Shown here piece after piece: positions 1 through 64,000 of a stretch of DNA of 64,000 nucleotides (within the stretch, counting starts at the first letter, position 1; each line of letters starts with the position of its first letter). The translations under genes were made by a program, and so were the position numbers. Under the pieces are notes generated by a model. The model did no database searches and was not told the DNA's origin. It saw nothing but the letters and a program-made list of their open reading frames with translations. Source of the stretch: an uncultured Candidatus Rokubacteria bacterium (lineage in GTDB: Bacteria > Methylomirabilota > Methylomirabilia > Rokubacteriales > CSP1-6); NCBI GenBank assembly GCA_963789955.1, contig CAWBMV010000012.1:442239-506238 (forward strand), read 5' to 3'.

Positions 1-72
1 GCGCGCCCTCGGTCTCGACAACGGTCGGCTGACCCGCCGGGAGATCGTCCAGGCGGGCGACTCGGCGCCGGC

Positions 73-753
73 TCACAGCTCCTCCTTGGCCACGAAGGCG
101 CGATGCAGGCCGGTCATGTACTGCCAGCGCATCTCCGTCGCCTGGCGCACCGCTTCGATCGCCTCGGCCTGCCGTTCCGGGGTCGTGCAGTGCCGCTCGA
201 CGATCTGATAGCCCCGCTCGCCGTGGACCTCGTCCGCCTCGATGTGGATCGCGAAGAACTCGACCTCGTGGTCGGTGAAGCCGTAGTGCGTCTTGAGCGG
301 CGGGAGGTTGCGCTGGTAGATGCCGGGCACCTGGGACTCGAGGCCGACGAGCAGGCCGGCCGCCGCGACGTGGAAGGTCTGGTGCGACATCTCGAAGCAC
401 CACGCGGTGAGCCCGCGCGTCGTCGGGAGCTGCTGCTTCGACTCGACCTCGGCCCGCGAGACACCGCACGCTTCCGCGAACCGAATCAGCAGATCGACGT
501 GCTTGGTGCCCGACTCCTCCTCGATGATGTTCTCGAGGAGGAAGTCGCGCGCGTCCGGGTCCGGGCACTGCCCGTACACGGTGGCGCACCAGCGCGCGAA
601 CTGCGAGACGTACTGGTAGTGCTGGGCCGCCCACGCGCCGAGCTGGGCGCGGTTCAGCTCACCCTTGACCCACTTTTCCGTGAACGGATTCAGGCGGCTG
701 TGTCGAGCGATGACGGCGGCTTCGAGCCGCGCGCGGAACGGGCTCTTGCTCAT
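73..753 (-). CDS. Heme-oxygenase-like diiron redox enzyme (TenA/PqqC/CADD family)
   Basis: 226 aa; helical-fold motifs ENIIEEESGTKH, GLESQVP and FFAIHIEADEVH resemble CADD/PqqC metal ligands; GAGGAGG RBS upstream. Confidence 0.8.
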   Translation of the reverse strand: MSKSPFRARLEAAVIARHSRLNPFTEKWVKGELNRAQLGAWAAQHYQYVSQFARWCATVYGQCPDPDARDFLLENIIEEESGTKHVDLLIRFAEACGVSRAEVESKQQLPTTRGLTAWCFEMSHQTFHVAAAGLLVGLESQVPGIYQRNLPPLKTHYGFTDHEVEFFAIHIEADEVHGERGYQIVERHCTTPERQAEAIEAVRQATEMRWQYMTGLHRAFVAKEEL

Positions 754-841
754 GGAATCCTCCTCGTCGATGCGGAACCTAATGACATACGATCCCGACT
801 CAAGTCAAGCAAAGGTCGAGGACCGCGACGAACGAGAGGAC

Positions 842-1900
842 TTAGAGCGCGGTGACGCGGTTACGGCCGAGACGCTTGGCGTCGCCGAGCGCGCGGTGAG
901 CGGCCGCGATCAGATCGTTGGCCGAGGCCGCGTCGGCCGGCAGGCCGGCGACGCCGAAGCTGGCGGTGACCGGGCCGTGAGCGAAGGGGTGCGCCGCGAT
1001 GACCCCGCGGATGCGCTGGGAATAGGTGACGGCGCCCGCCTTGGGCGTGTTGGCGAGCAGCGCCGCGAATCCGTCGCCTTCGAGGCGCGCGATGATCGTG
1101 AAGCTCCGGGAGTGCTTGACGAGCAGCCGCGCGACCTCCCTCAGCACCTCGTCGCCCGCGGCGGAGCCGTGATCGTCGTTGAGCTGTTTGAAGTGGTCCA
1201 CGTTCAGCACGACCAGCGAGAGCGGGTGGCCGAAACGCGTGTGACGCTTGACCTCTTCGTCGATCCGCAGCGCGAAGTAGCGGTGGTTGTAGAGCTCGGT
1301 CGAGGCGTCCTTGAACGAGCGATCCTCGAGGCGCGCGTTGCGGATCGCGACGGCCGCCTGGGAGGCGAGAGCGCGGATCACTTTCTCGTCGTCGGGATCG
1401 AACGGCACGATCGCCCCCGATTCGTCCAGCGCGTTCAGGAGCTCGAGCACCCCGACGTTCCCGCCGGTCAGGTCTTGCAGCGGGACCGCGAGGACCGAGC
1501 GGGTCGAATACTCGCTGGCCGCATCGAACCGGCGGTTGAGCGCGCGCGTCTCGTGCACGCCGATCGCGTACGCGTCGGCCACGTTCACGATCTCGCCCGT
1601 CTGGGCGACGTGGCCGGCGAGGCTCGGCTCGGTCAGCCGCAGGGGCTCGGACTGGAGCCGTTGCTGCATCGCGACCGTGCCGAGCTTCTGCTGGAGGAAG
1701 TCGTTCTGCACGATCGCGAAGCGGAGGTGATCGCCTTCCCGGAGGAACAAGGTGCCGCCTTCGGCCCGCGTGAACCGGCGTGCCGCGTCGAGAATTCGCT
1801 CGAGCAAGGCATACAGGTCGTGCTCCGTGGTGAGGGCGAGCCCGATGTCGAGGAGCTCCTCGACGAGCTGGCCGCGATCGGTCATCGTCTGCGGACTCAC
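842..1900 (-). CDS. GAF + degenerate GGDEF domain protein
   Basis: GAF (LLERILDAARRFTRAEGGTLFL) followed by a GGDEF fold whose signature reads RLEGDGF, with LNVDHFK at the first metal site; GTGA overlap with the upstream paralog. Confidence 0.85.
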   Translation of the reverse strand: MSPQTMTDRGQLVEELLDIGLALTTEHDLYALLERILDAARRFTRAEGGTLFLREGDHLRFAIVQNDFLQQKLGTVAMQQRLQSEPLRLTEPSLAGHVAQTGEIVNVADAYAIGVHETRALNRRFDAASEYSTRSVLAVPLQDLTGGNVGVLELLNALDESGAIVPFDPDDEKVIRALASQAAVAIRNARLEDRSFKDASTELYNHRYFALRIDEEVKRHTRFGHPLSLVVLNVDHFKQLNDDHGSAAGDEVLREVARLLVKHSRSFTIIARLEGDGFAALLANTPKAGAVTYSQRIRGVIAAHPFAHGPVTASFGVAGLPADAASANDLIAAAHRALGDAKRLGRNRVTAL

Positions 1901-2934
1901 TGAACGGCGACTCGATTCCGGCCGAGACGCTTGGCGTCGTAGAGAGCCTGATCGGCCGCGACGATGAGATCGTCCACCGTCGTGGCGTCTTCCGGGAGGC
2001 TGGCGATGCCGAGGCTGACGGTGACCGGGCCGTGCGCGAAGGCGTGCTGCTCGACGACGGCGCGGATGCGCTCGGCGTACGTGAGGCCACCCGCCTTCGC
2101 GGTGTTGACGAGGATGATCGCGAACTCGTCACCGCCGTACCGGGTCACGATGCTGAAGCTCCGCGAGTGTTTCACGAGGAGCTGGGCGACGTCGCGCAGG
2201 GCTTGGTCGCCGGCCCGATGGCCGAATCGATCGTTGACCTCTTTGAAGTGGTCGAGATCCATCAGGGCCAGCGAGAGCGGCTCGCCGAAGCGGCAGTGAC
2301 GCTTGAACTCCTCCTCCATGCGGATCGTGAAGTAGCGGCGGTTGTACACGTCCGTCAGGGCGTCCTTGAAGGAGAGATCTTCGAGCCTGGCGTTGCGAAG
2401 CGCGACGGCGGCCTGCGACGCCAGCGAGCGCACGAGGCCCTCGTACTGCGAGTCGAAGGGCACGACGCGGCCCCGGTCGAGCGCGTTGATCAGCTCGAGC
2501 ACACCCAGGATGTTGTTCGCCGGATCCTGGAGCGGGACCACCAGGATCGACTGGGTGCGATAGTTCAGCCGGGTGTCGACTCGCGGATCGAACGAGTAGG
2601 GCCGATCGGGCGGGATCATGTACGTGTCGTGCAGGTTGAGGATGTCACCGGTGAGCGCGACGTGCCCCGCGAGGCTGAGCTCCCGGAGACTGAGCGGGTC
2701 GGCTTGGAGGCGGCGGCGCATCTCTTCTTGACCGAGCTCGCGCGCGAGCTTGTCGTTCTGGACGACCGAGAAGCGAAGCTGGTCCCCTTCGCGCAGGAAC
2801 AACGTCCCAGCCTCGGCGCGCGTGAACCGGCGGGCCTCGGTGAGGATGCGCTCGAGGAGGGTTCCCAGGTCCTGCTCGCTGGTCAGAGTGATCCCGATCT
2901 GGACGAGCTCTCTGAACGCCTGGGTCATGTTCAA
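1897..2934 (-). CDS. GAF sensor diguanylate cyclase
   Basis: Intact DALTDVYNRR, MDLDHFKEVND and RYGGDEF motifs; start TTG 2934 or ATG 2928. Confidence 0.9.
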   Translation of the reverse strand: MNMTQAFRELVQIGITLTSEQDLGTLLERILTEARRFTRAEAGTLFLREGDQLRFSVVQNDKLARELGQEEMRRRLQADPLSLRELSLAGHVALTGDILNLHDTYMIPPDRPYSFDPRVDTRLNYRTQSILVVPLQDPANNILGVLELINALDRGRVVPFDSQYEGLVRSLASQAAVALRNARLEDLSFKDALTDVYNRRYFTIRMEEEFKRHCRFGEPLSLALMDLDHFKEVNDRFGHRAGDQALRDVAQLLVKHSRSFSIVTRYGGDEFAIILVNTAKAGGLTYAERIRAVVEQHAFAHGPVTVSLGIASLPEDATTVDDLIVAADQALYDAKRLGRNRVAVQ

Positions 2935-3056
2935 CGTCGGTCACTCCGGTTGCTGCAGGGCTCTTCGCCCGCCACCGTGTCCGCCGTCCGCATCGGCCGC
3001 CTCCAGGAACTCCACCCTCGGGAAACCGCGAGCCACACTAGTACGATGTACAGCTA

Positions 3057-3072
3057 AGCAATCGAGATGCCA
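3057..3072 (-). promoter_or_regulatory. Sigma54 (-24/-12) promoter for the GGDEF operon
   Basis: Minus strand TGGCATCTCGATTGCT, exact GG-N10-GC spacing. Confidence 0.75.
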
Positions 3073-3190
3073 GTAAGGCCACGATTCCTCATATACGGAA
3101 ATACGTTTTAAATCATAAACATCGGAAAAGTCTGAATTGACCCTTCGAACGCTCTTTGGCAACTCCCTGACCAAGTAAATTCTCATCGTT

Positions 3191-3205
3191 GACAAATAAT
3201 TTGTC
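3191..3205. promoter_or_regulatory. Palindromic operator / enhancer-like site
   Basis: GACAAAT-A-ATTTGTC in an AT-rich intergenic region, ~120 bp from both divergent promoter candidates. Confidence 0.55.
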
Positions 3206-3319
3206 GCCACCAGGCACGGCGGTGACAGGTCGGCGGTCAGAAGTGTCACGCTGGCTCGTCGGCGACTTCGACGTGGCTACAACGCCCCGTTTTCGTTGCA
3301 GTGAATGCTAGTTCTACGC

Positions 3320-3336
3320 TGGCACACGCCGTTGCT
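3320..3336 (+). promoter_or_regulatory. Possible sigma54 promoter (spacing off by one)
   Basis: TGGCACACGCCGTTGCT has GG-N11-GC; it fits only if one base is an insertion error. Confidence 0.35.
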
Positions 3337-3357
3337 TGATCGGTTGGGGATGCTCCG

Positions 3358-5282
3358 ATGAAGCTGACATTCAAGCGCCGCGAAGTTTCAGACCTGCAGC
3401 ATCTCAGGGCCCTCGTGTCGGACAACTCCGACGCGATGGAGCCCGGTCTCAAGATCCTCGCGTCGAATCTGAATCTCGGTCGTACGACGGTCGATCTCGC
3501 CGCGATCGACGCCCAGGACCGCCCGGTTCTGTTCGTGCTCGGTCTCACCGCGGACGACGCCATGCTCGTGCGAGCCCTCGAGGCGTACGCGTGGTGTCTC
3601 GAGTATCCCGAGTCGATTCAGCGCCTCGTGCCTGCGAGCGTGCGGCCCGGCTGGCCCCCGCGTATCGTGTTCGTCGCCGAGCGGCTCCTCGAGGCCTTCG
3701 TTCGCAAGATGCGGCTGCTGAGCTTCTCCGCGGTCGATTGTTTCGAGTTTCGCTACGTCGAGGCCAACGGCACCGCCGGGTTCTATCTCGATCGCGTCGA
3801 CTGGGCGCCGGGCGTCGCCGAGACCGCCACGGCGCGGTCCGACCGAGCCGCGCTCCCCGCGGCCGACGAGCGGGTCGAGCTCCGCGAGGAATCGAGAATC
3901 GCGCCGCCGCGAAGAGCCGCGCGTCGCGCCGCGAGAAGAAATCCGGCGCGAGATCGCGCGTTGCCGCGGGAGGAATCGAGAGCGGTGCCCCGCGAAGAGA
4001 GGGCGGTGCCTCGCGAAGAGCGAACGGTGCCTCGCGAGGAGAGAGTGGTGCGCTGCGCGAGGAGCCGAAGGTCGTGCTCCTGCGCGAGGAGGTTCGCGAC
4101 GACGACCACGGCGGATCCGACGAGGAGCCGCTCGAGGACGAAGTCGTCGAGCTGCGCGAGGAGCTCGAGGAGGAGCCGAAGGTCACACCGCGTGACGAGC
4201 CGAAGGTGATTCCGCTCGTCCCGGTCGACGAGCCGCGCATCGTCATGCTCCATGAGACCAAGGCGGCGCCGCGGAGCATCGAGCCGGCGCCGACGAACGG
4301 CGCCCGCAAAGCGGACGCGAACGAGCGGCCGGAGCAGCGCGAGCGGCCGGAGCGCTCGCCGGTCTTGCTGAAGGGACTGCGCCCGCCCTCCGACGCTCCG
4401 CCGCGACGGCGCTCGCGCGAGGTGCCCGATCTGCTGCGGCCCTCGGCCGAGCAGCGACCGTCGAGCCCGCGCGAAGCCCCCAGCCCCCGGCACCCGCCGC
4501 GCCCGCGGCCTCGCGTGCTCCGCACGTCGAGCCGAAGGTGACCCCGGCGCCCGGTTCCCGAGTTTCGCAGTCTGCTGGCGTCGAGCAACGAGCGAAGAAC
4601 GATGCCGCGCGAGTGGATGCTTCGCGAAACGGGTCGAAAGAGCGACGGCGCGCGAACCGAGGCCCCCAAGGGCGATCTCGCGCCGACATGGCGGAAATTC
4701 CTGGATCGGCTGACGAGCACGTTCGACGCGCGGACGGGCGCGGTGCCGGAGCCTCCGCGGGCCGCCGCTCCGCCCTCGACGCCGGCCGCCCCGCCGTCAT
4801 TGACGCTCCAGCCCTTCGCGGCCGACATCGAGGTCCAGGCCCACGAGGTCGCGCCCGACGAGGTGGTGGACGAGTCTTCAGAGTCTGTCGCCGAGGTGTC
4901 CGACAAGCAGCGCCGCGTCCTGCAGGGCGTGACCATGCCGGACAACGGAGAGCTCGCGCCACAGTGGCGGAAGTTCCTCGATCACCCGACGCTCGACGAG
5001 ACAAAGATCGGGGTGGTGCGCGGATATCTCCAGCGTGAGTTCCCGCTGTGCACCGTCTACGACTTCTACGACTTCCAGCGCAACGCTCAGGTCTTCCAGC
5101 TCCAGGACAACCACGGGAAGGTCACGCAGCTGATCACGATGACCGCGGAGTTCTTCGATAGCCATCGTGATCTCGAGATCAGGGCGTGGATCGAGAAGCA
5201 CCGGCTGGCCCAGGCGATGCGGCAAGCCGGCCAGGCCGGCGTGCTGGTCTCGCAGGCCGGTCTTCAGATCGAGAAGCGGTAG
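3358..5282 (+). CDS. Large hypothetical protein, frameshift-split: NucS/DUF91-like N-terminus, REE/EPKV low-complexity repeats, globular C-terminus
   Basis: The same repeat vocabulary (PREE, EPKV) continues across ORFs 3358, 3336, 4538 and 4602, implying one gene with indels near 3910, 4050 and 4510-4550. Confidence 0.55.
3982..4050 (+). repeat. 21-bp coding tandem repeat (AVPREER units)
   Basis: gcggtgccccgcgaagagagg / gcggtgcctcgcgaagagcga / acggtgcctcgcgaggagaga. Confidence 0.8.
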
Positions 5283-5298
5283 GCTGTTCCGGCCGCCG

Positions 5299-5733
5299 CT
5301 AGCTTTCCCACCTCCAGTAGAGCGCCTTCTCCGGAGCGATGCGGATCACCGTGGCGGCCTCGCGATCGAGCCCCATCACGCGGTACTGCGCGTATTTGGC
5401 CAGCAGGAGATCGACGGCGCCCGCCCGCTCGGGCCCTTCGGTGAGAATGTCGGCTCGTCCCTGGACGATCACCCAGCAGAGGTGTGACCACTCCTCGTCG
5501 TAGCGGTCGACGGTGAGGGACACGCGCGGGTTCTCGGCGATGTTGCGGATGCGCCGAAGCTGGCGCGCCTCCAGACGCTTGGGCTTCGCGTCGATCGCGG
5601 AGAAACACGCCTGCCCGTCGAACGCGTAGCACACCGGGACGACCAGTGGCTGCCCCGCCCGGTCCGCCGTGCCGAGCCGCGCGACGCGGCTCTGATAGAG
5701 CAGCTCGGCGGCGAAGGCGGGGAGGTCGTTCAC
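5299..5733 (-). CDS. PPOX-class F420-dependent oxidoreductase (pyridoxamine 5'-phosphate oxidase-like)
   Basis: RVARLGTAD..PLVVPVCY..IDAKPK..RNIAENPRVSLTVDRYDEEW; GTG 5733 overlaps the LLM stop (GTGA). Confidence 0.85.
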   Translation of the reverse strand: MNDLPAFAAELLYQSRVARLGTADRAGQPLVVPVCYAFDGQACFSAIDAKPKRLEARQLRRIRNIAENPRVSLTVDRYDEEWSHLCWVIVQGRADILTEGPERAGAVDLLLAKYAQYRVMGLDREAATVIRIAPEKALYWRWES

Positions 5734-6566
5734 CGAATCAGCTTGGCGTACTGGTCCAGGAGCGGGAGCACCGCGTCCCGGCCCTCCGACGGCAGTCGCA
5801 GGATCGCCCGCGTGATCCCGGCCCCGGCGTACGAGTCGAGCGTGGCGCGCTCGGCCTTCGCGCCGAAGACCGAGACCGAGATCTTCGCCGCGTCGCGACC
5901 GGCGCGCGCCGCGCGCGCTTTCAGATCGGCGAGCCCCGGCAGAATCGCGTCGGCGTTGCGTCCGCGCGGGAACCACCCGTCGCAGAAATCCACCACGCGC
6001 TGCAAGGTGTGGCCGCTCTCGCCGCCCAGCAGGATCGGCGGGTGGGGCTTCTGCGCCGGCTTCGGGTACGACCAGATCGGATCGAAGTGGACGAACTCCC
6101 CGTGGTACTTCGCCTCGTCCTTCGTCCAGATCTCCTTCATCGCGAGGATCCGCTCGCGGAGGAGACGGAACCGCGTCTTGAACTCGGTGCCGTGGTTCTC
6201 CATTTCTTCGGCGTTCCAGCCGGCTCCGATGCCGAACAAGAAGCGCCCATTCGAGAGCAGATCGAGGCTGGCGATCGTCTTGGCGAGCGTGATCGGGTCG
6301 TGCTCGATGACGAGACAGATGCCGGTCCCGATCTTCAGATTCTTCGTCGCGGCCGCCGCGGCCATGAGCCCGATGAACGGGTCGAGCGTGTGCGAATACT
6401 CCTTGGGCAATGGGCCGCCGCCCGCGAACGGCGAGCGCCGGCTCGTCGGAATGTGCGTGTGCTCGGTCACGAACAGGGACTCGAACCCGCGCTCCTCGGC
6501 CGCGCGCGCCAGCTCGTCGATCCGGATCGAGTAGTCAGTCGGGAAGATGAACACGCCGTGGTGCAT
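5730..6566 (-). CDS. LLM-class F420-dependent oxidoreductase
   Basis: AEERGFESLFVTEHTHIP, LDLLSNGRFLFGIGAGWN and PKPAQKPHPPILLGG. Confidence 0.9.
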   Translation of the reverse strand: MHHGVFIFPTDYSIRIDELARAAEERGFESLFVTEHTHIPTSRRSPFAGGGPLPKEYSHTLDPFIGLMAAAAATKNLKIGTGICLVIEHDPITLAKTIASLDLLSNGRFLFGIGAGWNAEEMENHGTEFKTRFRLLRERILAMKEIWTKDEAKYHGEFVHFDPIWSYPKPAQKPHPPILLGGESGHTLQRVVDFCDGWFPRGRNADAILPGLADLKARAARAGRDAAKISVSVFGAKAERATLDSYAGAGITRAILRLPSEGRDAVLPLLDQYAKLIR

Positions 6567-6600
6567 GATTTCTCCTAGGGGTGCCGCGCGAGCTCGGGGC

Positions 6601-7545
6601 TCACGCGAAGATGGTTTCGGGCAGACACGCCGACACGATCCAGTTCGGCGCGTCGACGATCTCGCTGATCTTGAGGTCGACCGCGACGCTGCAGAGGATA
6701 TAGGCCTCCTCGCGGCCGAGCCCGCGCTCCTCGACCAGGTGGTCGATCATGTAGCGGATCGCCTGCTGCGCGTTGGCGAAGAGATCAGGGCCGTTCGCCG
6801 TCGTCACGTAGCAGGGTCCGCGCTCGAGCCCGGAGAGGATCGGCCCGCGTGTCCGGAATCGAGGCTCGCGGAAGCCCCGCCCGGACTCGAGGCCGAATCG
6901 CAAGGTGACCTGCGCCATCATCTCGATCGCGGTGACACAGACCTCGCCGTCGCCCTGCGCCGCGTGGGCATCGCCGACACTGAACAGCGCGCCGTCCACC
7001 CACACGGGCAGGAGCAGGGTCGTGCCCGCCACCAGCTGCTTGATGTCCATGTTGCCGCCGTTCTTCCGGGGCGGCATCGTGCTGTGCCCGCCGGGCTCGT
7101 CGAGGGCGACGCCCATCACGCCCGGGAATGGCGCGATCGGAACGCGGACTCGGATATCGCGGCCCATGCGCGCATGGCTGCCCTCGGTCAGATCCCAGAT
7201 GTTCAGGAAGGGCTTCGGGAACTCGGCTTCCGGCATCAGGCCTCGTCCGGGGCGAATCGCGGTCCAGCCGAACGCAGCCGCGGGCTTCACGTCGAGGATC
7301 TCGACCGTGAGCACGTCACCCGGACGGGCGCCCCGGACGGCGACGGGTCCGGTGAGGGGATGACCTCGAAACGGCCCCCGCGCGAGGACATCGGAGTGCG
7401 TCGACTTCGGCGAGTAGTAGCCGTCGGCGGCATCGCGGGTGTCGAACACCACGGTGTCGCCCGGATCGATCGTGAGCCGCGGGGCCAGCGAGTTGTTCCA
7501 TTCACGGTGAACGGTATCCCGATCGAGATGATGCGTGGTCGCCAT
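6601..7545 (-). CDS. Acetamidase/formamidase family protein
   Basis: GHPLTGPVAVRGARPGD, NGGNMD and GDAHAAQGDGEVCVTAIE. Confidence 0.9.
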   Translation of the reverse strand: MATTHHLDRDTVHREWNNSLAPRLTIDPGDTVVFDTRDAADGYYSPKSTHSDVLARGPFRGHPLTGPVAVRGARPGDVLTVEILDVKPAAAFGWTAIRPGRGLMPEAEFPKPFLNIWDLTEGSHARMGRDIRVRVPIAPFPGVMGVALDEPGGHSTMPPRKNGGNMDIKQLVAGTTLLLPVWVDGALFSVGDAHAAQGDGEVCVTAIEMMAQVTLRFGLESGRGFREPRFRTRGPILSGLERGPCYVTTANGPDLFANAQQAIRYMIDHLVEERGLGREEAYILCSVAVDLKISEIVDAPNWIVSACLPETIFA

Positions 7546-7563
7546 CGGCTCACCCTCCTCCTG

Positions 7564-8406
7564 TCATCGCGCCATCTCGTTCCACACGACCATGCCGGTC
7601 CCCGACCGCCACGCGACCGCGGGCATGTAGGCGAGGACGTCCGCCGGCCCGCGGGTGAAGGCCATCACCAGGACCCAGGCGAGTAGCTCGGCGGTGCCGC
7701 CCGAGCCGGCTTCTTCCATGCGCTCGAGCGTGCACTCGCGGAGCAACGTCGCGTGGTCGCCGCGCTTGAGCAAGTCGAGGAACCACCGATCGAACTCTTC
7801 GTCGACCCAGAAATAGCGCGGTCCGCCCGGCTCGTGCGAGAGCCCGCCGGTCGCGACGACCGCGACGCGCTCGTGGCCGGGATAGTCCTTGAGCATGTCG
7901 CGCATGATCGTGCCGACTTGATAGGCGCGCTCGGGCGTGGGGATCGGCGGCACCGTGCAGTTCATCGTGACCGGGACCAGCCGGAACTGCGCGTCCGGGT
8001 TCAGATAGTGGGTCGGCACGGAGATGCCGTCGTCGTATTGCATCTCACGCAGGTAGGAGAGCGCCAGCCTGCGGCGCGCGCCTTCGTTGACGAGCCAGCG
8101 TGCGATTCCGGGGTGGCCGGGCACGCGGTACTTTTCCATCGCGAGCCACTCGTCGAACCATTCGGCGGGGCCGACGTGCTCCTCGGCGATCCCCACCGTG
8201 TACTCGGGCACGTTGTTGATGGGCCAGTTGAGCAAGTGGTCGTTGCTGAACATCACGACGACGTCGGGTCGAGCGGCCACCAGCCGGCGCCGCATCTCGG
8301 CCGTCGCCTGGAGCGCGAGCTGCTGATACTCCTGAGAGGCGCGCGAGAACCACCCGGTGAGCCCGGGCGAGTGCGTCATGGCCATCGCGGCGACGATCTC
8401 CGCCAT
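7564..8406 (-). CDS. LigB-like extradiol ring-cleavage dioxygenase catalytic subunit
   Basis: THSPG, FSNDH, ATGGLSHEPGG and AELLAW motifs; own ATG with GAGG upstream. Confidence 0.85.
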   Translation of the reverse strand: MAEIVAAMAMTHSPGLTGWFSRASQEYQQLALQATAEMRRRLVAARPDVVVMFSNDHLLNWPINNVPEYTVGIAEEHVGPAEWFDEWLAMEKYRVPGHPGIARWLVNEGARRRLALSYLREMQYDDGISVPTHYLNPDAQFRLVPVTMNCTVPPIPTPERAYQVGTIMRDMLKDYPGHERVAVVATGGLSHEPGGPRYFWVDEEFDRWFLDLLKRGDHATLLRECTLERMEEAGSGGTAELLAWVLVMAFTRGPADVLAYMPAVAWRSGTGMVVWNEMAR

Positions 8407-8751
8407 TACTCGACCTCGCTCGAGCCGGGCCTGGAGTGCCATCGCCTTCGCCGTCTCCTCCGGGAATGCGCGCTGGTAGCACTCGAGCGCGGCGCTCGCG
8501 TTGCTGTTGTGCGCGGCGCCGAAGAACAGGCGGAGAATCTGCGGGACGTAGTACTGATGGACGCCGAGGTCCATCATGCGCTTGGGATCCTTGTCGCGGA
8601 CGGCCTCGTATTCGGCGCGACTCAGGCCGAACTCACGGGCGATGCCCTCGAGGTCGGTGAGAAAGCGTGCTCGCAGCGCGGCATCACGCCGGACGTGATA
8701 GATCATCTCGTTCGTCGGCAGGGTCTTGTCGCAGCGCTCGACGTTCCCCAT
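8407..8751 (-). CDS. LigA-like dioxygenase small subunit (reads in-frame into LigB as assembled)
   Basis: RARFLTD..REFGLSRAEYEAVRDKD..DLGVH resembles LigA; junction sequence contains TAATG. Confidence 0.65.
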
Positions 8752-9126
8752 TCAGCTCCCTCCGGCCCTGAGCACCTTGGGGTTGATCTTGAGAAACATG
8801 ATCACGCAGCGCTCGCGGCCGAGATTGCGGACGTCGTGCGGCACGTTGGCGGGAAACTTCACGATCGCGCCGGCCGGCACGACCACCTCGTCCCCGTTGA
8901 TGCTCATGTTCGCGGTGCCCTCGAGGACGTAGATGGCCTCTTCCTCGCGCGGATGACTGTGCATGACCGTCGACTGGCCCGGCTCGTAGCAGGCGATCTC
9001 CGACCAGAGCTGGTCGGTCTTGAAGAGCATCTTGCGGACGCGCTTGTCGGAGGCGAACGCCTTCAGCGCGTTGAGATCGAAGACCTGGGCGACGCCGGTC
9101 GTCGTGGCAACCGCGGTTTCGTCCAT
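8752..9126 (-). CDS. Cupin domain protein
   Basis: MHSHPREEEAIYVLEG and FPANVPHDVRN; ATG 9126 with GAGAGG RBS. Confidence 0.85.
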   Translation of the reverse strand: MDETAVATTTGVAQVFDLNALKAFASDKRVRKMLFKTDQLWSEIACYEPGQSTVMHSHPREEEAIYVLEGTANMSINGDEVVVPAGAIVKFPANVPHDVRNLGRERCVIMFLKINPKVLRAGGS

Positions 9127-9247
9127 CGGCAACCTCTCCTCGAAGAGACTGGTGGACGACAGTTTACCTCGGATCGGGCGACCGTACCCTTGACTTGGCG
9201 CGAGTTTGGATCGACAGTGCCTCGTCGATTCGACCGACACGAAAGAC

Positions 9248-10474
9248 ATGGAGATCAGGCCCCTTCGAGGCTATCGCTACGCCGGCAGCGAGGCGCGTGA
9301 CATCTCGGCGGTCGTGGCTCCCCCGTACGACCAGATCAGTCCCGAGATGCAGGACCGTCTGTACGCGATGAGCCCGCACAACATCGTCCGCGTGACCTAT
9401 CCGAAGGATGCGGCCGACAAGTATCGTGACGCCCGCGAGGTGCTCGAGACCTGGTTGGCCGGCGGCGTGTGGGCTCGTGATGAGCGGCCCGCGATCTATC
9501 CGTATCACCAGACGTATACCGTGGGCGGCCGTTCGGTGACGCGCATGGGCTTCGTCGCGCTCGGCGAGGTCAGCCACTACGCGCGCGGCGCGGTGGTGCC
9601 CCACGAGCGGACGCACGCCGGGCCAAAGCGAGACCGGATGCAGCTGCTCGAGGCCACCGCCGCCGACGTCGGCCTGCTGTTCATGCTGACCGCCGATCCG
9701 GGCGGCGAGCTTCGGCGCGCCACGACACCCATCGGCGACCCGATCGCCGAGGCGCGCGATCTCAAAGGGGAGCTTCATCGGCTGTGGCGCATGACCGAGG
9801 AGGCGGCGGTGAGTCGCGTTCGAGATCTGATGGCGACGCGCCCGGTGATCATCGCCGACGGCCACCATCGATACGAGACGGCGGTCGCCTACGCCGAGCG
9901 CCACCCGGACGCGCGCCACAAGCTCATGGCGTTCTTCACCCTGGAAGCCCCAGGACTGACGATCCTGCCGAATCATCGTCTCGTGCACGACATCAAGGGC
10001 TTCGACTTCGAGGATTTCGTCCAGATGGCTTCCCGCTGGTTCGACGTGTCGCCGCTGGCCGATCCGTCGACCGTCGAGCTCGAGAACCGATCGATCGCCG
10101 TCGTGAGCGGACCGGACGCGGCACTGCTGCGACTCAAGCCCGGTGCGCGTGATCACATCGCGTGGCCCGAGAAGAGGTCCGCGGCCTGGCGTGGTCTCGC
10201 CGTGTCGATCCTCCACGAAGGGCTGCTGCGCCCGTTGCTCGGCATCACCGACGCGAAGCTCGACGCGAAGACCCACGTGGACTACACCGCCGACCGGACC
10301 GAGGCGATCAAGCTGGCGCGTGAGGGCAAATGTCAGGCGGCATTCCTGATCGCCCCCACGACGGCCGAGGAGCTCCAGGCGGTCGTCCGGGGCGGCGAGC
10401 TCCTTCCGCAGAAGTCCACGCACTTCTATCCGAAGCTCCTGGACGGGCTCGTGTTCTATCGACTGGGCGAATGA
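9248..10474 (+). CDS. DUF1015 family protein
   Basis: APPYDQIS, PHERT, IADGHHRYETA and LPQKSTHFYPK. Confidence 0.9.
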   Translation: MEIRPLRGYRYAGSEARDISAVVAPPYDQISPEMQDRLYAMSPHNIVRVTYPKDAADKYRDAREVLETWLAGGVWARDERPAIYPYHQTYTVGGRSVTRMGFVALGEVSHYARGAVVPHERTHAGPKRDRMQLLEATAADVGLLFMLTADPGGELRRATTPIGDPIAEARDLKGELHRLWRMTEEAAVSRVRDLMATRPVIIADGHHRYETAVAYAERHPDARHKLMAFFTLEAPGLTILPNHRLVHDIKGFDFEDFVQMASRWFDVSPLADPSTVELENRSIAVVSGPDAALLRLKPGARDHIAWPEKRSAAWRGLAVSILHEGLLRPLLGITDAKLDAKTHVDYTADRTEAIKLAREGKCQAAFLIAPTTAEELQAVVRGGELLPQKSTHFYPKLLDGLVFYRLGE

Positions 10475-12823
10475 GCGCCGCCGACTCGCCGCCGCTGCGC
10501 TATACGGGCATGCGCATCAAGCGGCTCGAAGACCCACGGCTCCTGACCGGCCGCGGACGATACCTCGACGACCTGGCGCTCCCGCGCATGCTCTTCGCGA
10601 GCTTCGTGCGGAGCCCGCACGCGCACGCGCGCATCGTCCGGATCGACGCCGCGGCCGCACGCCTCCTGCCCGGAGTCGTGGCCGTCATCACCGCCGACGA
10701 TCTGCGAGCCGTGACGAAGCCGCTCGCGCCACGGCTCGATGGCCCGGGGTTCACGCCGACGGCGTGGCCCGCGCTGGCGGACGGCGTCGCCCGTTTTTGC
10801 GGCGAAGCGGTGGCCGTCGTGGTGGCCGCGAACCCGTACGTCGCGGCCGACGCGCGCGATCTGGTCACCGTCGAGTGGGAGCCGAGACCCGCCGTCGCCA
10901 CGATCGACCAGGCGCTCGCGTCCAACCAGATCCTCTTCCAGCGTCGGCACCGGCAAGGCGACGTCGACGGCGCCTTCGCGCGCGCGTCGATCGTCGTCCG
11001 CGAGACGTTCGAGCACGGCCGCTGTGCGCCCTCGCCGCTCGAGGTCCGGGGCATTCTCGCCGACTGGGACGGCGAGGCGCTGACCATCTGGTCGGGCAAC
11101 CAGTCTCCGTCGTTGATGCGCACGGCGCTCGCCGATGCGCTCAGCTTGCCGCAGGCTCGCGTGAGGATCGTGTGCCCGGACGTCGGCGGCGGCTTCGGGC
11201 TCAAGATGCAGGTCTTTCCGGAGGACGTCGCGGTCGCCGCGCTGACGCGCCGCCTCGGCCGCCCGGTGAAGTGGCTCGAGGAGCGCCGCGAGAATCTCAC
11301 CGCGGCGTCTCAGGCGCGCGGTCAGCGCACCACGGTCGAGGTTGCCGCCGCGGCGGACGGCACGGTGCTCGCACTGCGGTCGCGGGTCATGTCGGACAAT
11401 GGCGCCTACCATGCGTACCCGACCACGGGAGTCCTCGAGCCACTCGGGACCGCGAGCATCATGCCCGGACCCTATCGAATCTCGGCGTATGAGTTCGAGG
11501 CGCTGGCGCTCGCGACTCATAAGCCTCCGCTCGGCGCCTATCGGGGCGTCGGAATGACGATGGGAGCGTTCGTGGCCGAGCGGATGCTCGATCTCGTCGC
11601 CGAACGGCTGAGCCTGGATCCAGCCGAGATCCGGCGGCGCAACCTCATCCCGCGCGAGGCGTATCCGTTTACGTCGGTCACCGGCTACACGTACGACAGC
11701 GGTGATTTTCCCAAGGCGCTCGAAGAGGCGCTGGGTGCGGTCGACTACGACAAGCTCCGCCACGAGCAGAAGGCCGCGCGCGCCGCCGGACGACTCGTCG
11801 GGATCGGGATCGCGTGCTACACCGAGTACACGGGGATGGGATCCGCAGGCTTCCGTCGTCGCGGCGCGGTCGAGCTGCCCGGCATCGAGGCCGCGACCGT
11901 CACCGTGGACGCCGACGCGACGGTCCGGTGCGCGTTGAGCTTCCCGACACAGGGCCAGGGCCACGCGACGACCATTGCGCAGATCGTCGCCGATCGCCTG
12001 GGGCTCACGCTCGAAGACATCCGGCTGCAGCGCGTCGACACGGCCGAGTCGCCGCCGGGTAGCGGGACCTTCGCGAGCCGGGGAACGGTCGCGATGCTCG
12101 GGAGCGCGGCGGTCGCCGCCGATCGTGTGAGCGAAAAGATGAAGACCCTCGCGGCGCATCGTCTGGAGGCGGCGGCCGCCGACGTCGAGCTGGCCGGCGG
12201 CCGCGCCTTCGTGCGTGGCTTCCCCGATCGCTCGATCGCCCTGGCCGAGATCACTCGGCTCGCGTACTCACCGCCGCTCGGCGGGCTCCCCGATGGTCTG
12301 GCACCCGGTCTCGAGGCCACCGTGTACTGCGACCTTCCCGGGCCCGACCTTCTCGGGCGCGGTCCATGTGGCGGTTGTCGACGTCGATCCGGCGACAGGG
12401 CGTGTCGCGGTGCTCCGCTATGCGCTCGTGGAAGACTGTGGACGCGTGATCAACCCGATCATCGTCGAAGGACAAATCCACGGAGCGGTCGCCCAGGGTA
12501 TCGGCGAGGCGCTGCTCGAGTCCGTCGTGCACGACGACGACGGCCAGTTGCTCACCGCGACGCTCATGGATTACGCGCTTCCCAGGGCGGACGACGTGCC
12601 CTTGTTCGAGATCGCTCACCTCGAGACGCCCTCGCCGGTGACACCCGGCGGCGTCAAGGGGATGGGCGAGGGCGGAACGATCGGCGCCCCCGCCGCGATC
12701 GCGAACGCGGTCGCCGACGCCGTGCGCCATCTCGGCGTGCAGATCACCAGGCTCCCGATTCGTCCGGAGTCACTCCTCGGCGGCTCCAGCACTCGCGGAG
12801 CGGCCGACATGAGGATCCCGTAA
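10471..12823 (+). CDS. Xanthine dehydrogenase/CoxL-family molybdopterin-binding subunit (one frameshift near 12340)
   Basis: KRLEDPRLLTG, DVGGGFGLK, AYRGVG and QGQGH; C-terminus (NPIIVEGQIHG, KGMGEGG) lies in ORF 12215..12823. Confidence 0.85.
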
Positions 12824-14445
12824 TGGGCAAACAAGACATCGACATCGCACGCGCCGTGAAGCTCCAGCCGATCCAGGCGATCGGCGAGACGCTTGGACTG
12901 AACGGCGGTGACCTCGAGCCGTACGGAAGCTACAAGGCGAAGATCCGGTGGGACGTCATCGATCGTGTCAGCGGCCGCCCCGACGGAGCCCTCGTCCTCG
13001 TGACGGCGATGACGCCGACCCCCGCGGGCGAAGGAAAGTCGACGACGACGATCGGGCTGGCCGACGGGCTCCGGCGCCTCGGCAAGCGCTCGGTCGTGGC
13101 GATCCGCGAGCCCTCGCTCGGCCCCGTGTTCGGCGTGAAGGGAGGCGGGACGGGCGGCGGCCATACCCAGATCGCGCCGATGGAAGATATCAATCTGCAC
13201 TTCACCGGCGACATGCACGCGGTCACGGCCGCGCACAACTTGCTGGCCGCGATGCTCGACAATCATCTGGCGCAGGGCAACGCGCTCGGGCTCGACGTCC
13301 GGCGGATCCTCTGGAAGCGCGTCCTCGACATGAACGACCGCGCCCTCCGGCGCCTCGTCATCGGCCTGGGCGGATCGGCGCACGGGGTGCCGCGCGAGAG
13401 CGGGTTCGACATCACGGTGGCGTCCGAGGTCATGGCGATCTTCTGCCTGGCGCGCGATCTCCAGGACTTCAAGGCGCGGGTCGAGCGCATCATCGTGGCC
13501 GAGAAGGGTGAGGGCACGTTCGTGACCACGCGCGATCTCCGCGCGGCGGGCGCGATGGCGGTCCTCATGAAGGACGCGATCAAGCCGAATCTCGTCCAGA
13601 CGCTCGAGGGCACGCCGGCGCTGGTCCACGGCGGACCGTTCGCGAACATCGCGCACGGCTGCAACAGCCTCATCGCGACGCGGCTCGGACTCAAGCTCGG
13701 CGAGATCCTCGTCACCGAGGCCGGCTTCGCGAGTGACCTCGGGGCCGAGAAGTTCATGGACATCAAGTGCCGCACCGGCGGCTTCGTGCCCTCGACGGCG
13801 GTCATCGTGGTCACGACGCGTGCGCTGGCGATGCACGGTGAGGAGAATCTGGCCAAGCACGTCGAGAACATGCGGCTCTTCGGCCTGTCGCCGGTCGTCG
13901 CGCTGAACCGCTTCACCGACGACACCGACGCGGCGGTGAGCGCCGTGAAGGCCAGCTGCAAGACGCTCGAGGTGCCGTGCGGCGAGTCGCGGGGCTGGGA
14001 GCTCGGCGGCGCCGGCGTCACCGACCTGGCCGGCATGGTGCTCGACGCGGTGCGCGGAAGCGAGCGCTCGCGCTTCCAGTACCTCTATCCCGACGAGCTC
14101 GGGCTCGCGGGCAAGCTCGAGACGCTTGCCAAGAAGGTCTACGGCGCCGACGGGGTAACGTTCGCGCCGGCGGCCGCGGCCAAGCTGAAGCGCTACGAGT
14201 CGCTCGGCTACGGGCGCCTGCCGGTCTGCGTGGCGAAGACGCAGAACTCGCTCAGCGACGACCCCAAGCGTCCGGGGCGTCCCCGAGGCTTCACGATCAC
14301 GGTTCGCGACGCGGCGCTCTCGGCCGGCGCCGGGTTCGTCGTGGCCTATGCGGGTGACATCCTGACGATGCCCGGGCTCCCAAAGGTGCCGGGCGCGGAA
14401 GGCGTCGATATCGACGCGAACGGCAACGTCGTCGGGCTGTTCTGA
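12823..14445 (+). CDS. fhs: Formate--tetrahydrofolate ligase
   Basis: TPTPAGEGKSTT, EDINLHFTGDMHA, HGGPFANIAHGCNS and MPGLP; TAATG overlap with the upstream gene. Confidence 0.95.
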   Translation: MGKQDIDIARAVKLQPIQAIGETLGLNGGDLEPYGSYKAKIRWDVIDRVSGRPDGALVLVTAMTPTPAGEGKSTTTIGLADGLRRLGKRSVVAIREPSLGPVFGVKGGGTGGGHTQIAPMEDINLHFTGDMHAVTAAHNLLAAMLDNHLAQGNALGLDVRRILWKRVLDMNDRALRRLVIGLGGSAHGVPRESGFDITVASEVMAIFCLARDLQDFKARVERIIVAEKGEGTFVTTRDLRAAGAMAVLMKDAIKPNLVQTLEGTPALVHGGPFANIAHGCNSLIATRLGLKLGEILVTEAGFASDLGAEKFMDIKCRTGGFVPSTAVIVVTTRALAMHGEENLAKHVENMRLFGLSPVVALNRFTDDTDAAVSAVKASCKTLEVPCGESRGWELGGAGVTDLAGMVLDAVRGSERSRFQYLYPDELGLAGKLETLAKKVYGADGVTFAPAAAAKLKRYESLGYGRLPVCVAKTQNSLSDDPKRPGRPRGFTITVRDAALSAGAGFVVAYAGDILTMPGLPKVPGAEGVDIDANGNVVGLF

Positions 14446-14489
14446 ACAGGTCGGGACCGCCGCGCAGGCATGCTAGTATCCGAAGCTAG

Positions 14490-15311
14490 ATGCGCGCGGT
14501 TCTGCTCGGTACGGGAAGTCCACCGCCCAACCCGAAGCGACGAGGCCCCGCGACGCTCCTCTCGCTCGGGGACGAGCGGTTTCTCGTCGACGCCGGCTCG
14601 GGCGTCGGTGCTCAGCTGGTCCAGGCCGGAGTACGGCCGTGGGATTGGCCTCCCGTGTTCATCACGCATCACCACTCGGATCACACGATCGATCTGGGTC
14701 ATCTACTCGTCACCCGATGGATCACCGGCCAGAACGCGCCGCTCGAGATCTGGGGGCCGGCCGGAACGCAACGCCAGGTCGACAAGCTCCTCGATTATCT
14801 GAGCTGGGACATCGAGGTCCGCCGGTCGCACATGCACGAGCGGCGGCCGCCGGACGTGCGCGTCACCGAGATCGAGGAGGGGAAGATCCTCGACACCGGC
14901 GCGGTGCGGGTGAGCGCGTTCCTCGTCGAGCACGATCCGGTGAGGCCGGCGTTCGGCTTCCGGTTCGAGGGCGGCGGCCGATCGATCGTGGTCTCGGGTG
15001 ATACGCGCCCGTGCGAGAACCTCATGCGCTGGAGCCGCGGCGTCGATTGCCTCATCCACGAGTGCTGCGAGATGTCCAAGACCTCCTGGTATCCGGGCTG
15101 CGGCTGGGCGACCATCGAGGAGAAGATCCAGGATCTGGCCTCCTACCACACGCAACCCGCCGACATCGGCCGCGTGGCGCGCGGCGCCGGCGCCAAGAAG
15201 CTCGTGATCACGCACTTGATGCCGGGATCGGTACCCGCCGAGCTCGCGGCGGCCGCGGGGCGAGACTTCGCCGGAGCGGTTGCGGTCGGCGAGGACCTGG
15301 CGGAGGTCTGA
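14490..15311 (+). CDS. MBL-fold metallohydrolase (RNase Z/BN-like)
   Basis: LLGTGSP, ITHHHSDH, SGDTRP and YHT motifs. Confidence 0.85.
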   Translation: MRAVLLGTGSPPPNPKRRGPATLLSLGDERFLVDAGSGVGAQLVQAGVRPWDWPPVFITHHHSDHTIDLGHLLVTRWITGQNAPLEIWGPAGTQRQVDKLLDYLSWDIEVRRSHMHERRPPDVRVTEIEEGKILDTGAVRVSAFLVEHDPVRPAFGFRFEGGGRSIVVSGDTRPCENLMRWSRGVDCLIHECCEMSKTSWYPGCGWATIEEKIQDLASYHTQPADIGRVARGAGAKKLVITHLMPGSVPAELAAAAGRDFAGAVAVGEDLAEV

Positions 15312-15312
15312 G

Positions 15313-15696
15313 GTGGTGGACCGTGCGGCCGAGCGGCCGGTCGATCTCGCGGTGGCAATGCGCTGGCTCGGCGGCGATCACCGGCTCCTCTCCGAGCTCG
15401 TCGGGATCTTCGTCGACGACGGCCCCAAGCGCCTTCAGGCGATTCGTTCGGCCTTGACCGCGTCCGACGTCCGGCAGGTCGAGCACGTCGCGCACAGCCT
15501 GAAAGGCTCCGCGGCGATTCTCGGCGCCACGCGTTTGCAGACGGCCGCGCTGGCGCTCGAGGATGCGGCGCACGACGGCCACACCGAAAACAGTCCCGAC
15601 CTCGTGGCGGAGATCGAGCGCGAGCTCGATCTCGTCATGGCGTTTTTCGCGGATCCGACCTGGAAAGACCGGCTCGATCTCGAGGCGACGTCGTGA
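15313..15696 (+). CDS. Hpt (histidine phosphotransfer) domain protein
   Basis: AHSLKGSAAILGA; GTG start at 15313 or 15316. Confidence 0.85.
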   Translation: MVDRAAERPVDLAVAMRWLGGDHRLLSELVGIFVDDGPKRLQAIRSALTASDVRQVEHVAHSLKGSAAILGATRLQTAALALEDAAHDGHTENSPDLVAEIERELDLVMAFFADPTWKDRLDLEATS

Positions 15697-16334
15697 GAGT
15701 GCTGATCGTCGACGACGAGCCGATCGTCCGGCGCCTGCACGAAGCGTCGTTGACGGGCTGGGGCTACCAGGTCGTGTTGGCCTCGGGCGGCGAGCAAGCG
15801 TGGGAGATGTTCCAGGGCGAGGATCCGCCGGAGCTCGCGATCCTCGACTGGACGATGCCGGGCATGGACGGCCTCGAGCTCTGCACGAGGGTCCGCACCC
15901 TGGGCCGCGAGCCCAAGCCGTATCTCATCTTCGTCACCGCGAAGGCCCGGACTCAGGACATCGTGACCGGCCTCGGCGCCGGCGCCGACGACTACATCGT
16001 CAAGCCGTTCGAGCGGGAGGAGCTTCGCGCCCGCGTGCAGGTCGGCTTCCGCATGCTGGCGCTCCAGACCGCGCTCGCCGAGCGCGTACGCGAGCTCGAA
16101 GAGGCGCTGACACGGGTCAAGCAGCTGCAGGGACTCTTGCCGATCTGCTCGTACTGCAAGAAAGTCCGCGACGACCGTAACTACTGGCAGCAGGTCGAGA
16201 CCTACATCGAGGGCCACTCCGACGCTCAGTTCACCCATGGGATCTGCCCGGAGTGCCGCGAGAAGTATGTCGAGCCCGAGCTCGAGCGGCTGCGGCGGAT
16301 CCGGGACGCCGGCCAGACCGGGACGTCGCTGTGA
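15693..16334 (+). CDS. Response regulator (REC + coiled coil + Cys-rich C-terminus)
   Basis: VDDE, LDWTMPGMDG and YIVKPF; tail LLPICSYCKK..THGICPEC. Confidence 0.9.
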   Translation: MRVLIVDDEPIVRRLHEASLTGWGYQVVLASGGEQAWEMFQGEDPPELAILDWTMPGMDGLELCTRVRTLGREPKPYLIFVTAKARTQDIVTGLGAGADDYIVKPFEREELRARVQVGFRMLALQTALAERVRELEEALTRVKQLQGLLPICSYCKKVRDDRNYWQQVETYIEGHSDAQFTHGICPECREKYVEPELERLRRIRDAGQTGTSL

Positions 16335-17029
16335 TCACCCGCCGCGCGGCGGCCGATCGAGGCCACTTCGATTTCGGCTGGCTCGACACGTCGCACACGT
16401 TTTCGTTCGGCGAGTACTACGATCACCGCCACATGGGGTTCCGCACGTTGCGCGTGATCAACGAGGACCGCGTACAGCCCGACCGCGGCTTTCCGACCCA
16501 CGGCCACCGCGACATGGAGATCATCAGCTACGTGCTCGAGGGAGCGCTGCAGCATCGGGACAGCCTGGGCACCGGCTCCGTGATCCGGCCCGGCGAAGTG
16601 CAGCGCATGAGCGCCGGGACCGGCGTCACCCACAGCGAGTTCAATCCGTCCCAGAGCGAGCTGGTCCACTTCCTCCAGATCTGGATCGTGCCCGACCGCC
16701 GTGGCCACGAGCCAAGCTACGAGCAGAAGACCATCGCCGACCCGGACAAGCGCGGCGTCCTGCGCCTGATCGCCGGTCCTCGCGGCGGCGGCTCCGCCGT
16801 CACGATCCACCAGGACGTGCGGCTCTACTCGGTGCGGCTCGAGCGCGAGCAGGAAGTGGTGCACGAGCTGAATCCCGAGCGTCACGCGTGGGTGCAGATC
16901 GCGCGCGGCGCGATCACCTTGAACGGCCAGCCCCTGTGGCAGGGTGACGGCGCGGCGATCAGCGCGGAGCCGGCACTGCGACTGATCGGCCTCGAGCCGG
17001 CGGAAGTCCTGGTCTTCGACCTGGGCTAA
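16331..17029 (+). CDS. Pirin family protein (YhhW-like)
   Basis: HTFSFGEYYD, GFPTHGHRDMEIISYV and SAGTGVTHSEFN; GTG 16331 overlaps the upstream stop. Confidence 0.92.
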   Translation: MITRRAAADRGHFDFGWLDTSHTFSFGEYYDHRHMGFRTLRVINEDRVQPDRGFPTHGHRDMEIISYVLEGALQHRDSLGTGSVIRPGEVQRMSAGTGVTHSEFNPSQSELVHFLQIWIVPDRRGHEPSYEQKTIADPDKRGVLRLIAGPRGGGSAVTIHQDVRLYSVRLEREQEVVHELNPERHAWVQIARGAITLNGQPLWQGDGAAISAEPALRLIGLEPAEVLVFDLG

Positions 17030-17038
17030 CGCCGCGCG

Positions 17039-17767
17039 TCAGCGCGGGGTCAGGATCGTCTGCGGGGAAGGCGGGCTCGGCCGCAAGAAGGTCCGCGCGC
17101 GCTCCCGGCCGGCGCCGAGGGCGTGCCGGGCCACGATGCTCGCACAGCGGGCAAGGCTCAGCGGGCGGCTGACGACGCTGACGTGCCCTGCCTTGATGCC
17201 CGCGACCACCGATTCCACCGTCGCCGACGCGTCGATCAGCGAGAAGGTCGTCCCGAACTGCTCGTCCAGGTGACTGTCGGACGTCCCGATCAGGGGCAGC
17301 CCCACCGCTCGAGCCAGCTTGACGGCCGCTCGATTGAAGTCGATGCGCGGCGTGTAGAAGTGGCTGAATTCGATGGCGTCGAACAGCTCGATTTCCTGCC
17401 AGAGCTTTTCGCGCAGGCAGTAGGCCGCCGGGAAGAAGGGATGCGGCGCGACCACCAGCCATTCGGGCGTCCGGTAGCGTTTGAGGGCAGCGAAGGTGGT
17501 GATCTTGTCGACGTCGACGTCCGCGTTGTAGACCAGCACGTGCCGGCCCTCGACGGTGACCTCGACACCCGGAATCAGGACGATGCCGTGGTCGCGAGCG
17601 AACGCGGAGAGCTCGGCGTTGAAGGTCTGGGTGTCGTGGTTGCTGATGCTGAGGACCTGGTAGCCCTCTCGGGCGGCGCGGGTGATCACTTCGCGGGCGT
17701 CGTACGTGATGAAGGGCTCCGCCTCCCGCGTGTGGATGTGGAGGTCGGCCCGGAGCCCCACGTTCAT
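17039..17767 (-). CDS. PHP domain phosphoesterase
   Basis: DLHIHT, ISNHD, IPGVEVT, APHP and GTSDSH. Confidence 0.88.
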   Translation of the reverse strand: MNVGLRADLHIHTREAEPFITYDAREVITRAAREGYQVLSISNHDTQTFNAELSAFARDHGIVLIPGVEVTVEGRHVLVYNADVDVDKITTFAALKRYRTPEWLVVAPHPFFPAAYCLREKLWQEIELFDAIEFSHFYTPRIDFNRAAVKLARAVGLPLIGTSDSHLDEQFGTTFSLIDASATVESVVAGIKAGHVSVVSRPLSLARCASIVARHALGAGRERARTFLRPSPPSPQTILTPR

Positions 17768-17783
17768 GTCAGGCTTTTATCGC

Positions 17784-17799
17784 AGCAAGGCGGGGACCA
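17784..17799 (-). promoter_or_regulatory. Possible sigma54 promoter for the PHP gene
   Basis: Minus strand TGGTCCCCGCCTTGCT, GG-N10-GC, ending 16 nt before the ATG. Confidence 0.5.
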
Positions 17800-17908
17800 A
17801 GTCCGGACCACGCGCAAGTCAGCGTCGTTCCTGCAGTCGAGTTTTCGGACTGCGCACTCGCGAGTAAGTACGGCGCGAACTTTCTTCCACATCGGTGGTT
17901 TGTAGCTG

Positions 17909-17953
17909 ACCGGCAAATTGCCGGTGGTTCGACCAGCTGTCAAAGAACTTGCC
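17909..17953. promoter_or_regulatory. Enhancer-like palindromes
   Basis: ACCGGCAA-A-TTGCCGGT (17909-17925) and GTCAAAGAACTTGCC (17939-17953). Confidence 0.5.
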
Positions 17954-18031
17954 GGTTTGTCTGGGCGTCGAGAACACGATGGGCCTTGTGGATCGTCAGT
18001 AATATTAGGAGTTTCCGGATACGGCAGGTGG

Positions 18032-18047
18032 TGGCAACTCGATTGCT
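18032..18047 (+). promoter_or_regulatory. Sigma54 promoter for the patatin gene
   Basis: TGGCAACTCGATTGCT, GG-N10-GC; 15/16 identical to the 3057-3072 promoter. Confidence 0.75.
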
Positions 18048-18074
18048 GACAAGGTTGTTACAATTGAGGCGAAC

Positions 18075-19130
18075 ATGAACATCTTCAGGCGCGTAGTCGG
18101 GCGCTGGCGGTCGCGACGGCCTCGCTACGCACTGGCCCTGGCGGGTGGAGGCGTCATCGGGGGCATGTACGAGGTCGGCGTCATCGCCGCGATCGAAGAG
18201 CGGCTCAACAGCGCCGGCGATTTCGATATCTACGTCGGCTGTAGCGCGGGCTCGGTCGTGGCCAGCCTCCTCGCCAACGGCGTCCGGGCCTCGGAGATTT
18301 ACCGGATCATCGACCAGGATCTCGAGCACCCGCTGAACTTCAGGCGCGGCGCCGTGTACGCCTCGAACTCGTTCCGCCACGCCGCGGGTCGGTTCGGCCG
18401 GCTCGTCTGGGCCGTCAGCAAGAACGCGATGACCGCCGTGCGCGGCTCCGTCCCCGATATGCTCGCGGCCGCGGAGCGCGATCTCCCCGCCGGGTTCTTC
18501 TCGCTGGTGGCGCTCGAGCGGTACATGCGCGAGACGTTCGCCACGGTCGGGCTCCAGAACAGCTTCACGGCGCTGGAGCGCGTGCTGCTGATCCCGGCGA
18601 TCGACCTCGATCGGGCCCAGCGCGTGGTGTTCGGCCGCGACGGGCTTCGCGACGTCGCGATCAGCGAGGCGGTGGCGGCGTCCTCGGCGATTCCCGGATT
18701 CTTCGAGCCCTACACCTTGCAGGGCCGAGACTACGTCGACGGGGGAGTCGGCTTCAGCGGCCACGCGGATCTGGCCGCCGACGCGGGGGCCGACGTCGTG
18801 ATCGTGGTCAACCCGCTCGTGCCCAATCCCGACGGCGGGGTCGTGCCGCTGCGCAGCCGCGGGCTCTACACGATCATGGAGCAGGCCGGGCGCATCTACA
18901 GCCAGAACCTGCTCCAGCTGGGTCTTTCGACGCTCCGGATCAAGCATCCGCATACGGAGTTCCATCTGATCCAGCCGACGCGAGACGAGACGCCGCTCTT
19001 CGGTCCGTCCATGGGATTCGAGGCCAGCCGCGCGGCGCTGCGCTACGGCTACGAATCGACGAAGGAATGGCTGACCGAGCAGGGACTGCCGCTTCTACGC
19101 CGACTTCAGGCCGCGCCACAGCCCGTGTAG
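18075..19130 (+). CDS. Patatin-like phospholipase
   Basis: LAGGGVIG, GCSAG nucleophile elbow and YVDGG. Confidence 0.9.
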   Translation: MNIFRRVVGRWRSRRPRYALALAGGGVIGGMYEVGVIAAIEERLNSAGDFDIYVGCSAGSVVASLLANGVRASEIYRIIDQDLEHPLNFRRGAVYASNSFRHAAGRFGRLVWAVSKNAMTAVRGSVPDMLAAAERDLPAGFFSLVALERYMRETFATVGLQNSFTALERVLLIPAIDLDRAQRVVFGRDGLRDVAISEAVAASSAIPGFFEPYTLQGRDYVDGGVGFSGHADLAADAGADVVIVVNPLVPNPDGGVVPLRSRGLYTIMEQAGRIYSQNLLQLGLSTLRIKHPHTEFHLIQPTRDETPLFGPSMGFEASRAALRYGYESTKEWLTEQGLPLLRRLQAAPQPV

Positions 19131-19142
19131 CTCGCCGAGCGT

Positions 19143-20351
<1,209 letters not shown>

Positions 20352-20358
20352 CGTGGTG

Positions 20359-21552
20359 CTACTCGACGATGCCCTTCCGTCTGAGCTCTGTGATCTCGGC
20401 GACCGACATGCCCAGGTCCTTCAGCACGTCCTCGGTGTGCTCGTTGGGCATCGGCGCCGCGCTCCGGATCGTGCCGGGCGTGTCCGACATCTTGATGGCC
20501 ACCCCGATCTGCCGCACCGGCCCCTGAGTCGGGTGCTCGACGTCGACGATCATGTGCCGGTGGTTGATCTGCGGGTCGGCGACCATCTCGGGGATGTCGT
20601 AGACCTTCCCGACACAGACGTCGGCCTTCACCAGGAGCTCGTACCACTCGTCGCGGTCACGCGTCTTGATCAGCGCCTCGATCTCTTCCCGGGCGGCCTC
20701 TTCTTCGGCATTGGCGGCGCGTACGAGCTGGTCGGCGGTGCGGGCGAAGCGCTTGAAGTCGGGCCGCCCGATCGCCTTGCAGAAGTTCTCCCAGAGCCAC
20801 GGCTCCGTGCAGCCGATCGTGAGGAGCTTGTCGTCCCGCGTCGTGTAGATCGCGTAGTACGGATACGACCCACCGAGGAAGCCCTCGCCGCGGCGCGGCG
20901 CCAGGCCGTCGCTGAAGAAGAAGCGCATGTTCGGCGTGGCCGCCAGCAAGGACACCGTCGTGTCGAGATAGGAGACGTCGACGTGCTGGCCGCGCCCGGT
21001 CCGCTCCCGGGCGAAGAGCGCCAGCACGATGCCGAGCGCGCCGTGCAGGCTGGCGCCCGCGTAGTCGGCGACCAGGTTGAGCGGGATGACGGGCTTTCGA
21101 TCTTTCTCGCCGATGAGGTTCAGCACGCCGGCGAGCGAGAGGTAGTTCATGTCGTGCGCCGGGCGGTCCCGGTACGGGCCGTCCTGGCCGAAGCCGGAGA
21201 GCGAGCAGTAGATGAGCCGGGGATTGAGCGCGCTCAAGGTCTCGTAGTCAGCGCCCAGGCGCTTCATCACTCCCGGACGGAAGCCCTCGACGATCACGTC
21301 GGCCGTCGCGGCGAGCTTGCGGAAGACCGTCTGACCCTCGGGGGACTTCATGTTCAGGGTCATCGAGCGCTTGTTGCGATTGACGAAGGTGTGGATCGTA
21401 CGGCGGACCCACTCGTCACTGGTGTCGCGGCCGGGCTCGGGCGTTTCGATCTTGAGCACCTCGGCGCCCATGTCGGCCAGCATCATCGCGGGCAGCTCGG
21501 CCGGCGCGACGCGCGCCAGCTCGAGAATCCTGATTCCGTCGAGTACGCCCAT
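20359..21552 (-). CDS. Class III CoA transferase (CaiB/BaiF)
   Basis: LDGIRILEL, NRNKRS, EGFRPGVMKRLG and HDMNY; ATG 21552 with AGGAG RBS. Confidence 0.92.
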   Translation of the reverse strand: MGVLDGIRILELARVAPAELPAMMLADMGAEVLKIETPEPGRDTSDEWVRRTIHTFVNRNKRSMTLNMKSPEGQTVFRKLAATADVIVEGFRPGVMKRLGADYETLSALNPRLIYCSLSGFGQDGPYRDRPAHDMNYLSLAGVLNLIGEKDRKPVIPLNLVADYAGASLHGALGIVLALFARERTGRGQHVDVSYLDTTVSLLAATPNMRFFFSDGLAPRRGEGFLGGSYPYYAIYTTRDDKLLTIGCTEPWLWENFCKAIGRPDFKRFARTADQLVRAANAEEEAAREEIEALIKTRDRDEWYELLVKADVCVGKVYDIPEMVADPQINHRHMIVDVEHPTQGPVRQIGVAIKMSDTPGTIRSAAPMPNEHTEDVLKDLGMSVAEITELRRKGIVE

Positions 21553-21572
21553 TCGGCGTCTCCTATTTGTAG

Positions 21573-21626
21573 GCGCGCCTCGCCCGGCGGGGCCCCAGCC
21601 CCGCGACGGCCTGCGGCGCGCACAGC
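21573..21626 (-). repeat. Dispersed ~54-nt structured element, copy 1
   Basis: Sense: GCTGTGCGCGCCGCAGGCCGTCGCGGGGCTGGGGCCCCGCCGGGCGAGGCGCGC. Confidence 0.8.
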
Positions 21627-21632
21627 TTTGCT

Positions 21633-22998
21633 CTAGTCGAGCTGTCCCTCGAGGCGTGAGGTCAGCGCGCGGATGTCCGGGATGTCCTCGAGGTGGCCGA
21701 TCTGCTCGGCGACGCCGTCGGCCTCGTCGGGCGAGAGGACGGTCCGCGCGCAGGCCAGGAACTTCTCGCGCAGCGCCGCATCGGACAGCGGCATATCCGG
21801 GTGCCCCCGCGCGCCGCGCGCCTGGGTCGACAACGTGCGCCCGTCGCGAAGCGTGAGCGTCACGCGACTCCACGCGTGCTGCTCGGCGCCCTGCGGGAGC
21901 CCCGGGTCGACGACCATCGCGACGCGCTCCATCAGCTCGCGCGTGTCGCGGCTGGCGACCTCGCCGTCCGTGAACGAGCCGAAGTCGACGCGGCCCTCGG
22001 CCAGCGCGGCCGCGGCGCAGTACTGCATCGAGAACTTGCGCTCGAGCGCGGTGGTCGGCCGCGCGTGCGCCAGCACGTCCGGGACGACACTCGTCACACC
22101 GACCTGGACGGCGGCGACGTCACGAGGGCTCAGCCGGTGCTCCGCGCGCAGATCGATGAGCGCGTCGATGGCCGAGTGGGTGAGCGCGCACGACGGATAG
22201 GGCTTGACCGCGATCCCGGAGCCGAGGAGATGCCAGGTGCGCCCGAGTGTCTCGAGGGCGTGATCGAGGCCGCGAGCGCCGCCGAAGGCCGCGGCGTAGC
22301 CCTGACGGCCCTCGAGCGCGGTCTCGGACGCGGTCATGCCCTCGCGCGCGAGCTGGGCCGCCAGGATCCCGTTCCGCGCGGCGTGGCCGGCGTGGTACGG
22401 CTTCGTCATCGAGCCGAAGTTCTCCTTGAGCCCGGAGGCGTGAGACGCGGCGATGGCGAGCGCGTGGCGCGTTTGCACGACGTCGAGCCCCATGATGCGG
22501 GCGGCCGCGGCCGCGCAGCCGAGCGTGCCGATCGACGAGGTCGCGTGCCAGCCCCGCGTATAGTGGTCCGGGTTCAGCGCGGTGCCGAGCGCGACGTCGA
22601 TCTCGAAGCCGATGATGTACGCGAGAACGAGCGCGCGTCCCGAGGCCGGTCTCGGCTTCCGTCGCGGCGAGAGCCGTCGACAGCAGCGGCACGCTGGGAT
22701 GGCCGAGCAGCGCGAAGTTGGTGTCGTCGAAGTCGTGCGCGTGGCCGGCGGCGCCGTTCGCGAGGGCGGCCCAGCCCGGCGCCGTCTTGAGTGTCGTCCC
22801 GACGACGGTCGCGAGCGGCGTGCCGCCCTCGGCGCGGACGACTTTCCGGACGATCCCGGCGACGGGCTCTGTGGCTCCGGCCAGCATGACGCCCAGGGTG
22901 TCGAGTGCGGCGCGGCGCACTCGGACGACGGCCTCGGGAGGGCATTCCTCGAGCGAGGTCTTGACGACGAACTCGGCGAGACGGGCCGCGGCGCTCAT
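21633..22998 (-). CDS. MmgE/PrpD family protein (frameshift near 22640)
   Basis: ALANGAAGHAHDFDD, GWHAT, TKPYHAGHAARNG, KPYPSC and KFSMQY across two frames. Confidence 0.88.
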
Positions 22999-23036
22999 GG
23001 ACGGCACGATATCATGACAGCGGGGAGGAGGTCTTC

Positions 23037-23768
23037 GTGAAGGTCCGCTTCCTCGGCTCGGGCGATGCGTTCGGCAGCGGCGGCCGATTTCAGACCTGCA
23101 TCCACGTCGAATCGGGCGCGAGCCAGCTCCTGCTCGACTGCGGCGCGTCGTCGCTGATCGCGATGCGCCGCTTCGGCGTCGATCCGCAGGCGATCGATAC
23201 GGTGATCCTCTCCCACCTGCACGGCGACCACTTCGGCGGCGTCCCGTTTCTGATCCTCGACGGTCAGTTCAAGCGCCGGACACGACCGCTCCTGGTGGCC
23301 GGTCCGCCCGGCGTCGAGAAGAGAGTGCGAGACGCCATGGAGGTATTCTTCCCCGGCTCGACCCGAATCGAGCGGAAGTTCGAGACGCGCTTCGTCGAGC
23401 TGGCCGATCGCGTGGCCGTCGAGGTCGGGCCGGTTCACGTCACGGGCTACGAGGTGTCCCACGCGAGCGGCGCGCCGCCCTTTGCGCTGCGGATCACCGG
23501 GGAGGGCAAGATCGTCACCTACTCGGGCGACACGGAATGGACGGAGAGCCTGGTCGACGCCGCGCGGGGCGCCGATCTCTTCATCGCCGAAGCGCTCTCC
23601 TACGACAAGCGCATCAGATATCACCTCGACCTGGCGACCCTGCTGGAGCATCGCTCGCGGCTCGATTGCCGCCGGCTGATTCTGACCCACATGGGCGAGG
23701 ACGTGCTGGCGCGGCTCGACGGTCTCGCCGTCGAGGCGGCCGAGGACGGCAAGCAGCTGCTCGTCTGA
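23037..23768 (+). CDS. MBL-fold metallohydrolase
   Basis: GSGDAFGSGGR, SHLHGDHFGG and YSGDTEW. Confidence 0.88.
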   Translation: MKVRFLGSGDAFGSGGRFQTCIHVESGASQLLLDCGASSLIAMRRFGVDPQAIDTVILSHLHGDHFGGVPFLILDGQFKRRTRPLLVAGPPGVEKRVRDAMEVFFPGSTRIERKFETRFVELADRVAVEVGPVHVTGYEVSHASGAPPFALRITGEGKIVTYSGDTEWTESLVDAARGADLFIAEALSYDKRIRYHLDLATLLEHRSRLDCRRLILTHMGEDVLARLDGLAVEAAEDGKQLLV

Positions 23769-23799
23769 TCCGCCCGGGCAATGCCATAATCGTCGCCGG

Positions 23800-24408
23800 A
23801 TGCAAGCGCTCCGATGGGCGGTGCTCGTCCTGGCGATCGTCTCGGCGCTCGCATTCCTGGCGCTCGCGGTGTTCGCGTTCAACCAGCAGCTGTTCGACCT
23901 CGATCACTCCACGCACGACCTGATTCGCCCGGCGGAGTACCCGCAGCTCAGGCCGCTGATGCAGCTGCTCAGCCGCATCGGCTCGGGCTACGTCCTGATA
24001 CCGCTCACCGTCGTCCTGTACGTCGTGCTGAAGCGACAGGGCCATCGCGCCGCACGCCATATCCCGGCGATGTTCGCCGGGGCATTCGCCGTCTTCGCGC
24101 TGACCAAATGGATCGTCGCGCGACCGCGTCCCAAGCTCTCGCCCTACGGGTTTCCGAGTGCCCACACCTTCGGCGCCGTCGTGTTCTTCGGAGGTGTCAT
24201 CTATCTCCTGTGGACCGTCGAGATGAGCCGCGTCTGGCGATGGGTGGGTACAGCAGGCCTGCTCCTGCTGATCCTTGGCGTCGCGCTGAGCCGGCTGTAC
24301 CTGCGATCGCACTGGCTGAGCGACGTGGTCGGCGGGCTTACGGGAGGGGTCGCCTACCTTCTGATCTTCCTGCTGGCGGTCGATCCGCGGCTCCGGCCTT
24401 CGCGGTGA
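23800..24408 (+). CDS. PAP2 family membrane phosphatase
   Basis: KWIVARPRP, FPSAH and SRLYLRSHWLSDV. Confidence 0.9.
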   Translation: MQALRWAVLVLAIVSALAFLALAVFAFNQQLFDLDHSTHDLIRPAEYPQLRPLMQLLSRIGSGYVLIPLTVVLYVVLKRQGHRAARHIPAMFAGAFAVFALTKWIVARPRPKLSPYGFPSAHTFGAVVFFGGVIYLLWTVEMSRVWRWVGTAGLLLLILGVALSRLYLRSHWLSDVVGGLTGGVAYLLIFLLAVDPRLRPSR

Positions 24409-24410
24409 CC

Positions 24411-24440
24411 CGAGCCGGGGGCCCGAGAGCCCCCGGCTCG
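24411..24440. terminator. GC hairpin between convergent genes
   Basis: CGAGCCGGGGGC-ccgaga-GCCCCCGGCTCG; no U-tract. Confidence 0.5.
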
Positions 24441-24452
24441 AGCGGAAGTCAG

Positions 24453-25661
24453 CTAACGGCGCGCCGCGATCTTGGCGGCGGCGTCCGCCTTCTTGAAGTG
24501 CTCGTCGGTGAACCCGTAGAGGTGCGCCCCGCCCGCCATGATCTGGCTCGCGATCTCGCGAGGCACGTTCTTCAAGAGATTGGTCGAGACGTGCGGGAAG
24601 TTGGAGTCGAAGTGCGGATAGTCGGTCGAGATGCACATCCGATCGGCGCCGATCAGGCCCGCCGTCGCCTCGATCTCGGGCTCGCTGCCTTCGACGGCGG
24701 CCCAGCAGTTGCGCCGGAAGTACTCGCGCGGCGTCATCGACAGATACGGCGCGTGCGAGTCGCGGTACTGCGGATAGTCCCACTCGATGCGAGACAGGAG
24801 TCCCGGCACCCAGGAGTTCTGCGCTTCGAGATACCCGACCCGGAGGCGCGGATGGAACTCGAACACGCCGCCGATGATCATCGCGATCAGCGCCTGCTGC
24901 ATCTCGATCCAGTGGCTCGCGACGTGGCGATAGAAGCGGTTCTCGCCGTAGAGCGGAATCATCCGCGAGTAGAGCGCGCTCACGCCCTCGTGAAAGCCCC
25001 AGGTCACGTCGAGCTCTTCGTGGATCGCGTACAGCGGATCCCAGTAGTTGGAGTGCCAGTAGTGGCCGTTCACCAGATTCGGCCGGATGAACGAGCCGAC
25101 GGCGCCGAGCTCACGGACGCAGCGCACGAGCTCGCGGCAGGCCAGGTGCACGTCGTGCACCGGCAGCATCGCGACCCACTTCAGCTGGTCCGGGCTGTAG
25201 GCGCAGAACTCGTGGATCCAGTTGTTGTACGCCTGGCAGATGGCCAGCGACATCTGCGGATCCATGCCGTCGCGGCCGAGCAGGGCCAGACCGGCGGTGG
25301 GGTAGTTCACCGCGATGTCGACCCCTTCCATCTCCATGCCCATCACCTGAGCGACCGGGTCGTAGTCGCGCGCGACGGCGAAGTCGAGCCGGCCGGTGTC
25401 GAAGAGCCGCGAGCCCGACAGGGGCTGCGTGCTCTGCGACCCGCTGTTGCGGGCGCGCTTCCGGTACTGCTGCAGGTCCATGTCGGACGTCGGCAGCCCG
25501 TCGATGATGGTGAGACCGGCCGCGCCGCGCTTGGGCCGGCCGTCGGCGCCGACCGGCACGCTGACCCGGTCCTTGAACTTCGGATCCAGATAGCGGTCGA
25601 AGAGATCCGGCGGCTCCATGATGTGCATGTCGCTGTCCACGAACCTGAGCCCGTCCTTCAT
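24453..25661 (-). CDS. Amidohydrolase_2 family protein
   Basis: VDSDMHIMEP, AYNNWIHEFC, GFHEG and STDYPHFD; ATG 25661 with AGGAG RBS. Confidence 0.9.
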   Translation of the reverse strand: MKDGLRFVDSDMHIMEPPDLFDRYLDPKFKDRVSVPVGADGRPKRGAAGLTIIDGLPTSDMDLQQYRKRARNSGSQSTQPLSGSRLFDTGRLDFAVARDYDPVAQVMGMEMEGVDIAVNYPTAGLALLGRDGMDPQMSLAICQAYNNWIHEFCAYSPDQLKWVAMLPVHDVHLACRELVRCVRELGAVGSFIRPNLVNGHYWHSNYWDPLYAIHEELDVTWGFHEGVSALYSRMIPLYGENRFYRHVASHWIEMQQALIAMIIGGVFEFHPRLRVGYLEAQNSWVPGLLSRIEWDYPQYRDSHAPYLSMTPREYFRRNCWAAVEGSEPEIEATAGLIGADRMCISTDYPHFDSNFPHVSTNLLKNVPREIASQIMAGGAHLYGFTDEHFKKADAAAKIAARR

Positions 25662-25680
25662 GACACTCTCCTGTTCATAA

Positions 25681-25734
25681 GCTCGCCTCGGACGGCGGGT
25701 CCCCAGCCCCGCGACGTCCTGCGGCTCGCACTGC
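25681..25734 (-). repeat. Dispersed ~54-nt structured element, copy 2
   Basis: Sense: GCAGTGCGAGCCGCAGGACGTCGCGGGGCTGGGGACCCGCCGTCCGAGGCGAGC. Confidence 0.8.
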
Positions 25735-25744
25735 CGCGCGCGCG

Positions 25745-26500
25745 TCAGCGGTAGGCGTCCGGCGCCTGTTTGACGGTTTCCCAGAAGATCGGGTCGTGAC
25801 CGGGAAAGATCTGACCGCGCGTGAGCCGCGCGATCGTCTTCAGCTTCCGCAGGGAGTGGAGCGCCAGGGTCGGATTCCAGACGACGCCCGGCACGCGCTC
25901 CTTGTCGGCGTGCTCGTGCCAGTAGCAGGCGTCGCCGGTGAGGATGACCGGCCCCGACTCGGGCAGCTCGACCAGCAGCGACTGGTGGCCGGGCGTGTGC
26001 CCGTCGCTTCTCAAGATGGTCACGCCGGGCAGCAGCTCGGTGTCTCCGTCGAGGAGCCGCCAGCGATAGCCCGGCAGATCGAAGTTCTTCCGGTAGTAGA
26101 ACGACTCGAAGAATGAGGCCGGGTAGTGGGCGTAGGCGTACTCGTCCTTCTGGACGATCAGCTCGGACTTGGGGAACAACGCCGCGCCGCCGGCGTGATC
26201 GTAGTGCAGGTGGGACAGGACCACCATGTCCACGTTTTCGGGCTCGAGACCCACGAGGTCCAGCCGGTGCACCAGGAGATCTTCCTCGGTGAACCGCGCC
26301 AGCGGGTCGTTGCGCAAGAGACCCGGCACCGCACGCGGCGAGAGCCCGGTGTCGAACAGGATCATCGCCTCGGAGGTGCGCACGAGCCAGCACGCGATCG
26401 GAATCCGGACGCGATCGCTCGAGAACTCGCCATAAAAGAGTCCCGACCGCTCGAATCCCATGAACCCGTTCTGCAGCGCGTACAGCCCCAGCACCGCCAT
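25745..26500 (-). CDS. N-acyl homoserine lactonase-like MBL hydrolase
   Basis: SHLHYDHAGG, GHTPGHQS, TGDACY and PGHD; ATG 26500 lies 7 nt after TGcTATCAT. Confidence 0.85.
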   Translation of the reverse strand: MAVLGLYALQNGFMGFERSGLFYGEFSSDRVRIPIACWLVRTSEAMILFDTGLSPRAVPGLLRNDPLARFTEEDLLVHRLDLVGLEPENVDMVVLSHLHYDHAGGAALFPKSELIVQKDEYAYAHYPASFFESFYYRKNFDLPGYRWRLLDGDTELLPGVTILRSDGHTPGHQSLLVELPESGPVILTGDACYWHEHADKERVPGVVWNPTLALHSLRKLKTIARLTRGQIFPGHDPIFWETVKQAPDAYR

Positions 26501-26602
26501 TGCGCGCATGATAGCACCGCCCCCGAGACCGCCGGCCGGTCACCGAGCCCACGCTGCGTGCTAGGCCTTCTAAGCCTGGGCTGCGACCGCCACGGTAGCG
26601 GT

Positions 26603-26733
26603 GCGGGGGCGGCGGGGGTGGGGGTGGGCGCGGCTCTGTGGGACCCCCTCGTCCCGCCCGCGGCTCGAAGAGCCGCGAATCGGGCGAGCGGGTGGCAGAG
26701 CCGCGCCCACCCCGCACCCCCAGCCGTCCCCGC
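26603..26733. repeat. Long imperfect inverted repeat with an internal hairpin (MITE/REP-like)
   Basis: Arms 26603-26638 and 26696-26733 (..ggggtgggcgcggctctg / cagagccgcgcccacccc..); core GCGGCTC-gaa-GAGCCGC. Confidence 0.75.
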
Positions 26734-26771
26734 GCCGCGGGCCGGGCGCCCACTGAGCTACAATCGCGCGC

Positions 26772-27936
26772 ATGGACTTTCAGCTAACAGAGCAGCAAGA
26801 GCTGATCCGGAAGGAAGTCGCCACCCTGGCGCGGTCCTTCTCGCTCGACTACTGGCTCGAGAAGGATCGCAAGGCCGAGTACCCGCTGGACTGGATGCGG
26901 GCCTTCGCGCAGGCGGGCTGGCTCGGCATGATCATTCCCGAGGAGTACGGCGGGTCCGGCCTGGGCGTGACGGAAGCGGCCTTGATGCTGCACGAGGTCT
27001 GCGCCGCCGGCGCCGGGACGACCGGCGCCTCGCCGATCCACTTCTACATGTTCCCGCCGATGCCGGTGATCAAGCACGGCTCGGAGGAGCTCAAGCGGCG
27101 CTACCTGCCGCAGGTCGCCACGGGCGACATCGTCATGTCGTTCGGCGTGACCGAGCCGAACGCCGGCACGGACACCTCGCGGATCCAGACGCGCGCGGAG
27201 CGTCGCGGCGACCACTTCGTCGTGAACGGCCGCAAGGTCTGGAACACCAACGCCCAGCACGCGACCCACATGCTGCTGCTCGCGCGCACCTCGCCCCGCG
27301 AGGCCGTCGGCGCCGTTCCGCGGGATGACGCTCTTCTTCACGCCGTTCGATCGCTCGAAGATCACCGTGCGCGAGATCGAGAAGCTCGGCCGCGCGGCGG
27401 TCGACTCCAACGAGATCTTCATCGACGGGCTCGAGATTCCCGCGACGGACGTCGTGGGCGAGGTCGGCCGCGGCTTCTACCACCTCCTGGATTCGCTGAA
27501 CCCGGAGCGCGTCTTCACCGGCATCGAGGCGGTCGGGATCGGCCGCGCGGCGCTCGAGCGCGGCGTGCAGTACGCGAAGGAGCGCGTCGTCTTCGACCGG
27601 CCGATCGGCCAGAACCAGGCGATCGCGCACCCGCTCGCGCTGGCGTGGGCGAAGCTCGAGTCGGCCGAGCTGATGTGCCTGAAGGCGGCGTGGCTCTTCG
27701 ACAGCGGCAAGCCCTGCGGCGCCGAGTCGAATGCCGCCAAGCTGATGGCGGCCGAGGCGGGCTTCGAGGCCTGCGACGTCGCGCTGCAGACGCACGGCGG
27801 CTACGGCTACGCGAAGGAGTTCTACGTCGAGCGGCTCTGGCGCGAGGTGCGGCTCTACAAGATCGCGCCGGTCTCGCAGCAGATGGTCCTCAACTACCTG
27901 TCGGAGCACGTGCTGGGCCTTCCCAAGAGCTACTGA
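26772..27936 (+). CDS. Acyl-CoA dehydrogenase (frameshift near 27310)
   Basis: IPEEYGGSGLG, VTEPNAGTD, RVVFDRPIGQNQAI and HGGYGYAKE. Confidence 0.9.
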
Positions 27937-27954
27937 GTCGCGAGGAGGAGCGAG

Positions 27955-29192
27955 ATGGCGGTCAGAGTCGATCGTCGTAAATTCCTGGCCGGCGCCGCGG
28001 GCGCGACCGTGGCGGCGTCGCTGCCGTTCCCGGCGATTGCCCAGTCGAAGCCCGTGCGCATCGGCCTGCTCACGGTGAAGACGGGGCCGCTGGCGGCGGG
28101 CGGGATCCAGATGGAGCAGGGACTCATCCGCTTCTTCAAGGACCGGAACTACACCTTGGCCGGCCGCAAGGTCGAGCTCGTCGTGGGCGATACCGGCGGC
28201 AATCCCGCCGGCACCAAGACCAAGACCCAGGAGCTGGTGGAGCGCGAGAACGTCGACATGATTCTCGGGCCGCTCGCGGCCTTCGAGCTCCTGGCCATCA
28301 CGGACTACACGGCGCAGGCCAAGATGCCGATCCTCAGCCTCGCCGCCGCCGAGGACATGACCCAGCGCCGGCCCAACCCGTATTTCGTTCGGGCCTCGGC
28401 GACCTCGTCGCAGAACATGCACTGCCTGGCCGACTACGCGGCGAAGGAGCTGAAGTTCAAGCGCGTGATCACGATCGCCGATGACTTCGCGTTCGGCCAC
28501 GAGCAGATGGCGGGCTTCCAGCGCGTGTTCGAGGACGCGGGCGGCCGGGTCGTCAAGAAGCTGTGGCCGCCCCTGGTGACGCCGGACTACGCGCCGTACC
28601 TGGCGCAGATCAGCGGCGTCGACGCGGTCGTCCAGGGCTTCGCCGGGTCGAATCCGCTGAAGTTCATGAAGCAGTATCAGGACCAGGGCCTCAAGCTGCC
28701 CGTGCTGGGCGGAGGTCCGGCCTGCGACGACGCGCTCCTGAAGTCGTTCGGCGACGAGGCGGTGGGGCTCATCTCCTGCTCGGCCTATACCGCCGATCTC
28801 GACACGCCGAGCAACAAGCGGCTCATCGACGGGATGGTGAAGGACTACGGCAACATCCCCGGACTCTACGCGGCCGGGCTCTACATCAACGGCATGGTCG
28901 CCGAGGCCGCGCTCGAGAAGACGGGCGGCAAGACCGACGACCGGGAGGCGCTGATCCGGGCCCTGCGCGGCGGTGTCGCTCGACCGACACGCCGCGCGGA
29001 CCGTTCACGTTCGACCACTTCGGCAACGTGGTCGGGACGTTCTACGTCCGGCGGTGCGAGAAGAAGGGCGACAAGCTCGTCAACACGACGATCAAGACCT
29101 ATCCCAAGGTCAGCCAGTTCTGGACGTACGACGAGAAGTGGTTTCTCGCGCAGCCCGTGTACTCCCGCGACTATCCTCCGCTGAAATCGTGA
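27955..29192 (+). CDS. Branched-chain-type ABC substrate-binding protein with Tat signal (frameshift near 28975)
   Basis: DRRKFL twin-arginine signal; LivJ/K-like fold; C-terminus TPRGPFTFDHFGN lies in a second frame. Confidence 0.88.
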
Positions 29193-29201
29193 CCGGATCC
29201 G

Positions 29202-29243
29202 GGGCCGCTCGGCGAGGTCCATCCGACCTCGCTCGAGCGGCCC
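29202..29243 (+). other. Intercistronic hairpin after the SBP gene
   Basis: GGGCCGCTCGGCGAGGTC-catcc-GACCTCGCtCGAGCGGCCC. Confidence 0.6.
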
Positions 29244-29251
29244 GACACGCC

Positions 29252-30112
29252 ATGAATCTCTGGGTGGTGCTGGCGGTCAATAGCATCACCCTGGGCGGCC
29301 TGCTCTTCCTGCTCTCCGCCGGGTTCTCGCTGATCTTCGGCCTCATGAAGATTCCCAACCTCACGCACGGCTCGTTCTTCATGCTCGGCGCGTACCTCGC
29401 GACGAGCTTGATCGCGCACGGGTTCGATTTCTGGACGGCCGCGATCGTCGGTGGGCTCCTGGTGGCGGCCTTCGGCGGACTCGTGGAGCGCCTGATCTTG
29501 CGACGCCTCGTCGGCGCCGAGCTCGCGCAGGTGCTGGTGACCCTGGGGCTCTCCTTCATGATCGCCGACGTCTGCCTGATGGTGTGGACCGGCGACCCGA
29601 TCCGGATCGCCACGCCGAGCGCGCTCCGCGGCGTGACCTCGGTCATGGGCCTGGGCTTTCCGACCTATCGCCTGGCCATCAGTCTCATCGCGGTCGTCTT
29701 CGCCGTCGCGCTCTGGGCGCTGCTCGACCGGACGCGCCTGGGGGCGATGATCCGGGCGGGAGTCGACGATCCGGCGATGGCGCGAGTGGTCGGCATCCGT
29801 GTCTCGCGGCTCTTCACGATCGTGTTCTGCCTGGGCGCGTGGCTGGCGGGCTTCGCCGGCGTGATCGGCGGGCCGATCCTCTCGGTCTATCCGGGGCTCG
29901 ACCAGGAGATGCTGCCGCTGGCGCTCGTCGTCGTGATCCTCGGCGGCAGCGGCAGCCTGATCGGCTCGCTGGTCGGAAGCTTCGTGGTCGGCTTCCTCTA
30001 CAACTTCGGACAGGCGATGTTTCCCGAGCTCGCCTACGTCGTGCTGTTCCTGCCCATGCTCGTCGTGCTGGTCGTGAGGCCTCAGGGTTTGTTCGGGCGA
30101 CAGACCGCGTGA
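29252..30112 (+). CDS. livH: Branched-chain ABC permease (LivH-like)
   Basis: GFSLIFGLMKIPNLTHG, RTRLGAMIRA and VVILGG. Confidence 0.85.
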   Translation: MNLWVVLAVNSITLGGLLFLLSAGFSLIFGLMKIPNLTHGSFFMLGAYLATSLIAHGFDFWTAAIVGGLLVAAFGGLVERLILRRLVGAELAQVLVTLGLSFMIADVCLMVWTGDPIRIATPSALRGVTSVMGLGFPTYRLAISLIAVVFAVALWALLDRTRLGAMIRAGVDDPAMARVVGIRVSRLFTIVFCLGAWLAGFAGVIGGPILSVYPGLDQEMLPLALVVVILGGSGSLIGSLVGSFVVGFLYNFGQAMFPELAYVVLFLPMLVVLVVRPQGLFGRQTA

Positions 30113-31066
30113 AGCGGATCGTTCTCTTCGGCGCGCTGGTGATCCTGGCCACGGTGCCGCTGTGGGTCGGCGGGACGTACTACGTCAACATCACCAGCCA
30201 GATTCTGCTTCTACGCGATCTTCGCGCTCGGCGTGAACGTGCTGGCCGGCTACGCCGGTCTGGTCAGCCTCGGGCACGCCGGGCTCTTCGGTATCGCCGC
30301 CTACTCCGGCGCCAGGATCATGAACGACGGCCACGGCCACGTCGTCGTGATCGCGGGCGCCCTCGCGCTGACGCTCCTGGCCGCCGCCGTCTTCGCGGTG
30401 CTGGCGCTGCGCGGCACCGGGCTCGGCTTCGTCATGATCACGGTGGCGCTGGGCCAGATCGTCTGGGGCGTCGCCTATCGGTGGATCAGCATCACGAACG
30501 GTGACAACGGCATCGCCATTCGCGGCCGGCCGAGTCCGCTGGGCCTCTCGCTCACGTCGCCGGCGAGCTTCTACTGGGCGACCCTGATCGTGTTCCTGCT
30601 GGCGGTGACCTCGATGGCGGTGTTCGTCGCCTCGCCGTTCGGCGCCAGCCTGCGCGGAACGCGCGATCAGCCCCGCCGGATGAACGCGCTCGGCTACCAC
30701 GTCTGGATGATCCGCTTCCTCGCGTTCCTCTTCTCGGGCTTCTGGAGCGGCGTGGCGGGGCTGCTCTACCTCTACTACAACCAGTTCGTGAGCCCGCAGG
30801 CGGTGGCGCTGACCGCGTCGGCCGAGGCGCTGCTGATGGTCATCGCCGGCGGCACCGCGACGTTGCTCGGGCCGATCGCCGGCGCGGCGCTGGTCGTGAT
30901 CGTGAAGAACGTGGCGAGTGCCCACATCGAGCGGTGGAACTTCGTCCTCGGCGCCATCTTCGTCGTCATCGTCGTCTTCATGCCCGAGGGGCTGGTACCG
31001 GGCACGGTGCGACGCTGGCGCCGAGCCATGGCGGCGCTGCGGCCGCGCGCTACCGCGGCGGGGTGA
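30109..31066 (+). CDS. livM: Branched-chain ABC permease (LivM-like; frameshift near 30210)
   Basis: GYAGLVSLGHA, SPFGASLRG and FMPEGL; GTG 30109 overlaps the livH stop. Confidence 0.82.
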
Positions 31067-32525
31067 CGGGGCGGCGCGGCGCCAGGGCCGCCGCGCGCAG
31101 GTGCTCGAGGTCGATCTTGGGCATGTCGAGATTCAGGGTGCGCAGGACGGCGTTGGCGAGCTCGCTGTAGCGGGTGAAGTAGCGGCGCAGCCGTCCGCGC
31201 CACGCCGGGATGCCGCCGTTGGCGTGGAGCTCGAAGGCCGACTCGCGACCGTCCAGCGCCGAGGTGACGTGGTCGCACGCGAGCTGCAGCAAGGCCGAGC
31301 GCTGCAGCGCCGTGTAGCCTCCGCCCGCGTACGATTCCTCGAGCCCGGCTCCGACCTCCGGTGACGCCAGGTCCTTGTCCGAGGGCGCGACCACGAGCGA
31401 GGAGCCCGGGAGAATTCTCAGGATCTCGGCCATGCGCTGGCGGCCCTTCTGCATGGCGATGCTGCCCGCCGCGATGTGGCCGCGCCCGGGGATGCAGTAG
31501 CCCTCGGGCGTGAATTCGGGATCGAGCTCGGCGGCGGTCTGGCAGCTCCGAACGGTCTGCACGTCGACGACCAGATCGATCAGGTACTCGATCGTCGGCT
31601 CGTGCTCGACCAGGCCCATCGCGTGCGTGCACGCGAGCGCCAGCCCGAGCGTGAACTCCGCCTTGGAGAGCCAGCAGTAGAGCTGATGCCAGAAGAGCCA
31701 GGACGCCATCGGCTCGGGGGTCACGTCCATCAGGAAGATGCGGTCCCAGGGAACGAACACGTTGTCGAGCCACATCTGCCCGTCCAGCTCGTCGAACCGG
31801 CTCGACAGCGGAGCCAGGAACGGATTCGAGTGCCGCGCGGCGATCTTCCGGCAGAGGACCGTCACGCCGGGCGCGGCGACGGGCACGATGAAGGTCGCGC
31901 GATGCTGGCCGCGCTCGATGCCGCAGTGGCTGCCGACGTAGACGTCCTCGGCGTACACCGGGCTCGTGTGCATCCCGACCTTGCCGCTGACGACCAGGCC
32001 GGCGTCGGTCTCGCGCACGAGCTTGAGCGCCACGCGTTCGCCCGGGTCCTGGCGCATGCGGTAGCCGATCGTGGCCGCGCCGGCCGAGAAGGTGAGGAAG
32101 CGCCCGGTACGGGCGATCAGCTCGCGATAGCCGGCGGCGTTCGCGATCTGCTCCGGTGACACGTTGCGCTGCCGGACCGCATCGAGGATGCCGAGCGCGA
32201 TCAGGTTGCCGTACGCGGGCGTGTGCGTGATGTTGCCCGCGCTCAGGAAGGTCGTCGCCGAGAAGCAGCGGCCCATCGCGCGCAGGTCGTCAGGGCTCTT
32301 CGGGATGATGTAGCTCAACGGGGCCCGTGCGCCCGCGGCATCGGGCGGCGTCAGGAGAATGTCCTGCCACTCCCGGTCGAAGTGGCGGTCGTACCAGGCG
32401 ACGTACTCGTCGACGGTCCCGCGCGTCGCCGGGTGCACGGTGACGTCCTCGACCAGCCCCTCGCCGATGACCCACACCCGGCGCCCGTCGCGCAGCGCTT
32501 CGCGATATTCCGCGCCCGTCCTCAT
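31050..32525 (-). CDS. 4-hydroxyphenylacetate 3-hydroxylase (HpaB)-family flavin monooxygenase
   Basis: MRTGAEYREALRDGRRVW, DVTVHP and PLSSRFDELD. Confidence 0.85.
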   Translation of the reverse strand: MRTGAEYREALRDGRRVWVIGEGLVEDVTVHPATRGTVDEYVAWYDRHFDREWQDILLTPPDAAGARAPLSYIIPKSPDDLRAMGRCFSATTFLSAGNITHTPAYGNLIALGILDAVRQRNVSPEQIANAAGYRELIARTGRFLTFSAGAATIGYRMRQDPGERVALKLVRETDAGLVVSGKVGMHTSPVYAEDVYVGSHCGIERGQHRATFIVPVAAPGVTVLCRKIAARHSNPFLAPLSSRFDELDGQMWLDNVFVPWDRIFLMDVTPEPMASWLFWHQLYCWLSKAEFTLGLALACTHAMGLVEHEPTIEYLIDLVVDVQTVRSCQTAAELDPEFTPEGYCIPGRGHIAAGSIAMQKGRQRMAEILRILPGSSLVVAPSDKDLASPEVGAGLEESYAGGGYTALQRSALLQLACDHVTSALDGRESAFELHANGGIPAWRGRLRRYFTRYSELANAVLRTLNLDMPKIDLEHLRAAALAPRRPVTPPR

Positions 32526-32596
32526 GGAAGTCGAAGCTTAGCATCTCGGGTCGACATCTTCGACACGTCACGGGATAATCCCGCCGGGAGACGACG

Positions 32597-33040
32597 ATGA
32601 GCCAAGCCAAGATTCCCAAAGTCCTCCACGAGCACATCAACACCGCGTTCCCGGCCAACGTCTGTCTGGTGGGAACGGTCCTGCCGAGCGGCTTCGCGCA
32701 GATCACGCCGCGCGGCAGCACGATGGTCTACGACGACGAGCACCTGGCGCTCTGGGAACGCGGCAAGGGCTCCACGAGCGCGAATCTCCGGGACAAGTCG
32801 AAGGTCACGGTGTTCCTGCGCAAGCCCCCGCTCCGCGAGGCGGGCGTGCTGCCCAAGGGCGGGATCGCGCGCTTCTACGGCACCGCCGAGGTCCACACGT
32901 CGGGCCCGGCGTACGAAGAAGTCTGGCGACGGCTCGTCCAGCCCGAGAAGGACCGGGATCCGGACAAGAAGGGCTTTGCCGTCCTCATCAAGGTCGAGCG
33001 CGCCGAGGATCTCGACGGTCAGCCGCTGGTGCTGGCATGA
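32597..33040 (+). CDS. Pyridoxamine 5'-phosphate oxidase-like flavin-binding protein
   Basis: Split-barrel pattern CLVGTV..AQITPRGS..NLRDKSKVTV..RFYGTAE. Confidence 0.7.
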   Translation: MSQAKIPKVLHEHINTAFPANVCLVGTVLPSGFAQITPRGSTMVYDDEHLALWERGKGSTSANLRDKSKVTVFLRKPPLREAGVLPKGGIARFYGTAEVHTSGPAYEEVWRRLVQPEKDRDPDKKGFAVLIKVERAEDLDGQPLVLA

Positions 33041-34230
33041 GCAATCTCGACGGAGTCCTGACGGGCGTTCGCGTGCTCGATTTCGGGCGCTACATCGCCG
33101 GGCCGTACTGCGCCGCGCTGCTGGCCGATCTCGGCGCCGACGTGATCCGCATCGAGCGCGCCGGGGGTGGCGAGGATCGCTGGGTGGCGCCGGTGACCGA
33201 CGACGGCGTGGGCGCGCTCTACGTGGTCATGAACCGCAACAAGCGCGCGATGACCCTCGACCCGGCGTGCCCCGAGGGCCAGGAGATCGTCCGCAAGCTC
33301 GTCGCCACGGCCGACGTCGTCGTGGCGAACCTGCCTCCCGAGGTGCTGCGGTCGCTCTCCCTCGACCTCGAGAGCCTGCGTCGCGTGAAGCCCGACATCA
33401 TCTTGACGACGGTGACCGCGTACGGCGCCGGCGGGCCGTGGAGCGCCAAGCACGGGTTCGACGGCATCGGGCAGGTGATGTGCGGCTCGTCGTATCTCAC
33501 GGGCACCCCGGATCAGCCGTTGCGCGCCGCGGTCGCCTGGGTCGACTGCGGCACCGCGTCCCTGGCCGCGTTCGGAACCCTGGCCGCGCTCATGTCGCGC
33601 CGGCAGACCGGACGCGGACAGAAAGTCGAAGGCGCCTTGCTCAGGACCGCGATCGCCTTCAACAACCCGACCCTGGTGGAGCAGCAGGCCATCCAGGTCG
33701 ACCGCGTGGCGACGGTCAACCGCGGCCAGACCTCGGCGCCGTCCGATCTGTTCCGCACGAAGGACGGCTGGATCCTGGCGCTCGCGATCGGCAACCCGAT
33801 GTTCCGGCGATGGGCCAAGCTGATGGGCGAGGACCACTGGCTGACTGACCCACGCTTCAAGGACGACATCGCTCGCGGCGACAACAGCGAGATCATCTCC
33901 AAGCGGATGTCGGAATGGTCGGCGTCGCGGACGACCAAGGAGGCGCTGGCCGAGCTGGAAGCGGCGAAGATTCCGTCGGCGCCGCTCTACTCGCCGCAGC
34001 AGGCGCTGGACGACGCGCACATCCGCACGGCCGGTCTGCTGCGGGACACGGAGTACCCGGGTGTGGCCCGCGGCGTGCCGCTCGCGCCGACGCCGGTCGA
34101 TCTGTCGGAGACGCCCGGGCGATTCCAGCGGCGGGCTCCCACGTTGGGCGAGCACACCGACGAGATCCTGTCCGAGCTGGGCTACCAGAAGACGCAGATC
34201 GCCGAGCTGCGAACCCGCAACGTCATCTGA
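33037..34230 (+). CDS. Class III CoA transferase
   Basis: GVRVLDFGRYIAGP, NRNKR, GFDGIGQ and APTLGEHT. Confidence 0.92.
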   Translation: MSNLDGVLTGVRVLDFGRYIAGPYCAALLADLGADVIRIERAGGGEDRWVAPVTDDGVGALYVVMNRNKRAMTLDPACPEGQEIVRKLVATADVVVANLPPEVLRSLSLDLESLRRVKPDIILTTVTAYGAGGPWSAKHGFDGIGQVMCGSSYLTGTPDQPLRAAVAWVDCGTASLAAFGTLAALMSRRQTGRGQKVEGALLRTAIAFNNPTLVEQQAIQVDRVATVNRGQTSAPSDLFRTKDGWILALAIGNPMFRRWAKLMGEDHWLTDPRFKDDIARGDNSEIISKRMSEWSASRTTKEALAELEAAKIPSAPLYSPQQALDDAHIRTAGLLRDTEYPGVARGVPLAPTPVDLSETPGRFQRRAPTLGEHTDEILSELGYQKTQIAELRTRNVI

Positions 34231-34257
34231 TCGCCGGTAGCGGCCAGGAGCCCGACG

Positions 34258-34995
34258 GTGAGCGCGCTGGCCGTGCGCAATCTGACGAAGTCGTTCGGAG
34301 GACTGCGCGTCACGTCGGGGGTCGACCTCGCGGTCGAGCCCGGCGAGCGTCGTCTGATCATCGGCCCCAACGGGGCCGGCAAGACCACGCTCTTCAACCT
34401 GATCACCGGTGAGCTCCGCCCGGACGGCGGCTCGGTCAGCTTGTTCGACCGGGACATCACGCGGGTGCCGAGCCGGCGCCGCTTCCATCTGGGCATCGCG
34501 CGGACGTATCAGATCATCACGCTGTTTCCGGGCGAGACCCTGCTGCGCAACGTGACCCTGGCGCTGCTGGGGCGGTCGCGACGTCGCTGGAATCCGTTCG
34601 TCCGGCTGAGCCGTCAGGAGTCGCTGGTGACGCGGGCGCGCGAGATCCTGGCACGGGTCGCCCTCGATCATCTCGCCGACCGGCCGCTGGCCCAGACCTC
34701 CTACGGCGAACGGCGGCGCGTCGAGGTCGCGATGGCGCTCGCGCAGGACCCGCGCGTGTTGCTGCTCGACGAACCGTTCGCCGGGCTCTCGATCGACGAG
34801 CGGCGCGACGTGCTGCGGCTGGTCACCAACATTCCGCGCGACGTGACGATCGTGATGATCGAGCACGACATGGACGTGGCGCTCGACTTCGCCGAGCGGA
34901 TCAGCGTGCTGCACTTCGGCGAGGTCGTGGTCGAGGGGACGCGCGGCGAGGTGGTCGCGCACCCGCGGACGCGGGAGATCTACCTCGGGGAGTGA
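34258..34995 (+). CDS. livG: Branched-chain ABC ATP-binding protein (LivG-like)
   Basis: GPNGAGKTT, SYGERRRVE, LLLDEP and IEHDM. Confidence 0.85.
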   Translation: MSALAVRNLTKSFGGLRVTSGVDLAVEPGERRLIIGPNGAGKTTLFNLITGELRPDGGSVSLFDRDITRVPSRRRFHLGIARTYQIITLFPGETLLRNVTLALLGRSRRRWNPFVRLSRQESLVTRAREILARVALDHLADRPLAQTSYGERRRVEVAMALAQDPRVLLLDEPFAGLSIDERRDVLRLVTNIPRDVTIVMIEHDMDVALDFAERISVLHFGEVVVEGTRGEVVAHPRTREIYLGE

Positions 34996-36275
34996 CGCGA
35001 GGCCGCGCGGTCGTCGGCCTTCTCGATCAGCCACTCGATGTGGAGCTTCAGATCGTAGTACTCGCCCATGAGGCCGGGCGGCGGCGGCGGGACCTGGGCG
35101 AGCCTCGTCTGCAGCGCGCGCAGCCGTTCGGCCGCGGCCTTCGCCTCCTCCGGCGTGGCGCTCGCGAGTGCATGGTCGATCTCGTGGACCTCCCGGTACC
35201 ACCGGGTGATCCGCCGGCGGTTCTGCGAGTTGTACAGCGAGGGCAGGATGCGGATCAGGGGCAGCAGGATGCCGACGGCCGGCAGCAGCAGGAGCGCCCA
35301 GCGCTCGACCGTGACGGCGATCCAGAACGGCAGATAGCGCTCCAGGAGCGGCGGCCCCTTGCGGAGGTAGCGCCGGGCGACCTCGTGCAGCGGTAGCTCG
35401 ACGAACGCGTCGGACGGGAAGGTGTTCGGCGCCTCGAAGAGCCCGGGGCGGCTGTGGACGATCTCCGCGGTCTTCAGGAGAAGCCGCACGATCACGGGAT
35501 GGACGTCCTCACGCACCACGAGCGTCGCGGTCGCCGCGAGCAAGAGCACGTCCTGAGACGGCACGTTCGTGACCAGGTCGACGACACCCTCGCCGAGCGT
35601 GACGGTCGAGAGGAACCGGTAGCGGGTCGTGTACGCGATCGTGCGCCGTACGCTCCAGAGGCTCACGGTCGGACTCAGCAGGAGACGCCGCACCAGCGGG
35701 ACCGTCGGCGCCATGATGAAGAAGCCGGCGTCGATGCGGCCGGTCTCCAGTGCCGTCGCCGCGCCTTCGGTCGTGAGGACCAGGAGGTGCGAGTTCTGGG
35801 GGGTGACGCCGCTGTCGCGGAGCAGCCGCAGCGCGAGGGGCCGGATGCCGCTGCCTTCCTCGCCGATCTGGATGCTGAGGCCGCGCAGATCGTTGAGACC
35901 GCGCAGCGGCCGGTTTCGCCGGTGGAATAGCCAGATCGGCTCGTAGTAAAGGCTCCCGAGCGAGAGGAGCCCCTCGGTCGGCGCCGCCTCGGCGGTGCCG
36001 CCCTGGACGAAGCCCGCCATCGCCTGGCCGGCCCTGAGGCGCTTGAGCGTCTCGACCGTCCCGGCGCCGGTGACGATCTCGACCGTGAACCCGTCCGCCG
36101 CCGCCAGCTTCGCGTACTCCTTCGCGAACATGTAGTAGGCGCCGTTCTCGCGGCCCGTGCTGATCGTGATCCGACGGGGCGGGAGCGGCTCGACCAGATG
36201 ATTGAGGACCAGCAGGACGATCACCATCAGGGCCAGGGCGGGCACCATCACCCAGCCGAGCTTTTTCCAGTCCAT
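34980..36275 (-). CDS. TAXI-family TRAP solute receptor with membrane anchors
   Basis: ISTGRENGAY, GFVQGG, SLYYEPIWLF, GEEGSG and LERYLPFW. Confidence 0.85.
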   Translation of the reverse strand: MDWKKLGWVMVPALALMVIVLLVLNHLVEPLPPRRITISTGRENGAYYMFAKEYAKLAAADGFTVEIVTGAGTVETLKRLRAGQAMAGFVQGGTAEAAPTEGLLSLGSLYYEPIWLFHRRNRPLRGLNDLRGLSIQIGEEGSGIRPLALRLLRDSGVTPQNSHLLVLTTEGAATALETGRIDAGFFIMAPTVPLVRRLLLSPTVSLWSVRRTIAYTTRYRFLSTVTLGEGVVDLVTNVPSQDVLLLAATATLVVREDVHPVIVRLLLKTAEIVHSRPGLFEAPNTFPSDAFVELPLHEVARRYLRKGPPLLERYLPFWIAVTVERWALLLLPAVGILLPLIRILPSLYNSQNRRRITRWYREVHEIDHALASATPEEAKAAAERLRALQTRLAQVPPPPPGLMGEYYDLKLHIEWLIEKADDRAASRHSPR

Positions 36276-36368
36276 CCGGGCCCAGTCTAAGCGCCCATCC
36301 TTCCGTCGCCAGAGGATTTTGGGCTTGCCGTGGGCATCGGCTGATGGTTCGATTACCGACCACAGTCG

Positions 36369-37450
36369 ATGGGTACCGTTCGGGCCACCGGTCTCGTCAA
36401 GACGTTCGGCACCGTGACCGCGGTGAACGACCTCAGCTTCGAGGCCAGAGCCGGAGAGTTTCTGACCCTGCTCGGGCCGAGCGGCTGCGGCAAGACCACC
36501 ACCCTGCGTCTCGTGGCCGGGCTCGAGCGGCCGGATCGCGGCGAGATCCTGCGTGGGCGACCGCCCGATCTCCTCGGTCGGCGTCCGGCCTCTTCGTGCC
36601 GCCGGAGCGGCGCGGAATGGGGATGGTCTTTCAGAGCTACGCGATCTGGCCGCACATGACCGTCTTCGAGAACGTCGCCTTCCCGCTGCAGGAGCTTCGT
36701 GTGCCCCGGGCCGAGACCCGCGAGCGGGTGATGGCGATGCTCTCGACGGTCGGGCTGGGCGATCTCCACGCCCGTCCGGCGCCGATGCTCTCGGGCGGCC
36801 AGCAGCAGCGGGTCGCGCTGGCGCGGGCCCTCGTGTCGAACCCGCAGGTGCTGCTGCTCGACGAGCCGCTCTCGAACCTCGACGCGCGGCTGCGCGAAGA
36901 GATGCGGTTCGAGCTGCGCGAGATGCAGGCCAAGCTCGGGATCACCAGCATCTTCGTGACCCACGATCAGGCCGAGGCGATGACGCTCTCCGACCGCATC
37001 GTCGTCATGAACGCCGGCCGCATCGAGCAGGAAGGTAGCCCCGAGGACGTCTACCAGCGGCCGCGCACGCGATTCGTCATGGACTTCCTGGGCCGCGCCA
37101 ACCATCTGCCGGCGCGTATCGCGAAAGGTGACGACGGAAGCCTGGTGGCCGAGGTCGAGGACGGCGGCTGCAGCATGCCCGTCGCCGGCAGCGGCGAGCT
37201 GGAGCGTCGGCCAGGAAGTCCTGCTGGCGTTTCGACCGGAAGCGGTGGAGGCGCGGGCGGCCGAGCGCGACGGCGCCTGGGTCGGCGTGGTGCGGTCGTC
37301 GGTCTACGTGAGCGGCCACGTCGAGTACGTGGTGGAGATCGGGAAATTCACGGTGAGAGCGATCGGCCCGGAAGACGCGCGGCTCCCGCACGAGGCCCGT
37401 GCGAGGCTCTGCGTGTCGCCCCGAGCGGTGCGGATCTGGCCGCGAAGTGA
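36369..37450 (+). CDS. ABC ATP-binding protein, FbpC/PotA-like (frameshifts near 36550-36590 and 37200)
   Basis: [34 protein letters not shown] and DEPLSNLD. Confidence 0.88.
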
Positions 37451-37474
37451 CGGCGCCGACGGAGGGAGAGCTCG

Positions 37475-38626
37475 ATGACGAGACGGCGATGGGTGCTGAT
37501 GATGTCGGGGCTGTTCGCGTCGGTCGTGGTCGCCGGTGCGCTCGCCCCGGGCGCGCTCCGAGCCCAGAGCAAGCCGCCCGCCGCGGCGCCGGTCGACACG
37601 ACGGCGTCCCCCGCGAAGTTCCAGGCGGCGATGGCCGAATGGAAGAGCAAGATCGTTCCCGCCGCGAAGAAGGAAGGCGAGGTCATCTGGTACAGCTGCG
37701 CCCAGGCGACCGAGGCCGAGGGCACGATCACCGCCTTCAACAAGGCGTACCCGGACATCCAGGTGAGCCAGGTCCTGTCCCCGGGCTTTCAGCTGGTGGA
37801 AAAGATCAACACCGAGTCCTCGGCCGGCCGCGTCCAGGCCGACGTCTATCAGTGCGGCGGGCAGAGCGGACGCACCTTGACGTGGCGAGGGCTGGCCGAA
37901 GACTTCATCCCGCCGACGGCGCTCGACCCCAACGTGAAGTGGCGCTGGCCCATCATCAACAAGGAGACCCATCTCGCCGGCGTGTTCGCGAGCGTCAGCG
38001 GCTTGAACGTCAACACGAAGCTGGTCCCGCCGGAGAAATATCCCAAGAGCTACTGGGACCTCGTGCGCGACCCGTACTGGGTCGACCTGATCAAGCGCAA
38101 GCGCGTGGCGTTCACCGATCCGCGCATCGCCAACATCGGCGTCTACCACATGTACGGCCTGAAGGAAGTGAACGCCAAGGAGTACGGCGAAGCGTTCATC
38201 CGCGAGTTCGCCGGGCTCAAGCCCAAGCTCTTCGGCTTCAACGAGTCCGGCGAGGTGGCGCGCGGCGAGCTCCACGCCATGCTCGGCGGGCCGTGGCGCG
38301 TCGAGTACAGCCTGGGCACCGTGCCGATCACGAAGCTCTGTCTCGAGCCCGGCTGCGTCAGCACGCAGTCGCCGCTCTTCGCCGTGGTGAAGAACGCCCC
38401 GCATCCGAACGCGGCCAAGGTCTTCGTCGACTTCATGCTGAGCCGCGAGTACGCCGAGTGGCGGGTGCAGGCGCTCGGCAACACGCCGGCCCGGGCCGAC
38501 GTGGCGCCGCGGCCGCTCGATGATCCGAGCAAGTTCAAGCTCCAGTACGCGGGCGACGACAAGGCGGAGCGGCAGATCAGCGAGGTTCTGAAGTGGGTCA
38601 TCGCCTCTAAACTTTTCGATTACTGA
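37475..38626 (+). CDS. Extracellular solute-binding protein (FbpA/AfuA-like fold)
   Basis: Signal peptide; AAKKEGEVIWY and APHPNAAKVFVDFMLS. Confidence 0.85.
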   Translation: MTRRRWVLMMSGLFASVVVAGALAPGALRAQSKPPAAAPVDTTASPAKFQAAMAEWKSKIVPAAKKEGEVIWYSCAQATEAEGTITAFNKAYPDIQVSQVLSPGFQLVEKINTESSAGRVQADVYQCGGQSGRTLTWRGLAEDFIPPTALDPNVKWRWPIINKETHLAGVFASVSGLNVNTKLVPPEKYPKSYWDLVRDPYWVDLIKRKRVAFTDPRIANIGVYHMYGLKEVNAKEYGEAFIREFAGLKPKLFGFNESGEVARGELHAMLGGPWRVEYSLGTVPITKLCLEPGCVSTQSPLFAVVKNAPHPNAAKVFVDFMLSREYAEWRVQALGNTPARADVAPRPLDDPSKFKLQYAGDDKAERQISEVLKWVIASKLFDY

Positions 38627-38627
38627 G

Positions 38628-38693
38628 ATGGGGGCCCGAAATGGCCCCCCATACCCCCCAGCGCTCGGAAGCGCCACGGCTGAGCCGCGGCGC
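38628..38693. repeat. Double-hairpin intercistronic element (REP-like)
   Basis: ATGGGGGCC-cgaaat-GGCCCCCCAT followed by GCGCCACGGC-tga-GCCGCGGCGC. Confidence 0.6.
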
Positions 38694-38728
38694 GCCTCGG
38701 GGTCGCTTGGCGGACGGGAGTTGGTGAC

Positions 38729-40481
38729 ATGGCCGTTGCGACGTGGGCGGGGCGGGGGCTCGCGTGGCCGCGCGTGCTTGCGTGGGCGTGGCTGCCGACC
38801 TTGCTGCTGATCGTCGTGGCCGTGCTCACGGTCACTCCCGTCGTCACCGCGCTGGTCGCGGGCTTCAGGGACGCGCCGCCCGGGCGGCCGGGATCGATCT
38901 CGTGGGAGTCGATTCGCGCCTCGCTCGGCGTGATGGCGGATCCGGACGTCTGGCGGATCCTCTGGACCACGGTGTGGCTCTCGACGGTGCGCGCGGTCCT
39001 GGCGCTGGCGCTCGCGGTCGTGCTGGCGTGGATCATCGCGCGCACGGACTGTCCGTTCCGCAACCGGCTCGAGTTCCTGCTGATTCTCTCGTTCTTCTTC
39101 CCGCTCCTCGGTAAGGTGCTCGGCTGGGCGCTGCTCCTGAGCCCTCAGAAGGGCTATCTGAACCAGCTCCTGCGCCATCTGCCGATCTTCGCGGGGGACA
39201 CCGGACCGCTCGACATCTTCTCCTACGGCGGCCTGATCTTCGTGAGCGTGACCGGCTGGGCCACCTTGCTCGCGATCTTCCTGATCCCGGCCTTCCGCAA
39301 CATGGACGCGGCGCTCGAGGAATCGGCGCGGATGTGCGGCGCCTCGCCGCGACGGACGGTGATGCGCATCCTCGTGCCGCTCCTGCGGCCCGCCATCCTG
39401 GCCGCGTTCATCCTGTCGCTCACGCGGCTGCTCTCCTCGTTCGAGACCGAAGTGTTCCTCGGCACGAGCTCGGGGATCTACGTCCTGACGAACAAGATCT
39501 ACGAGCGCATGGTGCAGATCTTCCCCCCGGACTTCCGCACGGGCATGACGATGGCGGTCATGCTGCTGGTCATCACGTTCGGGCTCGTGCTCGTGAACTG
39601 GCGGTTCCTGGGCAAGCGCGACTACACGACCGTGAGCGGGCGCGGCTACTCGGCGCGACCGATGGCGCTCGGCCGGCTCCGCTGGGTCGCCTTCGGCTTC
39701 GTCGTGCTGTTCTTCGTGGTCACGGTGGTCCTGCCCGCCGTGATGCTGATCCAGGTGAGCTTCATCCGGTTCATCGGGCTGAACGTCTTCGACCCGGCGA
39801 GCTACACCCTCGACAACTGGCGGCGGATGCTCGACGCTCGCGGATCAATCGCCTGGCGCTGACCAACAGCCTCATCATGAGCATCGTCGCCACGACGGTC
39901 GGGATGGTCATCTACTCGCTCGTCTCCTACGTCGTCACCAAGAGCCGGTACAGGGGACGGCGGCTGCTCGACCTGGTGGCCTGGGTGCCGTGGGCGGTGC
40001 CGTCGCTCGTGCTCGGCCTCGGCATCCTCTGGGCCGTTCTTCTTTCGCCGCTCGCCGTCCTCTATGGCACCTTGACCGTGTTGATCCTGGCTCACATCGT
40101 GCGCGGCTTTCCGTTCGGGACGCAGATCATGGGCTCGAGCATGATCCAGATCAGCCGCGAGCTCGAGGAGGCCGCGCGCATCCACAAGGCGTCGTGGCCC
40201 TCGACCTTTCGGCGAATCTGGCTGCCCCTGGTGAAGAACGGCTTCGTGGCGGGGTGGGTGATCCAGTTCACCGTGTCGTTCAGCGACCTGGCGACGGTGG
40301 CGTTCCTGTACGGCGCCAAGTCGACCGTGCTGCCGACGCTCTTCCTGAGCCAGTGGTCCAACGGGCGCCTCGAAGAGGCGGCGGTCGCGGCCCTGATGAT
40401 GACGGCGATCGTCTCTGGCGGTGGTCGTCGCTCGTGCGGCGGCTCGTGCAGGGCAGCGTCCGTACGACGACCGTGGCGTAA
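38729..40481 (+). CDS. ABC permease, FbpB-like with two EAA modules (frameshifts near 39850 and 40420)
   Basis: MDAALEESARMCGA and ISRELEEAARIH. Confidence 0.85.
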
Positions 40482-40533
40482 GCTGTGCGAGCCGAGGACG
40501 TCGCGGGGCCGGGGCCCCGCGGCCGAGGCGAGC
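40482..40533 (+). repeat. Dispersed ~54-nt structured element, copy 3
   Basis: GCTGTGCGAGCCGAGGACGTCGCGGGGCCGGGGCCCCGCGGCCGAGGCGAGC. Confidence 0.8.
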
Positions 40534-40551
40534 CATGAAGGAGGCAACGCG

Positions 40552-41913
40552 ATGCTTTCCAGAGAAGACAACGAGCTGCTCTGTCGCGTCGGACCCGGGA
40601 CGCCGATGGGCGACCTGATGCGCCAGTACTGGATCCCCGCGCTCATGTCGAGCGAGCTGCCGGAGCGCCGACGGCCCGCCGGTGCGCGTCCGGCTGCTCG
40701 GCGAGAACCTGATCGCCTTCCGCGTCACGTCCGGCAAGGTCGGGCTGATCCAGAACCACTGCCCGCACCGCGGCGCCTCGCTCTTCTTCGGGCGCAACGA
40801 GGAGGAAGGCCTGCGCTGCGTGTACCACGGCTGGAAGTTCGACTGCGAGGGCGCCTGCGTCGACATGCCGAACGAGCCGGCGGAGAGCAACTTCAAGTCG
40901 AAGATCCGCGCCACGGCCTACCCGTGCGTGGAGCGGAACGGCATCATCTGGACCTACATGGGCCCGCGCCAGACGCCGCCGCCCTTGCCGGACATCGAGC
41001 CGAACATGCTGCCGCAGGGCGAGTACGCAGGTCCAGAAGGTGCTGCGCGAGTGCAACTGGTTCCAGGGGCTCGAGGGCGACATCGACACGAGCCACCTCG
41101 GCTTCCTGCACCTCGGCGCCGTCAAGCCCGAGCAGACCGACGCCCGGGCACGTTCGACTACTACAACGTCGCCGACCGCGCGCCGAAGTACGAGGTCGTC
41201 GACACGGAGTTCGGCACGTCGTACGGCGCCTACCGGCCGGCGGAAGCCGGACACGTACTACTGGCGCATCGCCCACTTCCTGTTCCCGTTCTACACGATG
41301 ATCCCGACCGGCATTCTCGGCGATGCAGGTGCTCGTCCGCGCCTGGGTGCCGGTCGACGACGACCACATCATGTTCTGGAGCATCGCGGCGCCGCGCTCC
41401 CGCGTGGGCAACGGCGCCACGGGCGGCGCGCCGGCGCTCAGCGCCGGCGGGCGGCCGGTCGCGGCGGCCGGCTCGCGGGCCGGCGGCTTCGAGTTCCTGC
41501 CGGACACGCTCGGACTGGACTCGGCAAGTTCCGCCTGGCCCAGAACAAGGACAACGACTACCTGATCGACCGCGAGGCCCAGCGCACGACGAGCTACACC
41601 GGGCATCGCCGGCATCCACCAGCAGGACCAGGCCGTCACCGAGAGCATGGGGCCGATCTACGACCGCGACGCAGGAGCACCTCGGGACGCTCTGACGCGA
41701 TGGTCATTCGCACGCGGCGCCGCGTGATCAACGCCGCGCGGGCGCTGCGCGACAACGGCACGATGCCGCCCGGCGTCGACGATCCCGACGGTCTATCGCT
41801 ACCGCTCGGGCGGCGTCATCCTGCCGCGCGACGCCGACTGGCTCGAGGCCACCAAGGAGCTGCGCGCGCGCGTTGCGCCCGAGGCGCCTCCGCCGGAGCA
41901 GATCGCGCGATGA
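40552..41913 (+). CDS. Rieske oxygenase alpha subunit, phthalate 4,5-dioxygenase/LigXa-like (multiple frameshifts)
   Basis: MLSREDNELLCRVGPGTPMG, CPHRGASL..CVYHGWKFD, EGDIDTSHLGFLH and QDQAVTESMG. Confidence 0.85.
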
Positions 41914-42864
41914 CGACGGCCAACGGGCGACGGCGGACTGCTCAAGACCGCCGTCGCGACGTACGCGCACACGAAGGGGCTGAAGGACGGCAGCGTGACG
42001 GTGCCCGGCACCGGCTCGAGCACGTCGAGGTCAGCCCGATCGTCGCCGCGTTTCGCCGGATGGTGCCGCACGCTCGAGTTCGACGTGTCCGAGATGGCGA
42101 TCACGACGTACCTGACGGCGAAGGCCCACGGCAAGGCGTTCACGGCCCTGCCGGTGTTCGTCATGCGCCAGTTTCATCACACGCCGATCGTCTACAACGT
42201 GAAGTCGGGCGTGAAGTCGCCGAAGGATCTCGAGGGCAAGAAGGTCGGCGTGCGCGCCTACACCGTCACGACCGGCGTCTGGGCGCGGGGCATCCTGGCG
42301 ACGGAGTACGGCGTCGATCTCTCCAAGGTCACGTGGGTCGTCGTCGACGAGGAGCACGTGCAGGAGTACCAGAAGCCGGCCAACGTGCGAGGAGCGCCCG
42401 GGCGCGAACCTCGGCGAGATGCTGGCCAAGGGCGAGCTGGCGGCGGCCATCGGCGCCGGCACGGTCGATTCGCCGGACGTGCAGCCGCTCGTTCGCGAAC
42501 CCGCGCGAGGCCGAGGCCGCGTGGTACCGGAAGACGGGGATCTATCCCGTCAATCACACGGTCGTCGTGAAGGATTCGCTGCTCCAGTCCGATCCGACCC
42601 TGGCGCCGCGCCTGTTCGGCGCCTTCAAGGACGCGAAGGCCGCTGTTCATGAAGCAGCTCGATTCGGGGGCGACCTTGCCCGCCGACGCTCAGGCCGTCG
42701 CCCAGCGCCGGAGCATCGTCGGCGACGACCCGTTGCCGTATGGCGTCGCCAGGAACCGCAAGGCGCTGGAGGCCATCATCCAGTTCGCGCGCGACCAGAA
42801 GATCCTGCCGCGCGCGGTGACCCCCGAGGAGATGTTTCCCCGCAACACCCTCGATCTCGAGTAG
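41910..42864 (+). CDS. 4,5-dihydroxyphthalate decarboxylase-like protein (multiple frameshifts)
   Basis: EFDVSEMA, ALPVF, GVRAYTVTTGVWARGIL, GIYPVNHTVV and DPLPYGV. Confidence 0.78.
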
Positions 42865-42866
42865 CC

Positions 42867-42932
42867 ATGCGCTTCGAGCGAGCCGTCCCGGTCCTTCAGG
42901 TCGCCGACGTCGGCCGGAGCATCGACTGGTAA
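42867..42932 (+). pseudogene. Truncated VOC/glyoxalase N-terminus
   Basis: MRFERAVPVLQVADVGRSIDW then stop; matches the start of the glyoxalase/bleomycin-resistance fold. Confidence 0.5.
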
Positions 42933-43090
42933 CGGCTTCGTGGACCAGGAAGGCGAGGTCGCCGCCGGCATCGGCGATTCGTCCGCGGAGGAAGCTACGA
43001 GCTCGGCGGCGGTCCGCCCTCGTCTTGACGCCGAGCGGCCGGGACTAGGATGCTCGCCTACCAGTCGGCTCGATCGTCGGGGAGGGCTTC

Positions 43091-44120
43091 ATGATCATCG
43101 ACTGTCACGGCCACTACACGACGGCACCGAAGGAGCTCGAGGCGTTCCGGCAGAAGCAGATCGCCGAGCTCAAGGAGCCCTCGCGCGCTCGCGCCGAAGG
43201 CCGCCATCAGCATCAGCGACGACCAGATCCGCGAATCGCTCGAGAAGGCGCAGCTCGAAGCTCCAGCGCGAGCGCGGCACCGACGTCACGATCTTCTCGC
43301 CGCGCGCGGCCGGCATGGGCCATCACATCGGCGACGCGACCACGAGCCTGCACTGGTCGGAGGTGTGCAACGACCTGATCCACCGCGTGCTGCACGCTCT
43401 ATCCCGCAGAACTTCGTCGGCGTGTGCCAGCTGCCGCAGACGCCGGGCGTGCCGCCGACCAACTGCATCGCGGAGCTCGAGCGCTGCGTCAAGGAATTCG
43501 GGTTCATCGGCTGCAACCTGAACCCGGACCCGTCGGGCGGCTACTGGACGGATCCGCCGCTCACCGACAAGTGGTGGTATCCGTTCTACGAGAAGCTGGT
43601 CGAGCTCGACGTGCCGGCGATGATCCACGTGAGCGTGTCCTGCAACCCGAACTTCCACACGACCGGCGGCCACTACATCAACGGCGACACGACGGCGTTC
43701 ATGCAGCTGATCACCGCCGACCTCTTCAAGGATTTCCCGACGCCTCAAGTTCATCATCCCGCACGGCGGCGGCGCGGTGCCCTATCACTGGGGCCGCTAC
43801 CGCGGCCTCGCGCAGGACTGAAGAAGCCGCTCCTGAAGGACCATCTGCTCAACAACGTGTTCTTCGACACCTGCGTCTATCACCAGCCGGGCATCGATCT
43901 CCTGTTCAAGGTGATCCCCGTCGACAACATCCTCTTCGCCTCGGAGATGGTCGGCGCGGTGCGCGGCATCGACCCGGAGACCGGCAACTACTACGACGAC
44001 ACCAAGCGCTACATCGACGCGCTCGACGACTCAGCGACGAAGACCGGCGCAAGATCTTCGAGGGCAACGCGCGCCGCGTCTACAGCGCGCTTGAAGAACA
44101 AGATTCCGGCCTCGCGCTAG
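43091..44120 (+). CDS. ligJ: 4-oxalomesaconate hydratase (LigJ-like; multiple frameshifts)
   Basis: MIIDCHGHYTTAP, CNLNPDPSGG, IIPHGGGAVPYHWGRYRG, FFDTCVYHQPG and FASEMVGAV. Confidence 0.85.
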
Positions 44121-44129
44121 GAGAGATCC

Positions 44130-44993
44130 ATGGCTGAGATCCCGCGGCTGAACGGCGTCATCAGAGCGCTCGAGCAGGGCAAGACGGCCTTCGTCGGGTT
44201 CGGCTCGGTCGACATCGAGACCGCCACCGCGCTGGGGGCCTCGAACCTGGACGGCGTCGCGTTCGAGATGGAGCACGCGCCGATGAGCGCGCCCGCGCTG
44301 CGCGACGCGCTCCAGTACATGCTGGATCGGCGCCAGATCCTCGACTCCGGCACCCTGGCGCCCAAGGTGACGCCGCTCGTGCGGATCCCGCCGAACGGCG
44401 GCGAGATGAACCAGTGGATCGCCAAGCAGGTGCTCGACATCGGCGTCTTCGGCATCATCTTCCCGCACGTGAGCACGGTCGAGGAGGCGCGCAACGCCGT
44501 CAGCGCCTGCCGCTACCCGCGTCTCTCGAGCGCGCCCCGCTACGATCCGCCCGGCATTCGCGGCGACGCGCCGGCGCGGGCCGCGAAGTACTGGGGGCTC
44601 TCGCAGCAGGACTACTACGCGCGCGCCGACGTGTGGCCGCTGGCGCCGCAGGGCGAGATCCTCGCGATCATCCAGTGCGAGGACACGAAGGCGATCGAGA
44701 ACCTTCCGCGGATGCTCCAGGAAGTGCCGGGCATCGGCGTGGTGCTGATCGGCGAAGGGGATCTGAGCCAGGAGCTCGGCCACCCGCGCGAGTACGAGCA
44801 CCCCGTCGTGGCGGAAGCCATCGAGCGCATCTTGAAGATCTGCAAGGACCACAACGTGCCGTGCGGCCACCCGCATCCCGACGCGAAGAACATCGAGCGT
44901 CTGATCGCGAGCGGCTATCGCTTCCTGATGCCGAGCACGCCGCGCTCGTTCGGAGTGCTGGAGCAGGGGCGCAAGCTCGCCGGCCGAGTCTGA
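44130..44993 (+). CDS. HpcH/HpaI aldolase family protein
   Basis: EMEHAP, LVRIP, LDIGVFGIIFPHV, IQCED and IGEGDLS. Confidence 0.88.
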   Translation: MAEIPRLNGVIRALEQGKTAFVGFGSVDIETATALGASNLDGVAFEMEHAPMSAPALRDALQYMLDRRQILDSGTLAPKVTPLVRIPPNGGEMNQWIAKQVLDIGVFGIIFPHVSTVEEARNAVSACRYPRLSSAPRYDPPGIRGDAPARAAKYWGLSQQDYYARADVWPLAPQGEILAIIQCEDTKAIENLPRMLQEVPGIGVVLIGEGDLSQELGHPREYEHPVVAEAIERILKICKDHNVPCGHPHPDAKNIERLIASGYRFLMPSTPRSFGVLEQGRKLAGRV

Positions 44994-45186
44994 GGCGCGC
45001 AGGAGCCTAGCGTCCGGGCGCTGCCGATGCTCTCCAGGTCATTCCTGGACGAGATCGGTCGCGGAGCAGGCATCTGGGTCAGCGGGCTCTCGAAAGACGC
45101 GCGAGACAGGCGCCTGAGCCATCTGAGGCACGCGTGGGTGTGAACCTCGGAGCGATCGAGCGAGATCTAACCAAGAAGAGCCTCTG

Positions 45187-46171
45187 ATGGACAACGCCCT
45201 CGACACGCTCGCGCGCTACGGCTATCTCGTGGTCTTCGGCTCCGTCCTGGCCGAGCAGATCGGCATTCCGATCCCGGCCATACCGTTCCTCCTGGCTGCC
45301 GGCGGGCTGGCCGGGAGCGGTCGTCTCAGCCTTGCGCTGCTGCTGGCCCTGTCCGGCGTCGCGTCGCTGATGGCCGACCTGACCTGGTACTGGATCGGCC
45401 GACTCGGGGGCGCGCGCGTGCTCGGATGGCTCTGCCGCATCTCGCTCGAGCCCGATTCCTGTGTGCGGCGTACCCAGACGAGTTTCTCCAAGCACGGGTC
45501 GCGCACGCTCGTCTTTGCCAAGTTCGTTCCCGGCTTGAGCACCATCGCCCCGCCGCTGGCGGGCATCGTGCGGATGCCGCTGGGCCGGTTCGTGTTGTTC
45601 AGCGCCATCGGCGGCGTGGTCTGGGCCGGAGCGTTCATCGTCCTCGGCTGGGTGTTCAGCTACCAGCTCGAGCTCGTCGCCGGCTATGCCGCGCAGTTCG
45701 GGAGCTGGACGGCCGCCGCGCTCGGCGCCGCGCTCGGCGGCTACATCGCGTGGAAGTTCGTCTCGCGCCAGCGGTTCTTGAGGAAGATCCGGATCGCGCG
45801 GATCACGCCGGAACAGCTCAAGGCCATGATCGACGGCGGCGAGGCGCTGTTGATCGTCGACGTGCGCGACCGCATCGACTTCGAGTCCGAGCCGACGATC
45901 ATCCCGGGTGCGCTGCACCTGACGATCGAGGAGCTCGACGAGCGTCGACCTGGAGATCCCGCGCGAGCGCGAGATCGTCCTGTACTGCACCTGACCCAAC
46001 GAAGCCTCGAGCGCCCGTGTGGCGCTGATCCTGAGACGCCGCGGCATCGAGCGCGTACGGCCTCTGGCGGGCGGGTTCCGCGCCTGGAGAGACCTCGGCT
46101 ACCCGATGACCGCACTGGGACCTGCCGGCGGCTCTGACCCGACCAAGGGCCTCAGCCCGGCGCCGGCGTAG
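45187..46171 (+). CDS. DedA/VTT + rhodanese fusion protein; candidate selenoprotein (+1 indel near 45947, in-frame TGA 45992-45994)
   Basis: DedA motifs EQIGIPIP and FAKFVPG; after the frame change LEIPREREIVLYCT-TGA-PNEASSARVALILRRRGIERVRPLAGGFRAW continues to TAG 46171. Confidence 0.8.
46007..46028 (+). promoter_or_regulatory. Putative bacterial SECIS hairpin
   Basis: TC-g-AGCGCC-cgtgt-GGCGCT-GA; stem starts 13 nt after the TGA and the loop has GU at positions 2-3. Confidence 0.55.
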
Positions 46172-46208
46172 GGATCGCGGGCTCACCCGAAGCTGCTACC
46201 CTGAGCCC

Positions 46209-47468
46209 GTGGAGACGGGTCCGAACGCTCGCACGAGTGCCTGCATCGTGGGCGGGGGGCCGGGCGGCTTGCTGCTCGGCCTCCTGCTCGCCAAGCGGGG
46301 CGTCGACGTCATCGTGCTCGAAGGCCACGAGGACTTCGAGCGCGAGTTCCGCGGCGAGGTGCTCCAGCCGAGCACGTCGCACTTGCTGGACGAGCTCGGG
46401 CTGCTCGAGTACATCCTGGCCCAGCCGCACTCGCTCCTCGAGGTCGGCCGGATTCGCCTGAACGGCCGCGAGGTCGGCCAGTTCGAGTTCAAGCGGATCT
46501 CGCCGACCTATCCGTACGCCCTCTGGATGCCTCAGCCGATCTTCCTGGAGGCGCTTCGGCGCAAGGCCGCGGGGTTCCCCTCGTTCCAGTGCTGGATGGG
46601 CGCCAAGGCCACGAAGCTCATCGAGGAGAACGGCAAGGTCGTCGGCGTGAGCGGCCTGCGCCACGGCAAGGAGCCGTTCGAGGTTCGCGCCGACGTGGTC
46701 GTGGCGGCCGACGGGCGCTACTCGACCCTGGCGAAGCTCGGCGGCTTCGAGACCGAGTACGAGCGCCACGACTTCGACGTCATCTGGTTCACGATCGAGC
46801 AGCCGCCCGGGTGGGCGAGCACCTTCTACGTCTCGCTGGGCGAGGTGCGCGGCCTGATGCTGCCGAAGTATCCGCACCACATCCAGGTCGGCATCGTCCT
46901 GCCGACGGGCGAGTGGAAGCGCTGGCGCGACCAGGGCGTGGCGACGGTGGCCGATCGCATCCGCCGCTTCGACCCGATCTTCAAGGAGTTCGCCGGTTCT
47001 CTGCGAGACTTCAAGCCGTTCTTCCCGCTCGAGGGCCTCATTCGCCTGATGCGGCAGTGGTCGCGCGACGGGCTGTTGTTGATCGGCGACGCCGCGCACA
47101 CGATGAGCCCGGCCGGCGCCATCGGCGTCAACGTCGCGCTCGCGACCGCCGCGGTGGCCGCGCAGGTGCTCTACCCGCACTTCGGCCACGGCCCGATCGG
47201 GCGCGACGTCCTGCAGGAGGTCCAGCGGCTGCGCGAGGCCGACGTGCGCACCTTGCATCGCTTCCAGCTGGGCGCTCAGCGCGTGCTGCTGGGGCAGGGC
47301 AGCAGCAATCCGGTCGTGAAGTGGATGGCGCAGACGGCGATCCCGCTGGTCCTCAGATCGCCCCTGCTGCCGAGGCTCGCGCGACGGCTCTTCTTCGGGG
47401 CTCCGCTGCCGCCGATCGACCCCGCGTTCAGCTTTCGAGGCCCCGCTGGAGTCACGGCTCCGGGATAG
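46209..47468 (+). CDS. FAD-dependent oxidoreductase/monooxygenase (UbiH-like fold)
   Basis: IVGGGPGG, REFRGE, AADGRYS and LIGDAAHTMSPAGAIGVN. Confidence 0.9.
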   Translation: METGPNARTSACIVGGGPGGLLLGLLLAKRGVDVIVLEGHEDFEREFRGEVLQPSTSHLLDELGLLEYILAQPHSLLEVGRIRLNGREVGQFEFKRISPTYPYALWMPQPIFLEALRRKAAGFPSFQCWMGAKATKLIEENGKVVGVSGLRHGKEPFEVRADVVVAADGRYSTLAKLGGFETEYERHDFDVIWFTIEQPPGWASTFYVSLGEVRGLMLPKYPHHIQVGIVLPTGEWKRWRDQGVATVADRIRRFDPIFKEFAGSLRDFKPFFPLEGLIRLMRQWSRDGLLLIGDAAHTMSPAGAIGVNVALATAAVAAQVLYPHFGHGPIGRDVLQEVQRLREADVRTLHRFQLGAQRVLLGQGSSNPVVKWMAQTAIPLVLRSPLLPRLARRLFFGAPLPPIDPAFSFRGPAGVTAPG

Positions 47469-47504
47469 GCCCGGCCGGGTGTTTGTGTTTACAATCCGTC
47501 CGGA

Positions 47505-47771
47505 ATGAGCGCCGGCCAGACGGATCTGCTCGCGTGCGTGCCGGCATTCTCGCGGGCGCTCGAAGGGCCGTTCGACTCGCAGCGGTTTCTCCACGACTTC
47601 TCGGCGCATGCCCAGGCGCTCGTGCCGCACGACGGCATGTTCATCGCCTGGCTCGAAGACGAGGGCCGCACGTTCAGCGCCTTCGCCAGGAACGTCGTCG
47701 GCCCGGACGTCGTTGCTTCGCCGCTACGGGTTGGACTAGCGACTCCCATCTGGCTTCGTGCTCGGAGGTGA
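47505..47771 (+). pseudogene. Possible truncated GAF-domain regulator remnant
   Basis: N-terminal GAF-like pattern (LVPHDGMFIAWLE) that loses coding character near 47710; TACAAT upstream. Confidence 0.35.
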
Positions 47772-47773
47772 TC

Positions 47774-48274
47774 ATGAAACGAAACGCGATCATCGCCCTC
47801 GGCGTAGTCCTGATGCTCAGCGGTTGTGCGTCCACGCAAGACGTGCCGGCTGCACCAGACACGGTCGCGCTCGGTGAGCTACTGGATGAGTGGACCGCCG
47901 CCTGGTCCTCGAAGCACATCCCCAGGCTCCTGCAGCTCTTCACGGAGGACGTGTATTACGAGGACGTGCCTCTCGGCGTGGTCAGCCGAGGTCGGCCGGC
48001 GCTGGCCGGCTTCGCGACGACCATCTTCGATGGATTCAGCGAGCTGAAGTTCGAGCGTAAGTCGCGCTTCGTCTCGACCGACGGCCGTATGGGCGCCGTC
48101 GAATGGGTATTTCGCGGCCGCCAGATCAAAGACCTTCCTGGGCTGCCAGCGACCGACAAACCGTTCGAGATTCGCGGTCTGACCATCGTCGAGTTTCGCG
48201 GCGGCCGGATCGGTCGCAACTCGGACTACTGGGATCTGCTGACGTATAGGCGGCAGATCGGCCTGGCCCAGTGA
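47774..48274 (+). CDS. SnoaL/NTF2-like lipoprotein
   Basis: GGAGG RBS; lipobox LSGC; LFTEDVYYED, AVEWVFRG and NSDYWD. Confidence 0.82.
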   Translation: MKRNAIIALGVVLMLSGCASTQDVPAAPDTVALGELLDEWTAAWSSKHIPRLLQLFTEDVYYEDVPLGVVSRGRPALAGFATTIFDGFSELKFERKSRFVSTDGRMGAVEWVFRGRQIKDLPGLPATDKPFEIRGLTIVEFRGGRIGRNSDYWDLLTYRRQIGLAQ

Positions 48275-48294
48275 CGGGCGCCAGGCCGGACCAG

Positions 48295-48999
48295 TCAGCT
48301 CAGGATGCGCTTGCGGAAGAGGATCTCGCGGACGCCTGACTTCAACAGCACCGTCTCGCAGATCTCCAGGCCGGCGAACATGATGTTGATGTCGCGGTTC
48401 TGCAGAACCCATCGCCGGCTACACGCGGAAGGGTAGAAGCGATAGCGAAGGTGCGTCTCGTCTTCGATGAAGTACTTGGTGTAGTGCGGATTGTCCGACG
48501 CGCGAGCGCCGAAGAACCCGAGGAACACTCCGCCCGGCCGTAGTATCCGCATCAGCTCACCGGCCAGGGCAGTCGCGGCCATCGGGTTGAGGTAGTCGAA
48601 GATGTCCCAGCCCAGCACGGCGTCGATACTCGACGCCGGCACCGAGAAGCGGCCACCCAGGAATTCGGGAAGCTGGTCGAGCTTGTCGTTCTGAACGTGA
48701 CGATCGATGTCGGAGAAGAGATCCTCGACGTGGATCTTGCAGCCGACCCGCTCGCCGAGGAAGGTGATGTTGGAGCCGATCACCGGGCCGAGGTCGACCA
48801 CCTCGGCGGCCGGCCGCGCGAACAAGAGGTCGAGGAATCGCGCGAGCGTCTTGCTCACGTACATGGTCTCGGCGGACACGGCAGCGACCGTACGCGGCTC
48901 GACGACGACACGTCCCGGCTCGTCGTCGGTTCGAGGCATCTGCCGGCCCAACCGGGACACGAGACCCGAGAGCCCGCCGGTTTTCTGATCTGTATTCAA
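48295..48999 (-). CDS. Class I methyltransferase-fold protein
   Basis: VVDLGP, DAVLGWDIFDYL and RILRPGG; TTG start uncertain. Confidence 0.7.
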   Translation of the reverse strand: MNTDQKTGGLSGLVSRLGRQMPRTDDEPGRVVVEPRTVAAVSAETMYVSKTLARFLDLLFARPAAEVVDLGPVIGSNITFLGERVGCKIHVEDLFSDIDRHVQNDKLDQLPEFLGGRFSVPASSIDAVLGWDIFDYLNPMAATALAGELMRILRPGGVFLGFFGARASDNPHYTKYFIEDETHLRYRFYPSACSRRWVLQNRDINIMFAGLEICETVLLKSGVREILFRKRILS

Positions 49000-49006
49000 G
49001 GCCGGC

Positions 49007-49603
49007 TTAGACGCGGATGTATTCGCCGTTCACGGGTGCAGGCTCCGTCTTCGGCGACTTGGATTCGTGCTTCGATTCGGGCTTCGTGAAGCTGCCCACG
49101 CCCTTCTCGGGCTGATCCTTCTTCTGCATGTCGATGCTGCCCTTGAAGTGCGAGCCGTCGGCGATCGCGACGCGCGGCGCCACGATGTCGCCTTCGACCG
49201 AGCCCGTGTCCTTGATGTCGACCTTCTCGGTCGCGTTCAGATTGCCCGTCACCTGACCGAGGACGACGATCGACTTGGCGCTGACCTGCGCCTTGATGCG
49301 ACCGTTCGAGCCGACCGTGAGGATGTGGTCTTGCAGCTCGATCTTGCCGTCGACGCGCCCTTCGATCGTGAGATCCTCGCTGCCGCTCAGCTCACCGTTG
49401 ATGACAATGGACTTGCCAATGCTCGCCATTTCCTCGTGCATAGGTCGTGTCTCCTTCTGTGTCTGTTCTCCACCAGACGACGCCGATGAATAGGACGGTG
49501 TCTGCGACGAAAGGGACGGGGTCTGCACCGGAACGGACGGTGCTTGCGCCGGACTAGCCGGGACGCTCGTTGGCCGCGGTGGCTCGTCTTTCTGCTTCCA
49601 CAT
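49007..49603 (-). CDS. Bactofilin (polymer-forming cytoskeletal protein)
   Basis: ASIGKSIVINGELSGSEDLTIEGRVDG..GSVEGDIVAPRVAIADGSHFKGSIDM; MW-K N-terminal peptide; GGAGGG RBS. Confidence 0.92.
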   Translation of the reverse strand: MWKQKDEPPRPTSVPASPAQAPSVPVQTPSLSSQTPSYSSASSGGEQTQKETRPMHEEMASIGKSIVINGELSGSEDLTIEGRVDGKIELQDHILTVGSNGRIKAQVSAKSIVVLGQVTGNLNATEKVDIKDTGSVEGDIVAPRVAIADGSHFKGSIDMQKKDQPEKGVGSFTKPESKHESKSPKTEPAPVNGEYIRV

Positions 49604-50213
49604 CTCTCTCCCCTCCGTGTGCGCCCGGACTCGTTTGATCGAGAAAACTCACAGCTGCCGGGACAGCCTGCAATGAGGTGCTGAGTATAACCTTGGCCGC
49701 GGCGAATCAAGAACGTTTCACCCACATTTTTTTCGGTATCCGGCGACTTCTGCGAGAGCCGCAACCCCAGCATATCGGGGTTGTGACCCACGTTTTCGGC
49801 AGCCCTCACACACTCCGTTGGGGTTGCGACCATCGCGATCGGGTTCTCGACGTTCGCAGATGGATTTCTGAGCTTCGGGGTGCGGGCTCCTGACGTTCAG
49901 GTGGGGTCCCCGACGTTCACCAGTCGGCTTCCGGCCCACAGCTGCCCGCGATGAGTGCTGCCCCCCGGTGCTTCGTGGGATCGAGTGTGTCCGAGGCCGG
50001 CTCGGAGGTTTCAACCCCGCCGAGATCGTATGAAGTACTGGAATCTCAATGCTTTCTCGATGTGGCCAGGCCCCGGTTCATGGGGCGGAGAAGGATTCTC
50101 ACAGACGAGAACGACCCGACCGCGCCCGGGTGACCCTTGCCGACGCCAGAGCAGTGGAGTAAGAATTACGCCCCCGCGGCGACACCATCGCGCGGAGCAC
50201 AGGGAGGGTTGCG

Positions 50214-51110
50214 ATGGCCGGCACGAAACAATTCATCACGGCATCGGTGGGCGTCCAGGGAAAGAACCGGAACGCCGACGTCCGCGCGCTGCAGCAGCTC
50301 CTGATCGCGGCGGGTGAGAAGGTGCCCGGCGGCGACGACGGGGGATGGGGCGACAACACGCGCAATGCGCTTCAGAGCTTTCTGCGAGCGCAGACGCCGG
50401 CCGTGGACAAGGCGTACATCGAAAAGGCGACCGTCGAGCCGAAGGACGCCGTCCTGTTGAAACTCGCGGAGAAGGCGCAGATCTTGATTCCGCTGCCCGG
50501 CAAGACCGGTCTCGCGGGCATCGAGGCGATGCACACGTGGTTCGTCGACAATGACATCGTCTATCAGCAGGGCGCTGAGGATGGCGGCGGCACCCGGTGC
50601 GTCTACGGAGTGGAGGGACAGACCGACTACGCCGTGCAGACGGAGTCGAAGGCGTTTCGCAAGGGACCGGTCCAGATGGACTGCACCACCTACGCGAACC
50701 TCATGCTCTCGGTGTATCTCTACGGCAACGCCCACAACGCTGCGTACGACGGCGATTGCGGGCGCGTCGGCGGCACCAGCAGCTTCCACTGTGCCCGCGA
50801 CCGCTACGGCTTTCAGATCGTGACGCGGCCGGACAAGGACAGAACCGGTAAGAGCACCACGGTGTCCGATTTCCGCACCACCGAGCAGATCGTCGCGGCG
50901 ACGAAGGACAAGGCGGGACTGTACGCGCTCGAACCGGCGCGGCTGGGCTCAGGCTTCGTGAAGCATCTCGCCCTCCTCTGGGGGACGACGGTCTACGAAT
51001 GCACGACCGCTATGGACCCGAACTGCTCCCGACACCGGCTGGACGAATTCATGGATCGATGCAAGCGCAACGGCCGCTTCTGCTATCTCTTCGGGCCGAA
51101 GCTCGCCTGA
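50214..51110 (+). CDS. Putative peptidoglycan-binding + NlpC/P60-like hydrolase
   Basis: N-terminal DVRALQQLL..DGGWGDNTRNALQSF; C-terminal MDCTTY..KHLAL..VYECT. Confidence 0.55.
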   Translation: MAGTKQFITASVGVQGKNRNADVRALQQLLIAAGEKVPGGDDGGWGDNTRNALQSFLRAQTPAVDKAYIEKATVEPKDAVLLKLAEKAQILIPLPGKTGLAGIEAMHTWFVDNDIVYQQGAEDGGGTRCVYGVEGQTDYAVQTESKAFRKGPVQMDCTTYANLMLSVYLYGNAHNAAYDGDCGRVGGTSSFHCARDRYGFQIVTRPDKDRTGKSTTVSDFRTTEQIVAATKDKAGLYALEPARLGSGFVKHLALLWGTTVYECTTAMDPNCSRHRLDEFMDRCKRNGRFCYLFGPKLA

Positions 51111-51330
51111 CCTGCCTGTAGCCGCCCGCTCCGCCGCGCAGTTGTCGGGTTTCACGCAACGCTGCTCGGAATCAAGCACGCCTCTCTGCCGCACACCGAA
51201 TCGCCCAGAAGGTCCTAAGCCAATAACTCGCATTGTTGACGCTTGTCGGCCGGGAGACATCTGGTCAGTGGAGGACTGCATCAGTCAATGGACGTTGACG
51301 CTTCCGTTCTCGGGCCGGTACTCTGACGCC

Positions 51331-51522
51331 ATGGGACACACACGCCGGACGGTGCTTACAGCTCCGATTCCCACCGTGGAGCAAGTGGCGAGAAGGTTCG
51401 GCGTGTCGCGTGGCCGCGTCAGGCGGCTGGAGCGGCTGATCGACTCGTTTATCGCCGGTGATGCCAGAAGGCGGCGCGCCGCCAGAGCGAAGAAGAAGAC
51501 CGCGGCTACGCGCGGGCGCTGA
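51331..51522 (+). CDS. Small basic HTH-like protein
   Basis: TVEQVARRFGVSRGRVRRL; ATG lies 6 nt after TACTCT. Confidence 0.5.
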   Translation: MGHTRRTVLTAPIPTVEQVARRFGVSRGRVRRLERLIDSFIAGDARRRRAARAKKKTAATRGR

Positions 51523-52147
51523 AACGCGCGACAACGCTTTCCTCAACGTTCCGTATGATCGACGCTACGAGCGCCTGTACCTTGCCTTCATCGCCGGCCT
51601 GAGCGCCTTCGGCCTTGCGCCGCGCGCGACTGTCGAGCTGGCCGGGAGCCAGCGACGGTTGGAGCGCATAGTCCGTCTGCTGCGGTCCTGTCGCTATTCG
51701 TTCCACGATCTCTCCCGCGTCAGCCTGGATCGCAGCCCACCGCCGACGCCGAGATTCAACATGCCGTTCGAGCTGGGCCTGGCAGTGAGTCCTAGGCAGA
51801 GCCGCGCGCACGAATGGTTTGTGTTCGAGGAGCGGCGTCACCGGCTCGTGAAGTCGTTGAGCGACCTCAACGGGACGGATCCACACATTCATGACGGCAA
51901 ACCGGAGGGAGTTCTGCGCGTCTTGACGAATGCTCTGGTCCGACGAAGGCATCGTCCCACCGCTGCCGAGCTCAGCGCCGTCTACCAGGATCTGCGTCGC
52001 GCGGCGATGACGATTAGGCGGGATCTGCGGACAGCGAGCCTCTTCGAGGCGCGCTCCTTCGACGAGCTCGTAGTAGCGGGCCGCATCAGTGTGGAAAGGC
52101 GCATCCCGTCGTTGAGTCGCCGCCGGCGTCGGCGCGGGAGGCGATAG
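51461..52147 (+). CDS. TIR / nucleoside 2-deoxyribosyltransferase-like protein
   Basis: AFLNVPYD, SFHDLSRV, PRFNMPFELGLA and SLSDLNGTD. Confidence 0.6.
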   Translation: MPEGGAPPERRRRPRLRAGAETRDNAFLNVPYDRRYERLYLAFIAGLSAFGLAPRATVELAGSQRRLERIVRLLRSCRYSFHDLSRVSLDRSPPPTPRFNMPFELGLAVSPRQSRAHEWFVFEERRHRLVKSLSDLNGTDPHIHDGKPEGVLRVLTNALVRRRHRPTAAELSAVYQDLRRAAMTIRRDLRTASLFEARSFDELVVAGRISVERRIPSLSRRRRRRGRR

Positions 52148-52176
52148 GCTCCGGAGCCCCGCTACCGGCCGCGGGA

Positions 52177-52281
52177 CAGATGAGCTAGTCTTTCCTCCCG
52201 AGATTCACAAGGAGGAGAACACATGGGCAGACGACGACGAAGGTGTTTCCGATCAATCCGGGCGATCGGCTCGAGTTCTAG
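52177..52281 (+). pseudogene. Internally deleted paralog of the 59869-60742 hydrolase
   Basis: 19-nt upstream identity with 59824-59842, then RBS and ATG, then 53/57 nt identity with 60686-60742. Confidence 0.8.
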
Positions 52282-52290
52282 ATCGCGGCG

Positions 52291-55200
52291 TCAGCCACGA
52301 GCCAGATCCTCGAGCTCGCGGATCGACGACGCGGATTCCAGGCCGGCACGCAGCCCAGGATCGTTCGTTCGGCCGCGAAGCGCCGTGACGATCTTCCACG
52401 CCGCCTGATACGAGCGGCGCGCGTCGTCACGGCGCCCTTCGGCAGCGCGGAGTCGGCCCAGCGCCAGCCAGCTCAACCATTGCTGGCGCGGATGGCGGAT
52501 GGATTCGGCGATCTCGACCGCGCGTCCGAGTGAGTCCTGGGCCTCTTCCCAGGCCCGCCGCCGGGTCGCGCTCTCGCCCTTGATTCTCCAGGCCCAGCTC
52601 TCAAATTGGCGGGATGCCGTCGGGGTGGCGATCTCGAGACTCTGATCGGCAAAGCGCCGCGCCCGATCGGCGTCGCCCCGCTGCAGCGCGAGCTGGCCGA
52701 GGCCCGCATAGCAATGCGTGGAGTAGCGCCAGGTCATCCAGCGTGAGGACGGTGGATGCTGGACGGTGTGCAGCGACTCGTCGAGCGCCTGCGCGGCCGC
52801 GGCGTAGTCACCCTGGGCCATGAACGCCTCGGCCTCGTTGTTGCGGATGAACGCCCGGCGCTCTGCCCCGGTGCCGTGGCCGGCGCGCGACGAGCGACCC
52901 GTGAGCTCGTACGATCTCTCGGAGAACGCGATCCCTTCGCCGTAGTCTTCGCATCCGATGCGCACCCATCCGATCGTGTTGAGGTAGCGCGCGCCGTAGG
53001 CGTCATCGCCGATCTTCTCGGCGAGGGCGAGCCCGTCGACGAACTCGGCGAGCGCCCGATCATATTCTCCGAGATTGTTCAACGCGAGGGCGTGAGTCCA
53101 GAGACTCCGGAGGAGGGGAACGCCGAGATGATGTGCGCGCGAGAGCCGGACGCCGTCCTCCGCGAGACGCAGACCTTCATCGTATCGTCCTTGCCAGCTC
53201 TCCCTGAGCGAGAGCAGGTGCAGGGTCAACGCCTGTAGGTTCGGGTCGGCGACGGCTCGTCCGATCTCGAGCGCCCGTCGGAAATCCACCGCGGCCTCGT
53301 CGAGAGCCGCATTGAGTGCATGGAGGTAGCCGCGGATATACAGGGCGCCGCCGAGCTCGGCCTTCGCGCCCACGGCTTCCGCGAGCGTGAGCGCCTGGTT
53401 CACGCGCGTTTTGGCCGAGGGGAACTCCTCGAGCCACTGATCGGCTTGAGCCGCCTGTACGAGCGCCCCTGCCTCCGCGGTCCGATCCTCCGAACGCCGG
53501 GCCAGATCGACGAGCAGCTCAGCCTCCGTGCGCGAGCGGTTGAATTCTCCAACCCCGAAGAAGAGGTCGGCGCGCGCCCGGTGGATCATCATGACGGTGG
53601 CGACGGGAACCTGGTCGCCGAGCCGTCGCGCCGCGGCCAGCGCCTCGCCGTAGAGCTCCAGCGCCTGGCGCAGGCCGAATGCCTGGGCCGCCTTCTGCGC
53701 CGCCTTCACGAGGTAGTCGAGCGCACGCGACCAGTCCTCGGCCTTCGAGAAGTGGTGTGCGAGGACTTCGTAATGCTCGGCGAGCCGATCGGGGTAGAGC
53801 TCCTCGATGGCCCGGCCCACGAGGCCGTGAAGCTCGCTGCGTCGCTCGATGAGCAGCGAGCCGTAAGCCACGTCCTGCGTGAGCGCGTGCTTGAACATGT
53901 AGGCAAGCTCGGGGTAGCGCCGCCGCTCGTAAATCAGCTCGAGCACGGTCAGCTCGCGCAGGCTCTCGTCGGTGCGCTCCCGCACGTCGGCGAAGCGGTC
54001 GACGAGCCGGCGAGTGAACTCTCGGCCGACCACCGCCGCCACCTGTAGCGCCCTCTTGGGCGGCTCGGCAAGACGGTCGATGCGGGCGGCGATCACGTCG
54101 TGGATGCTGCCGGGGACGGCCAGCGTAGCCGTCGGGCTCGACAGGACCAGCCGGCCCTCGAGACGCCGCAGGGTGCCGTCCTCTTCCAGCGACTTCACCA
54201 GCTCCTCGACGTAGAACGGGTTGCCCTCGGCTTTGTCGTCGATCACGCGACGCAGCTCTTCCGGGAGTGTGTTGGCGTCGAGGACGGCGGCGGCCATGCG
54301 CGCGCTGTCGTCGGCAGAGAGCGTGCCCGGCACGACGCGGGTGAAATAGCTGCGCTCGCCGAACGGATTCGCGTAGCCCGGCCGATAGGTGAACACGAGG
54401 AGCACGCGCAGCGCCGGCACGCTGTCGACCAGCGAGACCAGAAAGTGCTCGCTCGCCTCGTCGATCCAGTGCAGATCTTCGATGACGACCACCTGGGGCC
54501 GCTGCTCGGCGGCGCGAACCAGCAGGCGCCGGATCGCCTCCAGCGTTTCGCCCCTCCGCTGGGCCGGGCTCATGCCGCGCACCTCGGCGTCGCCGGGATC
54601 GACCGACAGCAGCGCGCGCAGATACGGCGACGCAGTCAGTAGATCGTCACTGATGTCACGCAGGCCGTGCTCGATCTTCGCGGCGATCGCCGCGTCGTCG
54701 TCGCTCTCCTCGATGGCGAATCGCCGGCGGATCAGATCGACGAGAGGATGAAACGCCATCGCACGGCCGAAGGAGAGACAGTGGCCCTCCTGCCACGCGA
54801 CGCTCTCGCCCACGCGCTGTCGCAGCTCGAGCAGCAGCCGGGATTTGCCGATCCCGGGCTCGCCGACGACGAAGGCGACCTGTCCCTTGCCGGCCCGCGC
54901 GCTCGCGAAGGCGTCGAGCAGCAACCCGAGCTCGCGCTCTCGCCCGACGAACGGTGTGAGCCCGCGCGTGGTCTCGAGCTCGAGCCGCGAACGCGCCTCG
55001 CGCGCCGCGAGCACTTCCCAGGCGACGACGGGCTCCTCACGGTTCTTGAGGTGCATCGCGCCGATCGAGCGTGTGTCGAAGTAGCCCTGCACCAGGCGGT
55101 GGGTGGCGTCGGAGATCGTCACGCGGCCGGGCTCGGCGGCCTGCTGCAGGCGAGCGGCGACGTTCGTGGTATCGCCGATCGCCGTGTAGTCCATGCGCAG

Positions 55201-55797
55201 GTCGCCCCCGATGCTGCCGACGACGACGAGCCCCGTGTTCAGGCCCTGCCGCGCGCGGAACGTGATGCCGCGCGGAGCGAGCTCGCCTCGATACTCGTCG
55301 AGGACGCGCGCGATGCCGAGCGCCGCGTGGACGGCCCGCCGCGCATGATCCTCGTGGGCGATGGGCGCGCCGAACAGCGCCATGATGCCGTCGCCCAGGA
55401 ACTGGTTGACGGTGCCTTCGTAGCGGTGGACCTCGGCCAGCATGAGGTCGAAGGCCCGCCGCATGAGCCGGTGGACCTCTTCGGGATCGAGCCGCTCCGA
55501 AAGCGAGGTGAACCCGGAGACGTCGACGAACAGCACGGTGACCTGCTTGCGCTCGCCCTCGAGCGCCGCCTTCGAAGTCAGGATCTTCTCGGCCAGGTGC
55601 TTGGGCGTGTAGGACTCGGGAGCGGCGAAGCGCGGCTGAGCCGGCGTTTCGAGCGATGTCGCGCACTGCCCGCAGAATTTGTTTCCAACCGGGTTGCTAG
55701 CTCCGCACGACGGGCATACGGCGGCGAGCGGGGCGCCGCACTGCCCGCAGAATCTGGTTCCGGCGGGATTTTCTGCTTGGCACTGAGAACACTTCAC
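52291..55797 (-). CDS. Class III adenylate/guanylate cyclase with double zinc ribbon, AAA ATPase and TPR domains
   Basis: Four CxxC pairs; ERKQVTVLFVDVSGFT, FLGDGIMALFGAP, GDTTNVAARLQ and GEPGIGKSRL; GTG 55797. Confidence 0.92.
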   Translation of the reverse strand: MKCSQCQAENPAGTRFCGQCGAPLAAVCPSCGASNPVGNKFCGQCATSLETPAQPRFAAPESYTPKHLAEKILTSKAALEGERKQVTVLFVDVSGFTSLSERLDPEEVHRLMRRAFDLMLAEVHRYEGTVNQFLGDGIMALFGAPIAHEDHARRAVHAALGIARVLDEYRGELAPRGITFRARQGLNTGLVVVGSIGGDLRMDYTAIGDTTNVAARLQQAAEPGRVTISDATHRLVQGYFDTRSIGAMHLKNREEPVVAWEVLAAREARSRLELETTRGLTPFVGRERELGLLLDAFASARAGKGQVAFVVGEPGIGKSRLLLELRQRVGESVAWQEGHCLSFGRAMAFHPLVDLIRRRFAIEESDDDAAIAAKIEHGLRDISDDLLTASPYLRALLSVDPGDAEVRGMSPAQRRGETLEAIRRLLVRAAEQRPQVVVIEDLHWIDEASEHFLVSLVDSVPALRVLLVFTYRPGYANPFGERSYFTRVVPGTLSADDSARMAAAVLDANTLPEELRRVIDDKAEGNPFYVEELVKSLEEDGTLRRLEGRLVLSSPTATLAVPGSIHDVIAARIDRLAEPPKRALQVAAVVGREFTRRLVDRFADVRERTDESLRELTVLELIYERRRYPELAYMFKHALTQDVAYGSLLIERRSELHGLVGRAIEELYPDRLAEHYEVLAHHFSKAEDWSRALDYLVKAAQKAAQAFGLRQALELYGEALAAARRLGDQVPVATVMMIHRARADLFFGVGEFNRSRTEAELLVDLARRSEDRTAEAGALVQAAQADQWLEEFPSAKTRVNQALTLAEAVGAKAELGGALYIRGYLHALNAALDEAAVDFRRALEIGRAVADPNLQALTLHLLSLRESWQGRYDEGLRLAEDGVRLSRAHHLGVPLLRSLWTHALALNNLGEYDRALAEFVDGLALAEKIGDDAYGARYLNTIGWVRIGCEDYGEGIAFSERSYELTGRSSRAGHGTGAERRAFIRNNEAEAFMAQGDYAAAAQALDESLHTVQHPPSSRWMTWRYSTHCYAGLGQLALQRGDADRARRFADQSLEIATPTASRQFESWAWRIKGESATRRRAWEEAQDSLGRAVEIAESIRHPRQQWLSWLALGRLRAAEGRRDDARRSYQAAWKIVTALRGRTNDPGLRAGLESASSIRELEDLARG

Positions 55798-55998
55798 GCG
55801 CGAGCCTCCAAGGGGCCGGCGGGCTGGGAACGGTGGGCTGAGGGTAAGTGTCGGGGCTCGCGCGGTCAAGGAGACTGCGAGCAAAGTGATCCCTTATCGC
55901 TAGCGGTTACTGAGAAGCGCTTGACAGCGGACCCGCCATTAGGTACACCGCAGCCACTGACGTTCGCTCTCTCCGATAGCCAGAATTCGAGGTGGGCA

Positions 55999-58673
<2,675 letters not shown>

Positions 58674-58683
58674 TCTCGAACAG

Positions 58684-58725
58684 CCTCGACGTGGCATCGG
58701 GTCATCCCCGGCCACGTCGAGGTTT
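58684..58725 (+). terminator. Intrinsic terminator-like hairpin after katG
   Basis: CCTCGACGTGGC...GCCACGTCGAGG followed by TTT. Confidence 0.6.
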
Positions 58726-58731
58726 CGCGGG

Positions 58732-58782
58732 TCACTCGATCACCTCGTCGGCTCGCGATAGCAGCGACGGTGGGATCGTGAG
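58732..58782 (-). pseudogene. C-terminal remnant of an ABC substrate-binding protein
   Basis: Minus strand reads LTIPPSLLSRADEVIE-stop, the typical end of the ABC_sub_bind family; rest of the gene is absent. Confidence 0.65.
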
Positions 58783-58804
58783 TCTTCGGTGCTGGTTGGA
58801 TTTA

Positions 58805-58836
58805 GCGCGTGGAAGTTCCGGGGGCAGATGAGCTAG
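58805..58836 (+). repeat. 32-bp direct repeat, left copy
   Basis: GCGCGTGGAAGTTCCGGGGGCAGATGAGCTAG. Confidence 0.9.
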
Positions 58837-58906
58837 AGACGACGAAAGAGGGCGTAGTCGTTGGGGCTCGGTGGGCAGCGTACGTCAGCGCGCCTACCTG
58901 GAGAAA

Positions 58907-59146
58907 TCAGGCGACGTTCTGCATCTTGTTGGCGAAGTCTCGCCCCGATGTCGGAGGCGGCAATGGCCTGCCCTCGTGGCGATACAGCTCGATTGCGTCC
59001 TCGACAATGCGACACAGCTCGTCGAATACGATCTTCTCGTCGTCACCGTGACAGCCGCCAAAGATCAAGCCGGGAGAACTGCCGACATAGCAGCGATCCT
59101 CGTCGGACCACTCGACAATCTTTACGTACCGCGCGCTGTCCTTCAT
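58907..59146 (-). CDS. HicB-like antitoxin
   Basis: VEWSDEDRCYVGSSPGL..CHGDD..GRPLP; GAGGAG RBS. Confidence 0.75.
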   Translation of the reverse strand: MKDSARYVKIVEWSDEDRCYVGSSPGLIFGGCHGDDEKIVFDELCRIVEDAIELYRHEGRPLPPPTSGRDFANKMQNVA

Positions 59147-59188
59147 CTCTTTGACTCCTCGATGGCGAGCTGGACCGCGTCGACGCTG

Positions 59189-59452
59189 CTAGCCGGCGCG
59201 CCGGGAGCGACGCGTTGGGGCAGGGCGCTTTGTCAGGCTCGGGGCCGTTTTGCGCTTCCGAAGCAGTCCCCGAAGGGCCTTGTTCACGGCGCGATCATTC
59301 GGGAACGCCTTGGACAGCTCTGGATCGAGAACGATGACGTTCGTCGCCTCGGCGAGGCGTTGAGCGTACTTCCCGCGTGCCAGGCGGCCAAAGTCCGAGC
59401 GTTTGTATTCCGGTCGCAGCTCGTCAGTCGTCTTTCGGCTAGCCTTCTTCAT
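59189..59452 (-). CDS. BrnA-like antitoxin
   Basis: DELRPEY, RGKY and LDPELSKAFPNDRAVNKALR; start overlaps the toxin gene. Confidence 0.75.
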   Translation of the reverse strand: MKKASRKTTDELRPEYKRSDFGRLARGKYAQRLAEATNVIVLDPELSKAFPNDRAVNKALRGLLRKRKTAPSLTKRPAPTRRSRRAG

Positions 59453-59711
59453 AGATCTTTCTCTCGACCGGTGTCGCCGGCCTGGCAGTAATAATCCTGA
59501 TTGTATCGTCTCGGTCGGCGTGCGCGACGACCAAAAGCCGGCCACTGATCGACACACCGAAGGTGATGAACCGTTCCTCGTCCAATGAGTGGTCGGGGTC
59601 CTGGTCGGTCGCTGAGAGCGGGTCACGAAACACCGTGGCTGCTTCCTCGAACGAGACGCCATGCTTGTCGAGGTTCGCCGCCGCCTTGGCCGGATCCCAT
59701 TGGAAGCGCAA
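59439..59711 (-). CDS. BrnT-family toxin (DUF497)
   Basis: FQWDPAKAAANLDKHGVSFEEA..EERFITFG..IRIITARPAT. Confidence 0.9.
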   Translation of the reverse strand: MRFQWDPAKAAANLDKHGVSFEEAATVFRDPLSATDQDPDHSLDEERFITFGVSISGRLLVVAHADRDDTIRIITARPATPVERKIYEEG

Positions 59712-59803
59712 TCACGACTCCGGGTACTTTGACGACAATAGCGCCTGCTGTCTGGGCGTCAATTGTGGACGTTTCGATACAGCCGGTCGTACGGGCCGGG
59801 CTG

Positions 59804-59835
59804 GCGCGTGGAAGTTCCGAGGGCAGATGAGCTAG
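59804..59835 (+). repeat. 32-bp direct repeat, right copy
   Basis: GCGCGTGGAAGTTCCGAGGGCAGATGAGCTAG, 31/32 identical to the left copy. Confidence 0.9.
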
Positions 59836-59868
59836 TCTTTCCCCGTCACCAACACGAGGAGGGGGAAG

Positions 59869-60742
59869 ATATCGCCTTGCGACCGTCGCAACGTCATCAA
59901 GCTGTGTGGCGCGCTCGTCGGCGCCCTGTCCCTTGCGCTGTCAGCCCCGCTACTCCCGGCCCAGTCCGGGAAGGTCGAGGTGCTCTGGCTCGGCCAGGCG
60001 ACGTTCAAGATCACCACGCCGGGCGGCAAGGTGATCGTGATCGATCCCTTTGTGACCGGGAATCCCAAGACACCCGCCGACCTCAAGGACCTCGCCAAGC
60101 TCGGCAAGGTCGACCTGATCCTGGTCACACACGGCCACGGCGACCACGTCGGAACGGCCGGGCGCAACGACGGCGGGAGCGACCTCGTGGATCTCGCCAA
60201 GCGCAGCGGCGCCAAGGTGTTCGGGCCGGCCGGGCTCGTCCAGACTCTGATCGACCTCGGCTGGCTCACGGCCGAGCAGGGCGTGCGCTTCGGCAAGGGC
60301 GGCAAGGTGCAGCCGCTCGGGCCGCAGATCACGATCACGCAGGTGCGCGCCGAGCACTCGTCCGAGCTGACGCTGACCGATCCGGCGACGAAGAAGACGA
60401 CGACACACCCGGGCGGCGAGCCGGCCGGCTTCATCGTCCAGATGGAGAACGGGTTCAAGATCTACCACATGGGCGACACGGGGCTCTTCGGCGACATGAG
60501 GCTGATCGCCGACTACTACAAGCCCGACCTCGTCCTGATGCCGATCGGCGGCCATTTCGTGATGGACCCGCAGGACGCGGCCTACGCCACGAAGGAGCTG
60601 CTCAAGCCGAAGTTCGTCATCCCGATTCACTACGGAACGTTCCCGGTCCTCAAGGGCACGCCGCAGGAGTACATGGCGGCACTCGGGGCAGACGACGACG
60701 AAGGTGTTTCCGATCAACCCGGGGGATCGACTCGAGTTTTAG
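59869..60742 (+). CDS. UPF0173-like metal-dependent hydrolase (MBL fold) with Tat-like signal; extra G near 60686
   Basis: WLGQATF, IDPF, THGHGDH, YHMGDT, PIGGHFVM and PIHYGTFP; true end GQTTTKVFPINPGDRLEF; RBS points to ATA at 59869. Confidence 0.85.
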
Positions 60743-61947
60743 CGCACGGGGATTTCGACGGATCCACCGTCCGTAGTCACGCGGACTCGAAGAGCGACCG
60801 GAGTCGAGCGGTTGGTCGGCACAGTTCCACGATAGGTTCCCGGCTCGGTGAGGGCGCCCATCGCAATGTGCTCCACGGTGCCATCCGCCATGCGCGCGAC
60901 GAGCAGGACGCTGGCGTCCACCATCGGCCGGCCCGCGGAGTCCAGGACGCGCACGGCGTAGGAATCGCCCCATCCCCGTGATACCGGCGCGCCCACGAGC
61001 TCGGCGCGTTGCGGGTCCACGACCTGCGTAGACGTAGCTTTCGACGTCGCCGCCCCAGGCGGCGGCACGCCGGCGACCTGGCTGGACCGTGGTGGGGCAC
61101 TCGGACCCGGTCGGCGCGCGTCCTTGCCAATTCCTGCTTGCGGCGGGGCGCCGGTTTCATTGGCTGGAGCGCTCGCGCCGCGAGACGAGATGCTGGTCTC
61201 TTTGGGCGGGATGCTGGGCTCCTGGGACGCGGTGCCGGTCACTTCGGAAGGACCGTTCGTCTCGCGCGGCCTGGGAGTTAGCCTGTCGGCGTCACGCGGG
61301 GACACCGAGCTCGTGCTCGCTGATCCGCCGGCCGAGGGTGACTCGCTATCCGGGCGGGCCGGCGGAGGAGTTTCGGCGACGACGGGCGGGCCGGGCGGCC
61401 GCTCTGGTCCGCCCCGGAGCGGATTCGTCGCTACGAGATGACCCGCCAGGAACAGCACGAGCGCGATCAGCGTCACGCCGATCAATACCCCGAAGAGCGC
61501 CGGGATCAGCGTGCGTGGCCGCCGGCGCTCGAAACTGCCGATGCTCTCGAGCTCCCCGTCCTCGTTATCTACAGGGGAAAAGCGCTCGATAGGGGAAACG
61601 CGCGCGATCGGCGGCATTTCGAGCACAGGGGCAGCGCGCTCGATTATCGGCGGCAGGTCGGGACGAAGCAGAGACGGCCGAGGGCGCCAGGTCCTGTCCT
61701 CTGTCGGGTCGACGGACGCCGGGACGATAGCAAATCCATTGGCCTCGAGCGTGAGGGCGACCTGACGCTGGCGGCGTCGGTCTTCTGTCAGGCCGGCTTC
61801 CCCGGAAGACCCACCGTGACGCCGGTCGATGATGATCTCGAGAGGGTCCCCGGGGCCTAGCGACGCCTGAAGCGCCGCGATGAAGAAGTGCCCGCTCCGG
61901 AGCGGGTCGCGGGAGATGATGCACAAGCGAGCAGGCTGAACTGCCAT
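60739..61947 (-). CDS. Hypothetical membrane protein: DRR-motif N-terminus, one TM helix, Pro-rich linker, Ig/YtkA-like C-terminus
   Basis: IIIDRRHG..EDRRRQ; TM LFGVLIGVTLIALVLFLAG; AVRVLDSAGRPM..EPGTYRG; stop overlaps the hydrolase stop (TTAG). Confidence 0.6.
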   Translation of the reverse strand: MAVQPARLCIISRDPLRSGHFFIAALQASLGPGDPLEIIIDRRHGGSSGEAGLTEDRRRQRQVALTLEANGFAIVPASVDPTEDRTWRPRPSLLRPDLPPIIERAAPVLEMPPIARVSPIERFSPVDNEDGELESIGSFERRRPRTLIPALFGVLIGVTLIALVLFLAGHLVATNPLRGGPERPPGPPVVAETPPPARPDSESPSAGGSASTSSVSPRDADRLTPRPRETNGPSEVTGTASQEPSIPPKETSISSRGASAPANETGAPPQAGIGKDARRPGPSAPPRSSQVAGVPPPGAATSKATSTQVVDPQRAELVGAPVSRGWGDSYAVRVLDSAGRPMVDASVLLVARMADGTVEHIAMGALTEPGTYRGTVPTNRSTPVALRVRVTTDGGSVEIPVR

Positions 61948-62074
61948 CAGGTTTTCCGCCTCACTAAAATTGTAAGCCCGACGCAAAATCCTTCGCCATG
62001 GGTCACTCGCGAAACGAGCCCCGCAGTGTGGCACTATCAAGACCTCGCAACTGAGAGACGGAATCCCCAAAACG

Positions 62075-63991
62075 ATGATCGTCGGTCTCCTGCTGCTGCT
62101 CTTCTTGCCCGCGGTGGCGCTCGCGGACGAGACCGTGGCGCCGAAGACCGTGCTGGTGCTCTTCGAGGAAACCCGGGCTCTGGCCGCGGTGGCCGAGACG
62201 GACGACGCGATCCGCTCGACGCTCCAGGCGGGCTCCACGTTGCCGATCCGGCTCTACACGGAATACCTCGGCCTGTCGTGGTTCCCGGAGGAGGCACGCG
62301 AGCTCGCGCTTCGCGACCTTCTGCAGAAGACCTATGCGACCAGACGACCGGATGTCGTCATCGTCTGGGGCAGCGGCGGCCTCCGCTTCGTGCTCAAGCA
62401 TCGTGCGGCGATGTTCGAGGGGGTCCCGATCGTCTTCTGCGCGGTCGATCCGGCCCTGCTGCCCCAGCTCGACGCGGGCTCGGGCGTCACGGGTGTCTCC
62501 CGGCGCATCGACTGGACGTCGTCGCTCGACCTGATCCGGCGCTTGCACCCCGAGACCCGGGAAGTCGCCATCGTCACGGGCAACGGCGCCCTCGATGTCA
62601 GGTGGGAGGCCGAGGCGCGTCGGGCCCTCGCCGACTACCCGGGCGGGGTGACGGTGACCTATCTGGCCCGCCAGCCGATGCCCCAGCTCCTGAAGGCCGT
62701 CGAATCGCTCTCGCCCGGCACGGTCATCCTGTATGGCGCCGTCCTCCGGGACGGCGCTGGCCGACCGTATCTGCCGCACGAGGCGCTCGATCTGCTGTCG
62801 AAAGTTTCACGCGTCCCGATCTACGCGGTGACGCCGAACATGCTCGGTCGCGGCGCCGTCGGCGGCCGCTTCCTCGACTTCGCCTCGCAGGGCGTCACGG
62901 CGGCGCAGCTGGCGCTCCGGATCCTCGGCGGTGAGCGGCTCGGGCCCGCCGACATCGTGGAGGCGGACAATCCGTACTTGTTCGACTGGCGTCAGCTGCG
63001 CCGGTGGGGCATCGACGAGAGCCGGCTGCCCGCGGGCAGCGTCGTCCGGTTCCGCGAAGCGTCGGTCTGGGATCTCTACAAGAGCCACATCATCGCGGCG
63101 GTGGTCGTGATCGCGATGCAGAGCGGGCTCATCGCCATGCTGCTGGTGCAGCGGGCGCGGGGCCGGCGCGCGGAGGATCAGGCACGCGCGCGGCGCGAAG
63201 AGCTCGCCCACGCGCAGCGCGTCGCGACCATCGGCGAGCTCTCGGCGTCGCTCGCCCACGAGATCACCCAGCCGCTGACCGCGATCGCGACGAACGCGCA
63301 CGCGGCGCGCCGCATGCTGGCCACGTCGGCCGACGGGGACGAGCTGAACGAGGCGCTCGTCGACATCGCGGGAGACGCCGAGCGGGCCGGGTCGATCGTG
63401 CAGCGGGTACGCGCCATGGTCCGCAAGCAGCCAGGCGAGCGCCAGCCCGTCGACATCAATGCGACGGTCACCGGGGTGACGACGATCTTGCGCCGAGACA
63501 TCGCGCAGGCCGACATCTCCTTGCAGCTCCGCCTGGCCGAGGACCTGCCTCGGGTGCTCGGGGATGCTGTCCAGCTCCAGCAGGTCGTGCTCAACCTGCT
63601 CGTCAACGCGTGCCAGGCCATGGCCGACGTCGCGGACGGACCGCGTGTGCTGCGCATCGAGACGGCGGAGCCGAAGCCTGGGAGCATCGAAATCACCGTT
63701 GCCGATACCGGCGCCGGCGTGGCCGGGCCGGAGCTCGAGCGCATGTTCGAGCCCTTCGTCTCGAGCAAGGCCGAGGGGCTCGGCATGGGGTTGTCCATCA
63801 ACCGGTCCATCGTCGAGGCGCACGGGGGGCACATCGTGGCGACGCGCAACCGCGAGCGCGGGCTGACCTTGCGCGTCACGCTCCCCACGGCGAGGAACGG
63901 GCACGCCAACCTGCGCGGCCCCTCGAGCCTGCCTGGACTCGAAGAGGTCCGACGCCAGAGCAGCAGCGTGCCGGCGACTGACGACGCGTGA
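62075..63991 (+). CDS. Sensor histidine kinase with a periplasmic ABC-SBP-like domain
   Basis: Signal peptide, TM helix, H-box SLAHEITQPL, N-box QVVLNLLVNA, DTGAG and GLGMGLSI; TGATG suggests a coupled gene begins at the window edge. Confidence 0.92.
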   Translation: MIVGLLLLLFLPAVALADETVAPKTVLVLFEETRALAAVAETDDAIRSTLQAGSTLPIRLYTEYLGLSWFPEEARELALRDLLQKTYATRRPDVVIVWGSGGLRFVLKHRAAMFEGVPIVFCAVDPALLPQLDAGSGVTGVSRRIDWTSSLDLIRRLHPETREVAIVTGNGALDVRWEAEARRALADYPGGVTVTYLARQPMPQLLKAVESLSPGTVILYGAVLRDGAGRPYLPHEALDLLSKVSRVPIYAVTPNMLGRGAVGGRFLDFASQGVTAAQLALRILGGERLGPADIVEADNPYLFDWRQLRRWGIDESRLPAGSVVRFREASVWDLYKSHIIAAVVVIAMQSGLIAMLLVQRARGRRAEDQARARREELAHAQRVATIGELSASLAHEITQPLTAIATNAHAARRMLATSADGDELNEALVDIAGDAERAGSIVQRVRAMVRKQPGERQPVDINATVTGVTTILRRDIAQADISLQLRLAEDLPRVLGDAVQLQQVVLNLLVNACQAMADVADGPRVLRIETAEPKPGSIEITVADTGAGVAGPELERMFEPFVSSKAEGLGMGLSINRSIVEAHGGHIVATRNRERGLTLRVTLPTARNGHANLRGPSSLPGLEEVRRQSSSVPATDDA

Positions 63992-64000
63992 TGACCTTCT

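Follow-up and report, generated by a model that had tools for sequence, protein, structure and literature searches.

Layout of the locus

The window is a stretch of 64,000 nucleotides (G000:C12:442239-506238) from a 6.8-Mb, 68% GC draft genome of an uncultured Candidatus Rokubacteria bacterium. It displays an open reading frame called at positions 45187–46137 that departs from the true frame near position 45947, as was noticed in an initial examination of the letters alone (termed here the sequence-only reading). One base over, the translation is EIVLYCT-TGA-PNEASSARVALILRRRGIERVRPLAGGFRAW, with PNEASSARVAL at the start of the segment after the TGA. All elements of the gene that had been described are in place, i.e. 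the TGA, 58 open codons after it and a TAG at 46169–46171. Table 1 lists the features.

Table 1. Features of the DedA-rhodanese locus (positions in the window).
Feature	Position	Strand	Remarks
DedA(VTT)-rhodanese gene	45187–46171	+	327 codons + TAG if one extra base is discounted; putative Sec is residue 269
VTT/DedA membrane domain	45271–45651	+	residues 29–155; PF09335, E-value = 1.1e-13
Conserved C83-x8-C92 pair (LCRISLEPDSC) in DedA domain	45433–45462	+	predicted to be on the cytoplasmic side
Rhodanese domain, CxU type	45805–46092	+	about residues 207–301; PF00581; NF041203; fold matches up to Z 17
One extra frame-shifting base	45946–45948	+	probable assembly error
C267, predicted canonical rhodanese catalytic position at β-strand end	45986–45988	+	alignments to 3tp9, 2hhg, 6mxv domain 2; model strand 262–266
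In-frame TGA, predicted to be read as selenocysteine (U269)	45992–45994	+	comparative evidence
Putative SECIS hairpin	46010–46026	+	AGCGCC (46010–46015), loop CGTGT (46016–46020), GGCGCT (46021–46026); 6-bp stem, 5-nt loop CGUGU, 21 nt UGA-to-loop, −9.2 kcal/mol; loop G (46017) 23 nt past the TGA

The N-terminal part gives 52.2 bits with PF09335 (gathering score 33.9), which places it in the DedA/VTT superfamily. The Pfam rhodanese match is split across the frame shift and is found on both sides of it. Intact orthologues (G001–G004 and G009) have chain lengths of 315–340 aa and one TGA each.

An alignment to seven orthologues shows that the extra base at about 45947 is missing in all seven. 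It is also omitted by one contig in each of the public runs X1, X4 and X15, compared over positions 44900–46500, these contigs being from similar strains, possibly other than the source strain; X3 has no depth there. The comparison with these contigs agrees with the indel assumed in the sequence-only reading. At the TGA site no difference appears among the rows listed of this comparison, besides which there are 63 further rows. Assembly frame shifts are present in selD and in a paralogue on contig C21 as well. Since the base is missing in orthologues and in similar contigs, and since these two other genes are also frame shifted, the extra base is probably an assembly error. The RNA run X15 (share 0.18) yields short contigs on the gene, none of which spans the TGA, and these were not taken as expression.

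The intergenic region upstream of the gene (45008–45170) is skipped or replaced in contigs of X1, X3 and X4, and is thus strain-variable. Further upstream, positions 40400–44120 display a Rieske oxygenase-like gene, a ligand-binding protein and an amidohydrolase that precede an aldolase gene and are broken into several frames. The region resembles an aromatic degradation cluster with assembly indels; the names come from a reading of the open reading frames, and that of the amidohydrolase was confirmed on an orthologue.

Conservation of the TGA codon

The five closest orthologues in the genus are 91%–98% identical over the C-terminal 55 aa, and their frames are uninterrupted and contain exactly one TGA. 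Among 50 motif-bearing frames (from 53 loci) the codon is TGA in 47, and TGC, GAG and AGC in one each. Across 251 genomes of the phylum (probably Methylomirabilota) TGA is present in 143 of the 150 best matches and is absent from the other seven; there are 275 weaker matches besides. Two close homologues, G011:C138 (L030) and G175:C51, do not have the TGA, and their genomes contain TGA paralogues and selB besides, which makes them useful as natural Sec/Cys pairs. The L030 codon is TGC, and the hairpin is absent from L030 as well.

A scan of GTDB genomes with the TGA pattern gave at least 120 matches. The 80 named records among the matches listed are from Acidobacteriota, Rokubacteria/Methylomirabilota, Myxococcota, Gammaproteobacteria, Dehalococcoidia, Binatia and Nitrospirota; by motif, 70 are of the DedA type and 10 are other forms or incomplete. 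The frame downstream of the codon is open for at least 35 codons in all 119 closed TGA loci among the matches listed, and the sequence past the TGA is conserved coding sequence.

The TGA column is Cys in homologues, not Trp or Gly. Of the 120 best database proteins, 43 continue with CxC, as the sequence-only reading had anticipated, 76 end exactly at YCT/YCS, and one is the window's own frame-shifted product. The same YCT/YCS motif terminates 42 of 150 cluster representatives, and many database entries of DedA-rhodanese proteins are given as 268 aa. The expectation that automatic annotation would cut the protein short is therefore borne out by the 76 proteins that stop at the Sec codon.

The SECIS-like hairpin

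The bacterial SECIS model specifies a loop of 3–9 nt, a stem of 4–16 bp, a G in the first two loop positions, a spacing of 16–37 nt and a minimum free energy of −7.5 kcal/mol or lower (PMC13188914, accessible part). The stem-loop pointed out in the sequence-only reading is present, has the G second in its loop and lies within every one of these limits (Table 1). Among the matches listed, the model is passed by 106 of 120 TGA loci vs. 12 of 120 Cys loci. The Cys control was the same pattern with TGC or TGT, searched in metagenomes (at least 120 matches), and is a different collection from the TGA set. In the source genome, 177 of 2402 ordinary TGA stops of long open reading frames also satisfy the loose model, and 37 of 2402 satisfy a strict one. 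By itself the hairpin therefore carries little weight; it is the comparative evidence that lifts the case above chance.

Part of this evidence is in the codons of the SARVA segment. Among distinct sequences encoding SARVA, the stem is complete, with six pairs, in 62 of 75 TGA forms vs. 4 of 26 Cys forms. Every one of the 75 TGA forms has GCC for Ala, GTG for Val and CGT or CGG for Arg, vs. 18, 14 and 13 of the 26 Cys forms, respectively. Loop positions 2–3 are G followed by G or U in 120 of 120 TGA loci vs. 25 of 120 Cys loci among the matches listed. By this comparison the synonymous sites of the hairpin are fixed in TGA forms and free in Cys forms.

Kinship was controlled for with a FastTree phylogeny of 136 DedA-type rows, calculated from the sequence that precedes the site, to which rows whose 5′ flank is short may add a few residues beyond it; loci with insufficient flank were omitted. 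The tree displays 22 switches between TGA and Cys, of which 15 are forced by well-supported branches. On it, the named record closest to one near orthologue belongs to Ca. Methylomirabilota, on which the probable phylum assignment is based. In 15 independent pairs on the tree the hairpin signature, which was defined after the data were seen, follows TGA in 10.6, goes against it in 0 and is unchanged in 4.4 (p about 0.001). The signature is carried by 8 of 62 Cys forms, and these are possibly recent Sec-to-Cys changes. Covariation of the stem (counts for U-A with C-G: 10, 2, 1, 105 in the TGA set; 7, 5, 13, 83 in the Cys set) looks strong but was given little weight: the weaker version found in the Cys set indicates that it is in part codon bias or a relic.

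Selenocysteine machinery and the decoding of the TGA

The genome contains selA, selB and selC together on contig C1 and selD on C6, all four above curated cut-offs. The selD gene, frame shifted in the assembly, has its own CAG-U-ASK motif. The TGA codons of selD (G000:C6:164410, CAG-TGA-ASK) and of a formate dehydrogenase-like gene (G000:C22:541858, ARV-TGA-HGP) are each associated with a SECIS-like hairpin; the loop G is at positions 25 and 23 in these two, vs. 26 in the DedA-rhodanese gene. C6:83810 is a weaker TGA candidate.

A selB match was found in 214 of the 251 phylum genomes. Ten TGA-bearing genomes without one were examined: three have selA, and in the other seven, all drafts, no selA, selB or selC was found. 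An in-frame TGA is present in the selD of five of these seven; in the sixth the only selD lacks TGA, and the seventh has no selD. The selD genes with TGA in five of the seven point to a missing contig as the reason for the absent sel genes in most of these drafts. In a second phylum sample (251 genomes centred on an Acidobacteriota genome that was picked for its TGA), selA is present in all 36 genomes that have the TGA motif, vs. 5 of the 13 that have the Cys motif and 194 of the whole 251; in the 36-genome count two matches look like chance, the motif is blind to fusion type and related genomes are not independent, and an unpublished genome (G278) enters the overall selA tally only. One genome (G241) has two tRNA-Sec matches above the Rfam cut-off, at C21:228131 and C21:394561.

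Two other explanations of the TGA were weighed. One is that it is a true stop, or that this copy is a pseudogene with both a frame shift and a nonsense codon. The frame shift 45 nt before the TGA and the many database proteins of 268 aa would fit this, and it should be noted that the public-run contigs, from similar strains, do not by themselves prove the TGA, the lack of a difference there applying to the listed rows. However, the orthologues have no frame shift, contigs of three runs do not have the extra base, frame shifts affect selD and the C21 paralogue in the same assembly as well, and the frames past the TGA remain open in every closed locus listed; a stop or a pseudogene is thus very improbable. 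The other explanation, a genome-wide reassignment of UGA to Trp or Gly or a non-specific readthrough, for which no support was found, is more improbable still: TGA terminates the 2402 long open reading frames mentioned above, the only tRNA with a TCA anticodon that ARAGORN finds in the genome is the tRNA-Sec, and the codon aligns to Cys.

With the TGA kept in relatives, the downstream coding sequence conserved, the sel genes present and the extra base missing from similar contigs, the central proposal of the sequence-only reading can be retained. It is very highly probable that the gene encodes a selenoprotein, in which SelB would bind the hairpin and the UGA at 45992 would be read as Sec, with a DedA domain in the inner membrane and a C267-T-U269 rhodanese domain. 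The real product is almost certainly a membrane protein of 327 residues with a selenium-containing enzyme domain, as judged from these comparisons.

Protein anatomy

An AlphaFold2 model of the orthologue P0001 (133 sequences; pLDDT 93, pTM 0.81) shows a membrane domain made of helices, followed by a linker helix that extends to residue 201 and by the rhodanese domain, in which a strand ends at 266 and U269 is just before a helix at 270–284. Fold searches gave Z-scores of 14–17 to TVG0868615, a persulfide dioxygenase-rhodanese and GlpE; the results are filled by the rhodanese domain and barely cover the membrane part. Sequence and profile searches found no relatives of the DedA domain among solved structures, and a single-sequence model of this domain has a pLDDT of 58.

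In the model, with the strand ending at residue 266, C267 appears to occupy the canonical catalytic place. Most alignments with solved rhodaneses (3tp9, 2hhg and 6mxv domain 2) likewise place C267 at the catalytic Cys, with two extra residues in the loop relative to the six-residue active-site loop of the GlpE type; one alignment, to 6mxv domain 1, puts the catalytic Cys on residue 269. The catalytic loop does not have the G-x-R of solved rhodaneses. The sequence-only reading had described a DedA domain tethered to a Sec-sulfurtransferase. The DedA-Sec-rhodanese arrangement stands, but the label sulfurtransferase is not established, C267 taking the place of the nucleophile in most alignments and U269 being two residues further on.

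Conservation is no lower in the DedA domain than in the rhodanese domain, and the former has near-invariant residues of its own. C267 is present in 72 of 78 full-length cluster representatives, C83 in 71 and C92 in 70, and a C-x8-C is found in all 126 DedA-type loci. Coupling between the two pairs is imperfect: of 13 representatives that have lost the CxC, 11 retain C83/C92, and of 76 that have it, 8 are without C83, C92 or both. Basic residues flanking a membrane segment mark the cytoplasmic side (the positive-inside rule), and from the basic residues that flank them both Cys pairs probably face the cytoplasm.

Relationship to DedA flippases

The protein has a VTT domain in common with YqjA, YghB and UptA, and keeps the first acidic residue as well as, at the second re-entrant tip, a basic one. 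It is 26% identical to YqjA, and the added C-x8-C pair and the C-terminal rhodanese domain set it apart. The residues E39 and D51 of YqjA are the acidic positions of re-entrant helix 1. The first is kept as E23 (105 of 138 rows have E or D); the D51 position is Pro, as in 123 of 141 rows. The R130 position is Lys (K or R in 138 of 146 rows) and the R136 position is Ser (mostly S, N or A). The two acidic and two Arg residues of the COG0586 UndP flippases (YqjA/UptA type) are thus not all present, and the UptA and DedA models give 51–57 bits against cut-offs of 236–300. The Arg positions of re-entrant helix 2 are given for YghB in the accessible part of PMC10127716, which places rhodanese fusions in the COG0586 UndP-flippase subfamily and calls the link between rhodanese and UndP unclear.

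The genome also has separate, plain DedA genes. One of them, about 5 kb before selC on C1, was not taken as linked; it is located between an H+-pyrophosphatase and a lipid A acyltransferase.

Relationship to known selenoproteins and other fusions

A catalogue of 2026 lists 119 selenoprotein families in its Table 1, five of which are rhodanese forms, form 3 being the CxU type (PMC13188914, accessible part). Form 3 (= COG0607 form 2; NF041203 rhodanese_LYCAU; TKB26178.1) shares the fold and the motif LYCxU-PxE, with IVLYCAUPNEYTSAR there and IVLYCTUPNEASSAR here; its example motif IVLYCAUPNE is in supplement 3 of PMC12013277 (seen in part), and a UxU variant is mentioned in the accessible part of PMC1976440. 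Rhodanese-like selenoproteins had therefore been reported already, as the sequence-only reading stated, and only the DedA fusion is unlisted. The best NCBIfam match is NF041203, with 85.8 bits (E-value = 1.7e-24) on P0001, below the cut-off of 115, and 54.2 bits on the C-terminal piece from the window. Unlike form 3, a stand-alone domain of about 126–150 aa with a 126-position model and a single-domain example, the present protein is a fusion of 315–340 aa in which the rhodanese is located behind a DedA domain.

Cys-form DedA-rhodanese proteins (“DedA family protein/thiosulfate sulfurtransferase GlpE”, e.g. Pseudomonas aeruginosa PA1209 and a Cupriavidus metallidurans homologue) have the same two-domain architecture and are 311–324 aa long, but have Cys in place of Sec and a hairpin that is not fixed. 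In the accessible parts of PMC10127716 and PMC12893004 such fusions are mentioned as Cys proteins without a clear role. A Sec rhodanese within a larger fusion is also known (UxxxxU motif), with another partner domain; its model gives 19.8 bits against a cut-off of 805.

The terms DedA, VTT and SNARE do not occur in the accessible text of the catalogue (PMC13188914), nor do DedA or VTT in that of PMC12013277 and its four supplements, and rhodanese is not mentioned in the accessible texts on BSepDB (PMC13326102, supplement in part) and SelCysML (PMC13745706). Full-text literature searches, judged partly by title and the start of the abstract and with Deng 2026, Haft & Tolstoy 2025 and the BSepDB records outside their scope, found no report of a Sec form of DedA-rhodanese. 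The predicted DedA-rhodanese selenoprotein is thus a new domain arrangement of a known Sec rhodanese, and the fusion is absent from the 119-family catalogue of 2026. Deng 2026 is said to describe a Methylomirabilota MAG with 63 selenoproteins.

Several related loci were encountered. The paralogue on C21 (G000:C21:7968-8892, minus strand) is a second DedA-rhodanese, 51% identical, with a TGA and a hairpin, and is convergent with a gene pair for encapsulin and encapsulated ferritin. A frame of about 510 aa that combines a trypsin-like protease and a transmembrane helix (G000:C30:21884-22036 and L326:9851-11384, both minus strand) carries the same CxU rhodanese with its hairpin (YCS-TGA-PDE). Matches of this protease type with a TGA, in frames of about 525 aa, occur in several members of the genus, and this fusion was not seen in the catalogue table. 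Three records (L093, L105 and L118, TGA at 1210, plus strand), from Acidobacteriota, Dehalococcoidia and Myxococcota, display a Na+/H+ exchanger (PF00999) with the TGA-containing rhodanese motif. Taken as a whole, these loci might represent a portable module, i.e. a CxU rhodanese with a built-in SECIS that soil bacteria would have put on at least three kinds of membrane protein (DedA, Na+/H+ exchanger and trypsin-like protease), a speculation to which we give little credence at this breadth.

Possible function

A tentative reading, which we put at somewhat less than an even chance, is that the protein acts at the membrane as a thiol/selenol relay, its substrate being a chalcogen oxyanion (e.g. 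selenite) or a sulfur species (e.g. thiosulfate, polysulfide). The anion would be admitted or bound by the DedA domain; its capture and reduction by the reactive selenolate and C267 would yield a seleno- or persulfide adduct, which the C83/C92 pair and cellular thiols would accept or resolve. The Cys forms would do the same job with lower efficiency. In favor of this reading are the presence of four redox residues, the altered flippase site and the connection of a C. metallidurans DedA protein with selenite. A 2005 screen in C. metallidurans reportedly gave a selenite phenotype for a DedA protein, said to be of 316 aa with a rhodanese domain and two Cys. The chromid of this species encodes a full-length Cys homologue of 324 aa, 37% identical and with both Cys pairs, which may or may not be the gene of that screen, given the difference in length. 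The relay is weakened by the imperfect coupling of the Cys pairs, by the Sec module on exchangers and a protease, and by the neighborhood, as no recurring selenium- or sulfur-pathway gene was found among 82 neighboring proteins from 20 stretches; the adjoining aldolase and FAD monooxygenase genes are common to the closest relatives only.

A doubtful though possible alternative is that the CxU rhodanese is a redox or persulfide sensor, not a catalyst, whose oxidation state would gate, via C83/C92, a DedA domain acting as a transporter of lipid or UndP, or as a proton-coupled transporter. The fusion of the same Sec module and hairpin to Na+/H+ exchangers and to a membrane-anchored protease favors a sensor role over a dedicated transport partner. 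The active-site loop, longer by two residues and without G-x-R, is in accordance with this, as are the conservation at the E39 and R130 positions and the COG0586 placement of rhodanese fusions given above. The Pro at the D51 position, the residues at R136, the low scores with the UptA and DedA models and the presence of plain DedA genes argue against it, and the reported selenite phenotype points to an oxyanion instead. It is unlikely, more so than the sensor, that the protein is an ordinary membrane-tethered sulfurtransferase (thiosulfate to cyanide or a thiol acceptor), or a metalloid reductase like the rhodanese-fold arsenate reductases, with DedA mainly as an anchor. The clear rhodanese fold, the conservation of C267 and the 6mxv domain 1 alignment on residue 269 are compatible with such an enzyme. 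However, the DedA domain is conserved beyond the needs of an anchor, and C-x5-R, the motif of the arsenate reductase or Cdc25 type, is absent from the sequence.

Significance

The surprise is moderate, because the CxU rhodanese was already known. Still, the finding would correct a systematic annotation error, by which half of the rhodanese domain is missing from 76 of the 120 closest database proteins, and would add a membrane selenoprotein that is common among soil phyla (Methylomirabilota, Acidobacteriota), in contrast to the mostly anaerobic organisms that are named as richest in selenoproteins (2026 review, PMC13188914, accessible part).

The DedA-rhodanese selenoprotein bears on the role of rhodanese domains on DedA proteins, a question raised in PMC10127716, and on whether prokaryotes own a specific selenium transporter, raised in PMC13188914 (both as far as accessible). 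Both questions are testable, as nature provides Sec/Cys pairs (the tree shows at least 15 switches) and the culturable C. metallidurans has a Cys homologue.
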